Shown piece by piece: positions 1 to 64,000 of a stretch of 64,000 nucleotides of DNA. This DNA comes from a bacterium. Its GTDB lineage: Bacteria > Krumholzibacteriota > Krumholzibacteriia > G020349025. The stretch spans positions 32,001 through 96,000 of the forward strand of contig JANLSU010000058.1 in assembly GCA_031362565.1 (NCBI GenBank), given 5' to 3'. The translations under genes were made by a program, and so were the position numbers. The stretch's first letter is position 1, and each line of letters starts with the position of its first letter. Below the pieces are notes generated by a model. That model had not been told where the DNA came from. It worked only from the letters and a program-made list of their open reading frames with translations, and made no database searches.

Positions 1-287
1 CGGACGTTCTCGAGTACGACCTGCCGGCGCCGGCTCGGGGGCGGCTCCGGCTCCTGCCCCAGGACGGGCGGCTGGCGCGTCTGGAGTGGTGGGTCGGCGG
101 CACCCTGCAGGTGGGGCTCGACTATGATCGCTACGTGGCGTGCGGCGCCGCATGGTTGCCGTCCCGGGTGCGGATCGTGGCGCCCGGTTCCGGGGTGCGC
201 GCCGAGATCCAGTTCGATCACGTGATGGCGCGGGACTCGTTCAGCACGGTGGATTTCGAAGTCGACGGGAACCTCGAAGGGCGGTGA
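1..287 (+). CDS. Partial CDS (C-terminus), probable LolA-fold/DUF4292-like periplasmic protein
   Basis: Open frame from nt 3 (DVLEYDLP...LDYDRYVACGAAWLPSRVRIV...FSTVDFEVDGNLEGR*) to TGA 285-287; beta-rich pattern resembles LolA-like C-termini. Confidence 0.55.
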   Translation, partial: DVLEYDLPAPARGRLRLLPQDGRLARLEWWVGGTLQVGLDYDRYVACGAAWLPSRVRIVAPGSGVRAEIQFDHVMARDSFSTVDFEVDGNLEGR

Positions 288-295
288 GGGGTAAC
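268..295 (+). promoter_or_regulatory. Putative ECF-sigma autoregulatory promoter GGAACC-N17-GTAAC
   Basis: GGAACC 268-273 and GTAAC 291-295 directly upstream of the ECF sigma gene; fits the generic ECF -35 GGAAC / -10 (C)GT architecture. Confidence 0.5.
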
Positions 296-333
296 ACGTG
301 TCGGACGAAGGAGAGACGCAGCCGGGAGTGCCA

Positions 334-972
334 ATGCAGCCGATGAGCGCCCTGCGGCCCGCGCCGCATCTCCAAGACCTCACCGATGAGACCCTCATGG
401 AGGTCTTGGTCGCCGGGGATCGAGCCGCGTTCGATGTGCTCGTGCACCGCCACAAGGCACGCCTCTACAGCTACCTCTTGCGGCTGATGCGCGATCCGAC
501 GGACGCCGAGGAAGTCGCTCAAGAAGCGTTCGTACGCGCCTACGTGCACGCGGACAAGTACCGGAACATCGCCAAGTTCACGACCTGGCTGTACACGATC
601 GCCACGAACTTGGTGCGCAACCGGATTCGCAAGACCCGCAGCACGCCGAAGCTGTTGTCACTGCAGTGGGGCCGTGGTGAGGAAGACGACAACGACCGCG
701 AAACGATCGATCTGCCGGATCCGCGTGACTTGCCGGACCGCGTGCTCGAGAAGTCGGAATTGCAGACGATCGTCGCGGATGGCATCGAACGAATTCCGGC
801 GCGCTATCGTGAAGCGTTCGTGCTGCGCGAAGTGAATCATTTCACGTACGAAGAAATCGCCGCGATTACCGGCCTCAAGCTCGGTACGGTGCGGTCGCGT
901 ATCAACCGCGGCCGGGCCCACTTTCGCGACGTCATGGAACCGCAACTGAAGCGCCTGCGGGCGCGCGGCTGA
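334..972 (+). CDS. ECF RNA polymerase sigma factor (RpoE/SigW-like)
   Basis: DAEEVAQEAF, FTTWLYTIATN (region 2) and YEEIAAITGLKLGTVRSRINRGR (region 4); ATG 334 with GGGAG at 324-328 (alternative GTG 298). Confidence 0.93.
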   Translation: MQPMSALRPAPHLQDLTDETLMEVLVAGDRAAFDVLVHRHKARLYSYLLRLMRDPTDAEEVAQEAFVRAYVHADKYRNIAKFTTWLYTIATNLVRNRIRKTRSTPKLLSLQWGRGEEDDNDRETIDLPDPRDLPDRVLEKSELQTIVADGIERIPARYREAFVLREVNHFTYEEIAAITGLKLGTVRSRINRGRAHFRDVMEPQLKRLRARG

Positions 973-996
973 GACCGTCTACGGCGAAGGAGGAAC

Positions 997-1578
997 GTGA
1001 GCATGCGGTGTGGTAAAGCGCAAGAGTGGTTGCGGATGCGGGACGACGAGCCACGGAGCGTGGCGGACCAGCGGCGTCTCGCGACCCATATGACGGAGTG
1101 CGCCCCGTGTGCAGCGTACGGGCGCGACTTGGAACAGCTCACCCAACTCGTGGCGGCCGGTCCGTGCGAGGAGCCTTCCGCCAGTTTCGATTGGCGGCTC
1201 AAGCTGCAGCTCGCGAAGGCGGAGCGCGGCGAACTACTGGAGACAACCGCGGTGGCGCCCGCTCCGTGGCGCGCCAGGCTGCAATTCGGCGGTGCAATGG
1301 CGATCGCCGCGGCCATCGTCGTCAGCCTTGGACTCGCCACCCTGCGTCACAGCGCCACCCAAACGTCGACAACGCTGGCCCGCGGGGTGCCGATCGAGGC
1401 CGGCGGCCTCGTGACTCCAGTACGCGATCCAGGTCCCGGCGCCGGCACGGCGGCGAATACCCTGGTGCGGGTGCCTTACGCTCCGCACCGGTACTTCCTC
1501 GACGAAGCACCGGCGCACACGACCGCGCGCGCCGATAGCGGGCCCAGCGCCCAGGACTTCCCGCCCGCCGCACACTGA
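997..1578 (+). CDS. Zinc-binding (ZAS) transmembrane anti-sigma factor
   Basis: HMTECAPC = HxxxCxxC, one hydrophobic helix (FGGAMAIAAAIVVSLGLA), follows the ECF sigma gene; RBS AGGAGG. Confidence 0.85.
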   Translation: MSMRCGKAQEWLRMRDDEPRSVADQRRLATHMTECAPCAAYGRDLEQLTQLVAAGPCEEPSASFDWRLKLQLAKAERGELLETTAVAPAPWRARLQFGGAMAIAAAIVVSLGLATLRHSATQTSTTLARGVPIEAGGLVTPVRDPGPGAGTAANTLVRVPYAPHRYFLDEAPAHTTARADSGPSAQDFPPAAH

Positions 1579-1859
1579 GGGACGCGCGCCGCGGCAACGG
1601 CACGCATCGCCACACGCCGGTGTGATCGGGTGCCGGAGAGCCCCAAGGATCCGGCGGCCGCACTGCAAAATCATCCCGCCTGTCGTCGTACGCCGCGAAG
1701 CGATCCCGCCGGGGGTGCGTTCGAGACGGACTTCGTCTACGATCCCGGCCGCCCGCGCCGGTCCGAGTTTCAACGTTTGTCAGTGCGCCGGGCAAAGGTC
1801 CGCAGGGCCGCAACGGCGCGCAATGCGCCCGCGGTTTCGACGTTCGCGATGGAGGCGCC

Positions 1860-3011
1860 GTGAAGACGTGGCGGATTCCCGTCGACCTCGGGGCGCGCTC
1901 GTACGATGTGCGCGTCAGCCCGCAAGGCGCGGAGTACATCGCCGCGGCACTGTCGCGTCTCACCGGCGACTGGTGCGTGGTCACCGATACGCACGTCGCC
2001 CGCGCGGTATGGCCGGGCGTGGCGCGGGAACTGCGCCGGCGGGGTTTCGCGCCACCGCGACCGATCGTCATCCCGGCGGGGGAACGGCACAAGCGCCTGA
2101 TGACGGTCGAACGGGTGCAGCGTGCACTCTTGCGGCGCGGCGCCGATCGTTCGACTTGCGTCATCGCCCTGGGCGGTGGAGTCGTCGGCGATCTGGCGGG
2201 ATTTGCCGCCGCCACCTACATGCGCGGCATCGATTGGATCGCGGCACCGACCAGCTTGCTCGCGATGGTCGATGCGGCCGTGGGCGGCAAGGTCGGCGTC
2301 AATCTCGCCCTGACGAAGAACGCCAGCGGGGCATTTCATCAGCCGCGGGCGGTGTGGGCGGCCACCGGGTTGCTGCGCACATTGCCCGGCCGCGAGCGCC
2401 GGAGTGGTCTGGGTGAGGTGGTGAAGTACGGCATGATCGCCGACCCGCAACTGTTCCGAACCTTGGAACGTGAGGCGCGCGCGTGGCAGAGGCCCCGCCC
2501 CGCCGCCGATGCCGCGCTCGTGGCGCGCTGCGTGCGAATCAAGGCGCGCTTCGTGGCGGCGGACGAGCGTGAAGGTGGAATGCGCGCCGCCCTCAACTTC
2601 GGTCACACCGTCGGACATGCGCTCGAAGGGGACGGGAATCGCGGCTTGCGGCATGGCGAGGCGGTCGGGCTCGGCATGCTGGCGGCGAGCGCCGTCGCGG
2701 CGCGGCTTGGGATTGCCGGCGCGGGGCAACGCCAGCGGCTTGCCGAACTGCTCGCGGCACTCGGACTGCCGACGTGCGTCGAGCGCCGCGTGCCGGTTGC
2801 CGTGCTGCGCAATGCATGGCGGCGCGACAAGAAATCGCGGCGCGGCGCGCCGAGATTCGTATTGACTCCGGACATCGGGACTGTTAGCGTTGGTCACCAT
2901 GTTCCGGACGAAATTATCGTCCTTGCGCTGCAGGGAATCCTCGACCCGCAAGCTCCCGCAACGAGATCACGACTTCGGCGAGCTTCTCGACGCAGCGCCG
3001 TTCCGAGGTAA
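1860..3011 (+). CDS. aroB: 3-dehydroquinate synthase
   Basis: ALGGGVVGDLAGFAAATYMRGI, PTSLLAMVDAAVGGKVGVN, LNFGHTVGHALE, HGEAV. Confidence 0.96.
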   Translation: MKTWRIPVDLGARSYDVRVSPQGAEYIAAALSRLTGDWCVVTDTHVARAVWPGVARELRRRGFAPPRPIVIPAGERHKRLMTVERVQRALLRRGADRSTCVIALGGGVVGDLAGFAAATYMRGIDWIAAPTSLLAMVDAAVGGKVGVNLALTKNASGAFHQPRAVWAATGLLRTLPGRERRSGLGEVVKYGMIADPQLFRTLEREARAWQRPRPAADAALVARCVRIKARFVAADEREGGMRAALNFGHTVGHALEGDGNRGLRHGEAVGLGMLAASAVAARLGIAGAGQRQRLAELLAALGLPTCVERRVPVAVLRNAWRRDKKSRRGAPRFVLTPDIGTVSVGHHVPDEIIVLALQGILDPQAPATRSRLRRASRRSAVPR

Positions 3012-3014
3012 GCG

Positions 3015-4493
3015 ATGAACGACACACCACAGGCCCGCGCCGACGTGGAACGATTGCTGGCGCATTACAACCTGGCTCCCGAGTCGCGCGCATTTGCACC
3101 GCTGGCGGACGCCTATCGCACCGCCGGTCGTTTGGATGAAGCGGTTCGCGTTCTCCAAACCGGACTCAGCCGCCACCCGCGGTACGTCTCGGCGTTCGTT
3201 CTGCTGGGATTTTGTCAGCGCGACCTGCACCAGGAGGACGCGGCCGAATCCACATTCGCGCGGGTTCTCGAATTGGATCCCGACAATTTGATCGCGTTGC
3301 GTTACCGCGCTGAATGCGCCCGCCGGCGCGGCGTGCTGGAGCGCGCCGTCGAGTATTTGCGCCGCGCGCTCGAACTTGATCCGTTCGATCGCGACGTGCA
3401 GGCCGACCTTGGGCTCGTCACCACGGCACTCGAGCGCCAGACGCGCGAGCGCGCCGCGCCCGATTGGCCGCCGGGCGCGCGTGTCGAGCGCCGCGATCCC
3501 GATCCGTTCAGCGTCGAACCTGCGGCACCCGCGACCGTGCACCCGTTGCCGTTCGAGCCGGCCGCCTTTCCCGCCGCGCCGCCGATTGCGACTCCCGCCG
3601 CATCCGTGGCGGCGATTCCGGCGGCGCCCGAACCCGAATCCGAACCGGTGCCGCAGTCCGGCGTGCGGCGCGGTGCGATCGAGCCGCCGTTGATCGACTT
3701 GCGCCGCGTCGGGCGCCCCGAAGCGGCGCCCGAATCCGCAGCGGTGTCCGAGCCCGAGCCCCGAACCGTGGAGCCGCCGGCGACGGCGCGCCCGGCGGGG
3801 GATCGACCGGCCTGGCACTTCACCCGCCAAGAAGACCGCATCGTCGTCGTGCCGACCGACGCTCCGGTGCGCGGCCCGATTCGGTCGGTCGAGGATCGAT
3901 TGTTTTCGACGCAACGGGCCTTTTCGCCGCTGCCCGATGTCGAACCGCCGGTCGCGAGCGGGCCGCCGGAGGGACCAACTCCTGTGGGTGGCGAGAAAGA
4001 ATTTGCCACCCGCACCCTGGCGCGGATCTACGAATCGCAGGGCTATTTCGACAAAGCGTTGCTCATTTACGAGGAGTTGCACCGCCAGCATCCCGAGGAT
4101 CGCGACATCGCGGATCGACGTGCGGCGTTGCAGCGCGGGCCGGCGAGCCCGGCCGAGACGCCGCCACCACGACCGACTCTGCCGCCGGCCGAAGCCCAAC
4201 GCGAACCGGCCGAGGACGAACAGGGCGTCGCATGGCGCCTGTTGGACACGGGCGATCCGGCCCATCCGCAGCACACGGCGTCACGGCTGCGGCGCGTCGC
4301 CGAAGATGCTCGCGAACGTGATCAGGCGCGCCGCCACACGATCGTCGGAACGCCGCCAGTCGAATCACCGCCGGCGCCAGCACCCACGCCGGCGTCTTTT
4401 GCCCCGCCACTACTCGCACCGGCCGAAGATCTGGGCCGCGGGCATCAAGACTTCGATCGATTTCTGACCTATTTGCGTTCACTCAAGCCGTGA
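3015..4493 (+). CDS. Tetratricopeptide-repeat protein with Pro/Ala-rich linker
   Basis: N-terminal TPRs (FAPLADAYR...EAVRVL; RVLELDPDN; RALELDPFD), long P/A/E-rich region, C-terminal TLARIYESQGYFDKALLIYEEL. Confidence 0.85.
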   Translation: MNDTPQARADVERLLAHYNLAPESRAFAPLADAYRTAGRLDEAVRVLQTGLSRHPRYVSAFVLLGFCQRDLHQEDAAESTFARVLELDPDNLIALRYRAECARRRGVLERAVEYLRRALELDPFDRDVQADLGLVTTALERQTRERAAPDWPPGARVERRDPDPFSVEPAAPATVHPLPFEPAAFPAAPPIATPAASVAAIPAAPEPESEPVPQSGVRRGAIEPPLIDLRRVGRPEAAPESAAVSEPEPRTVEPPATARPAGDRPAWHFTRQEDRIVVVPTDAPVRGPIRSVEDRLFSTQRAFSPLPDVEPPVASGPPEGPTPVGGEKEFATRTLARIYESQGYFDKALLIYEELHRQHPEDRDIADRRAALQRGPASPAETPPPRPTLPPAEAQREPAEDEQGVAWRLLDTGDPAHPQHTASRLRRVAEDARERDQARRHTIVGTPPVESPPAPAPTPASFAPPLLAPAEDLGRGHQDFDRFLTYLRSLKP

Positions 4494-4504
4494 GGCAAAC
4501 GCCG

Positions 4505-4954
4505 ATGCACGTGCTGGTGATGAACGGTCCCAATTTGAATTTGCTCGGCGAGCGCCAGCCGGAACTGTACGGCCGCGACACGCTCGCGACGATCGAGGCG
4601 CGCTTGCGCGAGCTGGCACAGGCGTTCGATGATCTGCAGTTGACGTTCTTTCAATCCAATTCCGAAGGGGCGTTAATCGACACCCTGCACGGTGCGGGCC
4701 GTGCCGCCGGCGGCATCGTGATCAATCCCGGTGGCCTCGGCCACACGAGCGTGGCGCTCCGCGATGCAGTCGCGGCGATCGGCGTCGCGACGATCGAAGT
4801 CCACCTGACGAACATTCACGCCCGCGAACCGTTTCGGCGCCGTTCCTTGCTCGCCGGAGCATGTGTCGGCAGCATCTGCGGCCTCGGTGCCCTTGGCTAC
4901 GAGTTGGCTCTGCGCGCTCTCGCCGCGCGGGCGGGCGGCGCGGCGATTTCCTGA
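4505..4954 (+). CDS. aroQ: Type II 3-dehydroquinate dehydratase
   Basis: NGPNLNLLGERQPELYG, QSNSEGALID, INPGGLGHTSVALRDA, EVHLTNIHAREPFR; alternative GTG start 4490. Confidence 0.96.
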   Translation: MHVLVMNGPNLNLLGERQPELYGRDTLATIEARLRELAQAFDDLQLTFFQSNSEGALIDTLHGAGRAAGGIVINPGGLGHTSVALRDAVAAIGVATIEVHLTNIHAREPFRRRSLLAGACVGSICGLGALGYELALRALAARAGGAAIS

Positions 4955-5041
4955 GAGGCGTTGCCGCCCGGTCGCCGGGTGTGGTACACCCCAGCGATTC
5001 GCGGCCCTCTTCCCGAGGGTCCAAGGGGCGGGGGCCCATCC

Positions 5042-5518
5042 ATGCGCGATGCACGCATCGAATACTTGATCCACCTGGTGGAGAAGAGCGACATCGTGGA
5101 ACTCGAAATCCACGAGGGTTGGGGCCGCCGCATTCGCATTCTCCGCAAGTTCGCGGCGCCGGCGGCGCATTCCGCCGCGCCGTCCGCCATGGCGGCGCAT
5201 GCGCCGGCTCCGGCCGCCGCGAACCCCGGAGCCGCCGACGAGCAGCCGCGCCCGGCCCCCGAGGATGACCCGAATTTGATCAAAGTCGTGTCGCCGATGG
5301 TCGGCATGTTCTACCGCGGCTCATCGCCCGAAGTGCCGCCGTTCGTCGAAGTGGGCAGTCAAGTCGCGCCCGGGCAGACGCTGTGCATCATTGAAGCGAT
5401 GAAGCTCATGAACGAAATCGCCGCCGAGACGACCGGCAGCGTGCGGAAAATCCTCGTCGAAAACGGCCAGCCGGTCGAATTCGGGCAAACCCTCTTCCTG
5501 CTCGAAAAAACCAACTGA
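5042..5518 (+). CDS. accB: Acetyl-CoA carboxylase biotin carboxyl carrier protein
   Basis: SPMVGMFYR...PFV, biotinylation motif [19 protein letters not shown]. Confidence 0.96.
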
Positions 5519-5670
5519 ATTTCGCATCGCACTCCTTTGACCGGCGCGGACCGTGAGGCCGTGCCGGCGGCGTGGCGCGTTTCCAGGGCGCCTTGCTGGT
5601 GAGGATCTTGCACCGTCCGAAGCCGTGCACGCCGCCGCGGTGCCGCGGCGTGGACGATGGGGGTTTCCCG

Positions 5671-6804
5671 TTGAACGTCCGGTCGATCCTGCAGCAGATG
5701 GTGTCGCTTGGCGCCTCGGACTTGCACGTCAAGGCAGGCATCCCGCCGCTCGCCCGAGTGCACGGACTCCTGACGGCGCTCGACGTGCCGGCACCCACGC
5801 CGCGCGAACTCGAGGAAGTGGCACAACAGATTCTGACCCCCGTGCAGCGCGATCAGTTCGAGACCACGCGTGAGGTCGACTTCGCGTTCGGCGTGGCGGG
5901 ACTGGCGCGGTTTCGCGCCAATTTCTTCGTGCAGCGGGGCTCCATCTCCATGGTGTTCCGGCACGTGCCGACCGAAATTCAAGCGCTCGAGCATCTCGGC
6001 TTGCCGCCTGTCGTCGAGGAACTCGCATCGAAGCCGCGCGGCCTCATCCTGGTGACCGGCACGGTCGGCAGCGGTAAATCGACGACCCTCGCGGCGATCA
6101 TTCACCGCATCAACTGCACGATGCCCATGAACATCATTACGATCGAAGATCCGATCGAGTTCCTGCACCGCGATCAGCAGGCGCTCATCCAGCAGCGCGA
6201 GGTCGGCAGCGACACCGCATCCTTCCAAGCGGCGCTGCGTCACATCCTGCGGCAGGATCCGGATGTGATCATGATCGGCGAAATCCGCGACAAAGAAACC
6301 ATGGACATCGCCTTGACGGCGGCCGACACCGGCCACCTCGTGCTGTCGACATTGCACACGATCGACGCCACCCAGACGATGAATCGCGTCATCTCGTTCT
6401 TCGAGCCGCACCAGCACCAGGAGATCCGCTACTTGCTGGCCTCGACTCTGGCCGGCGTGATCTCGCAGCGCTTGATTCGCACCGCCGATGGCCAGGGCCG
6501 CGTTGCGGCCGTCGAGGTCATGGTGTCGACGAGCAGTATCCGCGAATACATCAAGGATCCGGAGAAGACGCCGCTGATCCGCCAGGCGATTCAGGAAGGC
6601 GTCATCCAGTACGGCATGCAGACGTTCGACCAGGCGCTGATGAAGCTCGTGCAGGAGGCCCGCATCACGCGGGACGAGGCGCTGCGCGTCAGTACGAATC
6701 CGCACGAACTGGCGCTGCGCATGGGCGGCATTCAAGCCTCGAGCGACCAGTCCTGGAACCGCTTCGAGAAGGGCGAGACGTCGGCCGCCAAGGCGCCCTT
6801 CTGA
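5671..6804 (+). CDS. pilT: Type IV pilus retraction ATPase PilT/PilU family
   Basis: GASDLHV, RFRANFF, Walker A GTVGSGKST, ITIEDPIE, LRQDPDVIMIGEIRD, TGHLVLSTLHT, GMQTFDQAL; probable TTG start 5671. Confidence 0.92.
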   Translation: MNVRSILQQMVSLGASDLHVKAGIPPLARVHGLLTALDVPAPTPRELEEVAQQILTPVQRDQFETTREVDFAFGVAGLARFRANFFVQRGSISMVFRHVPTEIQALEHLGLPPVVEELASKPRGLILVTGTVGSGKSTTLAAIIHRINCTMPMNIITIEDPIEFLHRDQQALIQQREVGSDTASFQAALRHILRQDPDVIMIGEIRDKETMDIALTAADTGHLVLSTLHTIDATQTMNRVISFFEPHQHQEIRYLLASTLAGVISQRLIRTADGQGRVAAVEVMVSTSSIREYIKDPEKTPLIRQAIQEGVIQYGMQTFDQALMKLVQEARITRDEALRVSTNPHELALRMGGIQASSDQSWNRFEKGETSAAKAPF

Positions 6805-6842
6805 CCGTTCCTCGCCAACGCCCCGCCAATCCACGGCCCGTG

Positions 6843-6851
6843 TGCTAGACT
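6843..6851 (+). promoter_or_regulatory. Extended -10 element (TG-C-TAGACT) 7 nt before the accC ATG
   Basis: TG 6843-6844, TAGACT 6846-6851, ATG 6859; no Shine-Dalgarno visible. Confidence 0.5.
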
Positions 6852-6858
6852 GCCGCGC

Positions 6859-8223
6859 ATGTTTCGTAAGATCCTGGTCGCGAACCGCGGCGAAATCGCC
6901 CTACGCATCATCCGAGCCTGCCGTGAACTCGGCATCGACACGGTGGCCGTGCATTCGGAAGCCGACGGCGACTCTTTGCACGTCAAATTCGCCGATGAGA
7001 GCGTTTGCATCGGCCCGAATCCGAGCGCCGACAGCTACCGCAAGATTCCCGCCTTGCTCGCCGCCGCCGAGATCACCGGCGCCGATGCCGTGCACCCGGG
7101 GTACGGTTTCCTGGCCGAGAACGCCCAATTCGCGTCGGTCGTCGAGTCGTGCGGCTTGACTTGGATCGGCCCGCGTCCGGACGTCATCCGCTCCATGGGC
7201 GACAAGTCGGAAGCCCGCAAACTCATGCGCGCCGCCGGCGTGCCGATCACGCCGGGAAGCGATCTGCTCGAAAATCCCAGCGACGCTCTGGCGGTCGCCC
7301 GGGAGATCGGCTATCCGGTCATCGTTAAAGCCGTCGCCGGCGGTGGTGGGCGCGGCATGCGCGTGGCGCAAGACGAGGATGAACTCTTAGGGGCGATTTC
7401 GACGGCACAAACCGAAGCCGAAGCGGCATTCGGCAATGCCGGCGTGTACGTCGAGAAATACCTCGTCAACCCGCGGCATGTCGAAATTCAGATCCTCGGC
7501 GACAAGCACGGCAACGTGATCCATCTTGGCGAGCGCGACTGCTCGACGCAGCGCCGCCACCAGAAGCTCATCGAGGAAGCGCCGTCGCCGGCGGTGGGGC
7601 CGGCGTTGCGCCAGCGCTTCGGCGATGTCGCGGTGCGCGGCGCTCAGAAGGTGCGCTACGACTCGGCCGGCACCATGGAGTTCCTGTTGGACGAGGACGG
7701 CTCGTTCTACTTCATGGAAATGAACACCCGCATCCAAGTGGAGCATCCGGTGACCGAGCTGGTCACCGGCGTCGACATCGTGAAAGAGCAGATCGCGATC
7801 GCGGCGGGCGAAAAACTCACGCTCCGCCAGTCGGATGTCGAATTTCGCGGCCACGCGATCGAAGTGCGGATCAATGCCGAGGATCCACTCGCCGGATTTC
7901 GTCCGTCGCCGGGCAAGGTCGAGTTCTTTCACATGCCCGGCGGCATCGGCGTCCGCATCGACTCGCATGTGTACCAGGGGTACACGATCAGCCCGTACTA
8001 CGATTCCCTGATCGCCAAGCTGCTGGTGCACGGCCGCGATCGCGCCGAAGCGGTCGCGCGCATGGACCGCGCCCTCTCGGAATGCCTCATCACCGGCATC
8101 AAGACCACGACCGAGTTCAGCCTCGATTTGATCCGTTCGGAAGACTTTCGCGCCGGCAAAGTCACGACGCGATTTCTCGAGCGCTTCCTCCAGACGTACC
8201 AGCCGAGTCCAACGGTCGTATAA
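6859..8223 (+). CDS. accC: Acetyl-CoA carboxylase biotin carboxylase
   Basis: [62 protein letters not shown]. Confidence 0.97.
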
Positions 8224-8359
8224 CCGCCGTCTGGATCGGTCCGCACCTCGAACCACGTGTGTGGACAGCATCCGTTGTTGCTCTCGCGCCGTTGCATCTG
8301 CAAAATTCGCCCGCAGCGTCGGCAGCGTGGTTCGCGGTGCGTCGTCGAAGGGTGGGGGG

Positions 8360-10615
8360 ATGGGCCAGAGAGTGTTACGCGCGATCGTTCTCGTCGCGCT
8401 CTTCGTATTCACGGCTGTTTCGTGGGCGGGCTACCGCGAATCGCAATGGCCGTCGACGCTCAACTGGCGCGGCCTGTCGCGTGCTTCGCACTTGTGCGGT
8501 CCGCTCGGTTTGTCTTTCACCCACGCCAATGTCGCTTTGTTCGGACGCGTCGCGTCGGCGGCGATTCCGCTGCTGTTGGCGCTGGCCGCCGTCGCGACCC
8601 TGCTCGATTGGCAACGGCGCCGCACGCTCGGACACGGCGCGCGCCTGTTGGTGGCGGCGCTTTTCGTCGCGGTTTTGAGCGCCTGGGCGGGCGATGAACT
8701 CGGTGGTTCGGTCGGCCACCTCGAGCTCGAACTCTTGCGGGCCATTCTCGGGCAGGTGGGCGCGACGATTCTGCTCGCGGCGATTCTCGCCGGCGGCTTG
8801 CTGCGTTACGGAACACCGCTCGCACGCCCGGTTCTGGCGCACAGCGGCATCGTCCTCGAGCGCGCCCAAGGTGCCGGAACCGTCGGACGCGAATTCTGGC
8901 AGCGCCTGAAGTCCGATGTGCACGGGCTTTGGCACGGTGCGCCGGACGACGATGAATTCGCGGCCGATCGGCCCGCGCCGCGCGCCGCATCCAAGGCGGT
9001 GCGTCCGGCGGTGGCACGCGACGCAGCCGCGGCGCCGGTGGCGGCGTTAGTGCCGGTGCGCGCCGATGCGCCGCCGCGCATCCGTGACATCAACCGCGCC
9101 CCGCGCCCGCGCGTCATCGAACAATCGGGCGCTCTCCCGGCCGGCGACGAACCCATGGTGCGGTCGCGCGATTCGACGCGCTACCATTTGCCGGCGCAAG
9201 ACCTGCTGACACCGTGCGAGTCCGTGGTCCACGCCGCCAGCGATACCGAACTGTTGGACATGTCGCGCCGGCTCGAGGAGAAACTCGCGGATTTCGGCAT
9301 CGGCGGCCGGGTCGCCGAAGTGCAGCCGGGCCCGGTCATCACGACGTTCGAGTTCGAGCCGGCACCCGGCATCAAGGTGAGCCAGGTCACGAGCCGGGTC
9401 GACGATTTGGCCATGGCGCTGCGGGCGCAATCCATCCGGATGGTGGCGCCGATCCCCGGCAAGGCCGCGATTGGCGTCGAGATTCCGAATCGCGATGCGC
9501 AGATGGTGTCGCTGCACGAGATCATGCACGCCTGGTCCGACGACCTGCGGGTCGGGCCCTTGGGACTGGCACTCGGCAAGACCGTGAGCGGCGATCCGTT
9601 CTTCGCCGATCTCGCCAACATGCCGCACTTGCTGGTGGCCGGTGCGACCGGCTCCGGCAAGAGTGTGTGCATCAACGTCATCCTCTGCAGCTTGCTCCTG
9701 CGGCACGATCCGAACGAGGTCAAGCTGCTGCTCATCGATCCCAAGATGTTGGAGATGAACGCCTACAAGGACATCCCGCACCTCCTGCATCCGGTCGTCA
9801 CCGACCCGAAGGAGGCCTACAAGGCATTGCACTGGCTGACGCTGGAAATGGAGCGCCGCTATCGTGAGTTGGCGCGCGCCAGCGTTCGCAACATCATCGG
9901 CTACAACAAGAAGATCGCCGCCGGTGAAGTACTGGACGAGTCCGGCAAGCCGAAGGACATCCTGCCGTATGTCGTCGTCATCGTCGACGAACTGGCAGAT
10001 CTGATGATCCAGGTCGGCAACGAGATCGAAACGCCGATCGCGCGTTTGGCGCAGATGGCGCGCGCCGTCGGCATCCACCTCGTGCTCGCCACCCAGCGTC
10101 CTTCGGTCGACGTGATCACCGGTGTCATCAAGGCGAATTTCCCGAGCCGCATTGCGTTTCAAGTTTCGTCGCGCGTCGACTCGCGCACCATCTTGGACGG
10201 CAACGGTGCGGAAGCGCTGCTCGGGAGAGGCGACATGCTGTTCCTGGCCGGTGGCCGGCCGGCGCCGATCCGCCTCCACGGGGCCTACGTGAGCGTCGAG
10301 GAGTGCGAACGTATCGCCGAGCACTGGCGCCAATTCGGCCAGGGGGCGGGCAAGATCGACCTGGACGACGCCCGAACCAACGGCCAGGGCGACGCTTCCG
10401 GCGACGACGACCTCTTCGAGGAAGCGCGCCAGGTCATCGTTTCGAGCGGTGTCGCCTCGGTTTCCTATTTGCAGCGCCGCCTCAAAGTGGGCTACTCTCG
10501 GGCGGCCCGCATCATGGACATGCTGGAGGAGGCGGGCGTGGTTGGGCCCGCGATGGGCGCCAAGCCGCGCGAAGTCCTGCAGCGGCTCGAGGACCTCTCC
10601 CCGCTGGCCGATTGA
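8360..10615 (+). CDS. ftsK: DNA translocase FtsK
   Basis: N-terminal TM segments, PHLLVAGATGSGKS, VVIVDELADLM, LAQMARAVGIHLVLATQRPS, gamma domain LQRRLKVGYSRAAR. Confidence 0.96.
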   Translation: MGQRVLRAIVLVALFVFTAVSWAGYRESQWPSTLNWRGLSRASHLCGPLGLSFTHANVALFGRVASAAIPLLLALAAVATLLDWQRRRTLGHGARLLVAALFVAVLSAWAGDELGGSVGHLELELLRAILGQVGATILLAAILAGGLLRYGTPLARPVLAHSGIVLERAQGAGTVGREFWQRLKSDVHGLWHGAPDDDEFAADRPAPRAASKAVRPAVARDAAAAPVAALVPVRADAPPRIRDINRAPRPRVIEQSGALPAGDEPMVRSRDSTRYHLPAQDLLTPCESVVHAASDTELLDMSRRLEEKLADFGIGGRVAEVQPGPVITTFEFEPAPGIKVSQVTSRVDDLAMALRAQSIRMVAPIPGKAAIGVEIPNRDAQMVSLHEIMHAWSDDLRVGPLGLALGKTVSGDPFFADLANMPHLLVAGATGSGKSVCINVILCSLLLRHDPNEVKLLLIDPKMLEMNAYKDIPHLLHPVVTDPKEAYKALHWLTLEMERRYRELARASVRNIIGYNKKIAAGEVLDESGKPKDILPYVVVIVDELADLMIQVGNEIETPIARLAQMARAVGIHLVLATQRPSVDVITGVIKANFPSRIAFQVSSRVDSRTILDGNGAEALLGRGDMLFLAGGRPAPIRLHGAYVSVEECERIAEHWRQFGQGAGKIDLDDARTNGQGDASGDDDLFEEARQVIVSSGVASVSYLQRRLKVGYSRAARIMDMLEEAGVVGPAMGAKPREVLQRLEDLSPLAD

Positions 10616-10628
10616 CCCCCGGAATCAC

Positions 10629-12140
10629 ATGAGTGTCGTCCATTTCAGGCCCCCGGCCCCGACGCGCCCCGCTCCGGCGGCAGGTGCGCCCTTGGCGCCC
10701 TTGGCGGGCTTGCGCGTCTACCTGGACTCGCTGGGATGCGCCAAGAACCTCGTTGACTCCGAGGCCACTCTGGGGCTCCTGGCGGGTCAGGGGTGCATCA
10801 CGGTGCCCGAGCCGGAGGATGCGGACCTCATGGTGGTCAACACCTGCGGCTTCTTGGAGCAGGCGCGCGAGGAGTCGATCGAGCGCATTCTGGAGCTCGC
10901 ACAGTTGAAAACTCTCGGCCGCCCGCGGGTCCTCGCGGTGTTGGGCTGCCTGGTGGCGCGCGCCGCCGAAGAACTGGCGGAGTCGATTCCCGAAGTCGAC
11001 GTCTGGCTGCCGGCTGGCCATCACGCCGATCTGGGAGCCCGCGTTGCGGCGCGTCTCGGTTCACTGCCGGCGCTCGAAGTGCGCCAAGCCACCGATCGAT
11101 CGGGGAGCGGGCGCGCTCCGGCCAGTGCGTTCTCGGGCTTCGGCACTCGGGTCCTCCTCACGCCGGCGCACACTGCCTATCTGAAGATCTCCGAAGGCTG
11201 CACCAACGCCTGCACCTTTTGTTCGATTCCGCTCATGCGCGGTTTGCAACGCAGCCGGCCGCTCGCGGCTATTGTCGAAGAGGCTGCCGCACTCGCGGCG
11301 CGCGGTGTCCGCGAACTGCACTTGGTCGCGCAGGACTTGACGCACTATGGATTCGACGCCGGCGAGGGCCACGATCTGCTCGACCTGGCGGTGGCGTTGG
11401 GTGGCGTCGCGGGAATCGAGTGGATTCGTTTCTTGTACGCGCATCCGGCGCACCTGACGCCACGGCTCTTGGAAGGCTTGTTCGAAGTCCCTCAGGTCGT
11501 GCGCTATCTCGACATGCCGGTGCAGCACGCTTCGCCGCGTATTTTGCAGGCCATGCGCCGGCCTTATTCACCGGAGCGCGTCCGGCGGCAACTCGCGGCT
11601 CTGCGCGCCAAGGTCCCGGGGATCACGTTACGCAGCACGGTCATCGTTGGATTTCCCGGCGAAACCGAACGCGACTTCGACCTGTTGTGCCGTTTCGTGT
11701 CGGACGTGCGTTACGACCGGCTCGGGACCTTCACCTATTCGCGCGAGCCTGGCACTCCGGCGGCGGATTTGCCGGGACGGCCGCGCACGAGCACGGCGCA
11801 ACGCCGCTTGAATGTAATCACCGAACTGCAGATGGAAATTGCCGCCCAACAGGCCCAGGCGCGAGTCGGCCAACGGTTGCGGGTTCTCGTCGACGGGCCG
11901 GTGTCGCCCGAGGAAGCCACTGAGAGCCCCATGGCGGCGGGGGCCATCGCGCGCGCGCGCAGCGAGGGCGAGGCGCTGGATATCGACGGCACGGTATACG
12001 TGGTGGCGGCGCCGGGCACGGTGATTCCGGCCGGCGCTTTCGTCGAGGTCGAGATCGAAGCCGCCGACGTTTTCGATCTGCGCGCCCGGGTGCTCGGCCG
12101 TGGTCCAGGAGCATCGTTGCAACCATCGATTGTTGCTTGA
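10629..12140 (+). CDS. rimO: Ribosomal protein S12 methylthiotransferase RimO
   Basis: LGCAKNLVDSE, VNTCGFL, LGCL (UPF0004); radical SAM EGCTNACTFCSIP; C-terminal TRAM (EALDIDG). Confidence 0.92.
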   Translation: MSVVHFRPPAPTRPAPAAGAPLAPLAGLRVYLDSLGCAKNLVDSEATLGLLAGQGCITVPEPEDADLMVVNTCGFLEQAREESIERILELAQLKTLGRPRVLAVLGCLVARAAEELAESIPEVDVWLPAGHHADLGARVAARLGSLPALEVRQATDRSGSGRAPASAFSGFGTRVLLTPAHTAYLKISEGCTNACTFCSIPLMRGLQRSRPLAAIVEEAAALAARGVRELHLVAQDLTHYGFDAGEGHDLLDLAVALGGVAGIEWIRFLYAHPAHLTPRLLEGLFEVPQVVRYLDMPVQHASPRILQAMRRPYSPERVRRQLAALRAKVPGITLRSTVIVGFPGETERDFDLLCRFVSDVRYDRLGTFTYSREPGTPAADLPGRPRTSTAQRRLNVITELQMEIAAQQAQARVGQRLRVLVDGPVSPEEATESPMAAGAIARARSEGEALDIDGTVYVVAAPGTVIPAGAFVEVEIEAADVFDLRARVLGRGPGASLQPSIVA

Positions 12141-12223
12141 CTTGCAGTCGCGATTCCCGTAACTGGAGGCGTCGGAGCCAAGCGGCACCGCCTGAACCCT
12201 TGGCCGAGTGGAGGCGATCTCGC

Positions 12224-12865
12224 GTGTCATCCAAGCTGCGCCACGCAGCACTCGTGTCCTTGGTCGTGCTGATCGGCGCCCAAACCAGAGCGGCCGGCGC
12301 CGAGCCACTGCCGACCAACTATGAACTCGTGCAGGCGGCAACGCGGGTCGCGTGCGCGAAACTCGTCGAGGGCATGCGGTCACACCTCGGCACCGGGGCG
12401 GTGAGCGTACACGCCGTGGGTACGGCCCCCAGCCACTTCTTGGTCGAGAATATCCTGACCGCGGCCCTGACCGAGAGCGGCATCAAGGTCACGACGCGCG
12501 CCGATTCGGTAAGCCCGGTGATCGAATTCGAGGTCGTGGATCTCGGCTTGGCGTACATCGGCGCGCACCGGTCGCCGCCGTGGATCGGCCATCGCAGCAT
12601 CGACCGGACGGCCCGTGCCCGGCTCTTCGCGCGGGTCGTGGATCCGGTGCAAGCGCGGATCGTTTGGGCCGATCAGGCCGAAGGCCATCGCACCGACCGG
12701 GTGGCGCAGTCGGCACTCAACCGCCTCGAAGAAGAAAAACCGACGGCGTACGAGAAGCCCGCCCGTCCGCCCGGCCGATGGAATAAAGTGGTCGAGCCCG
12801 TCGTCGTCACTGGCATCGTGGTGGGCTTGATCGCGCTGTTCTTTTCGAACCAGTCGACGAAGTGA
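12224..12865 (+). CDS. Hypothetical exported/membrane-anchored protein
   Basis: GTG after GGAGG 12210-12214, signal-peptide-like N-terminus, C-terminal TM helix (VEPVVVTGIVVGLIALFFS). Confidence 0.7.
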   Translation: MSSKLRHAALVSLVVLIGAQTRAAGAEPLPTNYELVQAATRVACAKLVEGMRSHLGTGAVSVHAVGTAPSHFLVENILTAALTESGIKVTTRADSVSPVIEFEVVDLGLAYIGAHRSPPWIGHRSIDRTARARLFARVVDPVQARIVWADQAEGHRTDRVAQSALNRLEEEKPTAYEKPARPPGRWNKVVEPVVVTGIVVGLIALFFSNQSTK

Positions 12866-12891
12866 GCCTCGCGGTTTGGGAGGGAGTCGGC

Positions 12892-13644
12892 TTGGACATC
12901 GGCAGTTTGCTCGCGCGTGGCAAGGGCCTGCTCGACGCGGGCAAGTACGGCGATGCGGTGCAGTGTCTCGAGAGTGCGGTGCACCGCCAGCCGGATTTTC
13001 CGGACCTGCACAATCTTCTGGGTCTGGCGCTCTCCATGGCGGGGGAGCCGCTGCGGGCGGAATCGCATCTGGCACGCGCCCTCGAGCTCAATCCGAACTA
13101 CGCCGAGGCGCACCTGAACATCGCGATCCTGCTGTTCGAGCGCAATGCCTACAACGCGGCGCGCGAACACATGCGGGAATTCAATCGCATCGTGCGCAGC
13201 AATCCGCGCGGCTTTCCCGATCCGGCCCTGGATGATCTGGCGCGCCGCCATGCGGATTTGGCGGAGCGCTATCGTGCCTGCGGGCTTCTGGACGAGGCGG
13301 AGACGCAGTTGCGCGCCGCGCTGCGCTTGCGCCCGGCGTACGGCGATTTGCGTTTGCAGCTCGGGCGTGTTTTGTTCGAACGCGCCAAGTTGGACGAAGC
13401 CTCTCAACAAGTCGAGGTCCTGCTGCAACAGACTCCGGAATACCCCGAAGCGTTCTTGCTGCGCGGCCAGATCGAGCTCGCACGCGGTAACGCCGACGGC
13501 GCGCGTCAGGCCTGGCAGCGGATTGGACAGGGCACCGCCGGCACCCAAGCGCGGGCGCTCCTCGACCAACTGGAAATCGATCTGCGGGCGCGCCGCAACG
13601 CCCCTTCCCCGGAGGGTTCGCGTTATGCGGGCGGGCGGCCGTAA
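12892..13644 (+). CDS. Tetratricopeptide-repeat protein
   Basis: PDFPDLHNLLG, ALELNPNYAEAHLN, PAYGDLRLQLG, PEYPEAFLLRG; TTG start after GGAGGGAG (alternative GTG 12862). Confidence 0.85.
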   Translation: MDIGSLLARGKGLLDAGKYGDAVQCLESAVHRQPDFPDLHNLLGLALSMAGEPLRAESHLARALELNPNYAEAHLNIAILLFERNAYNAAREHMREFNRIVRSNPRGFPDPALDDLARRHADLAERYRACGLLDEAETQLRAALRLRPAYGDLRLQLGRVLFERAKLDEASQQVEVLLQQTPEYPEAFLLRGQIELARGNADGARQAWQRIGQGTAGTQARALLDQLEIDLRARRNAPSPEGSRYAGGRP

Positions 13645-14503
13645 GCCAGGCGCCGTGGCCCCCCGACCGGGGTCCCGGCGCCCGAGCCGTTGGTCGCACC
13701 TCGTGTCCCTGGCTTGCGCCGGCCTCGGCGCCGTGGCCGGTTGCGGCGGGCCGCGCGTCGCGATCGCTCCTACCGATCCGCTGTATGAATTCCGCGTCGG
13801 GTTGGCCGACAACGCCCGGCATCACTGGGTCGAGGCCCAGGACCATCTGAAGCGCTTCCTGGATTTGCATCCGGGTCACGTCAACGCCGATTCAGCGCAG
13901 TACGAGCTCGGGCTCGCCAAGATGGGCGCGCACCTGTATCCCGAAGCCGCGGTGGAATTCCAGATTCTCGGCCAGGAATACCCTCGCAGCCCGCTGCGGC
14001 CGGCTGCCAGCTTCCAGGAATGTGTGAGCTATGTGAAGCAAGTACGTTCAACACAGCTCGATCCGACGCCGGCGATCCGCGCCCAGACGTGCTTGGACGA
14101 ATACATGCTGCGTTTTCCGGGCGCCGCCGACAGTGCCGCGGCCGTGAACCACCTGCGGGATCTCGCCGACCACCTCGCGGAAAAGGATCTGCGGCTCGGC
14201 CGCATGTTCGTGCGCATGAAACGGCCGCGCGCCGCGCGTGTCTACCTGCAGAACGTGTTGCACGCGACTCCGGGGTCGCGTTGGGAGCCGGAGGCGCTGC
14301 TCTATTTGGGCCAAGTCGAGGAGCTCGAAGCACAGCCGGCCGAGGCAGCCAAAGCCTACCGGCGCGTGGTCACGGAACATGGCGGAACCGAAGCCGCGCG
14401 CCCGGCGCGCGAGCGTCTCGACAAACTCGTGGCGCGCCACCCGGAACTGGCGCAGGACACCGCGTCTCCCGCTCCGCCACCGCCGCCCGCCCCGGCGCCA
14501 TGA
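13625..14503 (+). CDS. bamD: Outer membrane protein assembly lipoprotein BamD
   Basis: Lipobox VAGC, TPR-like repeats (EYPRSP, QLDPTPA, LADHLAEKDLRLGRMF); RBS GGAGGG 13611-13616. Confidence 0.8.
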   Translation: MRAGGRKPGAVAPRPGSRRPSRWSHLVSLACAGLGAVAGCGGPRVAIAPTDPLYEFRVGLADNARHHWVEAQDHLKRFLDLHPGHVNADSAQYELGLAKMGAHLYPEAAVEFQILGQEYPRSPLRPAASFQECVSYVKQVRSTQLDPTPAIRAQTCLDEYMLRFPGAADSAAAVNHLRDLADHLAEKDLRLGRMFVRMKRPRAARVYLQNVLHATPGSRWEPEALLYLGQVEELEAQPAEAAKAYRRVVTEHGGTEAARPARERLDKLVARHPELAQDTASPAPPPPPAPAP

Positions 14504-15096
14504 AAGCCCGCGTGCGCCGCGCGGTCTTCGGCGGCAGTTTCGATCCGATTCACTTTGGCCATCTCCTGGTCGCCGAAATGTTGCGTGAACGCGCCGATTT
14601 GGACGAGATCGTGTTCATGCCGGCGGCGCGCTCACCCCACAAGCAAGGCACCGGCGCGCCACAGGCGGCGCGTTTGGCGATGTTGCGCTTGGCGGTGCGT
14701 GGCAACCCACACTTCCGGGTCAGCAGCCTCGAACTCGGGCGTGCCGGCCCCTCCTACACGATCGACACGATTCGGGTCTTGGCGCGCCGTTGGCACGCGC
14801 GGCCGTTGTGGATCCTGGGCGGCGATTCGTTGCTCGAGCTGCACACTTGGCGTGAAGCGGCGGCGTTGCTGCGCGAGGCTCGTTGGATCGCCTACGCGCG
14901 GCCTGGCGCCGAAGCCGCCAAGGCGCGCGCCGAAGAACTCGGCATTGCCTATCACGAACAGGTGCTCTCGCCGCTCACGAGCCGCGAACTGCGGGCGCGG
15001 GCGCGGCGTGGGCAGAGCCTGCGATATCAAGTGCCCGAGCCGGTGCGGCGTTACATCGAACGGCATCGTCTGTACCGCGTCGGGGCGGCGCGATGA
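14500..15096 (+). CDS. nadD: Nicotinate-nucleotide adenylyltransferase
   Basis: FGGSFDPIHFGHL, SPHK, SYTIDT, ILGGDSL, VRRYIERHRLY; ATGA overlap with bamD. Confidence 0.94.
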   Translation: MKARVRRAVFGGSFDPIHFGHLLVAEMLRERADLDEIVFMPAARSPHKQGTGAPQAARLAMLRLAVRGNPHFRVSSLELGRAGPSYTIDTIRVLARRWHARPLWILGGDSLLELHTWREAAALLREARWIAYARPGAEAAKARAEELGIAYHEQVLSPLTSRELRARARRGQSLRYQVPEPVRRYIERHRLYRVGAAR

Positions 15097-17756
15097 ATGC
15101 GCTCCTTGTGGATGGCAGCGGACTCGCGTATCGCTCCTACTTTGCCTTCGTGCGCAATCCGCTGCGTTCGACGCGCGGCGAGGAAACCAGCCTCTCCTAC
15201 GGCTTCTTGACCGCCGTGCTGCGCTGGTGCGAGCGCTATGCGCCGGAGCACGTGGCGATCGTCTTCGATCCCCCTGGCCGCACGCATCGTCATGCGCTGT
15301 ATGCGGAATACAAGGCGCAGCGCCCGGCCCGGCCCGAAGGCCTGGTGGCGCAGCAGCCGCGCCTGCGCGAAGTGCTGGCGGCGTTGCGCGTCGCGGTGGT
15401 GGAGATCCCGGGCTGGGAAGCAGACGACGTGCTGGCGACTCTGGCGCGGCGTTTCGAAGCCGCTGGATCCAACGTCTGGCTCGCCACGGCCGACAAGGAT
15501 TTGCAACAGCTGGTGTCGCCGCGAGTCCGGCTCGTGCGTCCGGCGCCGATGGGGAACGACGCGGAGATGGGGCCCGCCGAACTCGAGGAACGCACCGGTT
15601 TGCGGCCGGAGCAGATTGTCGATTGGCTGGCACTCGCCGGTGATGCATCGGACAACATCCCCGGCGTGGCCGGTGTTGGCGACAAGACCGCCCTCGAACT
15701 GCTGCGCGAACACGGCACCCTCGCCGGGGTCTACGCGGACCTCGATCGTGTGACGCGTCCGGCGGTGCGCCGCCGGCTGGAAGCAGGCCGGGCGGCGGCC
15801 GAGTTGTCGCGCACGCTGGTCGAACTGCGCAGCGACGCGCCGGTCGACGCGACGGGACTCGATTGGCCGGGCATCGATTGGGCGGTGCTCACGCCGCTCC
15901 TCGAGCACTTGGAGTTCTTCCAGATTCTGCGTCAGAAACCGGCCGTCGCTCGGTCCGGTGGTGCACCGCTCGGGGTTGCGACGGCGATCGCCGCCGACGG
16001 GCCAGCGTGGCGCGCGGCTCTCGAAGCCGCATCGGGTGCCGGTGCGATCGCGATCGCCGCGGCGTTCGACGGTGTGCCGCGCGTTGCGCCAGTCACTGCG
16101 GTCGCGGTCGCTTGGGGGGATCGGACGGCGGTTGCGGCCGACGTCGCGTCCGTTCCGCCGGCGCCACGTCCGGGCGAACTCGACCTGCGCCTACCCGCCG
16201 GCCGCGGCGTTCCGGAAGCCGCACTTGTCGCCGCACTGCAGCCGCTGCTCGCGGATCCGGCGCGGATCAAGATTGGTTTCGATTGCAAAGCCCTGGCGTT
16301 CACCCTGGCGCGTGCGGGCGCGCCGATGCCGGGTCCGTATTTCGATACGCTGCTCGCGGCCTATGTTCTGGATCCCGGCCGCCGCACCGGTTCGATCGCC
16401 GCGCTGGCGCAGGAACACCTCGGGCTCGCTCTCGACGTGACCGCATCGGACGCCGCGGCGCAGGGGGCAGCCGCAACCGCGCTGTGGGCGTTGCGAGACG
16501 TCCTCACCCGCCAACTGGAAAGCGACGGGTTGGCGGCGCTTTTCCGCGACGTCGAGACGCCGCTCGTCGAAGTGCTCTTGGCGATGGAACTCGAAGGTGT
16601 CGGAATCGATCGCGCCAGTTTGGACGCCTTGGCCGCCGATCTCGAGCAACGCGCCGCGGGGCTTGCCGAATCGATCTATGCGGCGTGCGGCCGGCGCTTC
16701 AATTTGCAATCGACCCAACAACTCGGCCAAGTGCTATTCAACGAACTCGCGTTGCCGCATGGCCGGCGCACGCGCACCGGTTGGTCGACGGATGTCGATG
16801 TGCTCGAGCGGCTCGCCGGGTCGCACGCGGTTGCGGCACAGTTGCTCGAGCACCGGCAGTTGATGAAATTGCGCTCGACGTACGCCGAAGCGCTGCCGCG
16901 CCTCATGGATCCGGCGACCGGCCGGATTCACACGCGTTTCAATCAGACCGTTGCTTCGACCGGCCGGTTGTCGTCGTCCGATCCGAATCTGCAGAACATT
17001 CCGATTCGGACCGAACTCGGGCGGCGCATCCGTGCCGCCTTCGTGCCACGGGACCGGAACGGTTGGATGCTCGCTGCCGACTATTCGCAGATCGAACTGC
17101 GGCTCCTGGCGCACTTATCACAGGACCCCGCACTGGTTGCCGCCTTCCAGCAAGGCCAGGACGTGCACCAGCAGACGGCGGCCCGGGTCTTTGGCTGTGA
17201 TCTAGCGGCGGTCACCCCCGAGCAGCGCGCCGCCGCCAAGACCGTCAACTTCGGCGTCATCTACGGCATGGGGCCGCGTGGTTTGGCCGACCGGCTCGGG
17301 ATTCCGCTGGCGGAGGCGAAGCGTTTCATCGACGAATACTTCGCCGGTTATCCCGGGGTTCGCGCCTTCACCCACGAGCTTGTCGAACGGGCGCGCGCCA
17401 ATGGCTTCACGACGACCTTGCTCGGCCGCCGCATGCGCCTGCCGGGCATCGCGAGTTCGCAGCCCGCGGAACGCGCCGGCGCCGAACGGGTCGCGATCAA
17501 CGCCCCCATTCAGGGCAGCGCCGCCGATTTGATCAAGGTGGCGATGCTGCGTGTCCACCGCCGCTTGCAAGCGGCCGGACTGCGCTCGCGCTTGGTGCTG
17601 CAAGTGCACGACGAATTGGTCTTCGATGTCGCTGCCGGCGAGCAGGACGAAGTCGCGGCCATCGCGCAGAGCGAGATGGAGGGCGCCGTACCGCTTCGGG
17701 TGCCGGTTGTCGTCGATGTGGGCTGCGGGGCGACTTGGGCGGAGGCGCACCGATGA
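15093..17756 (+). CDS. polA: DNA polymerase I
   Basis: 5'-3' exonuclease (VDGSGLAYRSYFA, EADDV, GDASDNIPGV); polymerase motifs TGRLSSSDPNLQNIP, ADYSQIELR, AKTVNFGVIYG, LQVHDEL. Confidence 0.97.
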   Translation: MNALLVDGSGLAYRSYFAFVRNPLRSTRGEETSLSYGFLTAVLRWCERYAPEHVAIVFDPPGRTHRHALYAEYKAQRPARPEGLVAQQPRLREVLAALRVAVVEIPGWEADDVLATLARRFEAAGSNVWLATADKDLQQLVSPRVRLVRPAPMGNDAEMGPAELEERTGLRPEQIVDWLALAGDASDNIPGVAGVGDKTALELLREHGTLAGVYADLDRVTRPAVRRRLEAGRAAAELSRTLVELRSDAPVDATGLDWPGIDWAVLTPLLEHLEFFQILRQKPAVARSGGAPLGVATAIAADGPAWRAALEAASGAGAIAIAAAFDGVPRVAPVTAVAVAWGDRTAVAADVASVPPAPRPGELDLRLPAGRGVPEAALVAALQPLLADPARIKIGFDCKALAFTLARAGAPMPGPYFDTLLAAYVLDPGRRTGSIAALAQEHLGLALDVTASDAAAQGAAATALWALRDVLTRQLESDGLAALFRDVETPLVEVLLAMELEGVGIDRASLDALAADLEQRAAGLAESIYAACGRRFNLQSTQQLGQVLFNELALPHGRRTRTGWSTDVDVLERLAGSHAVAAQLLEHRQLMKLRSTYAEALPRLMDPATGRIHTRFNQTVASTGRLSSSDPNLQNIPIRTELGRRIRAAFVPRDRNGWMLAADYSQIELRLLAHLSQDPALVAAFQQGQDVHQQTAARVFGCDLAAVTPEQRAAAKTVNFGVIYGMGPRGLADRLGIPLAEAKRFIDEYFAGYPGVRAFTHELVERARANGFTTTLLGRRMRLPGIASSQPAERAGAERVAINAPIQGSAADLIKVAMLRVHRRLQAAGLRSRLVLQVHDELVFDVAAGEQDEVAAIAQSEMEGAVPLRVPVVVDVGCGATWAEAHR

Positions 17757-18382
17757 AGGTCTACGCCCTGGTCGGTGGGATGGCGGCCGGAAAATCGACG
17801 GTGGCGCGCCGGATCGCGCGCCGCTACGGTGGGCACTGGCTCGAGGCCGATCGGGCTGGGCATCAGGTGCTGCGTCTCGAGCGCGTCCGGCAGCGATTGC
17901 TGGCTCTCTTCGGGCCTGCTATCTTGGCCGCGGACGGCGCCATCGACCGGCGACGCTTGGGCCGGCGAGTCTTCGGCGACCCGGCCCGCCTTGCGGCTCT
18001 CGATCGTGTCGTGCATCCCGAAATTGCGGCTCGGGTGCGGCGGCGAATCGGCGCCTTCGAACGCCGCGGCGCGGCGTTCGTGCTCTTGGATGCGGCGCTG
18101 TTTTTCGAAATCGACCTGGGACAACCGGTGGACGGCGTGTTGGCGGTCGTCGCGCCGCGGCGGGTGCGCCGCCAGCGCCTTCGCGACCGCGGCCAATGGA
18201 CCTTGGCGGAGATCGACGCACGGCTCGCGAGCCAGCCCCGGGTGGGCGCTTGGGCGCGCCGGGCCGACGTGCGCTTGATCAACGACGGCGACCGGCGGAC
18301 TCTCGACGCACGAATCGATGTGGCTTGGAAAGCGCTCCGTCGCGTTCCGACGCGGCGGCGGCGCGGGAGGGGACGAACATGA
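17753..18382 (+). CDS. coaE: Dephospho-CoA kinase
   Basis: LVGGMAAGKSTVA, IDRRRLGRRVF, VHPEI, DAALFFE; follows polA. Confidence 0.92.
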   Translation: MKVYALVGGMAAGKSTVARRIARRYGGHWLEADRAGHQVLRLERVRQRLLALFGPAILAADGAIDRRRLGRRVFGDPARLAALDRVVHPEIAARVRRRIGAFERRGAAFVLLDAALFFEIDLGQPVDGVLAVVAPRRVRRQRLRDRGQWTLAEIDARLASQPRVGAWARRADVRLINDGDRRTLDARIDVAWKALRRVPTRRRRGRGRT

Positions 18383-19489
18383 CGACGATCGACCGGGTAG
18401 AACAGCAGGCACGGCTCACTCACCTCAAGGAGTGTCTTTGATCTGCCTCGACTCGTGGCAGAACTCGACACGCTCGAACAACGCACCGCGGCCGCCGGCT
18501 TCTGGGATGACCCCAAAGCGGCACGCGAGACCCTGCAAGGTGTGAAAGAACACAAACTTTGGGTCGAACCCGTGCGCCGTCTCGAAGCCAAGCTCGTCGA
18601 TCTCGGCGAGCTTGCGACGCTGGCGGCAGCGGAAAATGATCCGGCGACGCTGGCGGATGTCGAGCGCGACATGCAAGCCGTGGCGCGCGAGTTGGACGAT
18701 CTCGAGTTTCGCCTCATGCTGGGCGGCGAAGACGACTCCAAGAACGCCATCTTGAGCATCCACCCCGGCACCGGCGGGCTCGAGTCGCAGGACTGGGCCG
18801 AGATGTTGATGCGCATGTATATGCGCTACTGCGAACGGCACGGCTGGAAATTCGAGGTCATCGATCTGCAAGCCGGCGAAGGCGCCGGCATCAAGAGCGC
18901 GACGATCGAGGTGTCCGGCGAGTATGCGTACGGTCGGCTCAAGGCGGAGAGCGGCGTGCACCGGCTCATCCGCATCTCGCCATTCGATGCCAACCAGCGC
19001 CGCCAGACCTCTTTCGCGTCGGTGATGGCGTACCCGGAAATCGAAGGTGACGTGGAGGTCGACATCCAGGACGCCGACCTGCGCATCGATACCTACCGCG
19101 CCAGCGGCGCCGGCGGCCAGCACGTCAACAAGACGAGTTCCGCGGTGCGGATCACGCACTTGCCGACCAAAATCGTCGTGACGTGCCAGAACGAACGCTC
19201 TCAAGGGCGCAACCGCGAGTTGGCGATGAAAGTTCTGCGGGCCCGCTTGTACAAGCACTACAAGGAGATCGAGGAAGCGAAACGTGTGGAGCGCGAACCT
19301 GAAAAGAAGGAAATCGGCTTCGGAAGCCAGATTCGCACCTACACGTTCATGCCGTACACGCTGGTCAAGGATCATCGCACGAACATCGACTCCGGCGACG
19401 TGCAAGCGGTGATGGACGGCAAGCTCGATGATTTCATCGACGGCTATCTGAAGTGGGCCAACGAAGTCCGTCAAACCCCGCGCTCGTAA
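18379..19489 (+). CDS. prfB: Peptide chain release factor 2, decoded via programmed +1 frameshift (join 18379-18438, 18440-19489)
   Basis: 20-codon frame-0 ORF MTTIDRVEQQARLTHLKECL ending CTT TGA; +1 frame continues DLPRLVAEL... and carries SPF (RISPFD) and GGQ (GAGGQHVNKT). Confidence 0.95.
18427..18442 (+). promoter_or_regulatory. RF2 +1 frameshift cassette AAGGAG-TGT-CTT-TGA-T
   Basis: Internal SD-like AAGGAG 3 nt upstream of the slippery CTT-TGA. Confidence 0.92.
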
Positions 19490-19519
19490 CGCCCCCGGAC
19501 GCTCGAGGAGGAAGACGCA

Positions 19520-21025
19520 ATGTCGCGACCGGACGCGCTGATGCAGGATCGCATCCAGAAGGTCGAAACCTGGCGGCAGCACGGCATCGACCCGTATCCG
19601 GCGAGTTTTCGGCGCACCCACACGACGGAGCAGATACGGACCACGGAGAGCCAGATCGGGGCGGCGGAGATCGCCATCGCCGGGCGCCTGATGACCTTGC
19701 GCGGCCACGGCAAGACGGCCTTCGCGCACCTCCAAGACGGCAGCGGACGGCTGCAGATCTATGTGCGGCAGGATGCGTTGGGCGAGCGGTATGAACAGTG
19801 GCAATGGGTCGAGGTGGGGGACCACATCGGCTGCCGCGGCACGCTCTTTCGCACCAAGACCGGCGAACTGACGTTGCAAGTCGGCGATTTTACCATGCTC
19901 GCCAAGTCGCTGCGGCCGTTGCCCGACAAGTGGCACGGCCTCACCGACAAGGAAGTCCGCTACCGCCAGCGGTACGTCGATTTGTTCGTCAATCCCGAGG
20001 TCCGTGACGTCTTCGTGAAACGCTCCCGCATCGTCACCGCGGTACGGACCCAGTTGCTCGACCGGGGCTTTCTCGAAGTCGAGACGCCGGTCCTCCAGCC
20101 GTTGTACGGCGGCGCCAGCGCCCGCCCGTTCGTGACCCGGCACAATGCGCTCGACATGCAGTTGTACTTGCGGATCGCCCCGGAACTGTACTTGAAACGT
20201 TTGCTGGTGGGCGGCATGGAAGGCGTCTTCGAAGTGGCGCGCAATTTCCGCAACGAGGGCATGGATCGCTCGCACAATCCCGAGTTCACCATGCTCGAAC
20301 TGTACGTGGCGTACTGGGACTACGAGGATCAGATGCAGCTCACCGAAGACATCGTGCGCGGCGCGGCCAAGCAGGTGGAGGCGCTGCAGGCGCACTTTGG
20401 GGAGCATGTGGTCGATTTTGGCGCGCCGTTTCACCGCGTCCGGTTCTTCGCGGCGCTGGAGACGGCGGCGGGCTGTCCGTTGCGCGGCGTGGACGCGGCC
20501 GGGTTACGCGCCGTCGCGCGCCGCTTGCACGTCGAACATGCGCCGGGCGACGGCGTGGCGCGCCTCCTCGACAGCTTGTTCGGGGCCCTCGTCGAACCCG
20601 GCCTCATCCAACCGACCTTCGTCGTCGACTACCCCAAGGAACTCTCGCCGCTCGCCAAGGATCATCGCAGCGAGCCCGGGCTCGTGGAGCGCTTCGAATT
20701 GTATGCCGCCGGCATGGAACTCGCGAACGCGTTCTCCGAACTGAACGACCCGCTCGAACAGCGCCGCCGGTTCGAGGAGCAAGTCGCGGCGCGCGCCGGC
20801 GGCGACGCCGAGGCACACCCGCTGGACGAGGATTATCTCCGGGCGCTCGAATACGGCATGCCGCCGGCGGGCGGGCTCGGCCTCGGGATCGACCGCTTGG
20901 TGATGCTGCTCACCGGATCGGTGTCGATTCGCGACGTCCTGCTGTTCCCGGCGCTGCGGCCGGAAGATCCACCGGACACCACTGAAGACGCCCCGAGCCC
21001 AGGCGGCGCGGTGACCCCGGCGTGA
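19520..21025 (+). CDS. lysS: Lysine--tRNA ligase (class II)
   Basis: RYRQRYVDL, FLEVETP, YLRIAPELYLKRL, FRNEG, HNPEFT, YGMPPAGGLGLGIDRL. Confidence 0.98.
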   Translation: MSRPDALMQDRIQKVETWRQHGIDPYPASFRRTHTTEQIRTTESQIGAAEIAIAGRLMTLRGHGKTAFAHLQDGSGRLQIYVRQDALGERYEQWQWVEVGDHIGCRGTLFRTKTGELTLQVGDFTMLAKSLRPLPDKWHGLTDKEVRYRQRYVDLFVNPEVRDVFVKRSRIVTAVRTQLLDRGFLEVETPVLQPLYGGASARPFVTRHNALDMQLYLRIAPELYLKRLLVGGMEGVFEVARNFRNEGMDRSHNPEFTMLELYVAYWDYEDQMQLTEDIVRGAAKQVEALQAHFGEHVVDFGAPFHRVRFFAALETAAGCPLRGVDAAGLRAVARRLHVEHAPGDGVARLLDSLFGALVEPGLIQPTFVVDYPKELSPLAKDHRSEPGLVERFELYAAGMELANAFSELNDPLEQRRRFEEQVAARAGGDAEAHPLDEDYLRALEYGMPPAGGLGLGIDRLVMLLTGSVSIRDVLLFPALRPEDPPDTTEDAPSPGGAVTPA

Positions 21026-22275
21026 TGCGCTACACCTGGTTCATCGGCCTGCGCTATCTGCGGCCCAAGCACCGGCATTTCCTCCTGTCGGTCATCGCGG
21101 TCATCGCGACCGTGGGCGTCATGTTCGCGGTCGCGGCGCCCGAACTGACGCTGTCCGTGATGAACGGCTTCGAGAAGGAAGTCCGCATGCGCATCGTCAA
21201 CACCAACTACAACGTGTTCGTGATGTCGCGGTCCGAGTTCCACGACTGGCACGCGGTCATGGACACGGTACGGCGCCACAAGGGTGTGCAATCGGTGTCG
21301 CCGTTCGTGCGCCAAGCAGCCATGCTGTCGTTCGGCAACCAGGGTTCAGGCCAGCGCTTTCACGGTTGCGAGGTCCTCGGCGTGAATGCCGCCGAGGAAT
21401 CCTTGACGACCCGCGTCATCCAGACCACCAAGCCCGAGTTCTACGGCTTCGATTCGGATCTCTTCGACGTCGACGGGCAGCACTATCCGGGCATCGTCCT
21501 TGGTGTCGACCTGGGCAAGGAACTGACCGTCAGCCTGGGAGATGTGCTGACGGTCGCGGCCCAGGCGGATTCGGGCGCAGTGGGTGGCGAATCGCGCATC
21601 GTACAGCGGCGCTTTCGCGTCGTCGGTTTCCTGAATTCAGGTTTTTACGAATTCGACGCCCAGCTCGCCTACGTGTCGCTGGCCGAAGCGCAGAGCTTGT
21701 TTGGATTCGGCAACCGTGTCTACGGGATTGGCGTTCGCGTCGACGATATCTATGCCGCCGACCGGATCGGCAGCGAGCTCGATGCACAGCTTGGGCTGCG
21801 CTACTACACGAACAATTGGATGTACATGTTCCGCAACGTCTTCACGTGGATGGCGACGGAGCGCAAGCTGATGACGCTGGTGTTCGCGGTGATCATCGCC
21901 ATCGCCGCGATCACCGTGGTTGGGATGCTGACCATGATCGTGATGGAGAAGCGCAAAGCCATCGGCATCCTGAAGAGTCTCGGCGTCCCCCGCGGCGGCA
22001 TCATGACGATTTTCATCATTCAAGGCACGGCGATCGGCGTCGTGGGCGCGGTGCTTGGGAGCGCCTTGGGCTATATGGCGTGCCAAATCGTCGACCGGGT
22101 CGGCATCGATCTGCCGGGCGATGTGTACATCATCGACACGTTGCCGGTGCAGATGCGGCCGCTGGATTTCGCGATCGTCTCGGGGGTTGCCGTGGTGCTC
22201 TGTTTCCTGGCGACGCTGTATCCGAGCTGGGAGGCGGCGCGGCTCGATCCCATCGAGGCGATCCGCTATGAATGA
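21022..22275 (+). CDS. lolE: Lipoprotein-releasing ABC permease LolC/E
   Basis: LSVMNGF, MIVMEKRKAIGILKSLG, DVYIIDTLP, ATLYPSWEAARLDPIEAIRYE. Confidence 0.92.
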   Translation: MMRYTWFIGLRYLRPKHRHFLLSVIAVIATVGVMFAVAAPELTLSVMNGFEKEVRMRIVNTNYNVFVMSRSEFHDWHAVMDTVRRHKGVQSVSPFVRQAAMLSFGNQGSGQRFHGCEVLGVNAAEESLTTRVIQTTKPEFYGFDSDLFDVDGQHYPGIVLGVDLGKELTVSLGDVLTVAAQADSGAVGGESRIVQRRFRVVGFLNSGFYEFDAQLAYVSLAEAQSLFGFGNRVYGIGVRVDDIYAADRIGSELDAQLGLRYYTNNWMYMFRNVFTWMATERKLMTLVFAVIIAIAAITVVGMLTMIVMEKRKAIGILKSLGVPRGGIMTIFIIQGTAIGVVGAVLGSALGYMACQIVDRVGIDLPGDVYIIDTLPVQMRPLDFAIVSGVAVVLCFLATLYPSWEAARLDPIEAIRYE

Positions 22276-22342
22276 GCGTCCCTTGCGGGCCCGGTGAGCC
22301 GCGGCCTACATTCGAGCCTAAGCCCAAGCAGGGAGGGGTCGA

Positions 22343-23041
22343 TTGACCGAGGTCGTGCGGGCGGCAGGCGTCCAGAAGGGCTTTGGGCCGGCGGATGCGC
22401 GCATCCAGGTCCTCTCCGACGTGGCACTCGCGGTCACGGCGGGAGAAATGGTGGCAGTGGCGGGCAGTTCGGGGAGCGGGAAGAGCACGCTGCTGCACAT
22501 CCTCGGTGGGCTCCTGCATCCGGATGCGGGGCAGGTCGAGGTGGACGGCGATGCGGTCTATGGGATTTCGGAAATGCGGCGCGCCGCGTTGCGCAACACC
22601 CGGGTGGGATTCGTGTTCCAATTTCATCACCTGTTGCCGGAGTTCAGCGCGGCGGAAAATGTCGCCCTGCCGGCGATGGTGGCCGGAGTCGGACAAGCAG
22701 CGGCGCTCGAGCGGGCCCGCGAGCTGTTGGCGGAGATGGGACTCGCGGCGCGTGCCCACCACAAACCGGGCGAGATGTCGGGCGGCGAGCAACAGCGGGT
22801 GGCGGTGGCGCGGGCGCTCGTCAACAACCCGCGGGTGATCCTGGCCGACGAACCGTCGGGGAACTTGGACTCGAGCGCCAGCGAACAACTGCATGCGCTG
22901 CTCGAGAATCTGGCGCGTGACCGCGGTGTCGCGTTGCTGATTGCGACTCACAGTCCGGCGCTCGCGCGGCGGGCGCACCGGACGCTCGTGCTGAAGGATC
23001 AGCGTTTGCACGCCGCCGGCGACTTGGAGGGCTGGGCATGA
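22343..23041 (+). CDS. lolD: Lipoprotein-releasing ABC ATPase LolD
   Basis: GSSGSGKSTLL, GFVFQFHHLLPEFSAAENV, MSGGEQQRVA, LADEPSGNLD. Confidence 0.93.
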   Translation: MTEVVRAAGVQKGFGPADARIQVLSDVALAVTAGEMVAVAGSSGSGKSTLLHILGGLLHPDAGQVEVDGDAVYGISEMRRAALRNTRVGFVFQFHHLLPEFSAAENVALPAMVAGVGQAAALERARELLAEMGLAARAHHKPGEMSGGEQQRVAVARALVNNPRVILADEPSGNLDSSASEQLHALLENLARDRGVALLIATHSPALARRAHRTLVLKDQRLHAAGDLEGWA

Positions 23042-23607
23042 GCGACCCGCGCTGTGATCTCTGCGGTGGGCAGCACGCGACGGTGCGTTTCACCGAGATC
23101 GACGACGGCCAGAAGACCAAACGGACGATTTGCCGTACTTGTGCCGAAGCCCGCGGCCTGCTCGAATCGACGTCGCCGACCGTGACGGTCTTGCAGAAGC
23201 TCTTGTCGGTCGCACCGGTGCCGAAGGCACCGCCCGGCGAAACGCCGGCGCCGGCGACCGTCGAACGGAGTTGTCCGAGTTGTGCGTTGTCGCTGGCGAC
23301 GTTCCGGCGCCAGGGCCGCCTGGGATGCGCGATGTGCTGGACGGTGTTCGAGGCCCAGCTCGTACCGATCTTGCGCAACATCCAACCCAATGTACGGCAC
23401 GTCGGCAAGGCACCGCGGACCCACGCCCGCCAGGCGGAATTGCGGCAGCGTTTCGCGGATTTGCGCGCCGAGCTGGAGCGCGCCGTGCGCGGCGAAGACT
23501 ACGAACGGGCGGCGCATGTGCGCGACGAGATTCGCACCCTGGAACGCCTCGAAAGCGCCCCGGCAGTACCGGCCGGCGACGAACCGGCCGGGGAGAACCA
23601 GCCATGA
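23038..23607 (+). CDS. mcsA: McsA-like protein (four CxxC plus UVR domain)
   Basis: CDLC, CRTC, CPSC, GRLGCAMC, HVGKAP, EDYERAAHVRDEI. Confidence 0.9.
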   Translation: MSDPRCDLCGGQHATVRFTEIDDGQKTKRTICRTCAEARGLLESTSPTVTVLQKLLSVAPVPKAPPGETPAPATVERSCPSCALSLATFRRQGRLGCAMCWTVFEAQLVPILRNIQPNVRHVGKAPRTHARQAELRQRFADLRAELERAVRGEDYERAAHVRDEIRTLERLESAPAVPAGDEPAGENQP

Positions 23608-24659
23608 CCACGTGGGCGGAACTCGCAGCGGCACCCTGCGGTTGGCTCTCCGATCACGCCCCGCAGGGTGGCGCGGTGCTGTCGTCGCGGATCCGGCTGG
23701 CGCGCAATCTTGCCGGCCGCACCTTTCCGCAACGGGCCCGCCGGCCGCAGCGGTCGGAGTTGCGGCGGGAAATTTTCGAGCGCACCCACGGCCTCGAACG
23801 CCTCAACGCTGGCGCCTGGCTGGCGCTCGACGAACTCGAACAGGTCCAGAGACGGTTCCTGGGCGAACGTCAGCTCGTCAGCCAAGACCTCGTCGAATCG
23901 CCCGAAGGACGCGGCGTCGTGATCGCGACCGACCAGACAATGTCGTTCATGGTGAACGAGGAAGATCACCTGCGGATCCAAGCCATCCGGAGCGGCCTGG
24001 ACTTGGACGCCGCCTATCACGCGGCCGACGGGCTCGAATGCGATCTGGACGCCCGGCTCGAGTTCGCCTACTCGGAACGTTTCGGCTTCCTGACGGCGTG
24101 CCCGACCAATGCCGGCACCGGCATGCGTGCATCGGTGCTGATCCACTTGCCGGGGATCTGCCTCAACAAGGAGACCGACCGGCTGTTCGAGACGCTGCGG
24201 GCGCAGGGTCTGACGATTCGCGGCTTCTACGGCGAGGGCAGCGCCATGCTCGGAAATTTTTTCCAGATCTCGAACGCCACGACGCTCGGAATGCGTGAAG
24301 CCGAGATCCTCGAGAAACTGGATCGTGCCGCGCGTGAGCTGATCGCCTGGGAAGAACAGGCACGGGATGCGCTCCTGTCCAGGGCACGGAGCTTGCTCGA
24401 GGACCGAATCTGGCGTTCCTACGGAGTGTTGCGCTACGCGCGCGTGCTGTCCGCCGAGGAGGTCCTGAATCATGCTTCGCTCCTGCGGTTGGGAATCGGC
24501 ATCGGGACGCTGCAGGTTCCCGTGCAAGTGTTGAACGAGATCCTGATCCACGGCCAGCCGGCGCACGCCCAGGTTTTGGGCCGCGGCGATCAGCCGGGCG
24601 AGCGCGATACGTGGCGGGCCGAGATGGTGCGCAAGAAATTGCGGCAGGTGGAGCCCTAA
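23604..24659 (+). CDS. mcsB: Protein arginine kinase McsB
   Basis: SSRIRLARNL, MVNEEDHLRIQ, GFLTACPTNAGTGMRAS, RGFYGEGS, FQISN. Confidence 0.94.
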   Translation: MTTWAELAAAPCGWLSDHAPQGGAVLSSRIRLARNLAGRTFPQRARRPQRSELRREIFERTHGLERLNAGAWLALDELEQVQRRFLGERQLVSQDLVESPEGRGVVIATDQTMSFMVNEEDHLRIQAIRSGLDLDAAYHAADGLECDLDARLEFAYSERFGFLTACPTNAGTGMRASVLIHLPGICLNKETDRLFETLRAQGLTIRGFYGEGSAMLGNFFQISNATTLGMREAEILEKLDRAARELIAWEEQARDALLSRARSLLEDRIWRSYGVLRYARVLSAEEVLNHASLLRLGIGIGTLQVPVQVLNEILIHGQPAHAQVLGRGDQPGERDTWRAEMVRKKLRQVEP

Positions 24660-24668
24660 TGGTATATT
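24639..24668 (+). promoter_or_regulatory. Putative internal sigma70 promoter for clpC (TTGCGG-N18-TATATT, extended TG)
   Basis: TGG-TATATT at 24660-24668, AT-rich patch in GC-rich DNA; RBS GGGAGG before ATG 24697. Confidence 0.5.
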
Positions 24669-24696
24669 TTGCGGCCGCACTCCAGGGAGGCCAGCG

Positions 24697-27132
24697 ATGA
24701 ACGATCGTTTTACCGAACGCGTCAAGAAGGTGCTCTTCCTCGCGCGTGACGAGGCTGGCCGGCTTCAACACGACTACATCGGCACGGAGCATTTCCTGCT
24801 CGGGATCGTCCGCGAGGGCGAGGGAATTGCGGCCAAAGTACTGCAGAACCTCGGTTTGACCTCGGAACAGATCCAACAGGCCGTGGAAAAGATGGTGGCG
24901 CCGAGCGGCGGCACGTTGACGATCGGCGAGATTCCGTTTACGCCGCGCGCCAAGCGTGTCCTCGAGCTGTCGGTGGAAGAGGCGCGTCTTCTCGGGCACA
25001 ACTACATCGGCACCGAGCATCTGCTGCTGGGGCTGATTCGCGAGGGCGAGGGCGTGGCAGCCCGGGTGCTCATCGAGCTGGGCGCCGACCGCAAGCGCGT
25101 CCGCGAGGAGACCCTCAAGCTTTTGGGCGGCATCGGCACGACGTCGCGCCCGACCAAGAAGGAAAAACGCGAAACTCCAGCCCTGGATCAATTCGGCCGC
25201 GATCTCACCCAGCTCGCCACGGACGGCAAGCTGGACCCGGTCATTGGCCGTGACAAAGAGATCGAGCGCGTCGTTCAGGTGCTGTCGCGGCGCAAGAAGA
25301 ACAACCCGGCCCTGATCGGTGAACCCGGCGTCGGCAAGACCGCCATCGTCGAGGGCCTGGCCCAACGCATCATCTCGAGCCAGGTGCCGGACCTGCTCAA
25401 AGACAAGAAGCTGGTCACGCTTGATCTCGCATCGATCGTTGCGGGAACGAAATACCGCGGCCAGTTCGAGGAACGCCTGAAGGCGGTCATGAACGAGATC
25501 CGCGAGTCCGAAGACGTCATCGTCTTTATCGACGAGTTGCACACGATCGTCGGCGCCGGCGGCGCCGAGGGCGCCATCGACGCCTCGAACATGCTCAAGC
25601 CGTCGCTCGCCAGAGGCGAACTGCAGTGCATCGGCGCCACCACCCTCGACGAGTACCGCAAGTACATCGAGAAGGACGGCGCTCTCGAGCGGCGGTTCCA
25701 GCCCATCTTCGTCAATCCGCCCAACGAAGAGGAAACCATCCGCATCATCTTCGGCCTGCGCGACAAGTACGAAGCGCATCACCGCGCCAAGATTACCGAT
25801 GCGGCGGTCGTGATGGCGGTGCAACTGTCGCAGCGTTACATCAATGACCGGTTCCTGCCGGACAAGGCGATCGACGTCATCGACGAGGCCGGCAGCCGGG
25901 CGCGGCTGTCGATCAGCAGCATCCCCACCGGGGTGCGCGAACTCGAACAGAAGATCGAGCAGGTCGCCAAGGAAAAGGAATCCTGCATTCAGGCGCAGGA
26001 GTTCGAAAAGGCGGCCGGCTATCGCGACAAGGAAAAGGACTTGCGCGAGCAACTGCGCCAGATCCACGAAGAGTGGAAGGAAAAGAAGAAGGAGCAGGAA
26101 GCCATCGTCGACGGCCAGGACATCGCCCGGGTGGTGGGCGAGATGACCGGCATTCCGGTCGCCAATCTGGCCGAAGGCGAAAGCGAGAAGCTGCTCCGCA
26201 TGGAAGAGCAGCTCGAGAAGCGCATCATCGGCCAGAGCGACGCGGTCAAAGCCGTGTCGCGGGCGGTCAGGCGGAATCGCGCCGGGCTCCGCAACCCGAA
26301 GCGCCCGATCGGTTCCTTCATCTTCTTCGGCCCGACCGGCGTCGGCAAGACCGAGATGGCGAAGGTGCTGGCCAAGTTCCTGTTCGATGACGAAGAGGCG
26401 CTCATCCGCGTCGACATGTCGGAGTACATGGAGAAGTTCGCGGTCAGCCGGCTCATCGGCGCCCCGCCCGGCTACGTCGGCTACGACGAGGGCGGACAGC
26501 TTACCGAGAAGGTGCGCCGCAAACCCTATTCGGTCGTGCTCCTCGACGAAATCGAGAAGGCGCATCCGGACGTGTACAACATTCTGCTGCAGGTGATCGA
26601 AGACGGCCAACTGACCGACAGCTTCGGCCGCCGGGTGGATTTCAAGAATACCGTTCTCATCATGACCTCGAACGTCGGCGCCCGCCAGATGAAGCAAGGC
26701 CCGGGGCTGGGCTTCACCGCCGACGACTCCAGTGTCTATACGGACCTGGCGAGCAAGGTGAAGGACGAGATGAAGAAGGTTTTCAACCCGGAGTTCTTGA
26801 ATCGTATCGACGAGATCATTATCTTCCGGCCGCTGGGACGGGGCGAGATGGGCGACATCCTGAACGTGATGACTGCCGACCTCGAGCAACGGTTGCGGGA
26901 TCTGCAGATTTCCTTCGAGTTCACGGAAGCCGCCAAGACCTTCCTCATCGGCAAGGGCTTCGACTCCAATCTGGGAGCCCGGCCGCTCAGGCGCGCGATC
27001 CAGACCTATCTGGAGGATCCGCTCTCGGAGCGGCTGTTGACGGGGTCCCTGGAGAAGGGGACACGCCTCAAGATCGACGCCGGCGATGACAAACTCGTGT
27101 TCGAGGTGGAGAAGCAAGGCGTCACGTCCTAG
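24697..27132 (+). CDS. clpC: ATP-dependent Clp protease ATP-binding subunit ClpC
   Basis: Two Clp-N repeats (YIGTEH), [11 protein letters not shown]-type middle domain ([11 protein letters not shown]), [16 protein letters not shown]. Confidence 0.96.
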
Positions 27133-27157
27133 CGCCTCCATCCCGCGGTTCCAGACC

Positions 27158-27200
27158 CGACCAGCCCGAAGCCTGGACAGGCGTCGGGCTGTTGTCGTTT
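27158..27200 (+). terminator. Putative intrinsic terminator hairpin after clpC
   Basis: CAGCCCGA(27162-69)/TCGGGCTG(27184-91) with inner GCCT/AGGC stem, followed by TTGTCGTTT. Confidence 0.45.
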
Positions 27201-27291
27201 GATGCGGACAGACGGGTGGCACTTTCGACGCCACCCGGGGTTCCAGGGAAATCGGTCCTGGGCCCGGACCCCCCCTGGGAAGGAACGAGGC

Positions 27292-29628
27292 ATGCTGGTC
27301 GTGGGGAAAGGGCGCGCGTCGGCTCGGGCGGACGTGCGCAGTGGGTGGGTGTGCGTCGTCCTGGCGGCCGCCATCGCATGCTTGGCGACCGGCGCCGGCG
27401 CGCAAACGCTGCCACCGGCGGCGACGGTCCCGAACGTCGTGCGGATCGAGGTCGAAGGCAATCACCAGGTGCCGGTCGATCAAATCCTCCAGTGGTTCGG
27501 TGTCCGTGCCGGTGACCGCTTCGACCCAGGGCGTGTCGCACGTGCCGTCCGCGAACTGACCTCGAAGAAACGATTCGAAGACGTGCGCATCGAGGGCGAG
27601 AACGCCGCCGGTGGCATCGTGTTGCACGTCGTGGTGCGCGAGTATCCGCACCTGGACGGGGTCCGGATCGTCGGTGCCAAGAAGCTCAAGGAAAAGGACA
27701 TCCGCGACGCCCTCAAGCTCGCCACCGGCAGCTTTCTGACCCCGGCTGAGTTGCGTGTCGACCAAGACAAGATCACGTCGTTGTACAAGGACAAGGGCTA
27801 CTTCCGCGCCGTGGTACGCGACACACTGGTCGCGGACGCCGACGGCAAGCAAGCATTGCAATGGCAGATCGAGGAAGGCGAGAAGGTGCGGGCGCGCGAT
27901 GTTGCCTTCGTCGGCAACGACCACATCGCCGCCAAACCACTCGGCAAGCTCTTGAAGCGCGACGGCGGCTTCTTGTCGCTCGGCGACGAACTCCGGTTGG
28001 ATGCGCTGCCGGATGAGTTCGAGAAGATCGCCGGCTATTATCGCGACCGCGGCTACCTCGACGCGCAAGTCGTGTCGCACGATCTCGACGTCGGCAAGGA
28101 CGGCGAGAGCCTGCTGCTGCGGATCCACGTCCAGGAGGGGCCCCGGTATACCGTCGGCACCATCGGCTGGTCCGGCAACACGGTGTTCGGCGACTCGCTC
28201 TTGCAACGCTGCATTCGCCTGCGCCAGGGCGCGCCGTTCAGCGAGGCGCAGTACGACTCGACGACCGCCGCGATCTACTCGCTCTACAACGACCGCGGCT
28301 ACATTCACTTCAATGCCGTGCCAAAGCGCGACATCCAGGATCATGTCGTGAACGTCGCCTACGAGTTCAGCGAGGGCGACCCGTCCACCGTCGGCCACGT
28401 GCGTATCGCCGGCAATACCAAGACGCACGACAACGTTATTCTGAGAGAATTCCTCATCCTGCCGGGCGACAAATTCGACCGTTCGAAGCTCATGCGTTCG
28501 ATCCGCGAAGTGTATTCGCTCGGTTTCTTCGACGACGCCGGGATCCAGAACTTCACGCCGCGCGACGACGGCACGGTCGACCTGGAGCTCAAAGTGATGG
28601 AGAAACAAACCGGCCAGCTCGGCGCCGGCGCCGGCTACAGCGCCGTGAATGCCGTCACCGGTTTCATCGAGGTCGCGGAAACGAATCTGTTCGGCAGCGG
28701 CAACCGCATGTCGTTCCGCTGGGAGTTTTCGAAACGCCAGAACGATGTCGACTTCAGCTACTCGATGCCGTGGCTGTTCGACACTCCAACGTCGCTCGGC
28801 ATCGACCTCTACAATAGTTCGCGCCGGTCGGCAGTCAGCGATTTCTATCGCGACAAGCGCACCGGTGGTTCGCTCACCGTCGGCCGCCGGCTCGATTTCC
28901 TGGACTACAGCCGGCTGGCGTGGCGGTTCCGCGCCGAGAGCATCGAGCTGACCGATTTCTCGGCCGACTACACCGGCCCGCTGCGGGCCCGTTTCAAGGA
29001 TGGGCGGCGCAAGACGATCAGCACCGGCCTGACGCTGCGGCGTGACTCGACGAACGACCCGTTCTTCCCGAGTGCCGGCTCCGAGGCCGAACTCTCGAGC
29101 GACTTGATCGGCACGGTTTTGGGCGGCGATGAAAGCTACGCGCGCTCGAGCGCCTCGTTGGCGCTGTTTCAGCCGGTCGGGTGGTCGAGACTGGCTCTCA
29201 TGCTGCGGACGCGCTTCGGCCTGCTGCGCGGCCTGCGTGGCCACAGCACGCCGGATTACGAACTGTTCCGTTTGGGCGGCAGCCGCTATTTCGGAGTCCG
29301 TGGGTACGATGACTTCGAAATCGTGCCGGCGGGGAACCCGGCGTTTCTGGGCGGCCAGGCCATGTCCATCTATACGGCCGAACTGACCTACCCCTTCAGT
29401 CCCAAGTTCCACGGCGTCCTGTTCGCCGACGCCGGCAACACCTGGACCTCGTTTCGCGACGCGGACTTGTCGTTGCTCAAGAAGGGCGCCGGGGTGGGTG
29501 TCCGGGTCCAGGTCCCCATGCTGGGACAGCTGGGTCTGGACTACGGGTACGGCTTCGACCGGGTCGACGCCCTCGGGCGGGACCGGGATAGCTGGAATCT
29601 GCACTTCAACTTCGGCCAAATGTTCTGA
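27292..29628 (+). CDS. bamA: Outer membrane protein assembly factor BamA
   Basis: Signal peptide, POTRA repeats (YYRDRGYLDA, GNTKTHDNVILRE), ETNLFGSG, VRGY motif, C-terminal NFGQMF. Confidence 0.95.
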   Translation: MLVVGKGRASARADVRSGWVCVVLAAAIACLATGAGAQTLPPAATVPNVVRIEVEGNHQVPVDQILQWFGVRAGDRFDPGRVARAVRELTSKKRFEDVRIEGENAAGGIVLHVVVREYPHLDGVRIVGAKKLKEKDIRDALKLATGSFLTPAELRVDQDKITSLYKDKGYFRAVVRDTLVADADGKQALQWQIEEGEKVRARDVAFVGNDHIAAKPLGKLLKRDGGFLSLGDELRLDALPDEFEKIAGYYRDRGYLDAQVVSHDLDVGKDGESLLLRIHVQEGPRYTVGTIGWSGNTVFGDSLLQRCIRLRQGAPFSEAQYDSTTAAIYSLYNDRGYIHFNAVPKRDIQDHVVNVAYEFSEGDPSTVGHVRIAGNTKTHDNVILREFLILPGDKFDRSKLMRSIREVYSLGFFDDAGIQNFTPRDDGTVDLELKVMEKQTGQLGAGAGYSAVNAVTGFIEVAETNLFGSGNRMSFRWEFSKRQNDVDFSYSMPWLFDTPTSLGIDLYNSSRRSAVSDFYRDKRTGGSLTVGRRLDFLDYSRLAWRFRAESIELTDFSADYTGPLRARFKDGRRKTISTGLTLRRDSTNDPFFPSAGSEAELSSDLIGTVLGGDESYARSSASLALFQPVGWSRLALMLRTRFGLLRGLRGHSTPDYELFRLGGSRYFGVRGYDDFEIVPAGNPAFLGGQAMSIYTAELTYPFSPKFHGVLFADAGNTWTSFRDADLSLLKKGAGVGVRVQVPMLGQLGLDYGYGFDRVDALGRDRDSWNLHFNFGQMF

Positions 29629-29715
29629 AATCGCCTAGAATGCCGGGCGCTCCGGGCCTCTCGAGGGCCCTGTGGGCCCGTGGGGCCTCGCGTCACCAAA
29701 AGCGCCAACGGGAGG

Positions 29716-30252
29716 ATGCTGGTCTTGCAAAGAAATGTGGTTTTTGCGACGATGTGCGCCCTGTTAGCGGCGGCCGTGGCCCGCCCGTCGGTAGCCGACG
29801 AGATCAAGCTGGGGTACGTGGACGGCGAGAAAATCGTTCAGTCCTACAAGGGTTACAAAGACGCGGAGTCGCAGTTCGAGAAACAGCGCGACGCCTGGAA
29901 CCAGGAGTTCGACAAGCGTTCACGCGAGCTGAAGGCTGCTGAAGAAGACTTCAAAGCCCAACAGCTCATGTTGAGCGAGGCGAAACGCAAAGAGAAGATC
30001 GACCTGCTGGAAACGCGTCGGAAGGACCTCGAGAAGTACTACCAGGATATCTTCGGTGCCAACGGCGAGGCCGCTCGCAAAAACGAGGAGTTGCTACGCC
30101 CGATCCTCGACAAGGTGAATCTCCTCATCAAGGAGTTCGGGCAAGCAGAGAAATATACGTTGATCTTGGACGCAGCGAATACCGGGATCGCCTACGCTCC
30201 AGAGGCGATCAACCTGACGGACAAGATCATCGAGCGCCTGAACGCCCAATGA
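29716..30252 (+). CDS. skp: OmpH/Skp periplasmic chaperone
   Basis: Signal peptide, KLGYVD, long coiled coil, YTLILD...INLTDKII; true start may be TTG 29725 given RBS spacing. Confidence 0.9.
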   Translation: MLVLQRNVVFATMCALLAAAVARPSVADEIKLGYVDGEKIVQSYKGYKDAESQFEKQRDAWNQEFDKRSRELKAAEEDFKAQQLMLSEAKRKEKIDLLETRRKDLEKYYQDIFGANGEAARKNEELLRPILDKVNLLIKEFGQAEKYTLILDAANTGIAYAPEAINLTDKIIERLNAQ

Positions 30253-30305
30253 CGGGCCGTAGGGCGTTGCGGCGTCGGGCCACCGCCCTTTCCAAGGATT
30301 GATCC

Positions 30306-31403
30306 ATGACCTCGAACAAGGCTGCCGGATTGGAGCGCCTGTCGCGCCCGGAATCGCCGTGTCTGTTGCTCACCGAAGTCGCTCACCTGGTCGGGGGTGA
30401 GGTGGTGGGCGGTTCGAATCCGCTGATCACGGGCGTTGCGGGGATCCGCGACGCCCAGCCCGGAGAACTGACGTTTCTCGGCGCGCGGCGCTATCAGCCG
30501 TACTTGCAGACCACCCGCGCCAGTGCGGTTTTGGTGGGCCGGACGGAAGCGGTGCACCAGCCGGTCGTACGCGTCGACAATCCGGCCCTCGCCTTCATGA
30601 AGGTGCTGCGCTACTTCAGTGAGGCGGTGACCCTCACCTTTCCGCGCACCGTGCATTCGACCGCCATTGTCGACGAGACCGTGCATCTAGGCCGCGACGT
30701 GTCGATTGGCGCGCATGTCGTGATCGAGGGCGGCGTCACGATCGGCGACCGCACGGTGATTTTGCCCGGCACGTGCATCCTGCGCCACTCGCGGATCGGA
30801 TCCGACTGCACGCTGTATCCCAACGTCGTGTTGCGCGAGTACACCGAGATCGGCGACCGGGTGATCGTCCATGCCGGCGCCGTGTTGGGCAGCGACGGGT
30901 TCGGTTTCCTGAGCGACGGCACGGCCCATTTGAAGGTGCCGCAGATCGGCCACGTGGTGATCGAAGACGACGTGGAGATCGGCGCCAATTCCTGCATCGA
31001 CCGGGCGACGACGGGGATCACCCGGGTGCGCCGCGGCACCAAGATCGACAATCTCGTGCAGGTGGCGCACAACGTCGAGATCGGCGAAGACAGCATCCTG
31101 TGCGCCCAGGTCGGCGTCTCGGGCAGCACGGTCGTCGGCAGCCGCGTCAAGCTTGCAGGACAAGCGGGTTTGGTCGGCCACATTCGCATCGGCGACGGTG
31201 CGACGGTCGGCGCCCAGGGTGGCGTCACGAAATCGGTCCCGGCCGACAGCGTCTGGTCGGGCTATCCGGCCCGCGAGCATCTCTCGGCACTGCGCCAGTA
31301 CGCGGCGCTCATGCGTCTGCCGGGGGCGCTCGACGAATTGCGCCGCCTTGCCGACCGCGTCGCGGCGCTCGAGTCCGGCGCCGATCGTGAGACGTCCACT
31401 TGA
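30306..31403 (+). CDS. lpxD: UDP-3-O-acyl-glucosamine N-acyltransferase LpxD
   Basis: Hexapeptide repeats, [37 protein letters not shown]. Confidence 0.96.
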
Positions 31404-32704
31404 TCGGCCAGCAGACCACCATTCGCGACGCCGTCGCTATCGAGGGACTCGGACTGCACACCGGCAGCCCGGTTCGCATGCAATTGCATCCGGCGGGGCC
31501 CGATCACGGCATCGTTTTCCGGCGCACCGACCAGACGCCGCCGGTCGACATCCCGGCGCTGGTCCGCTTCGCGCCGGAGCACAGCGACCTCGGGCGCAAC
31601 ACGACGCTGCAAAGCGGCGACGTCCGGATTCACACCGTCGAGCACATCCTGGCGGCGGTGAGCGGCCTCGGCATCGACAACCTGCGGATCGATCTCGACA
31701 GCCACGAGCCGGTGGAACCGCCGGACGGCAGCTGCGCTGCCTTCGTGGCCAAGCTGCGGACCGCTGGCATCGTCAAGCAAGGGACGCCGAAGCGCACCTT
31801 CACGGTGCGGCGCCCGGTGACGTTTCGGGACGGGGAAGTCGAACTGCAAGCCGTTCCGTACGACGGTTTCCGCATCACATTCACGATCGTTTACGACAAC
31901 CCGGTGATCGGCACCCAGCAGGCCAGCTTCGACATCGATCCCGAGACCTTCGAACGAGAGATCGCCCCGGCCCGCACGTTCGCACTGCTGCGTGATGTTC
32001 GGGAACTACAGAAGATCGGCCTGATCAAGGGCGGCACGCTGCAGAACGCCGTCGTCGTCGACGAGGACAAAATCGTCAACGACGGGCCGTTGCGTTTTCC
32101 CGACGAGTTCGTGCGCCACAAGATCCTCGATCTGCTCGGCGACTTGGCACTGCTCGGCCGGCCCATCCAAGGGCACATCCTCGCAGTGCGCTCCGGCCAC
32201 GAGACGAACGGCAAGTTCGTGCAACGCTTGGCGCAAGCCGCCGGCGACGTCAAGACATCGCGCCCCGGCATCGTCTGGGACATCAATGACATCCAACGCA
32301 TCATGCCGCACCGCTACCCGCTGTTGCTGGTCGACCGGATCCTCGAGTTCGAGGACCGCAAGCGGGTCGTGGGTATCAAAAACGTCACGATCAACGAACC
32401 GTTCTTCGTCGGCCATTTCCCGGGCCATCCGATCATGCCGGCGGTCCTCATCATCGAAGCCATGGCCCAATGCGGCGGCGTGTTGCTCCTGAACAGCGTC
32501 GACGATCCGGCGAACAAACTCATGTACTTCATGGGCATCGACAAGGCGCGCTTCCGGAAACCGGTGTTGCCGGGGGACCAGTTGCGCTTCGAGCTGCAGT
32601 TGCTGCGATTCGGCGGCTCGGTGTGCAAGATGGAAGGCAAAGCCTACGTCGATGGCGAACTGGTGGCCGAAGCGGAGCTGCTTTCGACGATCATCGAGAG
32701 GTAA
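31400..32704 (+). CDS. lpxC: Bifunctional LpxC/FabZ
   Basis: Lpx[38 protein letters not shown]. Fab[27 protein letters not shown]. Confidence 0.96.
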
Positions 32705-32706
32705 GA

Positions 32707-33483
32707 ATGCTCGACATTCACGCCACGGCCATCGTCCATCCGCACGCCCAACTCGGCCAGGACGTCACGGTCGGACCGTACTCCATCGTCGGTCCGGACG
32801 TGGTCGTCGGCGACGGCACCTGGATCGGCGCGCATGTCGTGCTCGAAGGCCGCACGACTCTCGGCAAGCGCAACCGCATCTTCCACGGCGCCGCACTCGG
32901 CGGTGCACCCCAGGATCTCAAATTCCGCGGCGAGACGACGTTTCTTCGCATCGGTGACGACAACACAATCCGCGAGTACGCGACGCTGAACCTGGCGTGC
33001 ATCGACGGCGAATCGACCCTGGTCGGGGATGGCTGCTTGCTCATGGCCTATGTGCACATCGCCCACAACTGCCATGTCGGCTCGGGGGTGATTCTGGCCA
33101 ACGCCGTCAATCTCGCCGGCCACGTCGAAGTGCAGAATTTCGCGACGATCGGCGGCATCACGCCGGTGCATCAGTTCGCGCGCATCGGCACCTATGCGTT
33201 CATTGGCGGCGGCAGCCGGGTTCCCAAAGACGTCCCGCCCTACGTCAAGGCAGCCGGCAATCCGCTCGAATTGGCCGGCATCAACAGCATCGGGCTCGAG
33301 CGCCATGGTTTCGACGAAGACCGGCGCGCGACGTTGAAACGTGCTTACCGCATTCTGTTCCGCTCCGGCTTGAACGTCTCGCAGGGCCTCTCTCGTCTGA
33401 AGGCGGAGTGCGATCCTCACGATGAAGACCTGCAGATCTTGATCCGCTTCGTCGAAACGTCCGAACGCGGGATCGAAACCTGA
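32707..33483 (+). CDS. lpxA: UDP-N-acetylglucosamine acyltransferase LpxA
   Basis: IHATAIV, PQDLKF, NTIREY, MAYVHIAHNC, LAGHV, VHQF, DVPPY. Confidence 0.96.
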   Translation: MLDIHATAIVHPHAQLGQDVTVGPYSIVGPDVVVGDGTWIGAHVVLEGRTTLGKRNRIFHGAALGGAPQDLKFRGETTFLRIGDDNTIREYATLNLACIDGESTLVGDGCLLMAYVHIAHNCHVGSGVILANAVNLAGHVEVQNFATIGGITPVHQFARIGTYAFIGGGSRVPKDVPPYVKAAGNPLELAGINSIGLERHGFDEDRRATLKRAYRILFRSGLNVSQGLSRLKAECDPHDEDLQILIRFVETSERGIET

Positions 33484-33500
33484 CGCCGGCGGGACGACCG

Positions 33501-34472
33501 ATGCGTGTGGCGGTCGTCGGCACCGGCCACCTCGGACGCGAGCACGCGCGGGTCTATTCGCAGTTGCCGGATGTCCAACTGGTGGGCGTGTACGACATCG
33601 ACGAGGCGGCGGCGCGCGCCGCGGCCGAGCGCGCCGCTTGCCCGGTCCTGACCGGCCTCGGCGCCGTGTTGGCCGGCGCCGATGCGGTCAGCGTCTGCGT
33701 GCCGACGCCCGCCCACGCGGAGATTGCCGGCGCGTGTCTCGAGGGCGGGCTGCACGTTCTCGTCGAGAAGCCGATCACCGACGACTTGGAGAGCGCGCGT
33801 GCCTTGTGCCGTTTGGCTGCGGCACGCCACCGGGTTCTGCAAGTCGGCCACATCGAGCGCTTCAATCCGGCGATGGTTGCCGCCGCCCTGCACCTGCATG
33901 CGCCGCGTTTCATCGAATCACACCGCCTGGCGCCGTTCGGCCGCCGCGGCGCCGACGTGCCGGTGGTTCTCGACTTGATGATTCACGACCTCGACTTGGT
34001 GCTGAGCCTCGTCGGTGACGATGTCGAGAGCATCGACGCATCCGGGGTCGCGGTTCTGACGCCGAGCACCGATATCGCCAACGCCCGGCTGCGGTTTCGG
34101 AACGGTTGTGTCGCCAACCTCACCGCCAGCCGCATCTCGATCGAACGCGTTCGCAAGATCCGTTTCTTCCAGCCCGACAGTTATATTTCGGTGGATTTGT
34201 CGGGCGGCCAAGTCGCGATGTACCGCAAACAGGCAGGCTTCGATGCGGCGGCGTTTCAGGCGGCACTCCGGCGCGGTGAAACGCCGGACTTGTGGCAGGC
34301 GGTCGAACCGGTGTCCGTGCCGGTGGTGCCCGACGAGCCGCTGCGGCTCGAACTGGCTGCCTTTATCGAGTGTGTGCAAAGCGGCGCCGCGCCGGCGGTG
34401 CGCGGCGAAGATGGGGTGCGCGCTCTCGAAGTTGCCTGCGAGATCGAGCGCCTCTTGCGCACGGAGTCCTGA
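33501..34472 (+). CDS. Gfo/Idh/MocA oxidoreductase (GnnA-like candidate)
   Basis: VVGTGHLG, LVEKP, QVGHIERFNPA, VVLDLMIHDLD, ANLTASR; lies between lpxA and lpxB. Confidence 0.88.
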   Translation: MRVAVVGTGHLGREHARVYSQLPDVQLVGVYDIDEAAARAAAERAACPVLTGLGAVLAGADAVSVCVPTPAHAEIAGACLEGGLHVLVEKPITDDLESARALCRLAAARHRVLQVGHIERFNPAMVAAALHLHAPRFIESHRLAPFGRRGADVPVVLDLMIHDLDLVLSLVGDDVESIDASGVAVLTPSTDIANARLRFRNGCVANLTASRISIERVRKIRFFQPDSYISVDLSGGQVAMYRKQAGFDAAAFQAALRRGETPDLWQAVEPVSVPVVPDEPLRLELAAFIECVQSGAAPAVRGEDGVRALEVACEIERLLRTES

Positions 34473-35584
34473 TGCGCGTCCTCGTCGTGACCGGCGAGGC
34501 CAGCGGCGACGCGCACGCAGCGAAGGTGGTGCGCCACCTGCGCGCGGCGGGCGCCGAGGTCGCGGCCGTCGGTGGCCCGGCACTTGCCGCGACCGGGGCG
34601 CGGATCCTAGAGCGCGTCGAAGCACTGACGGTCGTTGGTTTCGTCGAAGTCCTCGCCCGCATGCCGCGCCTCGTGGCGCTCAAACGGCGCCTCGACGCCG
34701 GGCTGCAAGCCGGCGAATACGACCTCGCTCTCCTCGTCGACTACGCCGGATTCAACTTACGCATTGCCGCCAGCGCGCACCGGGCTGGAGTCCCGGTCCT
34801 GTACTTCGTCGGACCGCAAGTGTGGGCGTGGCGGGCGCACCGGCTGCGGGCGATGCGCGAGCGTGTCGACCATGTGGCGCTCATCCTGCCGTTCGAAAAA
34901 CCGCACTACGACGCGGCGGGAGTGCCGGCGACATTTGTCGGACATCCGTTGCTCGACGATCCACGTGGCGTGGCGGTCGAACCGGATCGCGATCTCGGAT
35001 TGTTTCCCGGCAGCCGGCCGCAGGAAATCGCCGCGCACCTGCCGGTCCTTTTGGCGACGGCAGCGCGCCTGCAGCGTTCGCGGCCGGGTTTGCGGCTGCT
35101 CGTGAGCCAAGCTCCGACCGTCGATGCAGCGGCGATGCAACGCCGGTTGCGGGCCGCCGGCTTCGATCCGGATGCGGTACTCGTCTCCGAGGCGACGGGG
35201 GTCGCGATGCGGCGCTGCCGGGCCCTGTTGGTGGTTTCCGGCACCGCCACTCTCGAAGCGGCGCTGGCGGAACGGCCGTTCGCGGTGCTGTATCGGACGA
35301 GCGGCTTGACGTTCGCGGTGGCCAGGCGCTTGGTGCGCGTGCCGTCGGTGGCGCTTGCCAACTTGGTGGCGGGGGAGCGCGTCGTGCGGGAATACTTGCA
35401 GGGCGATGCAAATCCGGCGGCGCTGGCCGCCGAAGCAGCACGCCTGCTCGATGATCCCGTTGAACGCGAGCGCATCTTGGCCGGCGTCCGCCACGTGCGC
35501 GAACGGCTGGGTCCCCCCGGCGGGCCGGCGCGGGTCGCGGCGCTCGCCTACGACGTCGTGCGGCGCGCTGGACCCCGGCCATGA
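34472..35584 (+). CDS. lpxB: Lipid-A-disaccharide synthase
   Basis: TGEASGD, VDYAGFN, PQVWAWR, ILPFE, FVGHPL, FPGSR, SGTATLE, LANLV. Confidence 0.95.
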   Translation: MRVLVVTGEASGDAHAAKVVRHLRAAGAEVAAVGGPALAATGARILERVEALTVVGFVEVLARMPRLVALKRRLDAGLQAGEYDLALLVDYAGFNLRIAASAHRAGVPVLYFVGPQVWAWRAHRLRAMRERVDHVALILPFEKPHYDAAGVPATFVGHPLLDDPRGVAVEPDRDLGLFPGSRPQEIAAHLPVLLATAARLQRSRPGLRLLVSQAPTVDAAAMQRRLRAAGFDPDAVLVSEATGVAMRRCRALLVVSGTATLEAALAERPFAVLYRTSGLTFAVARRLVRVPSVALANLVAGERVVREYLQGDANPAALAAEAARLLDDPVERERILAGVRHVRERLGPPGGPARVAALAYDVVRRAGPRP

Positions 35585-37287
35585 AGGCGCGGGTGTGGGC
35601 GGGGGAAGCGCTGCTCCGCGCCCTGGGTTCGACGTGGCGCGTCGAACTCGAGGGCGGCGACCGGCTCGCGGCGGCGCGGCGCGCCAGTCCGCACGGCAAT
35701 GTGATCTTGGCCTTGTGGCATAGCTCACTGCTCATTTTGGCGTACACGCATCGCGGCAAAGGCATCCAAGTCCTCGTGAGCCAGCATCGTGATGGCGAGT
35801 GGATTGCGCAGATCTTGGCGCGCTTAGGGAACGGCTTGGTGCGCGGCTCGAGCCGCCGGGGCGGTGTTGAAGCTCTGTTTCGGATGACGACGCATCTCGA
35901 AGCCGGACGCGACGTCGCGGTGACGGTGGACGGGCCGGTTGGACCACGTTACACGGTGCATCCGGGGGTCATTCTGCTGGCGCGACGGACGGGCACGCCG
36001 ATCGTACCGTTGGTGCCGGCTTTCGAGCGCGGGCGGTTCTTGCGCACTTGGGATGCGTTGCGCGTTCCGAGTCCGGGATCCAGGGTGCATGTCGACCATG
36101 ACGCGGCCTTTTTCGTCCGCAAGGCGAATGCGGCGGGAACTGTTGCCGGCGAGCAACGGCGACTGGAACAGGCGATGCAGGCCGCGACGGCACGCGCCGA
36201 AGAACGCTTTGGCCGGGTGTTTGTCGGGCGCGACGTTCAGGATCACCGGTCGTATTGGGAACGGGCTTCGGAACGCCCGACGCCGCCGGCGGCGTTGCGG
36301 GCGCTGGCGGTGGTCCATGCCGGGGCGGTGCGCATCGAGCGTGCGGCGCGGCCGCGGCCGCGCGGTCGCGGCGGCTCGCCGTGGGTGATTGGCATCGGCA
36401 ATCTCGAAGCGGGCGGTACCGGCAAGACACCGTGCCTGATCGAAATCGCCGCCGCTCTCGTGGAGCGTGGCCGCCGCGTCGCGGTCTTGACCCGCGGGCA
36501 TGGCGGCACGCTCGGCCGGCGGCCCACCTTCGTCGACCGGGAGCACCTCGAAGGCGCCGCGGATGAAACGCGCGAGATGGCGGCCGCCCTGGGACTCGGC
36601 ACGCGCCTGCTCGTGGCGCGTGACAAGCGCGCCGGTCTCGAGGTGCTTCGCCTTGCCGGCGACTGCGACGTGGTGCTCGTGGACGACGCATTCCAGACAG
36701 CCGGACTCGAGGTCGACCGCCATTTGGTGCTGCTCGATTGGCAGCAGCCGCTCGCCAACGGCTGGTTGTTGCCCGCCGGGCGCTTGCGCGAACCGGCGGC
36801 CGGGCTCCGCCGCGCCGGGGTGCTCCTTTTTACCCGTGCCGCGTCAGACCGCGCGCCGGACCATGCGGCGTGGGCGCACATCGCGCCAGAGCGGCGCTTC
36901 TGTGTGTCCGAGGCCGCCGGGGCGCTCCGAACTCCGGGTGGCGCCGTGCGTCCGCCGGAGGCGTTGCGTGGCCAGGGCGTCGCGGCGCTTTGCGGCCTGG
37001 GCCATCCCCAGGCGTTCGAGACGCTCGTCTTCGCAGTCGCGAAGCAGGGTGGTTTCGAACTGCGGCGCGCCGTTCGCGTCGGTGATCATGCGCCGCTCGA
37101 AGCGCAACTCCGCAAGTTGGTCGGCCGCCTCGAGGCGCTCGGCTGTGCGCACGTCGTGACGACGCGTAAGGACCTGGCGCGCCTGCCACCGGCCTCCCAA
37201 TGGAACGAGCCGCTGCTCGTGCTCGAACAGCGGCTCGTTTTCGCAGATCGCAACGGGCTCCTGGAGAGCCTGCTGCCGCGGACCTAG
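35581..37287 (+). CDS. lpxK: Fusion of DUF374 (LpxJ-like acyltransferase) and tetraacyldisaccharide 4'-kinase LpxK
   Basis: N-half: LWH, VSQHRDGE, VRGSSRRGG, TVDGPVGP, TWD. C-half: IGNLEAGGTGKTP, LTRGHG, LVDDAFQ, LLPAGRLREP, GLGHP, DH, TTRKD. One uninterrupted frame. Confidence 0.85.
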   Translation: MKARVWAGEALLRALGSTWRVELEGGDRLAAARRASPHGNVILALWHSSLLILAYTHRGKGIQVLVSQHRDGEWIAQILARLGNGLVRGSSRRGGVEALFRMTTHLEAGRDVAVTVDGPVGPRYTVHPGVILLARRTGTPIVPLVPAFERGRFLRTWDALRVPSPGSRVHVDHDAAFFVRKANAAGTVAGEQRRLEQAMQAATARAEERFGRVFVGRDVQDHRSYWERASERPTPPAALRALAVVHAGAVRIERAARPRPRGRGGSPWVIGIGNLEAGGTGKTPCLIEIAAALVERGRRVAVLTRGHGGTLGRRPTFVDREHLEGAADETREMAAALGLGTRLLVARDKRAGLEVLRLAGDCDVVLVDDAFQTAGLEVDRHLVLLDWQQPLANGWLLPAGRLREPAAGLRRAGVLLFTRAASDRAPDHAAWAHIAPERRFCVSEAAGALRTPGGAVRPPEALRGQGVAALCGLGHPQAFETLVFAVAKQGGFELRRAVRVGDHAPLEAQLRKLVGRLEALGCAHVVTTRKDLARLPPASQWNEPLLVLEQRLVFADRNGLLESLLPRT

Positions 37288-37844
37288 TTCTGGTCCGCGA
37301 AATTCGCCAAGACGACCGACATCGTCGCTTGCACGTGAATGGTCTTGCTTGGATCGACGGCCGGCGAGCCGACGAAATCGATGTCGGCGATCAGCGGAAC
37401 CTGGCCGCCGGCGGCCAGCGCCGCGAATGGCGCCGCGGTTTTCATTCCCAATGACACGACCAGGGCGCTCAAGCTTGCCGTTCCATTGATCGGCACGACG
37501 CTCGAGACGGCTTCGGTGTGATTGAACGGTGCGAGATCCAGTCCGCCGGGCGTACCGGCCGTCGCGCGCCAAGTCACGGTGTAGCCCGTGATCTGGAAGT
37601 CGAGCCCGAAGTTGGTCGGGTCCACCACGATGGACGGCGAGTAGGGCCGGTTGGTGAACTCGACGGGCGTCAGATCGGTCGGGATATAGTTGAACCCGGT
37701 GGCCGCATCGACGGCGATCACGTCGGACAAGAGCGGTGCACCGGCGTTGATGGTCGATACCCGCACGATGAACGGGTTCTGATTACTCTCCGCGCACCCG
37801 AGTGCGAGGAATGCAAGGCTGAGCACGATGGCTGCACGTCGCAT
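37284..37844 (-). CDS. Hypothetical beta-rich lipoprotein
   Basis: RBS GGAGGA 6-7 nt upstream of ATG 37844; MRRAAIVLSLAFLALGC lipobox; 186 aa; stop overlaps the lpxK stop (CTAG). Confidence 0.85.
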   Translation of the reverse strand: MRRAAIVLSLAFLALGCAESNQNPFIVRVSTINAGAPLLSDVIAVDAATGFNYIPTDLTPVEFTNRPYSPSIVVDPTNFGLDFQITGYTVTWRATAGTPGGLDLAPFNHTEAVSSVVPINGTASLSALVVSLGMKTAAPFAALAAGGQVPLIADIDFVGSPAVDPSKTIHVQATMSVVLANFADQN

Positions 37845-37908
37845 GACTGATTCCTCCAGGAAATCGTCGCCGCGCATCCAGGGCGCGCGGATCCGTGTGA
37901 GCTGTTCG

Positions 37909-37924
37909 TGCAACGGACATGCCA
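37909..37924 (-). promoter_or_regulatory. Putative sigma54 (-24/-12) promoter TGGCAT-GTCCG-TTGCA
   Basis: Minus strand reads TGGCATGTCCGTTGCA, GG-N10-GC exact, about 65 nt upstream of the lipoprotein ATG. Confidence 0.65.
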
Positions 37925-37999
37925 GGGTCCGGACGCGCCACGATGGGGCGCGTTGTGCCTTGGCCCGCCTCGCCGTGGAGCGGTGCGACGCTCGCTGGC

Positions 38000-38028
38000 T
38001 TGCCAGACGCGCGAGACGCGGTTAGCCT
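38000..38028 (+). promoter_or_regulatory. Putative sigma70 promoter of nadB operon (TTGCCA-N17-TAGCCT)
   Basis: Hexamers at 38000-38005 and 38023-38028 with 17-nt spacer. Confidence 0.55.
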
Positions 38029-38057
38029 TGTCGCGTCCTCGAATCGGAAGGGCACTC

Positions 38058-39731
38058 GTGACCGTTCGGAACGTGGGCAACGCGGCGTGCGACTTCCTCG
38101 TCGTCGGGAGCGGTGTCGCCGGATTGCTGACGGCGTTGCATGCGGCACGGCATGGCAGTGTCGTTCTGGTCACCAAGCGCGCGGCCACCGATTCCAACAC
38201 CAACTATGCGCAAGGCGGCATCGCCTCGGTGATGAGCCCGCTCGACTCCTACGAACGCCACGTCGAAGACACTCTCGTGGCGGGCGCCGGCATTTGCCGC
38301 CGCGCCGTTGTCGAGGATGTCGTGCGCCACGGCCCGGCGGTCATTCATGAACTCATGGAGTATGGGGCCCGTTTCACCGCCGGCAAAGGCGCCTTGGCTC
38401 TCGGCCGCGAGGGTGGGCACTCCTCGAATCGCATCGTTCATTTTGCCGACCAGACGGGCCGCGAAATCGAGCGGGCGCTCTACGCCGCGGTCTGCGCCGA
38501 GCCGGCGATCACCGTGCGCGAGAACATCCTCGCGGTCAATTTGCTCGGCGGACGCCGGGCTGCAGACCAGCCCTTGGAAGCGAGCCGCGTCGACGGCGCG
38601 TATCTCCTCGACGAGAGTTCCGGGAGAATCATGGCGCAAGCCGCGCGGGTGACCGTGCTCGCGACCGGTGGTTCGGGGAAAGCGTATCTCTACACCTCGA
38701 ATCCGGACGTCGCGACCGGCGACGGCATCGCCATGGCGTATCGTGCCGGCGCCCGGGTCGCCGATCTGGAGTTCGTCCAGTTCCATCCCACCTGCCTCTA
38801 CAACACGAGCGGCAGCCGCTTCTTGATCAGCGAAGCCGTGCGCGGCGAGGGCGCAATCTTGCGCAATGCGGCCGGCGACGAGTTCATGTCCGGCTATGAC
38901 GCGCGCCGTGAACTTGCACCACGCGACGTGGTGGCGCGCGCCATCGACATGGAAATGAAACGCCGCGGCGACAAATGCGTCTTCTTGGATGTCCGCCATC
39001 TGAGCGCCGGGCACCTGCGCGAACGCTTCCCGAACATCTATGACGCGTGCGAGCGCCAGGGCCTGCATCTGGAACGCGATTTGATTCCGGTCGTGCCGGC
39101 GGCGCACTACATGTGCGGCGGCGTGCTGGTCGACGCCGACGGCAAGACCGATTTGCCCGGCCTCTACGCTCTCGGCGAGACGAGTTGCACCGGCCTGCAT
39201 GGCGCCAATCGCCTGGCGTCGAACTCGCTTCTCGAGGCCCTCGTGTATGCGACTCGGGTCGTGAACAATGCCGTGGCGCGCGGCCTGCTGACGCGCCCCG
39301 CACCACCGGCGCCCGATTGGTCCGATGCCGGAACCACCAGCGCCTACGACACCGTTGTTCTGGATCATGACTGGGACGCGACGCGGCGCGTCCTGTGGGA
39401 CTATGTCGGCATCGTGCGGAGCGACGAACGGCTGGAAATCGCTGCCGAGCGTCTCGCGGTTCTGCGCCGCGACATCGAGGGCTACTACTGGCGCTACCGC
39501 CTGTCGGCGGATCTGATCGAACTCCGCAACATTGCGCTCGTCGGTGACCTCATCGTGCGTTGTGCGCGCTTTCGGCGCGAGAGCCGCGGCCTGCATCACA
39601 CGACCACCTGGCCGGACGAGGCGGCGGCGTTCCGCGGCGACACGGTGTTGTCGCGTTTTGTGGCGCCGTACCTGCTGCCGACCGACGTGCCGGTCGAGAC
39701 CGAACCCTTTTCCGGGAGTCCGGCCGCGTGA
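38058..39731 (+). CDS. nadB: L-aspartate oxidase
   Basis: VVGSGVAGL, NTNYAQGGIA, REGGHS, QFHPT, LISEAVRGEG, ELAPRDVVAR, AAHYMCGG, HGANRLASNSLLE, ESRGLH. Confidence 0.96.
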   Translation: MTVRNVGNAACDFLVVGSGVAGLLTALHAARHGSVVLVTKRAATDSNTNYAQGGIASVMSPLDSYERHVEDTLVAGAGICRRAVVEDVVRHGPAVIHELMEYGARFTAGKGALALGREGGHSSNRIVHFADQTGREIERALYAAVCAEPAITVRENILAVNLLGGRRAADQPLEASRVDGAYLLDESSGRIMAQAARVTVLATGGSGKAYLYTSNPDVATGDGIAMAYRAGARVADLEFVQFHPTCLYNTSGSRFLISEAVRGEGAILRNAAGDEFMSGYDARRELAPRDVVARAIDMEMKRRGDKCVFLDVRHLSAGHLRERFPNIYDACERQGLHLERDLIPVVPAAHYMCGGVLVDADGKTDLPGLYALGETSCTGLHGANRLASNSLLEALVYATRVVNNAVARGLLTRPAPPAPDWSDAGTTSAYDTVVLDHDWDATRRVLWDYVGIVRSDERLEIAAERLAVLRRDIEGYYWRYRLSADLIELRNIALVGDLIVRCARFRRESRGLHHTTTWPDEAAAFRGDTVLSRFVAPYLLPTDVPVETEPFSGSPAA

Positions 39732-40510
39732 GCGACTCACCGTGGTACGCCGACCGGTTCGACGCCACGTACTTGGAAACGTACGCGCACCGGGACCGTG
39801 CCGAAGCCGCTCGTGCGACGCAAGGCATTCTGGTGCCGCTCGGATTGCAGGGCCGCCGCGTGCTCGATTTGTGCTGCGGGGCGGGGCGTTATCTCGAGCC
39901 CCTCGTGGCGGCCGGTGCAGAGACGGTAGGGCTGGATTTGTCGGCGCCGCTCCTCGGTGCGGCGCGGGCGGCTCTCGGCGGCCACGCTGCGCTCGTCCGG
40001 GCCGACATGCAACGGTTGCCTTTTCGAGCCGCGTGCTTCGACCGGGTGATCAACATGTTCACGAGTTTCGGATACCTGCCAGAGCCGGACGACGACCGAG
40101 CCGTGTTGGAGGAGGTTGCCCGGGTGCTCGTACCGGACGGGGTGTTCGTGTTGGATACGTTCAACTCCGAGCTCGTGCGCGACGGTCTCGAGCCCGAAAC
40201 GCACCGCACGGTCGGACGATGGGAAGTCGTCGAACGGCGCCGTTTGGACGCCGGGCGGGTCGTCAAGGAAATCGCCATGCAGTCGGGGAACGAGATTCGG
40301 CGCTATCGTGAAGACGTGCGCTTGTGGATGCCCGGCGCACTCATTGCCGCGGTGGAGGGCGCCGGGTTCGTGGTCCGATCGACGTATGGCGATTACGACG
40401 CCGGCGCCTTCGATGCGCGCTGCTCACCGCGCTTGGTGATCGCCGCGAGCCGCTCGTCCGCCCGCGGATCTGCACCATCGGAGGCTGCATGCGCGCCGTC
40501 GCGGCGTTGA
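39728..40510 (+). CDS. Class I SAM-dependent methyltransferase (candidate bacillithiol N-methyltransferase)
   Basis: WY..FD..YL..YAHRD..EA N-terminus, VLDLCCGAGR, GLDLS, RADM, NMFTSFGY; overlaps nadB stop and bshC start. Confidence 0.88.
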   Translation: MSDSPWYADRFDATYLETYAHRDRAEAARATQGILVPLGLQGRRVLDLCCGAGRYLEPLVAAGAETVGLDLSAPLLGAARAALGGHAALVRADMQRLPFRAACFDRVINMFTSFGYLPEPDDDRAVLEEVARVLVPDGVFVLDTFNSELVRDGLEPETHRTVGRWEVVERRRLDAGRVVKEIAMQSGNEIRRYREDVRLWMPGALIAAVEGAGFVVRSTYGDYDAGAFDARCSPRLVIAASRSSARGSAPSEAACAPSRR

Positions 40511-42006
40511 ATTGGGATGCTTACGGCTGGGCGACACCGCTGGCCCGGGCGCAGGTCAAAGGGGACCTGCCGGAGGCGCTGCAGGCGCCGCGGCTGGTGG
40601 ACGTTGCGCGTACCGCGAACCGCGCCGACATGCCGGCAGCGTTTCTGACCGCGTTCCTGGCGGAGCTTCCGGCCGCAGAACGGGCTCCTTGGGTGCCGCT
40701 TGGCACTCCCGGAGCGCGCGCCGTCGTTACCGGCCAGCAACCCGGGTGCGCCGGCGGCACCGCGCTCGTGTTGTACAAAGCCGCGACTGCGGTGGCCCTG
40801 GCCCAACGCCTCACGCAATCGTCCGGACGGCCCGTGGTGCCGGTGTTTTGGAATGCCACCGACGACGAAGATTTCGAAGAGATCGCGCGCGTTGGTTGGC
40901 TGGATGCAGCGTCGCGGCTGGCGTTTCTCGAACTGCCGCGCGAGGCGCGGACCGCAGCCGGTTGGGTGGGGGATCTGCCGGCGGCCGGTGACGAAGCCGC
41001 GGTGCAGGCGGCGCTCGCCACGATCGGCAGCGAGCGTCGCGGCGATTTCACGCTGGGTCTGGCTGCCGATCACGGCGCGTGGGTCGGCGCATTTCTGCGC
41101 CACGTGTTCCCGGAACTGGCGGTCCTCGACGCCCGCAGCGTTGCATTGCGCCGGCATGCCGCGCCGCTCTTTCGGCGCTATCTCGAGGCGCGTGACGCGG
41201 TGCCGGCCGCGGTCGAAGCCCAGATCGCCGGCGCTCAAGCGCTGGGTTTCGAGCGTACTCTGGCGGCGGCGAGCGTGCGCGCCGGGCTGTACTGGACCCC
41301 CGATCGCCGCCGGCAAAAGATCGGCGATGATTGGACACCGCTCTTGACGGCGGTCGAGCGGGCACCGGAAACCCTGTCGCCGAACGTGCTGTTACGCGCT
41401 CTGGTGCAAGACACTCTGCTGCCAACCGTGGCGCAAGTCGTGGGTCCGGCGGAGATCGCCTATCTCGTCGAGCTGCGTCCGCTCCGGCGCCTCCTCGACG
41501 TAGCCGAACCGGCACTCGTGGCGCGCCTGACGGCGACTCTGGTGCCGGAGCCGGCTTGGGAGGCATGGCAGGGATTGGGTGAGAGCGCCGAGTCGTTGGT
41601 GCGCGGTCCGGACGCCGGTCTTGCGGCGGCGGCAAGCGAGCGCGAGCGACCAGCGCGTGAGGCCCTCGCGGCCGCCTTCGCCGCCTGGCCCGATCGTCTC
41701 GCAGCTCTCGGTGTCCCCGAGGCGCCAAGAGTTCGCGCCGCGCGCAAGATGCAGGGCGTGCAGGAAGAACTCGACCGGGCGCTGGTCGACGCGGCGCGGG
41801 CGGGCCTGCTCGCGAGCCGTCCGGCGCTCGCCGGGTTGGAAACGCGCATCCGCCCCCGCGGCCAGGCGCAGGAGCGGGTGGTCGCCGGACTGTGGTTGTG
41901 CACGACGCTTGGGCCGGCGGTGCGCACCGCCCTTTTGGAACTTGCCGGCGTGCACCTCGACGCGCTCGCCGGGGATCACGCCGCCCACTACGTGGTGGCG
42001 CACTGA
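40489..42006 (+). CDS. bshC: Bacillithiol biosynthesis protein BshC
   Basis: AVVTGQQPG, LYKA, VPVFW.ATDDEDFEEI, LSPNVLLRALVQD.LLPT, GPAEIAY, QERV. Confidence 0.88.
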   Translation: MRAVAALNWDAYGWATPLARAQVKGDLPEALQAPRLVDVARTANRADMPAAFLTAFLAELPAAERAPWVPLGTPGARAVVTGQQPGCAGGTALVLYKAATAVALAQRLTQSSGRPVVPVFWNATDDEDFEEIARVGWLDAASRLAFLELPREARTAAGWVGDLPAAGDEAAVQAALATIGSERRGDFTLGLAADHGAWVGAFLRHVFPELAVLDARSVALRRHAAPLFRRYLEARDAVPAAVEAQIAGAQALGFERTLAAASVRAGLYWTPDRRRQKIGDDWTPLLTAVERAPETLSPNVLLRALVQDTLLPTVAQVVGPAEIAYLVELRPLRRLLDVAEPALVARLTATLVPEPAWEAWQGLGESAESLVRGPDAGLAAAASERERPAREALAAAFAAWPDRLAALGVPEAPRVRAARKMQGVQEELDRALVDAARAGLLASRPALAGLETRIRPRGQAQERVVAGLWLCTTLGPAVRTALLELAGVHLDALAGDHAAHYVVAH

Positions 42007-42015
42007 GGAGACTCG

Positions 42016-42753
42016 ATGACGATTTCCGCCGGATATGATGTGCTCGCCATCGGCGCGCACCCGGACGACGTGGAGGCGGCGTGCGGCGGCTGGCTGGCGC
42101 AGCTTCGGCGTGATTCCTACCGGGTAGCGATCTGCGACCTGACGCGTGGCGAACTCGGAACGAACGGTACGGTGGAGGTGCGGGCCGCGGAGGCCGCCGC
42201 CGCGGCGCGAGTTCTGGGCAGCGAAACGCGCCTGCAACTCGGCCTACCCGACGGCGCGATCGACGCACGCGACCCGGAACAACTCGTCGCCGTGGTGCGG
42301 GCGTTGCGCACCCACCGGCCGCGTCTCGTGGTCACGCCGCACGAACAAAGCCGGCATCCCGACCATTCGGAAGCTGCCGCCCTAGTGCGCAAAGCGGTTT
42401 TTTTCACTGCCGTGCCACGTTTTGCGCCCGACATTCCGGCGGCGCCGCGGCCGGTGCGGATCCGAGCGACCGACTATTGGCCGGTGGTGCCGTCCTTCGT
42501 CGTCGACGTGAGTGCGACGCTCGATCTCAAACTGCAAGCGCTGCGGTGCTATCGTTCACAGTTCGAGCTCGACGCCGCGAGTCAGCCGACGCACTTGAAC
42601 GACGCTGCCTATTTACAGCGCATCGAAACCGACGCGCGGCACTACGGCCGGCTCATCGGCGCCGCGGCGGGCGAGGGGTTTGTCATCGATGGCGCCGTGC
42701 CGCTCGCCGACCCGGTGCGGGCTCTGGCGCCTCGGGCGGAGGTACGGGCGTGA
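42016..42753 (+). CDS. bshB1: N-acetyl-alpha-D-glucosaminyl L-malate deacetylase BshB1
   Basis: AIGAHPDDVE, DLTRGELGT.GT...R..EA, RHPDH, CYRSQF. Confidence 0.9.
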   Translation: MTISAGYDVLAIGAHPDDVEAACGGWLAQLRRDSYRVAICDLTRGELGTNGTVEVRAAEAAAAARVLGSETRLQLGLPDGAIDARDPEQLVAVVRALRTHRPRLVVTPHEQSRHPDHSEAAALVRKAVFFTAVPRFAPDIPAAPRPVRIRATDYWPVVPSFVVDVSATLDLKLQALRCYRSQFELDAASQPTHLNDAAYLQRIETDARHYGRLIGAAAGEGFVIDGAVPLADPVRALAPRAEVRA

Positions 42754-43883
42754 AGATCGGCATTACGTGCCATACCGGTTCCGGCGGCAGTGGGATCCTA
42801 GCCACCGAACTGGGACTGCGCATGGCGGCACGCGGCCACGAGGTGCATTTCATCGCCCGCGAATCGCCGTTTCGCCTCCCGGGCTACGTCGACAACGTCT
42901 TCATGCACGCCGTGGAGACAGTGTACTACCCGTTGTTCCAGGAACCGCCGCATTCCCTGTCCTTGGCTTCGAAGATGGCCGAGGTGGCGGTTTCCTACGA
43001 TCTCGACGTGCTGCACGTGCACTATGCGATCCCGCACACGGTCAGCGCCTATTTGGCGAAACAAATGCTGGCGCCGCGGCCGCTCGGGGTGGTCACGACC
43101 CTGCACGGCACCGACATCACGCTCGTCGGCAATCAGCCGATTTTCCAGCGCATCACCCGCTTCTGCATCGAGAAGAGCGATCGCGTCACGGCCGTGTCGG
43201 AGTTCTTGCGCCAGCAAACCCTGCGTACCTTCGACGTCAGCCGCGAGGTGCGCGTCATCCACAACTTCATCGACCTGGAACGCTTCGTCGAGCGTGACAA
43301 TGCAGCCTTGAGGGGGCGTTTCGCGGCCCCCGAGGAATTCATCGTCATGCATGCTTCGAACTTCCGGCCGGTCAAGAATATCGGCTTCTTGATCGATGTG
43401 TTCGATGGCATCCAGCGGGTGCTGCCGGCGCGGCTGGTCCTGGTGGGGGAGGGGCCGGAGATCACGCTCGCCGAGCGCCGGGTGGACGAGCTCGGCCTTC
43501 AGGCCAGGGTCCGGTTCTTGGGCAATCAAGAAGGCATCGAACAACTCTTGCCGCTGGCGGATCTCTTTCTGCTGCCGAGTCATCACGAGAGTTTCGGGCT
43601 CGCGGCACTCGAAGCGATGGCGTGCGGTGCGTTGGTGATCGCGACCTCCTCCGGCGGCACGCGTGAAGTCATCGATGACGGTGTCACCGGTTTTCTGCAC
43701 CCGCCGACCGATGTCGCGAGCTGGACGCGTACCGCGGTCGAAGTCTTGCGCGATCCGGCGCTTCGGGCCCGCATTCGCAGTGCGGCGCGGCACGCTGCGG
43801 TGACGCGCTTTGGCGGCGAAACGGCATGTGCAGCCTACGAAGACGAGTATCGCCTCGCCCGCGAACAAGCGCACGCTCGTTGA
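42750..43883 (+). CDS. bshA: N-acetyl-alpha-D-glucosaminyl L-malate synthase BshA
   Basis: KIGITC...GGSGILATELG, LHVHYAIPH, TTLHGTDITLVG, HASNFRPVK, ESFGLAALEAMACG. Confidence 0.94.
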   Translation: MKIGITCHTGSGGSGILATELGLRMAARGHEVHFIARESPFRLPGYVDNVFMHAVETVYYPLFQEPPHSLSLASKMAEVAVSYDLDVLHVHYAIPHTVSAYLAKQMLAPRPLGVVTTLHGTDITLVGNQPIFQRITRFCIEKSDRVTAVSEFLRQQTLRTFDVSREVRVIHNFIDLERFVERDNAALRGRFAAPEEFIVMHASNFRPVKNIGFLIDVFDGIQRVLPARLVLVGEGPEITLAERRVDELGLQARVRFLGNQEGIEQLLPLADLFLLPSHHESFGLAALEAMACGALVIATSSGGTREVIDDGVTGFLHPPTDVASWTRTAVEVLRDPALRARIRSAARHAAVTRFGGETACAAYEDEYRLAREQAHAR

Positions 43884-43908
43884 CAGGCGGCCAGGGCCTT
43901 CCTACGAT
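43880..43908 (+). promoter_or_regulatory. Near-consensus sigma70 promoter TTGACA-N17-TACGAT
   Basis: TTGACA 43880-43885 (overlaps bshA stop), TACGAT 43903-43908; RBS GGAGGAGG 43941-43948 before ATG 43956. Confidence 0.8.
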
Positions 43909-43955
43909 CTCGACAGCGATGCGACGCCCCGTGCAGCGGGGGAGGAGGCGAACGA

Positions 43956-44951
43956 ATGAGTGGCGGGTTGCGGCGGTGGTTGTGGCGGGCGGCCGCGTTA
44001 GGGGCTTTGCTCGGCGCCGGATGTAGTGGCCGGTCGGACGATTTCTTGGTGGCCTATTCCGGCGATTGCCAGGGGTATAGCGAGCCCTGCGGATGAACTG
44101 CCGCCCGCCTCGGCGGACTCGCCCGGCGGGCGAGCGTTCTCAAACCACTCTTGAATCGGTACCCGGCGCATCTCGTCCTGGATGCGGGCGGCTGGGCCGA
44201 GCGCACCAACCCGGATCGCGCCGATTTGCGCTCGCGGTTCGTGTTGCAGGGACTTCACCAGCTCGGGCTCGAGATCGCCAATCTATCGGCGCGTGAGCTC
44301 AAGCTCGGTCCGGCGGTGTTGCGCGCGTTAGCGGATTCGTCGCGCGTCCAGTTCGTGTCGGCGAATATCGAAATTCCCGGCGCCCGCACCTGGCTCAAGC
44401 CGTACATTATTTTGAATCGCAGCATCGGCGGCCGCGCGGTGCGCATTGGCATCGCCGGTGTGTCGCTTTCCGTCCCGGACGTCGGCAGCCTGTGGCCCGA
44501 CTCGTTGGCGCCCAAGATCACCGATCCGATTGCCGCCGCCGAACAAGTATTCGAGACTCTCAAACCACAGACCGACATGCAGATTCTGCTCGCCTACGTG
44601 CCGACCGCCGAACTCGATCGGGATTCGACCGAATTAGAGGGCTATGACTTGGTCGTCGCGGGCGCCGGGGACCTGCGTGAATCCCCGCCCGTGGGCAAAC
44701 TTCCGGTCGTGCTGGCGCCGGGGACGCGGTGCAAATTCGCCGGCTGGATCGCGCTGCGGCCCACCGAGGGCACGAGCTACGCGGTGGCCGACGGCGGCGT
44801 CGTGCAACTGGACACCAAGGTGCCCGATGACCCGGCAATGGCCAAGCTGGTACAGCAGTTCAAGGACCGTCTGGGGCCACCAGCCGCCGCCCCTTCGACC
44901 CGCCAAACGGTCCCCCCGGGCGAGGCGCTTTCCCGCCATCCGCTGCCTTGA
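43956..44951 (+). CDS. UshA/5'-nucleotidase-fold selenocysteine lipoprotein (UGA 44094-44096 = Sec47, CxU motif), 331 aa
   Basis: MSGGLRRWLWRAAALGALLGAG-C lipobox, YSGDCQGYSEPCG-U-TAARLGGLARRA, in frame with ORF-track 44151..44951 (LVLDAGG, FVSANI, KPYIIL, RIGIAGV); SECIS hairpin follows. Confidence 0.88.
44102..44132 (+). promoter_or_regulatory. Bacterial SECIS element
   Basis: CGCCCGCC(44102-09)/GGCGGGCG(44125-32) lower stem, GGCG(44112-15)/CGCC(44120-23) upper stem, GACU apical loop starting with G, 19 nt after the UGA. Confidence 0.8.
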
Positions 44952-44965
44952 TTCGGGGCCATCGG

Positions 44966-44994
44966 TTGCGCGGGCCGCTCGGCTCGTTTACTAT
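44966..44994 (+). promoter_or_regulatory. Putative sigma70 promoter TTGCGC-N17-TACTAT
   Basis: Hexamers with 17-nt spacer upstream of RBS GGAGG (45049-53) and ATG 45062. Confidence 0.45.
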
Positions 44995-45061
44995 TCCCCA
45001 GCGGCGGCGCGGCCGCAGTGCACAAGCCCTTGTCCCAAGCCCGTTTGTGGAGGTCCGCCCG

Positions 45062-45823
45062 ATGAAGCGCAGCCTCGCGCTCGCGATTCTGGCCGTGGTT
45101 TTCACGCTCCAGCCGGCCGCTGCGTCCGAGTGGCTCGGAATGGATGGCGGCTACCTTCGGGCAGCGGGCCGCAGCAACGATTTTGCCCACGACGGCAGCC
45201 AAATCGAACTGTACTGGCAGCACTTCAATAAAGGCCGGTCCGGGCTGCAATTCGGGGCCGGTTATCTGGAATTGGGTCTCGAGGGCGCGGTGCAGAACCA
45301 GGTCGCCGAGTTCGCCACCCTGGTGCGCGAAAAGAATCGCGCCGCACAGTTTCAGGGCGGTCCCGGCGACGGTTGGCTGAGCGCCGAGTGGGGCGTGTTC
45401 AAGGCGTCGTATTTGACCACCAACCTGATTGTCCGTCCGTGGGCGACGGGCCACGTCGCGCCATTCTTTACGGCCGGTGTGGGCGCCTACAAGTGGCGCT
45501 TGCCGTTTCGCGTCAAATTCTATGACACGCCGTTCTTCGGCGAGCAGCACGCCTATGACGAGCCCGGCGCCGGAACTCTGTACACCGGAATCATCCGCAA
45601 GGATCAGGTGGACTTCACCAAGGACGGCGTCACCGGCGGTGTGAACGGCGGCGTTGGGGTCGCGGTTCGCGTCGTCTCGAACCTCCAGGCGACCGCCCAG
45701 GTACGCGCCCATCTCCTGTTCACATCGGGGCGCGGCAACCGCGAAGAAGGCATCGACGATCAGGACTATCTGAATACCGTGACGTTTTTTCTCGTGCGTG
45801 GTGGATTGAGCTACCGGTTCTGA
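45062..45823 (+). CDS. Outer-membrane beta-barrel protein (OmpA/porin-like)
   Basis: Signal peptide MKRSLALAILAVVFTLQPAAA, alternating beta strands, PFFTAGVG, GVNGGVGV, C-terminal GLSYRF. Confidence 0.82.
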   Translation: MKRSLALAILAVVFTLQPAAASEWLGMDGGYLRAAGRSNDFAHDGSQIELYWQHFNKGRSGLQFGAGYLELGLEGAVQNQVAEFATLVREKNRAAQFQGGPGDGWLSAEWGVFKASYLTTNLIVRPWATGHVAPFFTAGVGAYKWRLPFRVKFYDTPFFGEQHAYDEPGAGTLYTGIIRKDQVDFTKDGVTGGVNGGVGVAVRVVSNLQATAQVRAHLLFTSGRGNREEGIDDQDYLNTVTFFLVRGGLSYRF

Positions 45824-45833
45824 CTTCCGTGCC

Positions 45834-46706
45834 TCACCGTTGCCGCCGCAAGAGGTCGACTTCCCGCCGGAGGGCGTCGAGTTCGCGATGCATCTGTTGC
45901 AGCTCGCGGCGTAGTCCGTCGACATCGTCGCTCGGCCGTGGCGTCGCACGGCCGCTCGGCCGAAACAGCGAACCGCGCGATTCAACCTCGAGGCGCAGCG
46001 ACGTACGCCGTTCGTGGCGCCAGACAACGACGTCCACCAAGCCGGAATCCGCCGCGGCGCGATTGGCGAGTTGTTGCCGCAACTCGCCCGTACTGTGGAC
46101 ATCACGGCCGTCGACGCCGAGCACCAAGTCACCCGCCTCGAGCCCGCCGCGGTCGCCGGCGCCACCCGGAAGGACCCGGGTGACGAGCGCGCAATCCGGC
46201 CGTGGGGCGTGAAAATAGGCCGCGAGGTCCGCATCGAGGTCGACGAGATCGGCGCCGAACTCGGGCCGGACCTGAAACCAGTCGTTCGGCGACCACGATC
46301 CCTGCAGGCGATCCACCAGCGCGTCCGGATCGAATCCGTCACGGCGTGCCGCGAGCGCGATGTCGACCGTCTGATTCGCGGCTCCCGCCCGCCTGAGCGT
46401 CAAGCGCAGGCGCTCACCCGGATGACGGTCCTGAACCCGGGACACGAAGGCGGCGCGATCCGCGACCGGCGCGCCATCCACGGCCACGATGACATCGCCG
46501 GCACGAATGCCGGCACCGGCGGCCGGACCTTGCGGCTCGACAACCGTGACTTCGACGCCCGTCTCGTTGGCAGAGGCCTCGCGGACTGAAATCCCCAGCC
46601 ACGCGCGCCGGGCCCGGTCGAGATTCGAGTCTTGCGCCGATGCGGCGGACACCAACAGCAGCATCGCAAGTCCAGCAAGACCGCCGCCGCTCAACCTGAT
46701 TCGCAT
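45834..46706 (-). CDS. Exported tandem-PDZ-domain protein with C-terminal coiled coil
   Basis: Signal peptide, AWLGISV, GPAAGAGIRAGDVIVAVDG, second PDZ GGLEAGDLVLGVDG, tail LRRELQQMHRELDALRREV; no protease domain. Confidence 0.85.
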   Translation of the reverse strand: MRIRLSGGGLAGLAMLLLVSAASAQDSNLDRARRAWLGISVREASANETGVEVTVVEPQGPAAGAGIRAGDVIVAVDGAPVADRAAFVSRVQDRHPGERLRLTLRRAGAANQTVDIALAARRDGFDPDALVDRLQGSWSPNDWFQVRPEFGADLVDLDADLAAYFHAPRPDCALVTRVLPGGAGDRGGLEAGDLVLGVDGRDVHSTGELRQQLANRAAADSGLVDVVVWRHERRTSLRLEVESRGSLFRPSGRATPRPSDDVDGLRRELQQMHRELDALRREVDLLRRQR

Positions 46707-46796
46707 GTCGTGGCGCCTTTCCGGCGATCCGCGCCGCTGAGTTTGCAGCACGATTGGGTGGGCTTGGCCGCAGCGCTCCGGAAGCGGCATCCTCGG

Positions 46797-46825
46797 TTGA
46801 CCGCCTCCTGGACCCAGGCTATCCT
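46797..46825 (+). promoter_or_regulatory. Putative sigma70 promoter TTGACC-N17-TATCCT
   Basis: Hexamers at 46797-46802 and 46820-46825 upstream of the HNH gene. Confidence 0.65.
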
Positions 46826-46871
46826 GACGGCGGCGTGACGCGCGGTGCGCGCGCCGTCCGAGGCCGGGACC

Positions 46872-47456
46872 ATGTTGAATCAAAGTGTCCTCGTCCTCAA
46901 CCGCAGCTGGCTAGCTGTGCACGTTTGCGACGTTCGCCGTGCGCTTGCGCTGCTCGTGCTAGGCCTCGCGCGGGTCGTGACCGACGAGTTCGAGACCCAT
47001 GACTTCGATTCGTGGGCCGAGCTTTCGCGCGGCGCCAAGGGCGAGTCACTGCGAACCCCGCGCTTCAAGCTGCTGGTCCCCGAGGTCATCGTCCTCACGC
47101 ATTACAACGCCATCCCGCCGCGTCGTGTCAAGTTTTCGCGCCGCAACATTTTCGAGCGCGACCGCTACACCTGTCAGTACTGCGGCCGCACCCCGCAGCG
47201 CGCCGAGTTGTCGATCGATCACGTCGTGCCGCGCAGCCGCGGCGGGCAGACGACGTGGAGCAACGTCATTCTGGCGTGCACCGCGTGCAACGCCAGAAAA
47301 CGCGACCGCCTGCCGTCCGAGGCCGGCATGTGGCCGCAGAGAACCCCGTCCGAACCGCCCTGGCGCCCCGGGGCCGGATTTCGCTTGGGAAATCATCGGC
47401 GCAGTTGGTTGCGGTTCGTCGAGGGACCGAGCCCGCGTTGGAGTGAAGCCTCTTGA
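46872..47456 (+). CDS. HNH endonuclease (McrA-like)
   Basis: VLVLN, FSRRNIFERDRYTCQYCG, IDHVVPRSRGG, WSNVILACTACNARK. Confidence 0.92.
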   Translation: MLNQSVLVLNRSWLAVHVCDVRRALALLVLGLARVVTDEFETHDFDSWAELSRGAKGESLRTPRFKLLVPEVIVLTHYNAIPPRRVKFSRRNIFERDRYTCQYCGRTPQRAELSIDHVVPRSRGGQTTWSNVILACTACNARKRDRLPSEAGMWPQRTPSEPPWRPGAGFRLGNHRRSWLRFVEGPSPRWSEAS

Positions 47457-48358
47457 CCGCCCCAGCCCCGGTTGTCGTCGTCGGCGGCGGCGCGCTCGGT
47501 TGCCTCCTTGCCGCCATCCTGTCGCGCGCGACTGCCACGACACTCGTCACCCGCGGCCGGACCGCTGAGGTGCTCCGGGACCGTGGTGCGGTCGAGTTGC
47601 AGGGGCTGCTCTCGGGCCGCTATCCGGTGCTGGCGAAGGCGGCGTTCGATCCGCCCCCAGGGGCCTGCATCGTGGTCGCCGTCAAGGCGTACGACCTCGA
47701 TTTGACGCTCGCACTGCTGGCGCCGCAGCTCGACCCGACGCACGAAGTGGTGCTCTTGCAGAACGGCCTGGGGATCGGTGCGTTCGCGATGCAGATCCTC
47801 GGCCGGCCGGTGACGCGCGGCATCACCTTCATCGCCGCCGAACGCTTGCAACCGGGCGTGGTGCGGTTCAATGCGGCGGGGAAGACCTATTTCCCAGCCG
47901 CGTCGGCGATCACGGGACTCTGGCATCGCGCCGGCCTGCCGGCGGAACCGGTCCATAATGTCGACGTCTACGAATGGCGCAAACTGGCGATCAATGCCGT
48001 GATCAATCCGCTTTCGGCACTGCTCGGAGTCGAGAACGGGGCGCTCGCAGGCCTCGTCGACACGGCGCGCGGGCTCGTCGAAGAACTGGTCAGCGTGGCG
48101 CGTTCCGATGGCGTCGAGCTCGATGCCGACGAGACGCTCGAAAAGGTCCTCGCCAGCATCCATCAGACCGGGCGCAATCATTCCTCGATGTTGCAGGATG
48201 TGCGGGCCGGACGGCGCACCGAGATCGATTGGATCAACGGTGCCATCGTGGCGCGCGGCATGGCGCACGGTGTGGCGACGCCGCGGCATCGTTTGCTCGC
48301 CGACTTGGTGCGCTTCGTGGCCCGTGATCCGCGTCCCGCAGTACAGGAGGCGCGGTGA
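47453..48358 (+). CDS. panE: 2-dehydropantoate 2-reductase
   Basis: VGGGALG, VAVKAYD, LLQNGLG, WRKLAINAVINPLSAL, SSMLQD, TEIDWINGAIV. Confidence 0.92.
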   Translation: MTAPAPVVVVGGGALGCLLAAILSRATATTLVTRGRTAEVLRDRGAVELQGLLSGRYPVLAKAAFDPPPGACIVVAVKAYDLDLTLALLAPQLDPTHEVVLLQNGLGIGAFAMQILGRPVTRGITFIAAERLQPGVVRFNAAGKTYFPAASAITGLWHRAGLPAEPVHNVDVYEWRKLAINAVINPLSALLGVENGALAGLVDTARGLVEELVSVARSDGVELDADETLEKVLASIHQTGRNHSSMLQDVRAGRRTEIDWINGAIVARGMAHGVATPRHRLLADLVRFVARDPRPAVQEAR

Positions 48359-51300
48359 AACGCGCCGCGGCACTGCCGGCCTTTGGCGTTCTCCTGGCGC
48401 CGGCGCTCGTAACGGCCTTTGTGGCGCGCGCGCCGGCGATCGACGCACGGCCGTGGCCGGCGCCGCCGGCCGAGATCGCCGCGCCCGCGGCGCTGGCGGC
48501 GGAATTCGAGCTGGCGCTGCCCGGCCGTTGGGAGTTGCGGCTCTGCTCCGCCACCGGAAGCCTGGCAGCCGGGGTACGCGGCGTCGCGGCCGCCGGTCCG
48601 CCTGTGACTCGCGACGCGGTGATCGCTGCCGCCGACGGCTTCCGCAACTCGATGGCCCCCAGTCTTGGAGCGGCGGGCGCCGAATGCGCCCGGCAACGGG
48701 TTGAATTCATCGGTGGTGCCTGGCACGTCACCTGGCAGCAACGGTCGGGACTGCGGCCTGTGCTTGGGGCGTGGCTCGATGTCGTTGTCCGGCAAGATGG
48801 TGCGGTGGTTGCCTTCACGTCGAGCCTGAGGCCCGGCGTGCGGGTCGATGCAGGCCTCCAGACGGTCGATGCGGCATGCGCCGCGGTCGCGGCCTGGATG
48901 GGCCACCGGCTGCGTTGCGTCGCGAGTCAGGCGGTCGTGTGGCCGGGTGAAAACGCCGGCCTGGCGCGCGCCGCATGGCGGCTCGAGTTGATGGGCGCGC
49001 CGGACGAGCGCTGGCGAGCCGTCGTCGATGCCGCGAACGGTAACGTCCTGGCCTGTGAGACGGGGGTTCGGACCGCAGTCGCCGGGGTGTGCAGCGCCGA
49101 CATCGCGCCGTTCTATGCGCAGGACACGCCGGTCGAGCGCCCGCTGCCATGGCTGCGGGTTCATCTCGCCGATGACACGGCAACGCGCTCGGTGTGGTGC
49201 GATGCGGCAGGTGCGTTCCGGTTCGACCTCACGCCCGTCGCCGGCAGTGTTGTGCACGCCGGGCTGGAGAGTCCGTATTTGCGGGTCGGCAATGCGGCCG
49301 ATGCGCCGCTCTGTGCCGCCACCACCCCGGCGGCAGCGCTGGTGAACTTGCATTTTGGTGCGGCATCGGGCCGGCTCGATGAGCGGACGATCTATGTGCA
49401 CGCGCACCGAATTCACGACTACGCGCGCGACCGTTTCGATTTTCGTGGTCTCGATGCACCGATGCCGGCGGTGGCCGGCGAGCCCGGGCTTGCGAACGCT
49501 TTTTGGGATGGAGAGGGAATTCACTTCGGCGACGGTGGCGGGAGCTTCTACAACCTCGGTTTGTTTGCCGATGTGATCTATCACGAGTATACGCACGGCA
49601 TCACCGACGTCATGTACCGGCCGTTCGGCGGGCTCGACGGCAGCCAAGGCGGTGCCATCCACGAAGGCTTGTCGGATTACTTCGCCTGTACGTTGACCGA
49701 CGAACCCCTGGTGGGTGAAAACCTTTTCCGGAATGCGCCGGGCTCGGTGCTACGCAATCTCGACAACGCCTTGGTGTGGCCGGCCGATGCACGCGGCGAA
49801 GTGCATGCGGATGGCGAGATCTTCGCCGGGGCGCTCTGGAATTTGCGCCAGAGCGTCGGCAACGCGGTCAGTGATCCGCTCGTGCACTTCGCGCGAACTT
49901 TTGGGCCGCGCACGTTCGACGCCTACGCCAACGCGGTGTTGCTCGAGGACGACCTCCTGTTCGGCGATGGGCAAGCGGGCAACGGCTCACCGCACCGCAG
50001 CGCGATCCTGGCGGCATTCGCCCGCCATGGTATCGGACCCGGAACGAGCGCGGCGCGCCAACTCGTGCACGCGCCGCTGCCGGACACCGAGGCGATCGGC
50101 GCCGGGCGCATCGTACGGGCGGGATTCGAAGGGCATCTGTCGTCGCTCGCCGATTCACTGGTGCTCGCGTACTCGACGGGCGGCGCCTACACGTTCACCG
50201 GCATGCGCCACGAACCCGACGGCGATTTCAGCGGCGAAATCCCGGGCCCCGTCCTCGCGGCCGGCACCACCGTCCGGTATTACGTGCGGACGACGCCGCG
50301 CCGTGGCACTCCGGCGGCGACACTGCCGCCCGGGGCGCCGAGTTCGACCTACAGTTTCCACGTTGGCGTCGATGTCACGCCGCCGTCCATCGTGTCCGAC
50401 ACGGCGGCCGAGTTGCCCGTCTTCGCTTGGCCGGCGACGTTGCAGGCGCGCATTCGCGACAACCTTGGCATTGCATCCGCCTACGTCGAGGTTTGGCAGG
50501 ACGGCGTTGCCAGTGCGATGCTCGGCATGGTGCGGGACCGGGTCGATCCCGAACGTTTCACGACCCAATTCTCCAACACCGGCACCGTCGGGGCGCGGAT
50601 TCGCTATCGAATCGTCGCGACCGACGCGGCACATGCCGCCAATACTGCCTGTGCACCGGCGTGTGATTCGACTTTCGAAACCGTGCTCGTGGCGCGCTGG
50701 CAAGAGCGATTCGAAACCAGCGACGGCGGCTTCGAGCATGCGAGTGTACGGCCGGGATATGCCGACGCCTGGCGCCGGTCGACGGATGCGCCGGCCACGA
50801 GCGTTGCCTGGCACTGTGGCGGGCCGGCGGCGGAATATGCCCCGGGCCTGGCCGCAGGTCTCGTGACCCCGGATGCCAGCCTGGGTACGGGTGCCGTGGC
50901 CCGCGTGCGCTCATGGATCGACGCGGAACCCAATGGTGCGCATGAGGCATTCGACGGCGCGGTCGTGGAGATTGAAATCGATGCCGACGCCGTGTGGCGG
51001 CCGCTGACGCCGATCGGCGGCTATTCGCACATCATGGCGGCAACCGGCGGCACCAACGTGCTCGAGCCGGGCCGGCCATGTCTCGGCGGCCGGGAGCGCG
51101 TGTGGCGCGACCTCGAATTCGATCTCGGTGCGTGGGCCGGGCACCGCGTGCGTCTGCGGTTCTTGTTCGCCAGTGATGGGACGGCATCGCCGTTCGGTTA
51201 TCGCGGCTGGGTCCTGGACGACTTCGACCTCGATCCCGGCAGCGTCGATCCCACCGATGTGCCCGACGCCGCCCCTGCCGCACGCCTGCTCGCCGGCGCG

Positions 51301-51558
51301 CCACGGCCCTGTCCGGCGCGCGGCCGGGTCGAATTCCAACTGGCCGCCGGGCCCCAGGAACCACTGCGGATCGCGGTCTATGACGCACGCGGCCGCCGGG
51401 TCCGGACGCTCTGGGACGGGCCGACGTTGCAGGCGTTGCAAGTCGTTGCATGGGAGGGAAACGACGCGGGCGGCCTGGCGCTCCCCGCGGGCGTCTATTA
51501 CTATCGCCTCGACTCGCGCCGGGGCCGCGAGCACGGCCGCATCGTGCTCGTGCGTTGA
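48355..51558 (+). CDS. Secreted M36/M4-type zinc metallopeptidase with C-terminal FlgD-Ig-like domain
   Basis: Signal and propeptide, NAFWDG, VIYHEYTHG (HExxH), HEGLSDYF, GEVHADG, beta-sandwich modules, C-terminal VYDARGRRVRTL...WEG....G..LPAGVYYYRL. Confidence 0.88.
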   Translation: MKRAAALPAFGVLLAPALVTAFVARAPAIDARPWPAPPAEIAAPAALAAEFELALPGRWELRLCSATGSLAAGVRGVAAAGPPVTRDAVIAAADGFRNSMAPSLGAAGAECARQRVEFIGGAWHVTWQQRSGLRPVLGAWLDVVVRQDGAVVAFTSSLRPGVRVDAGLQTVDAACAAVAAWMGHRLRCVASQAVVWPGENAGLARAAWRLELMGAPDERWRAVVDAANGNVLACETGVRTAVAGVCSADIAPFYAQDTPVERPLPWLRVHLADDTATRSVWCDAAGAFRFDLTPVAGSVVHAGLESPYLRVGNAADAPLCAATTPAAALVNLHFGAASGRLDERTIYVHAHRIHDYARDRFDFRGLDAPMPAVAGEPGLANAFWDGEGIHFGDGGGSFYNLGLFADVIYHEYTHGITDVMYRPFGGLDGSQGGAIHEGLSDYFACTLTDEPLVGENLFRNAPGSVLRNLDNALVWPADARGEVHADGEIFAGALWNLRQSVGNAVSDPLVHFARTFGPRTFDAYANAVLLEDDLLFGDGQAGNGSPHRSAILAAFARHGIGPGTSAARQLVHAPLPDTEAIGAGRIVRAGFEGHLSSLADSLVLAYSTGGAYTFTGMRHEPDGDFSGEIPGPVLAAGTTVRYYVRTTPRRGTPAATLPPGAPSSTYSFHVGVDVTPPSIVSDTAAELPVFAWPATLQARIRDNLGIASAYVEVWQDGVASAMLGMVRDRVDPERFTTQFSNTGTVGARIRYRIVATDAAHAANTACAPACDSTFETVLVARWQERFETSDGGFEHASVRPGYADAWRRSTDAPATSVAWHCGGPAAEYAPGLAAGLVTPDASLGTGAVARVRSWIDAEPNGAHEAFDGAVVEIEIDADAVWRPLTPIGGYSHIMAATGGTNVLEPGRPCLGGRERVWRDLEFDLGAWAGHRVRLRFLFASDGTASPFGYRGWVLDDFDLDPGSVDPTDVPDAAPAARLLAGAPRPCPARGRVEFQLAAGPQEPLRIAVYDARGRRVRTLWDGPTLQALQVVAWEGNDAGGLALPAGVYYYRLDSRRGREHGRIVLVR

Positions 51559-51620
51559 TTGCGGCACGCGCTTGACCCCGGCAGCGCGCACCCGGATTCC
51601 GCTTCGGAAGGGGTTCTCCG

Positions 51621-52289
51621 TTGCGCTCGCTCTTGCGCCTTGCAGTCCTCGTGGTGCCGCTCGTCGCGGTGGCCTGCGTGCGGCAGTTTTCGACCGACAT
51701 CCCGGTGAACTTCCAGACCGTGCTGGAACAGAAGTACGTCGGCCGCCAGTGTTGGACCCGGGCGACGCTCCAGGACGAAAAGAAGAACATCAAGATCGAG
51801 CAGGATCAGGAAGTTCGTATCGCCGGCTTGGGCATGCAGCGCACCGGTTCAGTCACCATCGCGTCGGCGGCCGGGCGCAAACGCGTCGTCTTTCCGTTTC
51901 ACTTGCCGCGCCCGCTGACTCTCGAAGCCTACGAGAAGGCGCTGCTCGACTATCTGTGGCTCGACTCTCCGCAAGCCCGTTTCGATGCCAACAAACAGAA
52001 ATATGGGACGCGCCTCGCCGAGGCGATCCGCGACCACAAGGTCCTGAAGGACATGCCGCAGTACGCCGCCTACCTGAGCTGGGGCGCGGCGTCGAATGTG
52101 GAGCGGCCCGAGGGTACGACGGTCGAGCGTTGGAAATACGACACCGCGAATTTGCAGGGGGCGCGCGTCGACCTCCAGTCCGGCAAAGTCGTAAAATTCG
52201 AGGGCGATAACATTCAGGACACCGAGGCCGCCAAGAAGCGGAAAGCGGTGCGGCGCGGCGCGAGCCCGGCCGCGGCCGAGAAGAAGTGA
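51621..52289 (+). CDS. Hypothetical lipoprotein (C-terminal SmpA/BamE-like pattern)
   Basis: Lipobox VAVAC; C-terminal MPQYAAYLSWG...ERWKYD...LQSGKVVKF; strong coding bias. Confidence 0.75.
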   Translation: MRSLLRLAVLVVPLVAVACVRQFSTDIPVNFQTVLEQKYVGRQCWTRATLQDEKKNIKIEQDQEVRIAGLGMQRTGSVTIASAAGRKRVVFPFHLPRPLTLEAYEKALLDYLWLDSPQARFDANKQKYGTRLAEAIRDHKVLKDMPQYAAYLSWGAASNVERPEGTTVERWKYDTANLQGARVDLQSGKVVKFEGDNIQDTEAAKKRKAVRRGASPAAAEKK

Positions 52290-53371
52290 TGACCGCCGCC
52301 ATCCCCGAGGACCTGATTCAGGCCCTGCCCAAGACCGACTTGCACCTGCATCTCGACGGTTCGTTGCGCCTCGAAACGATCTTGGATTTGGCGCGCGAGC
52401 AGGGCATCCGGCTCCCGGCGGAGGACCCGGTGGCGCTCGCAAAGCTCGTTCGGATGGGTGACGGCGAACGGAGCCTCGAGCGTTACTTGAAGGCGTTCGA
52501 TGTGACTCTCGCCGTCCTGCAAGAAGCGGATGCACTCGAACGCACTGCCTACGAGTTGGCCGTCGATTGCGCGGCCGAAAACGTCCGCTATATCGAAGTC
52601 CGCTTTTCGCCGATTCTGCACACTCGCCACGGCCTGTCGCTCCGCGAGTCCGTCGATGCCGTCCGCACCGGCTTGCAACGCGCCGAGACCGAGCGCGGCA
52701 TCAAGACCGGCATCATCCTGTGCGGCATTCGCCATATCAGCCCGGAAAGTTCGCTCGTGCTGGCCCAACTGGCGCTCGAATGCAAGGGGCAGGGGGTCGT
52801 GGGATTCGACCTCGCGGGCGCCGAGGAACACTTTCCGGCCAAGAAGCATCGCGAAGCCTTCTTTCTGATTCTCAACAACAACATCAATTGCACGGTGCAC
52901 GCCGGCGAGGCCTTCGGACCGGCCTCGATCGCCCAGGCCGTCCATTATTGCGGTGCGCATCGGATCGGCCACGGAGTGCGGCTGCGTGAGGACCCCGACC
53001 TCATGGAGTACATGAACGACCACCGCATCCCGCTCGAGATGTGTTTGTCGAGCAACGTGCAAACGGGTGCGGTGCCGCGCCTGGAGGAGCACCCGGTGAA
53101 GTTCTACCTCGAGAAAGGTCTGCGCGTCACGCTCAACACCGACAACCGACTCATGAGCAACACCAACCTCTGCAAGGAATACGCGCTCGGAATGCAGGCG
53201 TGTGGTCTGACGGTGCATGATCTCGAGGAGATCATCATTTTTGGTTTCAAGAGTGCGTTCCTGCCGCTGCGCGAAAAAGCCGACCTGCTGCGCCGGGTGT
53301 TCAAGGAAATGCGCACCCTGACCGCGCCGTATCACGACCACGACGATACGAGCCACGAAGCCAACATCTAG
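52289..53371 (+). CDS. add: Adenosine/adenine deaminase
   Basis: LPKTDLHLHLDGSLR, YIEVRFSP, VVGFDLAG.E, TVHAGE, RIGHG, EMCLSSN, NTDN. Confidence 0.94.
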   Translation: MTAAIPEDLIQALPKTDLHLHLDGSLRLETILDLAREQGIRLPAEDPVALAKLVRMGDGERSLERYLKAFDVTLAVLQEADALERTAYELAVDCAAENVRYIEVRFSPILHTRHGLSLRESVDAVRTGLQRAETERGIKTGIILCGIRHISPESSLVLAQLALECKGQGVVGFDLAGAEEHFPAKKHREAFFLILNNNINCTVHAGEAFGPASIAQAVHYCGAHRIGHGVRLREDPDLMEYMNDHRIPLEMCLSSNVQTGAVPRLEEHPVKFYLEKGLRVTLNTDNRLMSNTNLCKEYALGMQACGLTVHDLEEIIIFGFKSAFLPLREKADLLRRVFKEMRTLTAPYHDHDDTSHEANI

Positions 53372-53715
53372 AGTCCCGCCGCGATCGCCGCTTGGCGTCG
53401 AATGTCACGACCTTCCCCCTTCCGGTCGCCCGGCCGAACCGGTCGCTGTGGCGCCGGAGCGGCCGAATCTCGTGCGGCACATTCCCGCGGCTGGCCGGCA
53501 ACTCGTTGCGAGCGACGTGGCAAGCAATGGACGGCCACGGTCGGGCGCACCTTCCTGACGGGCTTGCGGGCCGTCTCGGCTTCCCCGCGGCGCTCGGGCG
53601 CGCTTCCTGCAGCCGCGCTGCCGTGCGCGAGTGAAACCTGGTGGAGCGGCCAGGTTCTGACCGCGCCGCGTTCGAACGGATCCGAACGGTGCACACGAGC
53701 CGCGAGGGGCGTTTC

Positions 53716-56166
53716 ATGCTTCCCGACGACCTGGACTTGCAGCGCAACGACATCCGGCCCGAAGACCTGCCGCACGAGCTCGCGGTTCTGCCCGTGAGCG
53801 ATGCCGTCATTTATCCCCACATGATGGTGCCGCTCGTGATTTCGGACCCCAAGCTCGTGCGGTTGGCCGAAGACGTCCTCGCCGGCGACAAGACCTTTGG
53901 AGCATTTACGCAGCGCCCGCTCGGCGACGACACCGAGGATGAACTCGACGGCGTGTACCGGGTCGGAACGGCGGTTGTCGTGCACAAGCACCTGCGTTTT
54001 CCGGACGGTTCGATGCGGCTCCTCGGCAAAGGTGTGTGCCGGATCGAGATCGACCAAGTCACCGGCCGTGACCCGTATCTGCGGGCCCGCATTCGCTCGC
54101 GCCCGGACCGCCCGGCCGCCGAGCGCCGCGTGCAGGCCTTGGCGCGCAATGTCCGCAGTGCGTTCGTCAAAATCGTCGAACACTCCGACGGTTTGCCGGA
54201 CGAATTGAAGGACGTCGCCGTGTCTTGTGAGGACAACGGCAAGCTGGCGGACTTGGTGTGCGCCAACGTCGATTTCCGGCTGCAGGACAAACAGGCGCTG
54301 CTCGAATCGTTCGACGTGCACTCGCGTTTGCAGAAGCTCGTCAAGCTCCTGGGCCACGAGCTGCAAGTCGTCCGCCTGGGTGAGAAACTGCAAGGCGAGA
54401 TTCGCGAAGAGATGGATCGCGAGCAGCGCGAATACTACTTGCGCCAGCAAATGAAGGCGATTCGCAAGGAACTGGGTGACGGCGACGATCGCAACAACGA
54501 CATCGACGACCTGCGCGAACGCATCGAGGGTGGTCCCTTGAACGAACTGGCGCGCGAGACAGCTCTGAAAGAGTTGGAACGCTTGGCGCGCATGTCGCCG
54601 GCCTCGGCCGAGTACACGGTCTCCAAGAACTACATCGACTGGATTTTGGACCTGCCGTGGACCACCGCCACCAAGGATCATCACAATCTGCGACGGGCAG
54701 CGCAGATCCTCGACGAAGATCACTACGACTTGCAGCCCGTCAAGCAGCGCATCCTGGAGTTCTTGGCGGTCAAGAAGCTGAACAATGAAATGCAGGGGCC
54801 CATCCTGTGCCTCGCGGGCCCACCCGGCGTCGGCAAGACCTCGCTCGGTCGCAGTGTCGCCCGCAGCTTGGGGCGGAAGTTCGTCCGCATCTCGCTCGGC
54901 GGCATGCGCGACGAAGCCGAAATCCGCGGCCACCGGCGCACCTACGTCGGCGCGTTGCCCGGCCGCATCATCCAGGGCCTGAAGACCGCCGGCTCCAACA
55001 ATCCGGTGTTCATGCTGGACGAAATCGACAAGCTCGGGACGGACTTCCGGGGCGATCCGGCATCGGCGCTCCTCGAAGTCCTCGATCCAGCGCAGAACGA
55101 TACGTTCTCGGATCACTTCCTGAGCGTGCCCTTCGATCTCTCGAAGGTGCTGTTCATCGCCACCTGCAACGTTCTCGAGTCGATCCCGTATGTACTCCGC
55201 GACCGGCTCGAGATCATCGACATCGCCGGTTATACGAGCCGCGAGAAGCTCGAGATCGCGCGCCGCTACTTGGTGAAGCGCCAAATGGTGGCGCATGGCA
55301 TCACGCCGTCGAACCTCGTGTTCAGCGATGCCGGTCTCTTGCAAGTGATCGGCGGCTACACGCACGAGGCCGGGGTGCGCGAGTTGGAGCGTTCCATCGG
55401 CGCTGTCTGCCGGCGCGTCGCCAAGGGTGTGGCGGAAGGCAAGCGCGGGCGCCGGCGGCTCAACAAGGACAACGTTTCGACGTATCTTGGGAAGCCGGAT
55501 TTCGTGGCGCAAGAAGCGCTGACCCGCAACGAAATCGGCGTCGCGACCGGCATGGCCTGGACCCAAGCCGGCGGCGAGATTCTGTTCATCGAAGCGGTGA
55601 AGATGCCGGGGCGCGGCGCACTGAAACTCACCGGCTCGCTCGGGCTCATCATGCGGGAATCCGCCGAAGCGGCGCTTTCCTACCTGCGCGCCCGTGGACC
55701 GCAAGAGGGGCTGGCGCCGGACTTCTTCGATGTGCATGACTTCCATGTGCACGTGCCGGCCGGGGCGACGCCCAAGGACGGCCCTTCGGCGGGCATCGCG
55801 ATCGCGACCGCACTGGCGTCGCTGGTGCATGGCGCGCCGGTCCGCAGCGAAATGGCCATGACTGGGGAAGTCACCTTGACGGGTAAGGTGCTGCCGGTAG
55901 GCGGGGTGCGCCAGAAAATCATGGGCGCCTTCCGGGCCGGGATCCGCGAGGTTCTCTTGCCGCAGAAAAACATGAAGGATTTGGACGAGGTCCCGCCGGA
56001 GGTCCTGGCGCGGATGCGGTTTCGCGCCGTCGAAACGGTGGATGACGTGCTGGAACGGGCGCTCAAGCGCAAGGAGCCCGTATTGACGGGCGCCGGCCCC
56101 GGGGCGCGATTGCAGCGGGCGCGCAGCCGGCGCGCCGCTGAGCGCCGGATCGCGGCCCGGTCTTGA
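53716..56166 (+). CDS. lon: Lon protease (endopeptidase La)
   Basis: [59 protein letters not shown]. Confidence 0.97.
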
Positions 56167-56178
56167 GGGGAGACCTCC

Positions 56179-57270
56179 GTGGGTGAAGCCGCATACAACG
56201 CCGCGGTCGTGCGGCCGCTGTCGCGCTGGCTCAAGCTCGCCGGCTCCCACGAGCCGTTCAAGTTGCCGCTCGTCGGGCCCGATGGCGGGCGCGTTCTGTT
56301 CGTGCAGGATGGTGAACTCACCGATCTGCTGTTTGCTGCGCCCTTGATCGCGGCGCTGCGCCGTACCTACCCGCGCTGCCGCATCAGCGCTCTGGTGCGC
56401 GAGGATGCGAGCGAACTCATTCGCCACCATCCGGACGTGCAGGATCTGCTCATCTACAACCCGGTGCGGATGCGCCTGACTTCGCCCAGCTACTTCAAGC
56501 TGGCGCGGAAACTCCGCAGGCAGGGCTTCGACATGGTCATCCACATGGGCGAGGCGCCGGATCCGCCGTATCAGTTGCTCGGCTATTTGTGCGGCGCACC
56601 GGTGCGCGTCGGCCCCGAAAGCGATCGCGGCTATCCGTATGTGAACTGCGAGTTGCGGTGGAATTCCGAGCGTTCCGGCTATGAAGGCCGGCGGCTCGGC
56701 GAAGTGGCCGGACTGATGGGCGTGCAGTTGCCCACCGACTGGCGTTCGACGCTGCTCACCGATCAGGACGTGCGCTTCGCGCGCCAGCTCGTGCACTTCC
56801 GCAAGCCGCGCAAGGATCAGATCCTCATCGGGGTCGATCCGGGCAAAGGCAAGTGCAACACGCGGGTCACCGATCGCACCCTCGCATACCTGCTCGGGGT
56901 GGTGTACCAGCAGTACCGTGCGAAGGTCGTGGTCTTAGGAACCCCCGAGGAGGACGAGACGGCGACCCGGTTCGAGCAAGAACTGAAGTGCGAACGGATG
57001 GAGCTGCCGCGGCACAACGTCAAGGATACCGTGGCACTGCTGACGCAATGCGATCTGTTCGTGTCGGGCAACACGAATCTCTTCCACTTCGCTGCCGCCT
57101 TCGGCGTGCCCACGGTGGGGCTGTTCACCGAACGTGACGATCCCAAGTGGTTGCCGCCGGCGCAGCCGCATGTGGCGATCGTCCAGGGCCGCAAGGGCGA
57201 AAAGCAGTCCACCGCACAGTTCCTCGCCTTGGTGGAGCGGCTTTTGTCGCTGCCGCCGCGCGCCATCTAG
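56179..57270 (+). CDS. Glycosyltransferase family 9 protein (divergent)
   Basis: GELTDLLFAAPLIAALRRTYP, CDLFVSGNTNLFHFAAAFGVPTVGLF. Confidence 0.8.
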   Translation: MGEAAYNAAVVRPLSRWLKLAGSHEPFKLPLVGPDGGRVLFVQDGELTDLLFAAPLIAALRRTYPRCRISALVREDASELIRHHPDVQDLLIYNPVRMRLTSPSYFKLARKLRRQGFDMVIHMGEAPDPPYQLLGYLCGAPVRVGPESDRGYPYVNCELRWNSERSGYEGRRLGEVAGLMGVQLPTDWRSTLLTDQDVRFARQLVHFRKPRKDQILIGVDPGKGKCNTRVTDRTLAYLLGVVYQQYRAKVVVLGTPEEDETATRFEQELKCERMELPRHNVKDTVALLTQCDLFVSGNTNLFHFAAAFGVPTVGLFTERDDPKWLPPAQPHVAIVQGRKGEKQSTAQFLALVERLLSLPPRAI

Positions 57271-57336
57271 CGCTCCCGGCACCGCGCCGCGAGGGGCCTG
57301 GCCCATACCGCGACGAGCGGCTATGCTGGCAGCCGA

Positions 57337-59229
57337 ATGGCGACGCTCCTGCGCATGCTCCGATACTTGCGGCCGTACTGGCGCCGCGCCGTTCTCAACG
57401 CGGTGTGTATCGCGGTGTTTGCGCTGCTTTCCGGCCTCTCCGTCGTGTCCGTCGGCCCCTTCATCCGGATTCTCTTCGAAGGACAAACGGCGCACGTGGC
57501 CGCACCGGCCGGAGCGCCGGCCCCCGGGCTCGCGGCACCGGTCCCAACGCCGTCCGTGGCCCCGGCCGCGGCGCCGGCTGCACGCTTTGGACGCTGGTCG
57601 GCGGCGGCGCGGGAGCTGCGCGCCCGGGGCGAACAGTGGGTCCAGACCTGGTTCCTACAGGTCGACCGCGTCGTAGCGCTGAAGCGTTTCTGTCTCGTGG
57701 TTCTCGCTCTCTTCGTGCTCAAGAACATTTTCGACTACCTGCAGACCTATTTGACCGCATCTCTCGAGCAGCGGGCGCTCCACGACGTGCGGCGCGACCT
57801 GTACGAGCATATTTCCGAACTGCCGCTCGGCGCCTTCGTGCAGCAGCGCGCCGGGGCCTTCATCGCCCCGCTCGTCAACGACGTGGCTCTCATGCGGGCC
57901 GCAGTCGTTGGCGGCGCCGCGAGCCTCTTCCGCAATACGATCATGATCGTTCTGGCACTGCTGATCATCGTCGCGGCGTCGTGGAAACTGGCGCTGGTCG
58001 CGATCTTGGTGTTGCCTCCGAACGGCATCTTGATCGCCAGGCTTGGCCGCCGCCTGCGGCGTACGAGCACCCGCGCTCAAGAACGCATGGCGGAAATGAC
58101 CAGCATCGTCCAGGAAACCGTTTCGGGGGCCCGCGTCGTCAAGGCGTTTGGCATGCACGGGTTCGAACAACGGCGGTTTGCGGCTTTCAACTGGGGTTAC
58201 TACAAAGATTCGCTACGCGCCCGGCGGCTCGGAGCGGTGGCGTCGCCGATTGCGGAGTTGCTGGCGACATCGGCCATCGTGGCGATCTTCTGGACCGGCG
58301 GCAGCCTGGTTTTGAAGGGCGAGTTGCGCCCCGACAAACTCTTCTTGTTCGTGACGGCGATGCTGTGGCTGACCGAACCCATCAAGGCACTGATCGCGCT
58401 CAACAGCGCTTTGCAAGAAGGCATCGCCGCCGGCCAGCGGGTGTTCGCCGTCCTCGATCAGCCCACCGAAGCGCGGCGCACGAGCGGCCGGGTGGCGCAC
58501 TTCGAGCGTGAACTGCGGTTCGAGAATGTCACCTTCGGCTATGACCCCAGCCGGCCGGTGCTGCGCGATCTGGATCTCGTGGTGCATCCGGGCGAGATCG
58601 TCGCCCTGGTCGGCCCGAGCGGCGCGGGGAAGTCGACCTTCGTCGACCTCATCCCGCGTTTCTACGACGTCGAGTCGGGACGCATTTCGCTCGACGGGAT
58701 CGACGTGCGCGAATTGTCGCTCGATTCACTGCGCGGCCTGCTGGGCATCGTCACGCAGGAAGTCATCCTGTTCAACGATACGGTGCGTGCCAACATCGCC
58801 TACGGGACCCCCGACGTGCCGTTCGAGCGCCTCGAGGCGGCGGCGCGGGCCGCCAACGCGCACGATTTTATCAGCCGTTTCCCGCTGGGCTACGACACTC
58901 GCATCGGCGAACGTGGCGTCGCACTCTCCGGTGGTGAGCGCCAGCGCTTGTCGATCGCCCGGGCCATCCTGCGCGATCCGCAAATTCTCATTTTCGACGA
59001 AGCCACTTCGTCCCTGGACTCCGAGAGTGAACAATTGGTGCAAGAAGCCATCGACCGCCTCATGCACCGCCGCACGGCTTTCGTCGTCGCCCACCGTCTG
59101 TCGACGATTCAGCATGCGGACACTATTTTGGTGATCGACAACGGCCGGATTGTCGAGCGCGGCTCGCACCGCGAACTGTTGGCTGCGGCCGGCACGTATG
59201 CGAAACTTCATGGCTATCAGTTCCGCTGA
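57337..59229 (+). CDS. msbA: MsbA-like ABC exporter (lipid A flippase candidate)
   Basis: TM domain plus GPSGAGKST, LSGGERQR, DEATSSLD, VAHRLST; LPS gene context. Confidence 0.85.
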   Translation: MATLLRMLRYLRPYWRRAVLNAVCIAVFALLSGLSVVSVGPFIRILFEGQTAHVAAPAGAPAPGLAAPVPTPSVAPAAAPAARFGRWSAAARELRARGEQWVQTWFLQVDRVVALKRFCLVVLALFVLKNIFDYLQTYLTASLEQRALHDVRRDLYEHISELPLGAFVQQRAGAFIAPLVNDVALMRAAVVGGAASLFRNTIMIVLALLIIVAASWKLALVAILVLPPNGILIARLGRRLRRTSTRAQERMAEMTSIVQETVSGARVVKAFGMHGFEQRRFAAFNWGYYKDSLRARRLGAVASPIAELLATSAIVAIFWTGGSLVLKGELRPDKLFLFVTAMLWLTEPIKALIALNSALQEGIAAGQRVFAVLDQPTEARRTSGRVAHFERELRFENVTFGYDPSRPVLRDLDLVVHPGEIVALVGPSGAGKSTFVDLIPRFYDVESGRISLDGIDVRELSLDSLRGLLGIVTQEVILFNDTVRANIAYGTPDVPFERLEAAARAANAHDFISRFPLGYDTRIGERGVALSGGERQRLSIARAILRDPQILIFDEATSSLDSESEQLVQEAIDRLMHRRTAFVVAHRLSTIQHADTILVIDNGRIVERGSHRELLAAAGTYAKLHGYQFR

Positions 59230-60250
59230 CCCGCGCCTGTTGTGCGTGGCGCCCAGTTGGCTCGGCGACGCGGTCATGGCACGCGCTGCGGTGGCGCGCT
59301 TGGGGCTCGCGGGCTGCAGCGTCGATCTTTGGGCGCGCGGCGCCCTCGGTCGCTTGTTCGAGGATTTGCCCGGCGTCGGCGCGGTTCTGCCGATGCCGGT
59401 GGCACGTACCGCGCGCTTCAGACGCGCCTGGCGTTTGCGCTGCCCGCCCTATGATGCGGTGCTCGTATTGCCACCGTCGTGGTCGGCGGCGTGTGCGGCG
59501 GCGTGTACTGGCGCCCGTGTTCGGGTCGGATTCGCGGCGCTCGCGAGCCGCGGCTTCTTGACGCATGCGGTGCCGTCGCCCGGACGGACGGTGCATCTCG
59601 CAACGCAGTATGAGGCGCTCGCTACCGCGACACTCGGCGCACTCGGCACCGCGGTACCGACGGCGGCAGCCGCCGTGCTGGCGTTGGTGGAACGTGGCCC
59701 GGAGCGCGATGCGGCGGTCGCGGTGCGGCAGGCCCGCGGCATCGGTGGATCTTATGCGGTGCTCGCGCCCGGGGCGCGCTACGGGCCCGCGAAGCGCTGG
59801 CCCGCTGAGTCGTTTGCACGTGCCGCAGCACTTTTGCGCGACCAGTGCGGGTACACGATTGTTCTGGCCGGCGACGGCAGCGATGTTGCGGCGACCCGCG
59901 CCGTGCAGCGCTTGGATCCCGGCAGTATCGACCTGGCCGGAACAACCTCGTTGGCCGCATTTCTCGGCTTGCTGGCGGGAGCCGCCGGGGTGATTGCCAA
60001 CGACAGTGGGACGATGCACGTTGCGGCGGCACTGGGACGACCCGTCGTCGGGGTGTTCGGTTCGACGGACCCGCGCTGGACGGCACCCCACGGACGACGC
60101 GCCGCGTGGGTCGCCGAACCACCGTGGTGCGCGCCGTGTTTCGCACCCACGTGCCGCGAAGACTTTGCCTGCATGTTGCGGATCACGCCGGAACGGGTGG
60201 TGGAATTGCTGCTCACCACCGCGTCCTTGCCTGGGACGGCGGCGTCATGA
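59210..60250 (+). CDS. waaF: LPS heptosyltransferase II (WaaF-like, GT9)
   Basis: PSWLGDAVMA, APGARYGPAKRWP, DLAGTTSL, ANDSGTMHVAAALG, CAPCF..TC....C. Confidence 0.85.
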   Translation: MAISSADPRLLCVAPSWLGDAVMARAAVARLGLAGCSVDLWARGALGRLFEDLPGVGAVLPMPVARTARFRRAWRLRCPPYDAVLVLPPSWSAACAAACTGARVRVGFAALASRGFLTHAVPSPGRTVHLATQYEALATATLGALGTAVPTAAAAVLALVERGPERDAAVAVRQARGIGGSYAVLAPGARYGPAKRWPAESFARAAALLRDQCGYTIVLAGDGSDVAATRAVQRLDPGSIDLAGTTSLAAFLGLLAGAAGVIANDSGTMHVAAALGRPVVGVFGSTDPRWTAPHGRRAAWVAEPPWCAPCFAPTCREDFACMLRITPERVVELLLTTASLPGTAAS

Positions 60251-61290
60251 GCGCCGGCGCTTTCGGCCCGGGCCCCGAGCCGCCGGTGGGGGCCCGCATC
60301 CTCGTCTCGCGGCTGCGGTTCTTGGGCGACATCATTCTGTCGTTGCCGCTGCTCCGCGCGCTGCGCGCCGCACGCCCGGATGTCGAGATTCACTACCTCG
60401 CGGAAGCGCCGGGGTTGGAACTCTTGCGCACCCAACCCGAAGTCGACGTGCGGTGGCAAGCGCCACACGGCTTCGATGCGGGGCTCGTGTGTGCGCGCGC
60501 TCTGCATGCCCAACACTTCGCCGCCGCCATCGACCTGTTCTGCAATCCGCGCAGCGCGTTGTTGATTCGCGCCACCGGAGCGCCGATTCGCATCGGCGAG
60601 GATCGCCGCATCCGGCGTCACGCCTACACGCTGGCGCGCCACCTCGTGCCGGGCAAGAGTGCTATCGAACAGCATCTCGATGCGCTCGGCGGTTTGGGGA
60701 TCGCGCCGCCGCCGCCGACCTGCCCAGTCCTCGAACTCGGGGCCGAGACGCGCGCCGCCGGCATCGCGCGGTGGCGTGAACGCGCCGGAACGCCCGCGGT
60801 CTTGGTGCACCTCGGCGCGACGCAGGTCGCGAAGGAGTGGCCCGAGGCGCCTGCCACGGACTTCGTGCGGGCGGTCGAAGCGGAGTTTGGCGCGGTGCTT
60901 TCCACCGCTCCGAATCGTCCGGCGCCGAGTGCGGCGGTGGCGCGTGCCGTGCCCGGCGTACGGCTTCTGCCGCCGGCCGGGCTGCGCGAATTCTTGGGTC
61001 TGGTCGCCGCGGCGCGCGCGGTCGTTACCGTGGATGGAGCGGTGGCCCATGCTGCGGTGGCGCTCGGACGGCCGACGGTGGCACTCTTCGGGCCGACCGA
61101 TCCGGCGGTGTGGTTTCCGTACGCGGCGTTCGGCCCGTATCGCGTCGTACACGCCCGAACGCGTTGCGAAGCTTGTGCCGGTGGCACCGGCGCGCACGAT
61201 TGCATGGGCGCCATCAGCGTCGAATCCGTGCTCGCGGCGTTGCGGGCGGTCGTGCGGCAAGGAAGCGAGGTGCCATGGGACGAACCGTAG
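60247..61290 (+). CDS. Glycosyltransferase family 9 protein
   Basis: RLRFLGDIILSLP, HLGAT..KEWP, DGAVAHAAVALG.PTVALFGPT. Confidence 0.88.
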   Translation: MSAGAFGPGPEPPVGARILVSRLRFLGDIILSLPLLRALRAARPDVEIHYLAEAPGLELLRTQPEVDVRWQAPHGFDAGLVCARALHAQHFAAAIDLFCNPRSALLIRATGAPIRIGEDRRIRRHAYTLARHLVPGKSAIEQHLDALGGLGIAPPPPTCPVLELGAETRAAGIARWRERAGTPAVLVHLGATQVAKEWPEAPATDFVRAVEAEFGAVLSTAPNRPAPSAAVARAVPGVRLLPPAGLREFLGLVAAARAVVTVDGAVAHAAVALGRPTVALFGPTDPAVWFPYAAFGPYRVVHARTRCEACAGGTGAHDCMGAISVESVLAALRAVVRQGSEVPWDEP

Positions 61291-62342
61291 GTCCGGAACG
61301 CATTTTGGTTCTGCGCCCACGGGCGCTCGGCGACGTGTTGCTCGCGACACCGGTGTTCCGGGCGTTCAAGCGCGCCTATCCGAACACCGAGCTGCATGTC
61401 GCGGTCGACGATGTGCTCCTGCCGCTCGTGCAACGCAATCCGCACATCGACCGGTTGTGGGCCATGCCGCGCCGGCGGCCGCGCCGCGGACGCGATTGGC
61501 TGCGCCTGTACGCCGGGCTCCGCCGGGCGCGATTCGATCTGGTCCTCGACCTGCACGGCTCGCCGCGCACCGCATTCTTGGCTTGGTGGACCGGCGCACC
61601 GGTGCGGGTCGGCTATGCGCTGCGCGGCCGCGGCCGCTTCTATTCCGTCCGCGTGCCTCGTGACACCGATCGCCACGGCCGGCGCCGCGCCCTCTATGCC
61701 GCCCAGAACAATCTGGAGATTCTGGCGCGTTGCGGTGTGCCCGCCCCTTGCCTGACGGACGTGACGCTGGAATTCACGCCCGATCCGGTGGTCGAAACCA
61801 GCGTCGAGGCGTGGTTCACGGCGCTGGTTCCCGGGCGGCCGCGAGTCGGCCTCTCCGCGCCGGGCACCTGGCAAGCGAAGACCTATCCCGTCGAACGGTG
61901 GGCGGCAGTTGCCGATGGGCTGGCGAGTGCCGGTTGTGCCGTCGTGTTGTTGTGGGGCCCGGGTGAACACGCCATCGCCGTCGAGGTGCAGCGCCACATG
62001 CGACAGCCGGCCGTTCTCTTGCCGCCGACCGGCATCGATGCAGCGGCGGCGGTCGTGGCGCGGCTTGATCTCGTCGTCTGCAACGATTCGGGAATCAAAC
62101 ACGTCGCGGTGGCACGAGGCACTCCGACTCTGACGCTCTACGGACCCACGAATCCGGCGGCTTGGAGTCCACCCGCCGGCCCGCACGCCGGCTTGCGCGC
62201 CGGCGTGCCTTGCTTGGCGTGCAACCGGACGCAATGCATCCACCACATTTGTATGCGCCTCTTGTCGCCCGATGCCGTGATTCGCCGGGCGCTCGAGATT
62301 GTGACGCCGCCGGGCGCCGCGGAGGCGCCATGCGGATCGTGA
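61275..62342 (+). CDS. Glycosyltransferase family 9 protein
   Basis: RALGDVLLATP, DLHG, NDSGIKHVAVA.G.PT.TLYGPT, CLAC...QC....CM. Confidence 0.88.
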   Translation: MGRTVGPERILVLRPRALGDVLLATPVFRAFKRAYPNTELHVAVDDVLLPLVQRNPHIDRLWAMPRRRPRRGRDWLRLYAGLRRARFDLVLDLHGSPRTAFLAWWTGAPVRVGYALRGRGRFYSVRVPRDTDRHGRRRALYAAQNNLEILARCGVPAPCLTDVTLEFTPDPVVETSVEAWFTALVPGRPRVGLSAPGTWQAKTYPVERWAAVADGLASAGCAVVLLWGPGEHAIAVEVQRHMRQPAVLLPPTGIDAAAAVVARLDLVVCNDSGIKHVAVARGTPTLTLYGPTNPAAWSPPAGPHAGLRAGVPCLACNRTQCIHHICMRLLSPDAVIRRALEIVTPPGAAEAPCGS

Positions 62343-63403
62343 TGTTCGGCGCCTACGATCCCGAGTACGCGCGCAATCGCGTCCTGCGTCTCGGCCTCGG
62401 GCGTCTCGGTGTCGACGTCCAGGAATGTCGCGCGCCGCCGCGAGCGCGCTTTGTGCGGCGGAGCGCGACGCTCGGCTGGCGGGTGCGGCGGGTCCTACCC
62501 GCCACCGCGTTCTTGGTGCCGGAATTCCGCCACAAGGATGTGCCGCTTGCCCGCCTCATCGCGACTCTCAACGGCACGGCGCTCGTTGTCGATCCGCTCG
62601 TGTCACGTTACGACACCAAGGTGGGTGACTGGGGAACGACCGCCGCCCACGCGCTGCAAGCCGGTCACAACCAGCGCATCGACCGTGCAGCTCTGGCCTT
62701 CGCAGATCTGGTTCTGTGTGACACCCAAGCGCACGCCGAGTACTACCAAACCGCCTATCGTGTCCGCCCCGATCGCTGCGCCGTCGTTCCGGTCGGATTC
62801 GACGACACGGTCTTTGCCCCGATCCCCGAACCGCCGCCGGGGCCCTTTCGGGTTGCATTCTTCGGTTCGTACTTGCCGTTGCACGGCATCGACACGATCG
62901 TTGCGGCGGCGATTCGGCTCGCGGCGGAAGGCGTGCAGTTTCTGTTGGTCGGCCAGGGACAAACATTCGGACACGTTGAGGCGGCGCGCGCCGCCGGCCT
63001 GACGGTCGAGGTTTCGGCGCCGCTCGCGCCGCCGGCTCTGGTCGAGCGGCTCCGGACCGCACATGTTCTCCTCGGAGTCTTCGGGACTAGCGCCAAGGTA
63101 GCGCGCGTCGTGCCGAACAAGGTGTACCAGGGGTTGGCGCTCGGACGCGCCATGGTGACCGCCGATACGCCGGCGCTGCGCGAGTTCTTCACTCCGGGCG
63201 AGCATTTGCTGGCGGTGCGGCCCGGGGACCCCGAAGCGCTGGTGGACGCGATCCGGCGCCTGCGCGACGACACGGCGCTCCGGCTCCGGCTTGGAGCCAC
63301 GGCGGCGCGCTATGTCCACGCGTCTTTCAATCCGCGCACCGTCGCGCGCCGGCTGATCGCCGCCGGGCACCACGTCTTGGGCTGGGAGGACATCGGAGGA
63401 TGA
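62330..63403 (+). CDS. Glycosyltransferase family 4 (group 1) protein
   Basis: YARNRV, FFGSYLPLHG, LGVFGTSAK..RVVPNKVYQGLA. Confidence 0.88.
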   Translation: MRIVMFGAYDPEYARNRVLRLGLGRLGVDVQECRAPPRARFVRRSATLGWRVRRVLPATAFLVPEFRHKDVPLARLIATLNGTALVVDPLVSRYDTKVGDWGTTAAHALQAGHNQRIDRAALAFADLVLCDTQAHAEYYQTAYRVRPDRCAVVPVGFDDTVFAPIPEPPPGPFRVAFFGSYLPLHGIDTIVAAAIRLAAEGVQFLLVGQGQTFGHVEAARAAGLTVEVSAPLAPPALVERLRTAHVLLGVFGTSAKVARVVPNKVYQGLALGRAMVTADTPALREFFTPGEHLLAVRPGDPEALVDAIRRLRDDTALRLRLGATAARYVHASFNPRTVARRLIAAGHHVLGWEDIGG

Positions 63404-64000
63404 TGGATCGCGCCGCATGGTCGAACAGGCTCGAACGCGTTCTCGTCCTCTTCGTGTGGGCCATCCCGCTCACCATCGCTTGGACCGTCGCCGGGGTGCA
63501 TATCGCCATCGGGATCGCCAGCGCGGCAGCGATCGCCCTCGCCATCGTGTCGCGGCGCTGGCCCTTCGCGCGTACCACGGCCGATGCCGCGATGATCGCT
63601 CTCAGTCTCGCCTACGGGCTCGCCGCCGTCGCGAGCGACGATCGCGCCGGGAGCGTTTACACGCTGCGCAAACTCTTGCTCTTCGTGGTCATCTTTTTGA
63701 CCGCCCGGGCGGCGCGAACGCCGCACCGGTTGCGTTGGTGCTTGCGCCTTTGGGTCGGCGGGATCGCGCTCACCGCGCTGGTGGCGATCCTGCATTTCGG
63801 GATCGCGCGCGCCGGGCTCGATGCGCGCTTGCACAGCACCGGGCACTACATGACCTTCGCCGGCCTGTTGCTCTTCGCGACGCCGTCGTGTGCGGTCGCG
63901 GCGTGGCTGGCGCGTGGGTGGCGCCGTTGGCTGTATGGTGCGGCGCTTGCGGTGTTGGGTGGCGCGCTGCTTTTGTCCTTCACGCGCGGCGCGTGGCTCG
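63403..64000 (+). CDS. O-antigen ligase family protein (partial, runs off the window)
   Basis: Multiple TM helices, RLHSTGHYMTFAGLL, LLLSFTRGAWL; ATGATG overlap with upstream stop. Confidence 0.8.
   Translation, partial: MDRAAWSNRLERVLVLFVWAIPLTIAWTVAGVHIAIGIASAAAIALAIVSRRWPFARTTADAAMIALSLAYGLAAVASDDRAGSVYTLRKLLLFVVIFLTARAARTPHRLRWCLRLWVGGIALTALVAILHFGIARAGLDARLHSTGHYMTFAGLLLFATPSCAVAAWLARGWRRWLYGAALAVLGGALLLSFTRGAWL

Follow-up and report, generated by a model that had tools for sequence, protein, structure and literature searches.

The gene at 43956–44951 (forward strand) of the window, a stretch of 64,000 nucleotides from a member of the bacterial class Krumholzibacteriia, encodes a protein of 331 residues, and the UGA at 44094–44096, its codon 47, is almost certainly a selenocysteine (Sec) codon, judging from comparison with related sequences. 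The protein represents a new, short and separate subfamily within an already known kind of selenoprotein, the UshA-like selenoproteins. The proposal taken as a whole, which combines a Sec-decoded lipoprotein gene, a SECIS with a GGC loop, a fold that has lost its metal site and a C-x-U redox centre, is in our view very likely to be correct.

Read directly, the translation that starts at ATG 43956 has a sole internal stop, TGA 44094–44096, and ends at the stop codon TGA 44949–44951; the product is MSGGLRRWLWRAAALGALLGAGC23...YSGDCQGYSEPCG-U47-TAARLGGLARRA, with the Cys45-Gly46-Sec47 motif at 44088–44096. A first-pass annotation of this DNA had described just such a frame, open through the TGA for 331 codons, and had read it as an exported UshA-fold protein with a C-x-U motif and a lipobox cysteine, a reading that proves right in its core. 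It had also pointed out that the ORF track calls only the C-terminal 266 residues, from an internal TTG with no ribosome-binding site, and this too is borne out by inspection of the sequence. Specifically, an ORF list made with table 11 splits the frame into a 46-residue ORF (43956–44096) and a 266-residue ORF (44151–44951, forward strand) starting at TTG 44151, and the public protein collection holds the 266-residue form alone (P0002) for this locus; the shorter form would be an artefact of stopping at the UGA. Orthologues of 336–342 residues have a layout matching that of the 331-residue protein. A look for sequencing runs turned up none of RNA; among four DNA runs, one (X1) covers TGA 44094–44096, with a contig that is identical and possibly the source of the assembly itself, and the others (X2–X4) reach only parts downstream of 44132.

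The features of this gene exceed what chance would produce, because the TGA and the peptide that flanks it are conserved in other genomes. Each of four family-level orthologues (47–49% identity) contains exactly one in-frame TGA, which sits in EPCG-U-R[SA]GR[LF]GGLARRA downstream of a lipobox signal peptide. Protein-level conservation also covers the 46 codons on the 5′ side of the TGA, with their signal peptide, their lipobox Cys and the stretch YSxDxQ...EPCG, and positions 45, 46 and 47 are invariant across the subfamily (7 sequences). Full-length homologues with Cys at the Sec site also exist, reading EPCGC in P0008 (52% identity) and DPCGC in P0011 (48%). In the wider set of 161 aligned homologues, position 47 is Cys in 127, Trp in three, Arg in one and Tyr in one, the 29 that are gapped there being N-terminally truncated calls; position 45 is Cys in 128 of the 161. 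Furthermore, the genome contains tRNA-Sec (78.8 bits; anticodon tca by ARAGORN), selB (350 bits, cut-off 242), selA (501 bits, cut-off 268) and selD (384 bits, cut-off 125), the last of which itself has one in-frame TGA. The first-pass annotation had proposed to check its reading by searching the genome for selA, selB, selC and selD, by searching for homologues of the read-through protein and by asking whether these have Cys or UGA, as opposed to Trp, at position 47; the outcome favours it throughout, with all four genes found above curated cut-offs and the TGA retained in every one of the family-level orthologues. Codon 47 would be decoded as Sec by the organism's own SelA, SelB, tRNA-Sec and SelD.

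One could instead take the TGA for a real stop or a nonsense mutation, so that the locus would be a pseudogene or its product the 266-residue ORF from TTG 44151, and the fact that gene callers give this ORF alone, both here and in most metagenomic relatives, is in keeping with that view. However, a true stop is hard to square with a TGA at the identical codon in four other genomes whose proteins are only 47–49% identical, with protein-level conservation of the 46 codons before it, or with full-length homologues that have Cys in its place. The 266-residue product would, moreover, have neither a signal peptide nor the fold's first strand and helix (in the AF2 model, strand 30–35 and most of helix 55–68), and TTG 44151 has no ribosome-binding site from which to make it. 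A true stop is for these reasons extremely improbable.

Reading of the UGA as Sec calls attention to the RNA that follows it, in which sequence comparison singles out a compact hairpin at 44118–44134 (forward strand; CUCGCCC-GGC-GGGCGAG) as the most probable recoding signal. This probable bacterial SECIS has a 7-bp stem and a loop at 44125–44127, would act from 28 nucleotides 3′ of the UGA and is made of the codons for Leu55-Ala-Arg-Arg-Ala59-Ser. Among 43 Sec forms, 42 have 6–8 contiguous pairs at this position and one has four, with loops of GGC (27) or GGA (16) and no other, whereas all 24 Cys forms have 0–3 pairs. Most of these Cys forms come from a clade in which the peptide is a different one, GGLGRRA, so the like-for-like comparison comes down to the three Cys forms whose peptide is likewise GGLARRA, which have one pair each. 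Across 41 distinct Sec-form sequences, 91.8% of cells are paired and the covariation, located at synonymous sites, is 0.432, a value that 0 of 500 shuffles reach, although such counts overstate the support because conserved amino acids dictate three of the pairs and the sequences are related to one another. The slid-partner control is likewise flattered, since the hairpin was derived from the same sequences on which it was tested. The exchanges are seen at individual pairs: 27–39 occurs as GC (16), CG (8), GU (8), UA (5), UG (3) and another combination (1), and 30–36 as CG (35) or UA (6), with none unpaired.

The hairpin is the minimum-free-energy structure once the first 15 nucleotides are removed (−14.2 kcal/mol), and its minimal 23 nucleotides give −12.7 kcal/mol. 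This stability is ordinary for so GC-rich a context, with z = −0.67 for the 35-nucleotide stretch (47 of 200 shuffles equal it) and z = −2.14 for the 23-nucleotide core. Neither fold is clearly better than its shuffles; energy was dropped as a sole argument for a SECIS and the case therefore rests on the comparison of sequences. The bSECIS model, as quoted in PMC13188914, describes a loop of 3–9 nucleotides with a G within its first two positions, a stem of 4–16 bp, a spacing of 16–37 nucleotides and a minimum free energy of −7.5 kcal/mol or lower, and the hairpin at 44118–44134 (7 bp, GGC loop, 28 nucleotides, −12.7 kcal/mol) lies within these limits. It is like this model and the fdhF type of SECIS from E. 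coli in lying within the coding sequence soon after the UGA, in its small, G-leading apical loop and in a spacing and energy inside the limits just quoted; it differs in that the loop has 3 nucleotides (GGC or GGA), or 5 with the closing C-G pair open, and in that the sequence of the hairpin is bound to a conserved peptide at its distance of 28 nucleotides from the UGA. A permissive Rfam scan of 43800–44400 returned no SECIS family, its matches to mir-3492 (E 1.1) and ZMP-ZTP (E 9) being at chance level. A second, upstream hairpin of some distant paralogues (CCCACC...GGUGGG; L025, L028 and L032) was rejected after inspection, its register misfitting the window sequence.

It is also worth weighing a larger structure, a GACU-loop hairpin at 44095–44139 (forward strand; loop 44116–44119), which the first-pass annotation had put forward as the SECIS. 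The hairpin itself is present as described, with a 4-bp upper stem, a loop that begins 19 nucleotides past the UGA and an 8-bp stem extending further; it overlaps the hairpin at 44118–44134, and the two are mutually exclusive. The case for a selenoprotein gene that uses this signal, and not the GGC-loop hairpin, begins with stability: in the naked window RNA the GACU-loop fold is far more stable than its competitor, as the minimum-free-energy fold of 44094–44160 (67 nucleotides; −32.8 kcal/mol, z = −3.67, 1 of 200 shuffles as good). Its upper stem, GGCG/CGCC, can form in all four orthologues, and its 4-nucleotide loop with G first, its 4-bp upper stem and its 19-nucleotide spacing agree with the generic bSECIS limits given above. 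Comparison nonetheless withholds support from the proposed role, because across the 41 distinct Sec-form sequences pairing and covariation are at the level of shuffles (52.3% of cells against 50.9%, and 0.113 against 0.108), and each of the four orthologues has breaks in the lower stem. The loop begins with GA, not with the usual G[G/U]. With the UGA at the A site, the 5′ strand of this fold, which begins 1 nucleotide past the UGA, would lie inside the ribosome, by analogy with E. coli fdhF, in which the decoding ribosome covers the RNA just 3′ of the UGA. The GACU-loop fold is probably not the working SECIS but another structure that the naked RNA can adopt, and we consider its taking the place of the GGC-loop hairpin to be improbable.

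The promoter-like site and the ribosome-binding site named in the first-pass annotation are both present. The sigma-70-like promoter at 43880–43908 (forward strand) consists of TTGACA (43880–43885), 17 nucleotides and TACGAT (43903–43908), matches at 10 of 12 positions and is the single such site in 43600–45200 (shuffle mean 0.2); its TTGACA overlaps the bshA stop codon (TGA 43881–43883), and the L020 and L022 orthologues have a comparable CGTTGACAG...N17...TA[GA]AGT on their 5′ side. From its sequence, the site may work as a promoter. The Shine-Dalgarno-like GGGAGGAGG (43940–43948, forward strand), read directly, is 7 nucleotides ahead of the ATG. The putative signal peptide with its lipobox (43956–44024, forward strand) comprises Arg6, Arg7 and Arg11, then AAALGALLGAG and Cys23 (44022–44024), whose column is invariant in all seven subfamily sequences. 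The lipobox is G-A-G-C in the window protein and a canonical L-S-G-C or V-A-G-C in the orthologues, and the signal sequence agrees with the lipoprotein pattern PROSITE PS51257; the 331-residue protein would be lipid-anchored. A Tat signal (RRWLW in the window protein) was considered and rejected because the twin arginine is lost in the orthologues. On the 3′ side of the stop codon, a weak terminator-like stem-loop (44970–44987, forward strand) is not above chance, with 1 site against a shuffle mean of 1.6.

It is informative to examine the fold of the read-through protein in light of the enzymes that it resembles. Its AF2 model (pLDDT 90.7, pTM 0.86) finds CD73 (6ye2_B; E 9.5e-20, TMq 0.68) as the best Foldseek match, with E. 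coli UshA (1ush) and the Thermus 5′-nucleotidase (2z1a) also among the best, and a profile search matches 2z1a at E 3e-44. The dimetal site of the 5′-nucleotidase fold is built from the motifs DxH, GD, GNH[ED], H and GH. In the profile-PDB and window-profile alignments, one of six metal ligands is kept (D37, on the first Asp) and the catalytic His is gone: Q39 replaces the His of DxH, G79 the Asp of GD and A112-R113 the N-H of GNHE, and Y214 and A237 each align with a His. A Pfam search of the read-through protein matched no family, Metallophos included. The PDB matches span approximately the first 310–350 residues of targets 500–550 residues long and the window protein ends at 331, with no C-terminal nucleotide-binding domain and no CxxCH. 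Hence, while it shares with UshA and CD73 the N-terminal calcineurin-like fold (Foldseek E 1e-19 to 1e-17, TMq 0.64–0.69) and a GG[LV]ARR helix, it lacks five of their six metal ligands, the catalytic His and the C-terminal substrate-binding domain, and it has gained the C-x-U centre. The mature protein would be the N-terminal metallophosphoesterase-domain fold of the 5′-nucleotidases without its metal site. Given the loss of the metal site and the catalytic His and the absence of the C-terminal domain, it is not a nucleotidase, and the earlier label "UshA-fold", which the model upholds as far as the fold goes, should not be taken to imply UshA activity in a protein without the metal site.

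Within the selenoproteins, an UshA-like family was catalogued in 2008 as "COG0737, UshA-like", with a CxU motif (Zhang & Gladyshev, PMC2398784), and two reviews (PMC9312934 and PMC13188914) list it too. The first-pass annotation had placed the protein in a recognised UshA-like family, and a relationship is evident, but the protein falls short of membership at the curated thresholds, with 98.3 bits on NF041198 ("UshA_like_PCGU"; cut-off 275), where the match is limited to profile positions 19–262 of 519, and 33.7 bits on NF049981 (UshA-like family 2; cut-off 140). On NF041198 the orthologues reach 122–129 bits and the Cys forms 83–94. Judging from these scores, which lie below both NCBIfam cut-offs, automatic pipelines would probably miss the gene. 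What it has in common with NF041198 is export, an N-terminal 5′-nucleotidase-like domain, P-C-G-U/C followed by GGLARRA, alternation of Sec and Cys, a SECIS hairpin on the LARRA codons and an uncharacterised family function; it lacks the C-terminal part of the 519-position model, which in a paralogue from this genome is a multi-haem domain. NF049981 is a similarly short UshA-like model (262 positions), weakly similar across the 80 N-terminal residues, but its motif is given in the review's table as CxxU, and that of the window protein is CxU. The short subfamily has about 9 representatives at 200 bits or more in a 50%-identity library, and its named relatives are MAGs of Candidatus Krumholzibacteriia and Latescibacterota.

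As for function, the active centre is likely to be the Cys45-Gly-Sec47 pair, which is invariant and lies in the loop that follows the first strand. In the cell envelope this pair would function as a selenenylsulfide/selenol-thiol redox centre, its target being either a small substrate of the sulfur or selenium type or a partner protein; we infer both the redox chemistry and the class of substrate. A hint of redox function comes from a paralogue in the same genome, which is near the NF041198 threshold (261 bits) and in which an ECGU motif is fused to a Cytochrome_C554 domain with four CxxCH; this haem domain occurs in 38 of 102 selected homologues. The window protein itself has no haem domain, an observation that counts against the redox inference. 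Alternatively, Sec might be inserted and the C-x-U centre, joined by Cys38, might hold a soft metal or metalloid, in a binding protein, chaperone, sensor or new metal site. C38, C45 and U47 do bring three thiol or selenol groups within 10 residues, six of the seven subfamily sequences retain C38, the scaffold derives from an old metal-binding fold with one Asp ligand remaining, and Sec acts as a metal ligand in other enzymes. Yet conservation of C38 does not extend to the wider family, in which this position is most commonly T, V or L (161 homologues), the haem-domain fusions of relatives point to electron transfer, and none of the adjoining genes, which are bsh genes and genes for a beta-barrel and a PDZ protein, is a metal-handling gene; metal binding is accordingly the unlikely reading, if one deserving of thought. 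Having discarded the metal site and having no haem domain, the short subfamily is the minimal form in which to study the C-x-U centre.

The neighbourhood of the gene is conserved on both sides. Upstream on the forward strand are bshB1 (42016–42753; BshB1 230.9 bits against a cut-off of 182.5) and bshA (approximately 42750–43883, scanned as 42777–43883; BshA 469 bits against 273.7), and bshB-bshA lie directly upstream of the selenoprotein gene in all four orthologous loci. Downstream, a gene for a small outer-membrane beta-barrel (45062–45823, forward strand) is conserved together with the selenoprotein gene and is present in 3 of the 3 orthologous loci that reach that far. Its protein is modelled as an all-beta barrel (AF2 pLDDT 89.6) with OmpA, OmpW and OmpX as best fold matches, and PF13505 is found in 6 of 31 homologues. 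This arrangement invites the speculation, which we offer as a long shot, that the short selenolipoprotein is the catalytic part of an envelope module with the downstream beta-barrel, and that bshC-bshB-bshA tie it to bacillithiol chemistry outside the cytoplasm.

For annotation, these results restore a gene that annotation shortens to 266 residues, in this genome as in almost every metagenomic relative. The probable recoding hairpin is fixed to Leu-Ala-Arg-Arg-Ala codons in 43 UshA-like Sec-form loci, in this and related genomes, and it vanishes where Sec gives way to Cys, a clean natural case of a SECIS constraining synonymous sites; the LARRA-codon hairpin may also serve as a simple marker for finding genes of UshA-like selenoproteins. 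If the speculation about an envelope module were true, the module might, for example, reduce thiol, polysulfide or selenium species, or exchange them, on the surface of Krumholzibacteriia cells, and a first clue to function would be in hand for the UshA-like selenoprotein family as a whole. The conserved neighbourhood of bshBA, selenoprotein and beta-barrel genes offers a lead, open to testing, to the function of a family listed since 2008.

The UGA at 44094-44096 is, judged by sequence comparison, almost certainly a selenocysteine codon within one forward-strand reading frame (43956-44951, 331 residues), and the first-pass annotation, which had proposed a hidden UshA-fold selenolipoprotein here, was correct in that core reading. 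The elements that it had read from the DNA are all present: a sigma-70-like site (TTGACA-17-TACGAT, 43880-43908, forward strand, matching at 10 of 12 positions) that is the sole one in 43600-45200 (shuffle mean 0.2); GGGAGGAGG, by sequence reading, 7 nt 5′ of ATG 43956 on the same strand; and a translated N-terminus that is a signal peptide with the lipobox-like end LLGAG-C23. After C23 the frame continues as YSGDCQGYSEPCG, then the TGA, then TAARLGGLARRA, and stays open until the terminal TGA at 44949-44951. The standard-code ORF list contains at this locus just two fragments, one of 46 aa and one of 266 aa from TTG 44151, the latter being the same C-terminal call from an internal TTG that had been remarked on before, and the public protein collection holds the locus in its 266-aa form only (P0002). 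At two orthologous loci (L020, L022), a promoter-like CGTTGACAG ... TCCTA[GA]AGT is kept 40 nt before the orthologue ATG; this element lies only ~9 nt from the ATG, which would leave a very short leader or none, and the window leader is 47 nt.

Homologues occur in all 61 genomes covered by a six-frame search (60 related genomes and the window's own, G000). The four closest, orthologues from the same taxonomic family with 47–49% identity, each have exactly one in-frame TGA, lying in the common motif [ED]PCG-U-R[SA]GR[LF]-GGLARRA, which is preceded by a signal peptide that carries a lipobox Cys; in full, the orthologue proteins are 336–342 aa long. The same short subfamily includes two full-length metagenomic homologues in which the Sec position is occupied by Cys (P0008, 52% identity, EPCGC; P0011, 48%, DPCGC). 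The search for Cys or UGA at position 47 that had been proposed therefore came out in favour of the reading, with TGA in 4 of 4 orthologues and, among 161 aligned homologues (12 from a first homologue list, plus 149 not already included from the top 150 of a second), Cys in 127, Trp in just 3, Arg in 1, Tyr in 1 and no residue in 29 calls truncated at the N-terminus; Cys also occupies position 45 in 128 of the 161. Neither a nonsense mutation nor a sequencing error can account for the TGA, given that it is kept at one codon across diverged genomes in which the protein sequence on both sides is conserved.

The genome likewise contains selA, selB, selC and selD, whose presence had been put forward as a check: a tRNA-Sec (78.8 bits; ARAGORN anticodon tca) and, over their cut-offs, selB (350 bits versus 242), selA (501 versus 268) and selD (384 versus 125). 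With one in-frame TGA in selD, selenophosphate synthetase is itself a selenoprotein in this genome, which suggests that the Sec system is in use. The selD gene lies on the window's own contig (G000:C6:945-1859), ~30 kb before the window. The tRNA-Sec model matches a second time on another contig (G000:C70:109509-109606; locus L002, 1501-1598), at 52.6 bits against a gathering score of 47, where ARAGORN calls no tRNA; this may be an additional or decayed tRNA-Sec, or else an unusual tRNA with a long arm. A 646-aa translation-GTPase-like frame (G000:C62:1559-2245; L011), some 700 nt downstream from the tRNA-Sec gene, weakly resembles selB, at 74 bits and under the cut-off.

The recoding signal is probably not the one first proposed, a GACU-loop hairpin 19 nt after the UGA. 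That hairpin does exist as a fold, being the minimum-free-energy structure of 44094-44160 (-32.8 kcal/mol; z = -3.67, a stability that only 1 of 200 shuffles matches). Folding the 63 nt that follow the Sec/Cys codon at 30 homologous loci repeatedly yielded a different and smaller hairpin, which in the window is CUCGCCC-GGC-GGGCGAG (44118-44134, forward strand, loop 28 nt after the UGA); it is formed at a fixed distance by the codons for Leu/Val-Ala-Arg-Arg-Ala-x, and it shares nucleotides with the GACU-loop fold such that the two are mutually exclusive. A survey of 71 loci (L019-L049 and L058-L097), from which four motif-less loci (L074, L084, L095, L096) were excluded and five off-frame chance motif matches (in L019, L020, L047, L049 and L079) removed, yielded 43 loci of the Sec form and 24 of the Cys form. 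Contiguous stem pairs in the Sec forms number 6 in 23, 7 in 4, 8 in 15 and 4 in 1, with the loop GGC in 27, GGA in 16 and no others; the Cys forms have 0 pairs in 11, 1 in 9, 2 in 3 and 3 in 1. In many Cys forms the peptide is GGLGRRA, and the stem codons differ accordingly; yet all three with the identical peptide GGLARRA (L029, L040, L047) also form just 1 pair, since they encode Arg by CGC or CGU rather than CGG-[C/A]GG.

Pair counts from the 43 Sec forms, aligned without gaps (41 distinct rows), point the same way: 91.8% of cells are paired in the conserved hairpin versus 77.2% in shuffles, none of 500 being as high, and covariation is 0.432 versus at most 0.151 with slid partners, figures to be read knowing that the rows are relatives, that three pairs are fixed by conserved residues and that the structure was defined from the same sequences. 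Compensatory changes fall at synonymous sites, with pair 27-39 being GC in 16, CG in 8, GU in 8, UA in 5, UG in 3 and other in 1, and pair 30-36 being CG in 35, UA in 6 and unpaired in none. On the same alignment the GACU-loop structure pairs in 52.3% of cells versus 50.9% in shuffles, with covariation of 0.113 versus 0.108, and as a SECIS it is not upheld. A decoding ribosome would cover the bases just after the UGA, an idea drawn from E. coli fdhF studies; with the first 15 nt from the start of the UGA omitted to mimic this, the predicted fold of the window RNA is the conserved hairpin, at -14.2 kcal/mol (23-nt core, -12.7), a stability not clearly above shuffles in such short folds (z = -0.67 for 35 nt, -2.14 for 23 nt). 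The conserved hairpin agrees with every constraint of the bacterial SECIS model as the relevant section of a 2026 review gives it: a loop of 3–9 nt, a stem of 4–16 bp, 16–37 nt from the UGA, an MFE of -7.5 kcal/mol or lower, and G in the first two loop positions, with G or U as the usual next base (PMC13188914). These comparisons make the GGC-loop hairpin a well-supported, probable SECIS. Four distant Sec-form paralogues (L025, L028, L032, L034) have an extra hairpin directly after the UGA, within the first 24 nt (for example CCCACC-loop-GGUGGG) and ahead of the GGC/GGA-loop hairpin, in a register that does not fit the window sequence.

The proposed UshA fold is borne out by an AlphaFold2 model built from a 102-sequence alignment (pLDDT 90.7, pTM 0.86), which matches the N-terminal domain of 5′-nucleotidases, best CD73 (6ye2_B, E 9.5e-20, TMq 0.68), E. 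coli UshA (1ush) and Thermus 2z1a; the family profile likewise finds 2z1a (E 3e-44) and SoxB (3e-32) in the PDB. We take the motifs DxH, GD, GNH[ED], H and GH to mark the metallophosphoesterase ligands. Profile-to-PDB and window-to-profile alignments place the first Asp at D37, where it is kept, and show the other positions replaced: His by Q39, Asp by G79, Asn-His by A112-R113, His by Y214 and His by A237. The window protein also stops where the linker helix of 5′-nucleotidases ends and lacks their substrate-binding domain; with all but one of the ligands replaced as well, it cannot, on this sequence evidence, be a nucleotidase of known kind. New and invariant is Cys45-Gly-Sec47, which lies in the loop that separates the first strand from the GGLARR helix.

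The window protein is a relative rather than an at-threshold member of the recognised UshA-like (seleno)protein family: NF041198 (UshA_like_PCGU) is the best NCBIfam match, although at 98.3 bits, under its cut-off of 275, and over profile positions 19-262 of 519 only. Orthologues and Cys forms are likewise below that cut-off (83–129 bits), the ‘family 2’ model NF049981 gives 33.7 bits versus 140, and a Pfam scan of the window protein matched no family. The genome also encodes a paralogue (contig C22; L049, 441-1835, reverse strand; 465 aa, ECGU motif) that reaches 261 bits on NF041198, just under the cut-off, and ends in a Cytochrome_C554 (tetrahaem cytochrome c554-like) domain with four CxxCH; it is a second UshA-like selenoprotein. 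This haem domain occurs in 38 and Metallophos in only 3 of the 102 aligned sequences, which were picked from the best matches as full-length proteins of up to about 520 aa and are no random sample. Relatives with an organism name are MAGs that carry the label Candidatus Krumholzibacteriia or Candidatus Latescibacterota.

Directly upstream of the selenoprotein gene lies a forward-strand bacillithiol biosynthesis cluster (40324-43883) of a bshC-like gene (186.9 bits, below the cut-off of 265.8), bshB1 (230.9 versus 182.5) and bshA (469 versus 273.7), the last probably starting at GTG 42750, which overlaps the bshB stop. The cluster ends 72 nt before the selenoprotein start, and the TTGACA of the promoter-like site overlaps the bshA stop. 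A bshB-bshA pair is upstream of all four orthologues; no bsh genes were found near the distant homologous loci examined (L024-L048, L053-L057). Directly downstream (45062-45823, forward strand) is a 253-aa exported protein, a predicted outer-membrane beta-barrel of 10–12 strands with one long helix (residues 76–97), whose model (pLDDT 89.6) best matches OmpA, OmpW and OmpX. Pfam and NCBIfam matched nothing in the protein itself; its 31 homologues are all ~250 aa, and 6 of them match PF13505. The barrel gene follows the orthologue at 3 of the 3 loci that extend far enough, and several homologues of both proteins are on contigs of equal size (2914, 24698, 3814 and 5783 bases), which suggests, without proving it, that the pair travels together, the Cys form P0011 included. 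Convergent with the barrel gene (45834-46706, reverse strand) is the gene of an exported protein that carries two PDZ domains but lacks a protease domain; the protein weakly resembles the PDZ portion of NF041199 (‘Trx7/PDZ domain-containing (seleno)protein’), and its gene was not found beside the orthologues.

Because relatives are fused to c-type haems, the C-x-C/U domain, by analogy, may take part in extracytoplasmic electron transfer. Unlike the haem-fused relatives, the window protein has no haems, so a separate partner would be needed. From the haem fusions and the conserved neighbourhood we infer an envelope-anchored selenol/thiol redox protein, in which the Cys45-Sec47 pair would cycle through a selenenylsulfide; a metal-binding role is the main functional rival to this reading.

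The novelty is modest, since the family has been known since 2008, when the portion of an ocean-metagenome selenoproteome report devoted to it described ‘COG0737, UshA-like’ selenoproteins with a CxU motif (76 Sec sequences), among the few families there with no assigned redox motif or function (PMC2398784); the corresponding entries in reviews of 2022 (PMC9312934) and 2026 (PMC13188914) give CxU for NF041198 and CxxU for NF049981. What is new is a short subfamily that has neither haem nor metal site and is missed by the curated models, together with a corrected, well-supported SECIS and a conserved gene neighbourhood.
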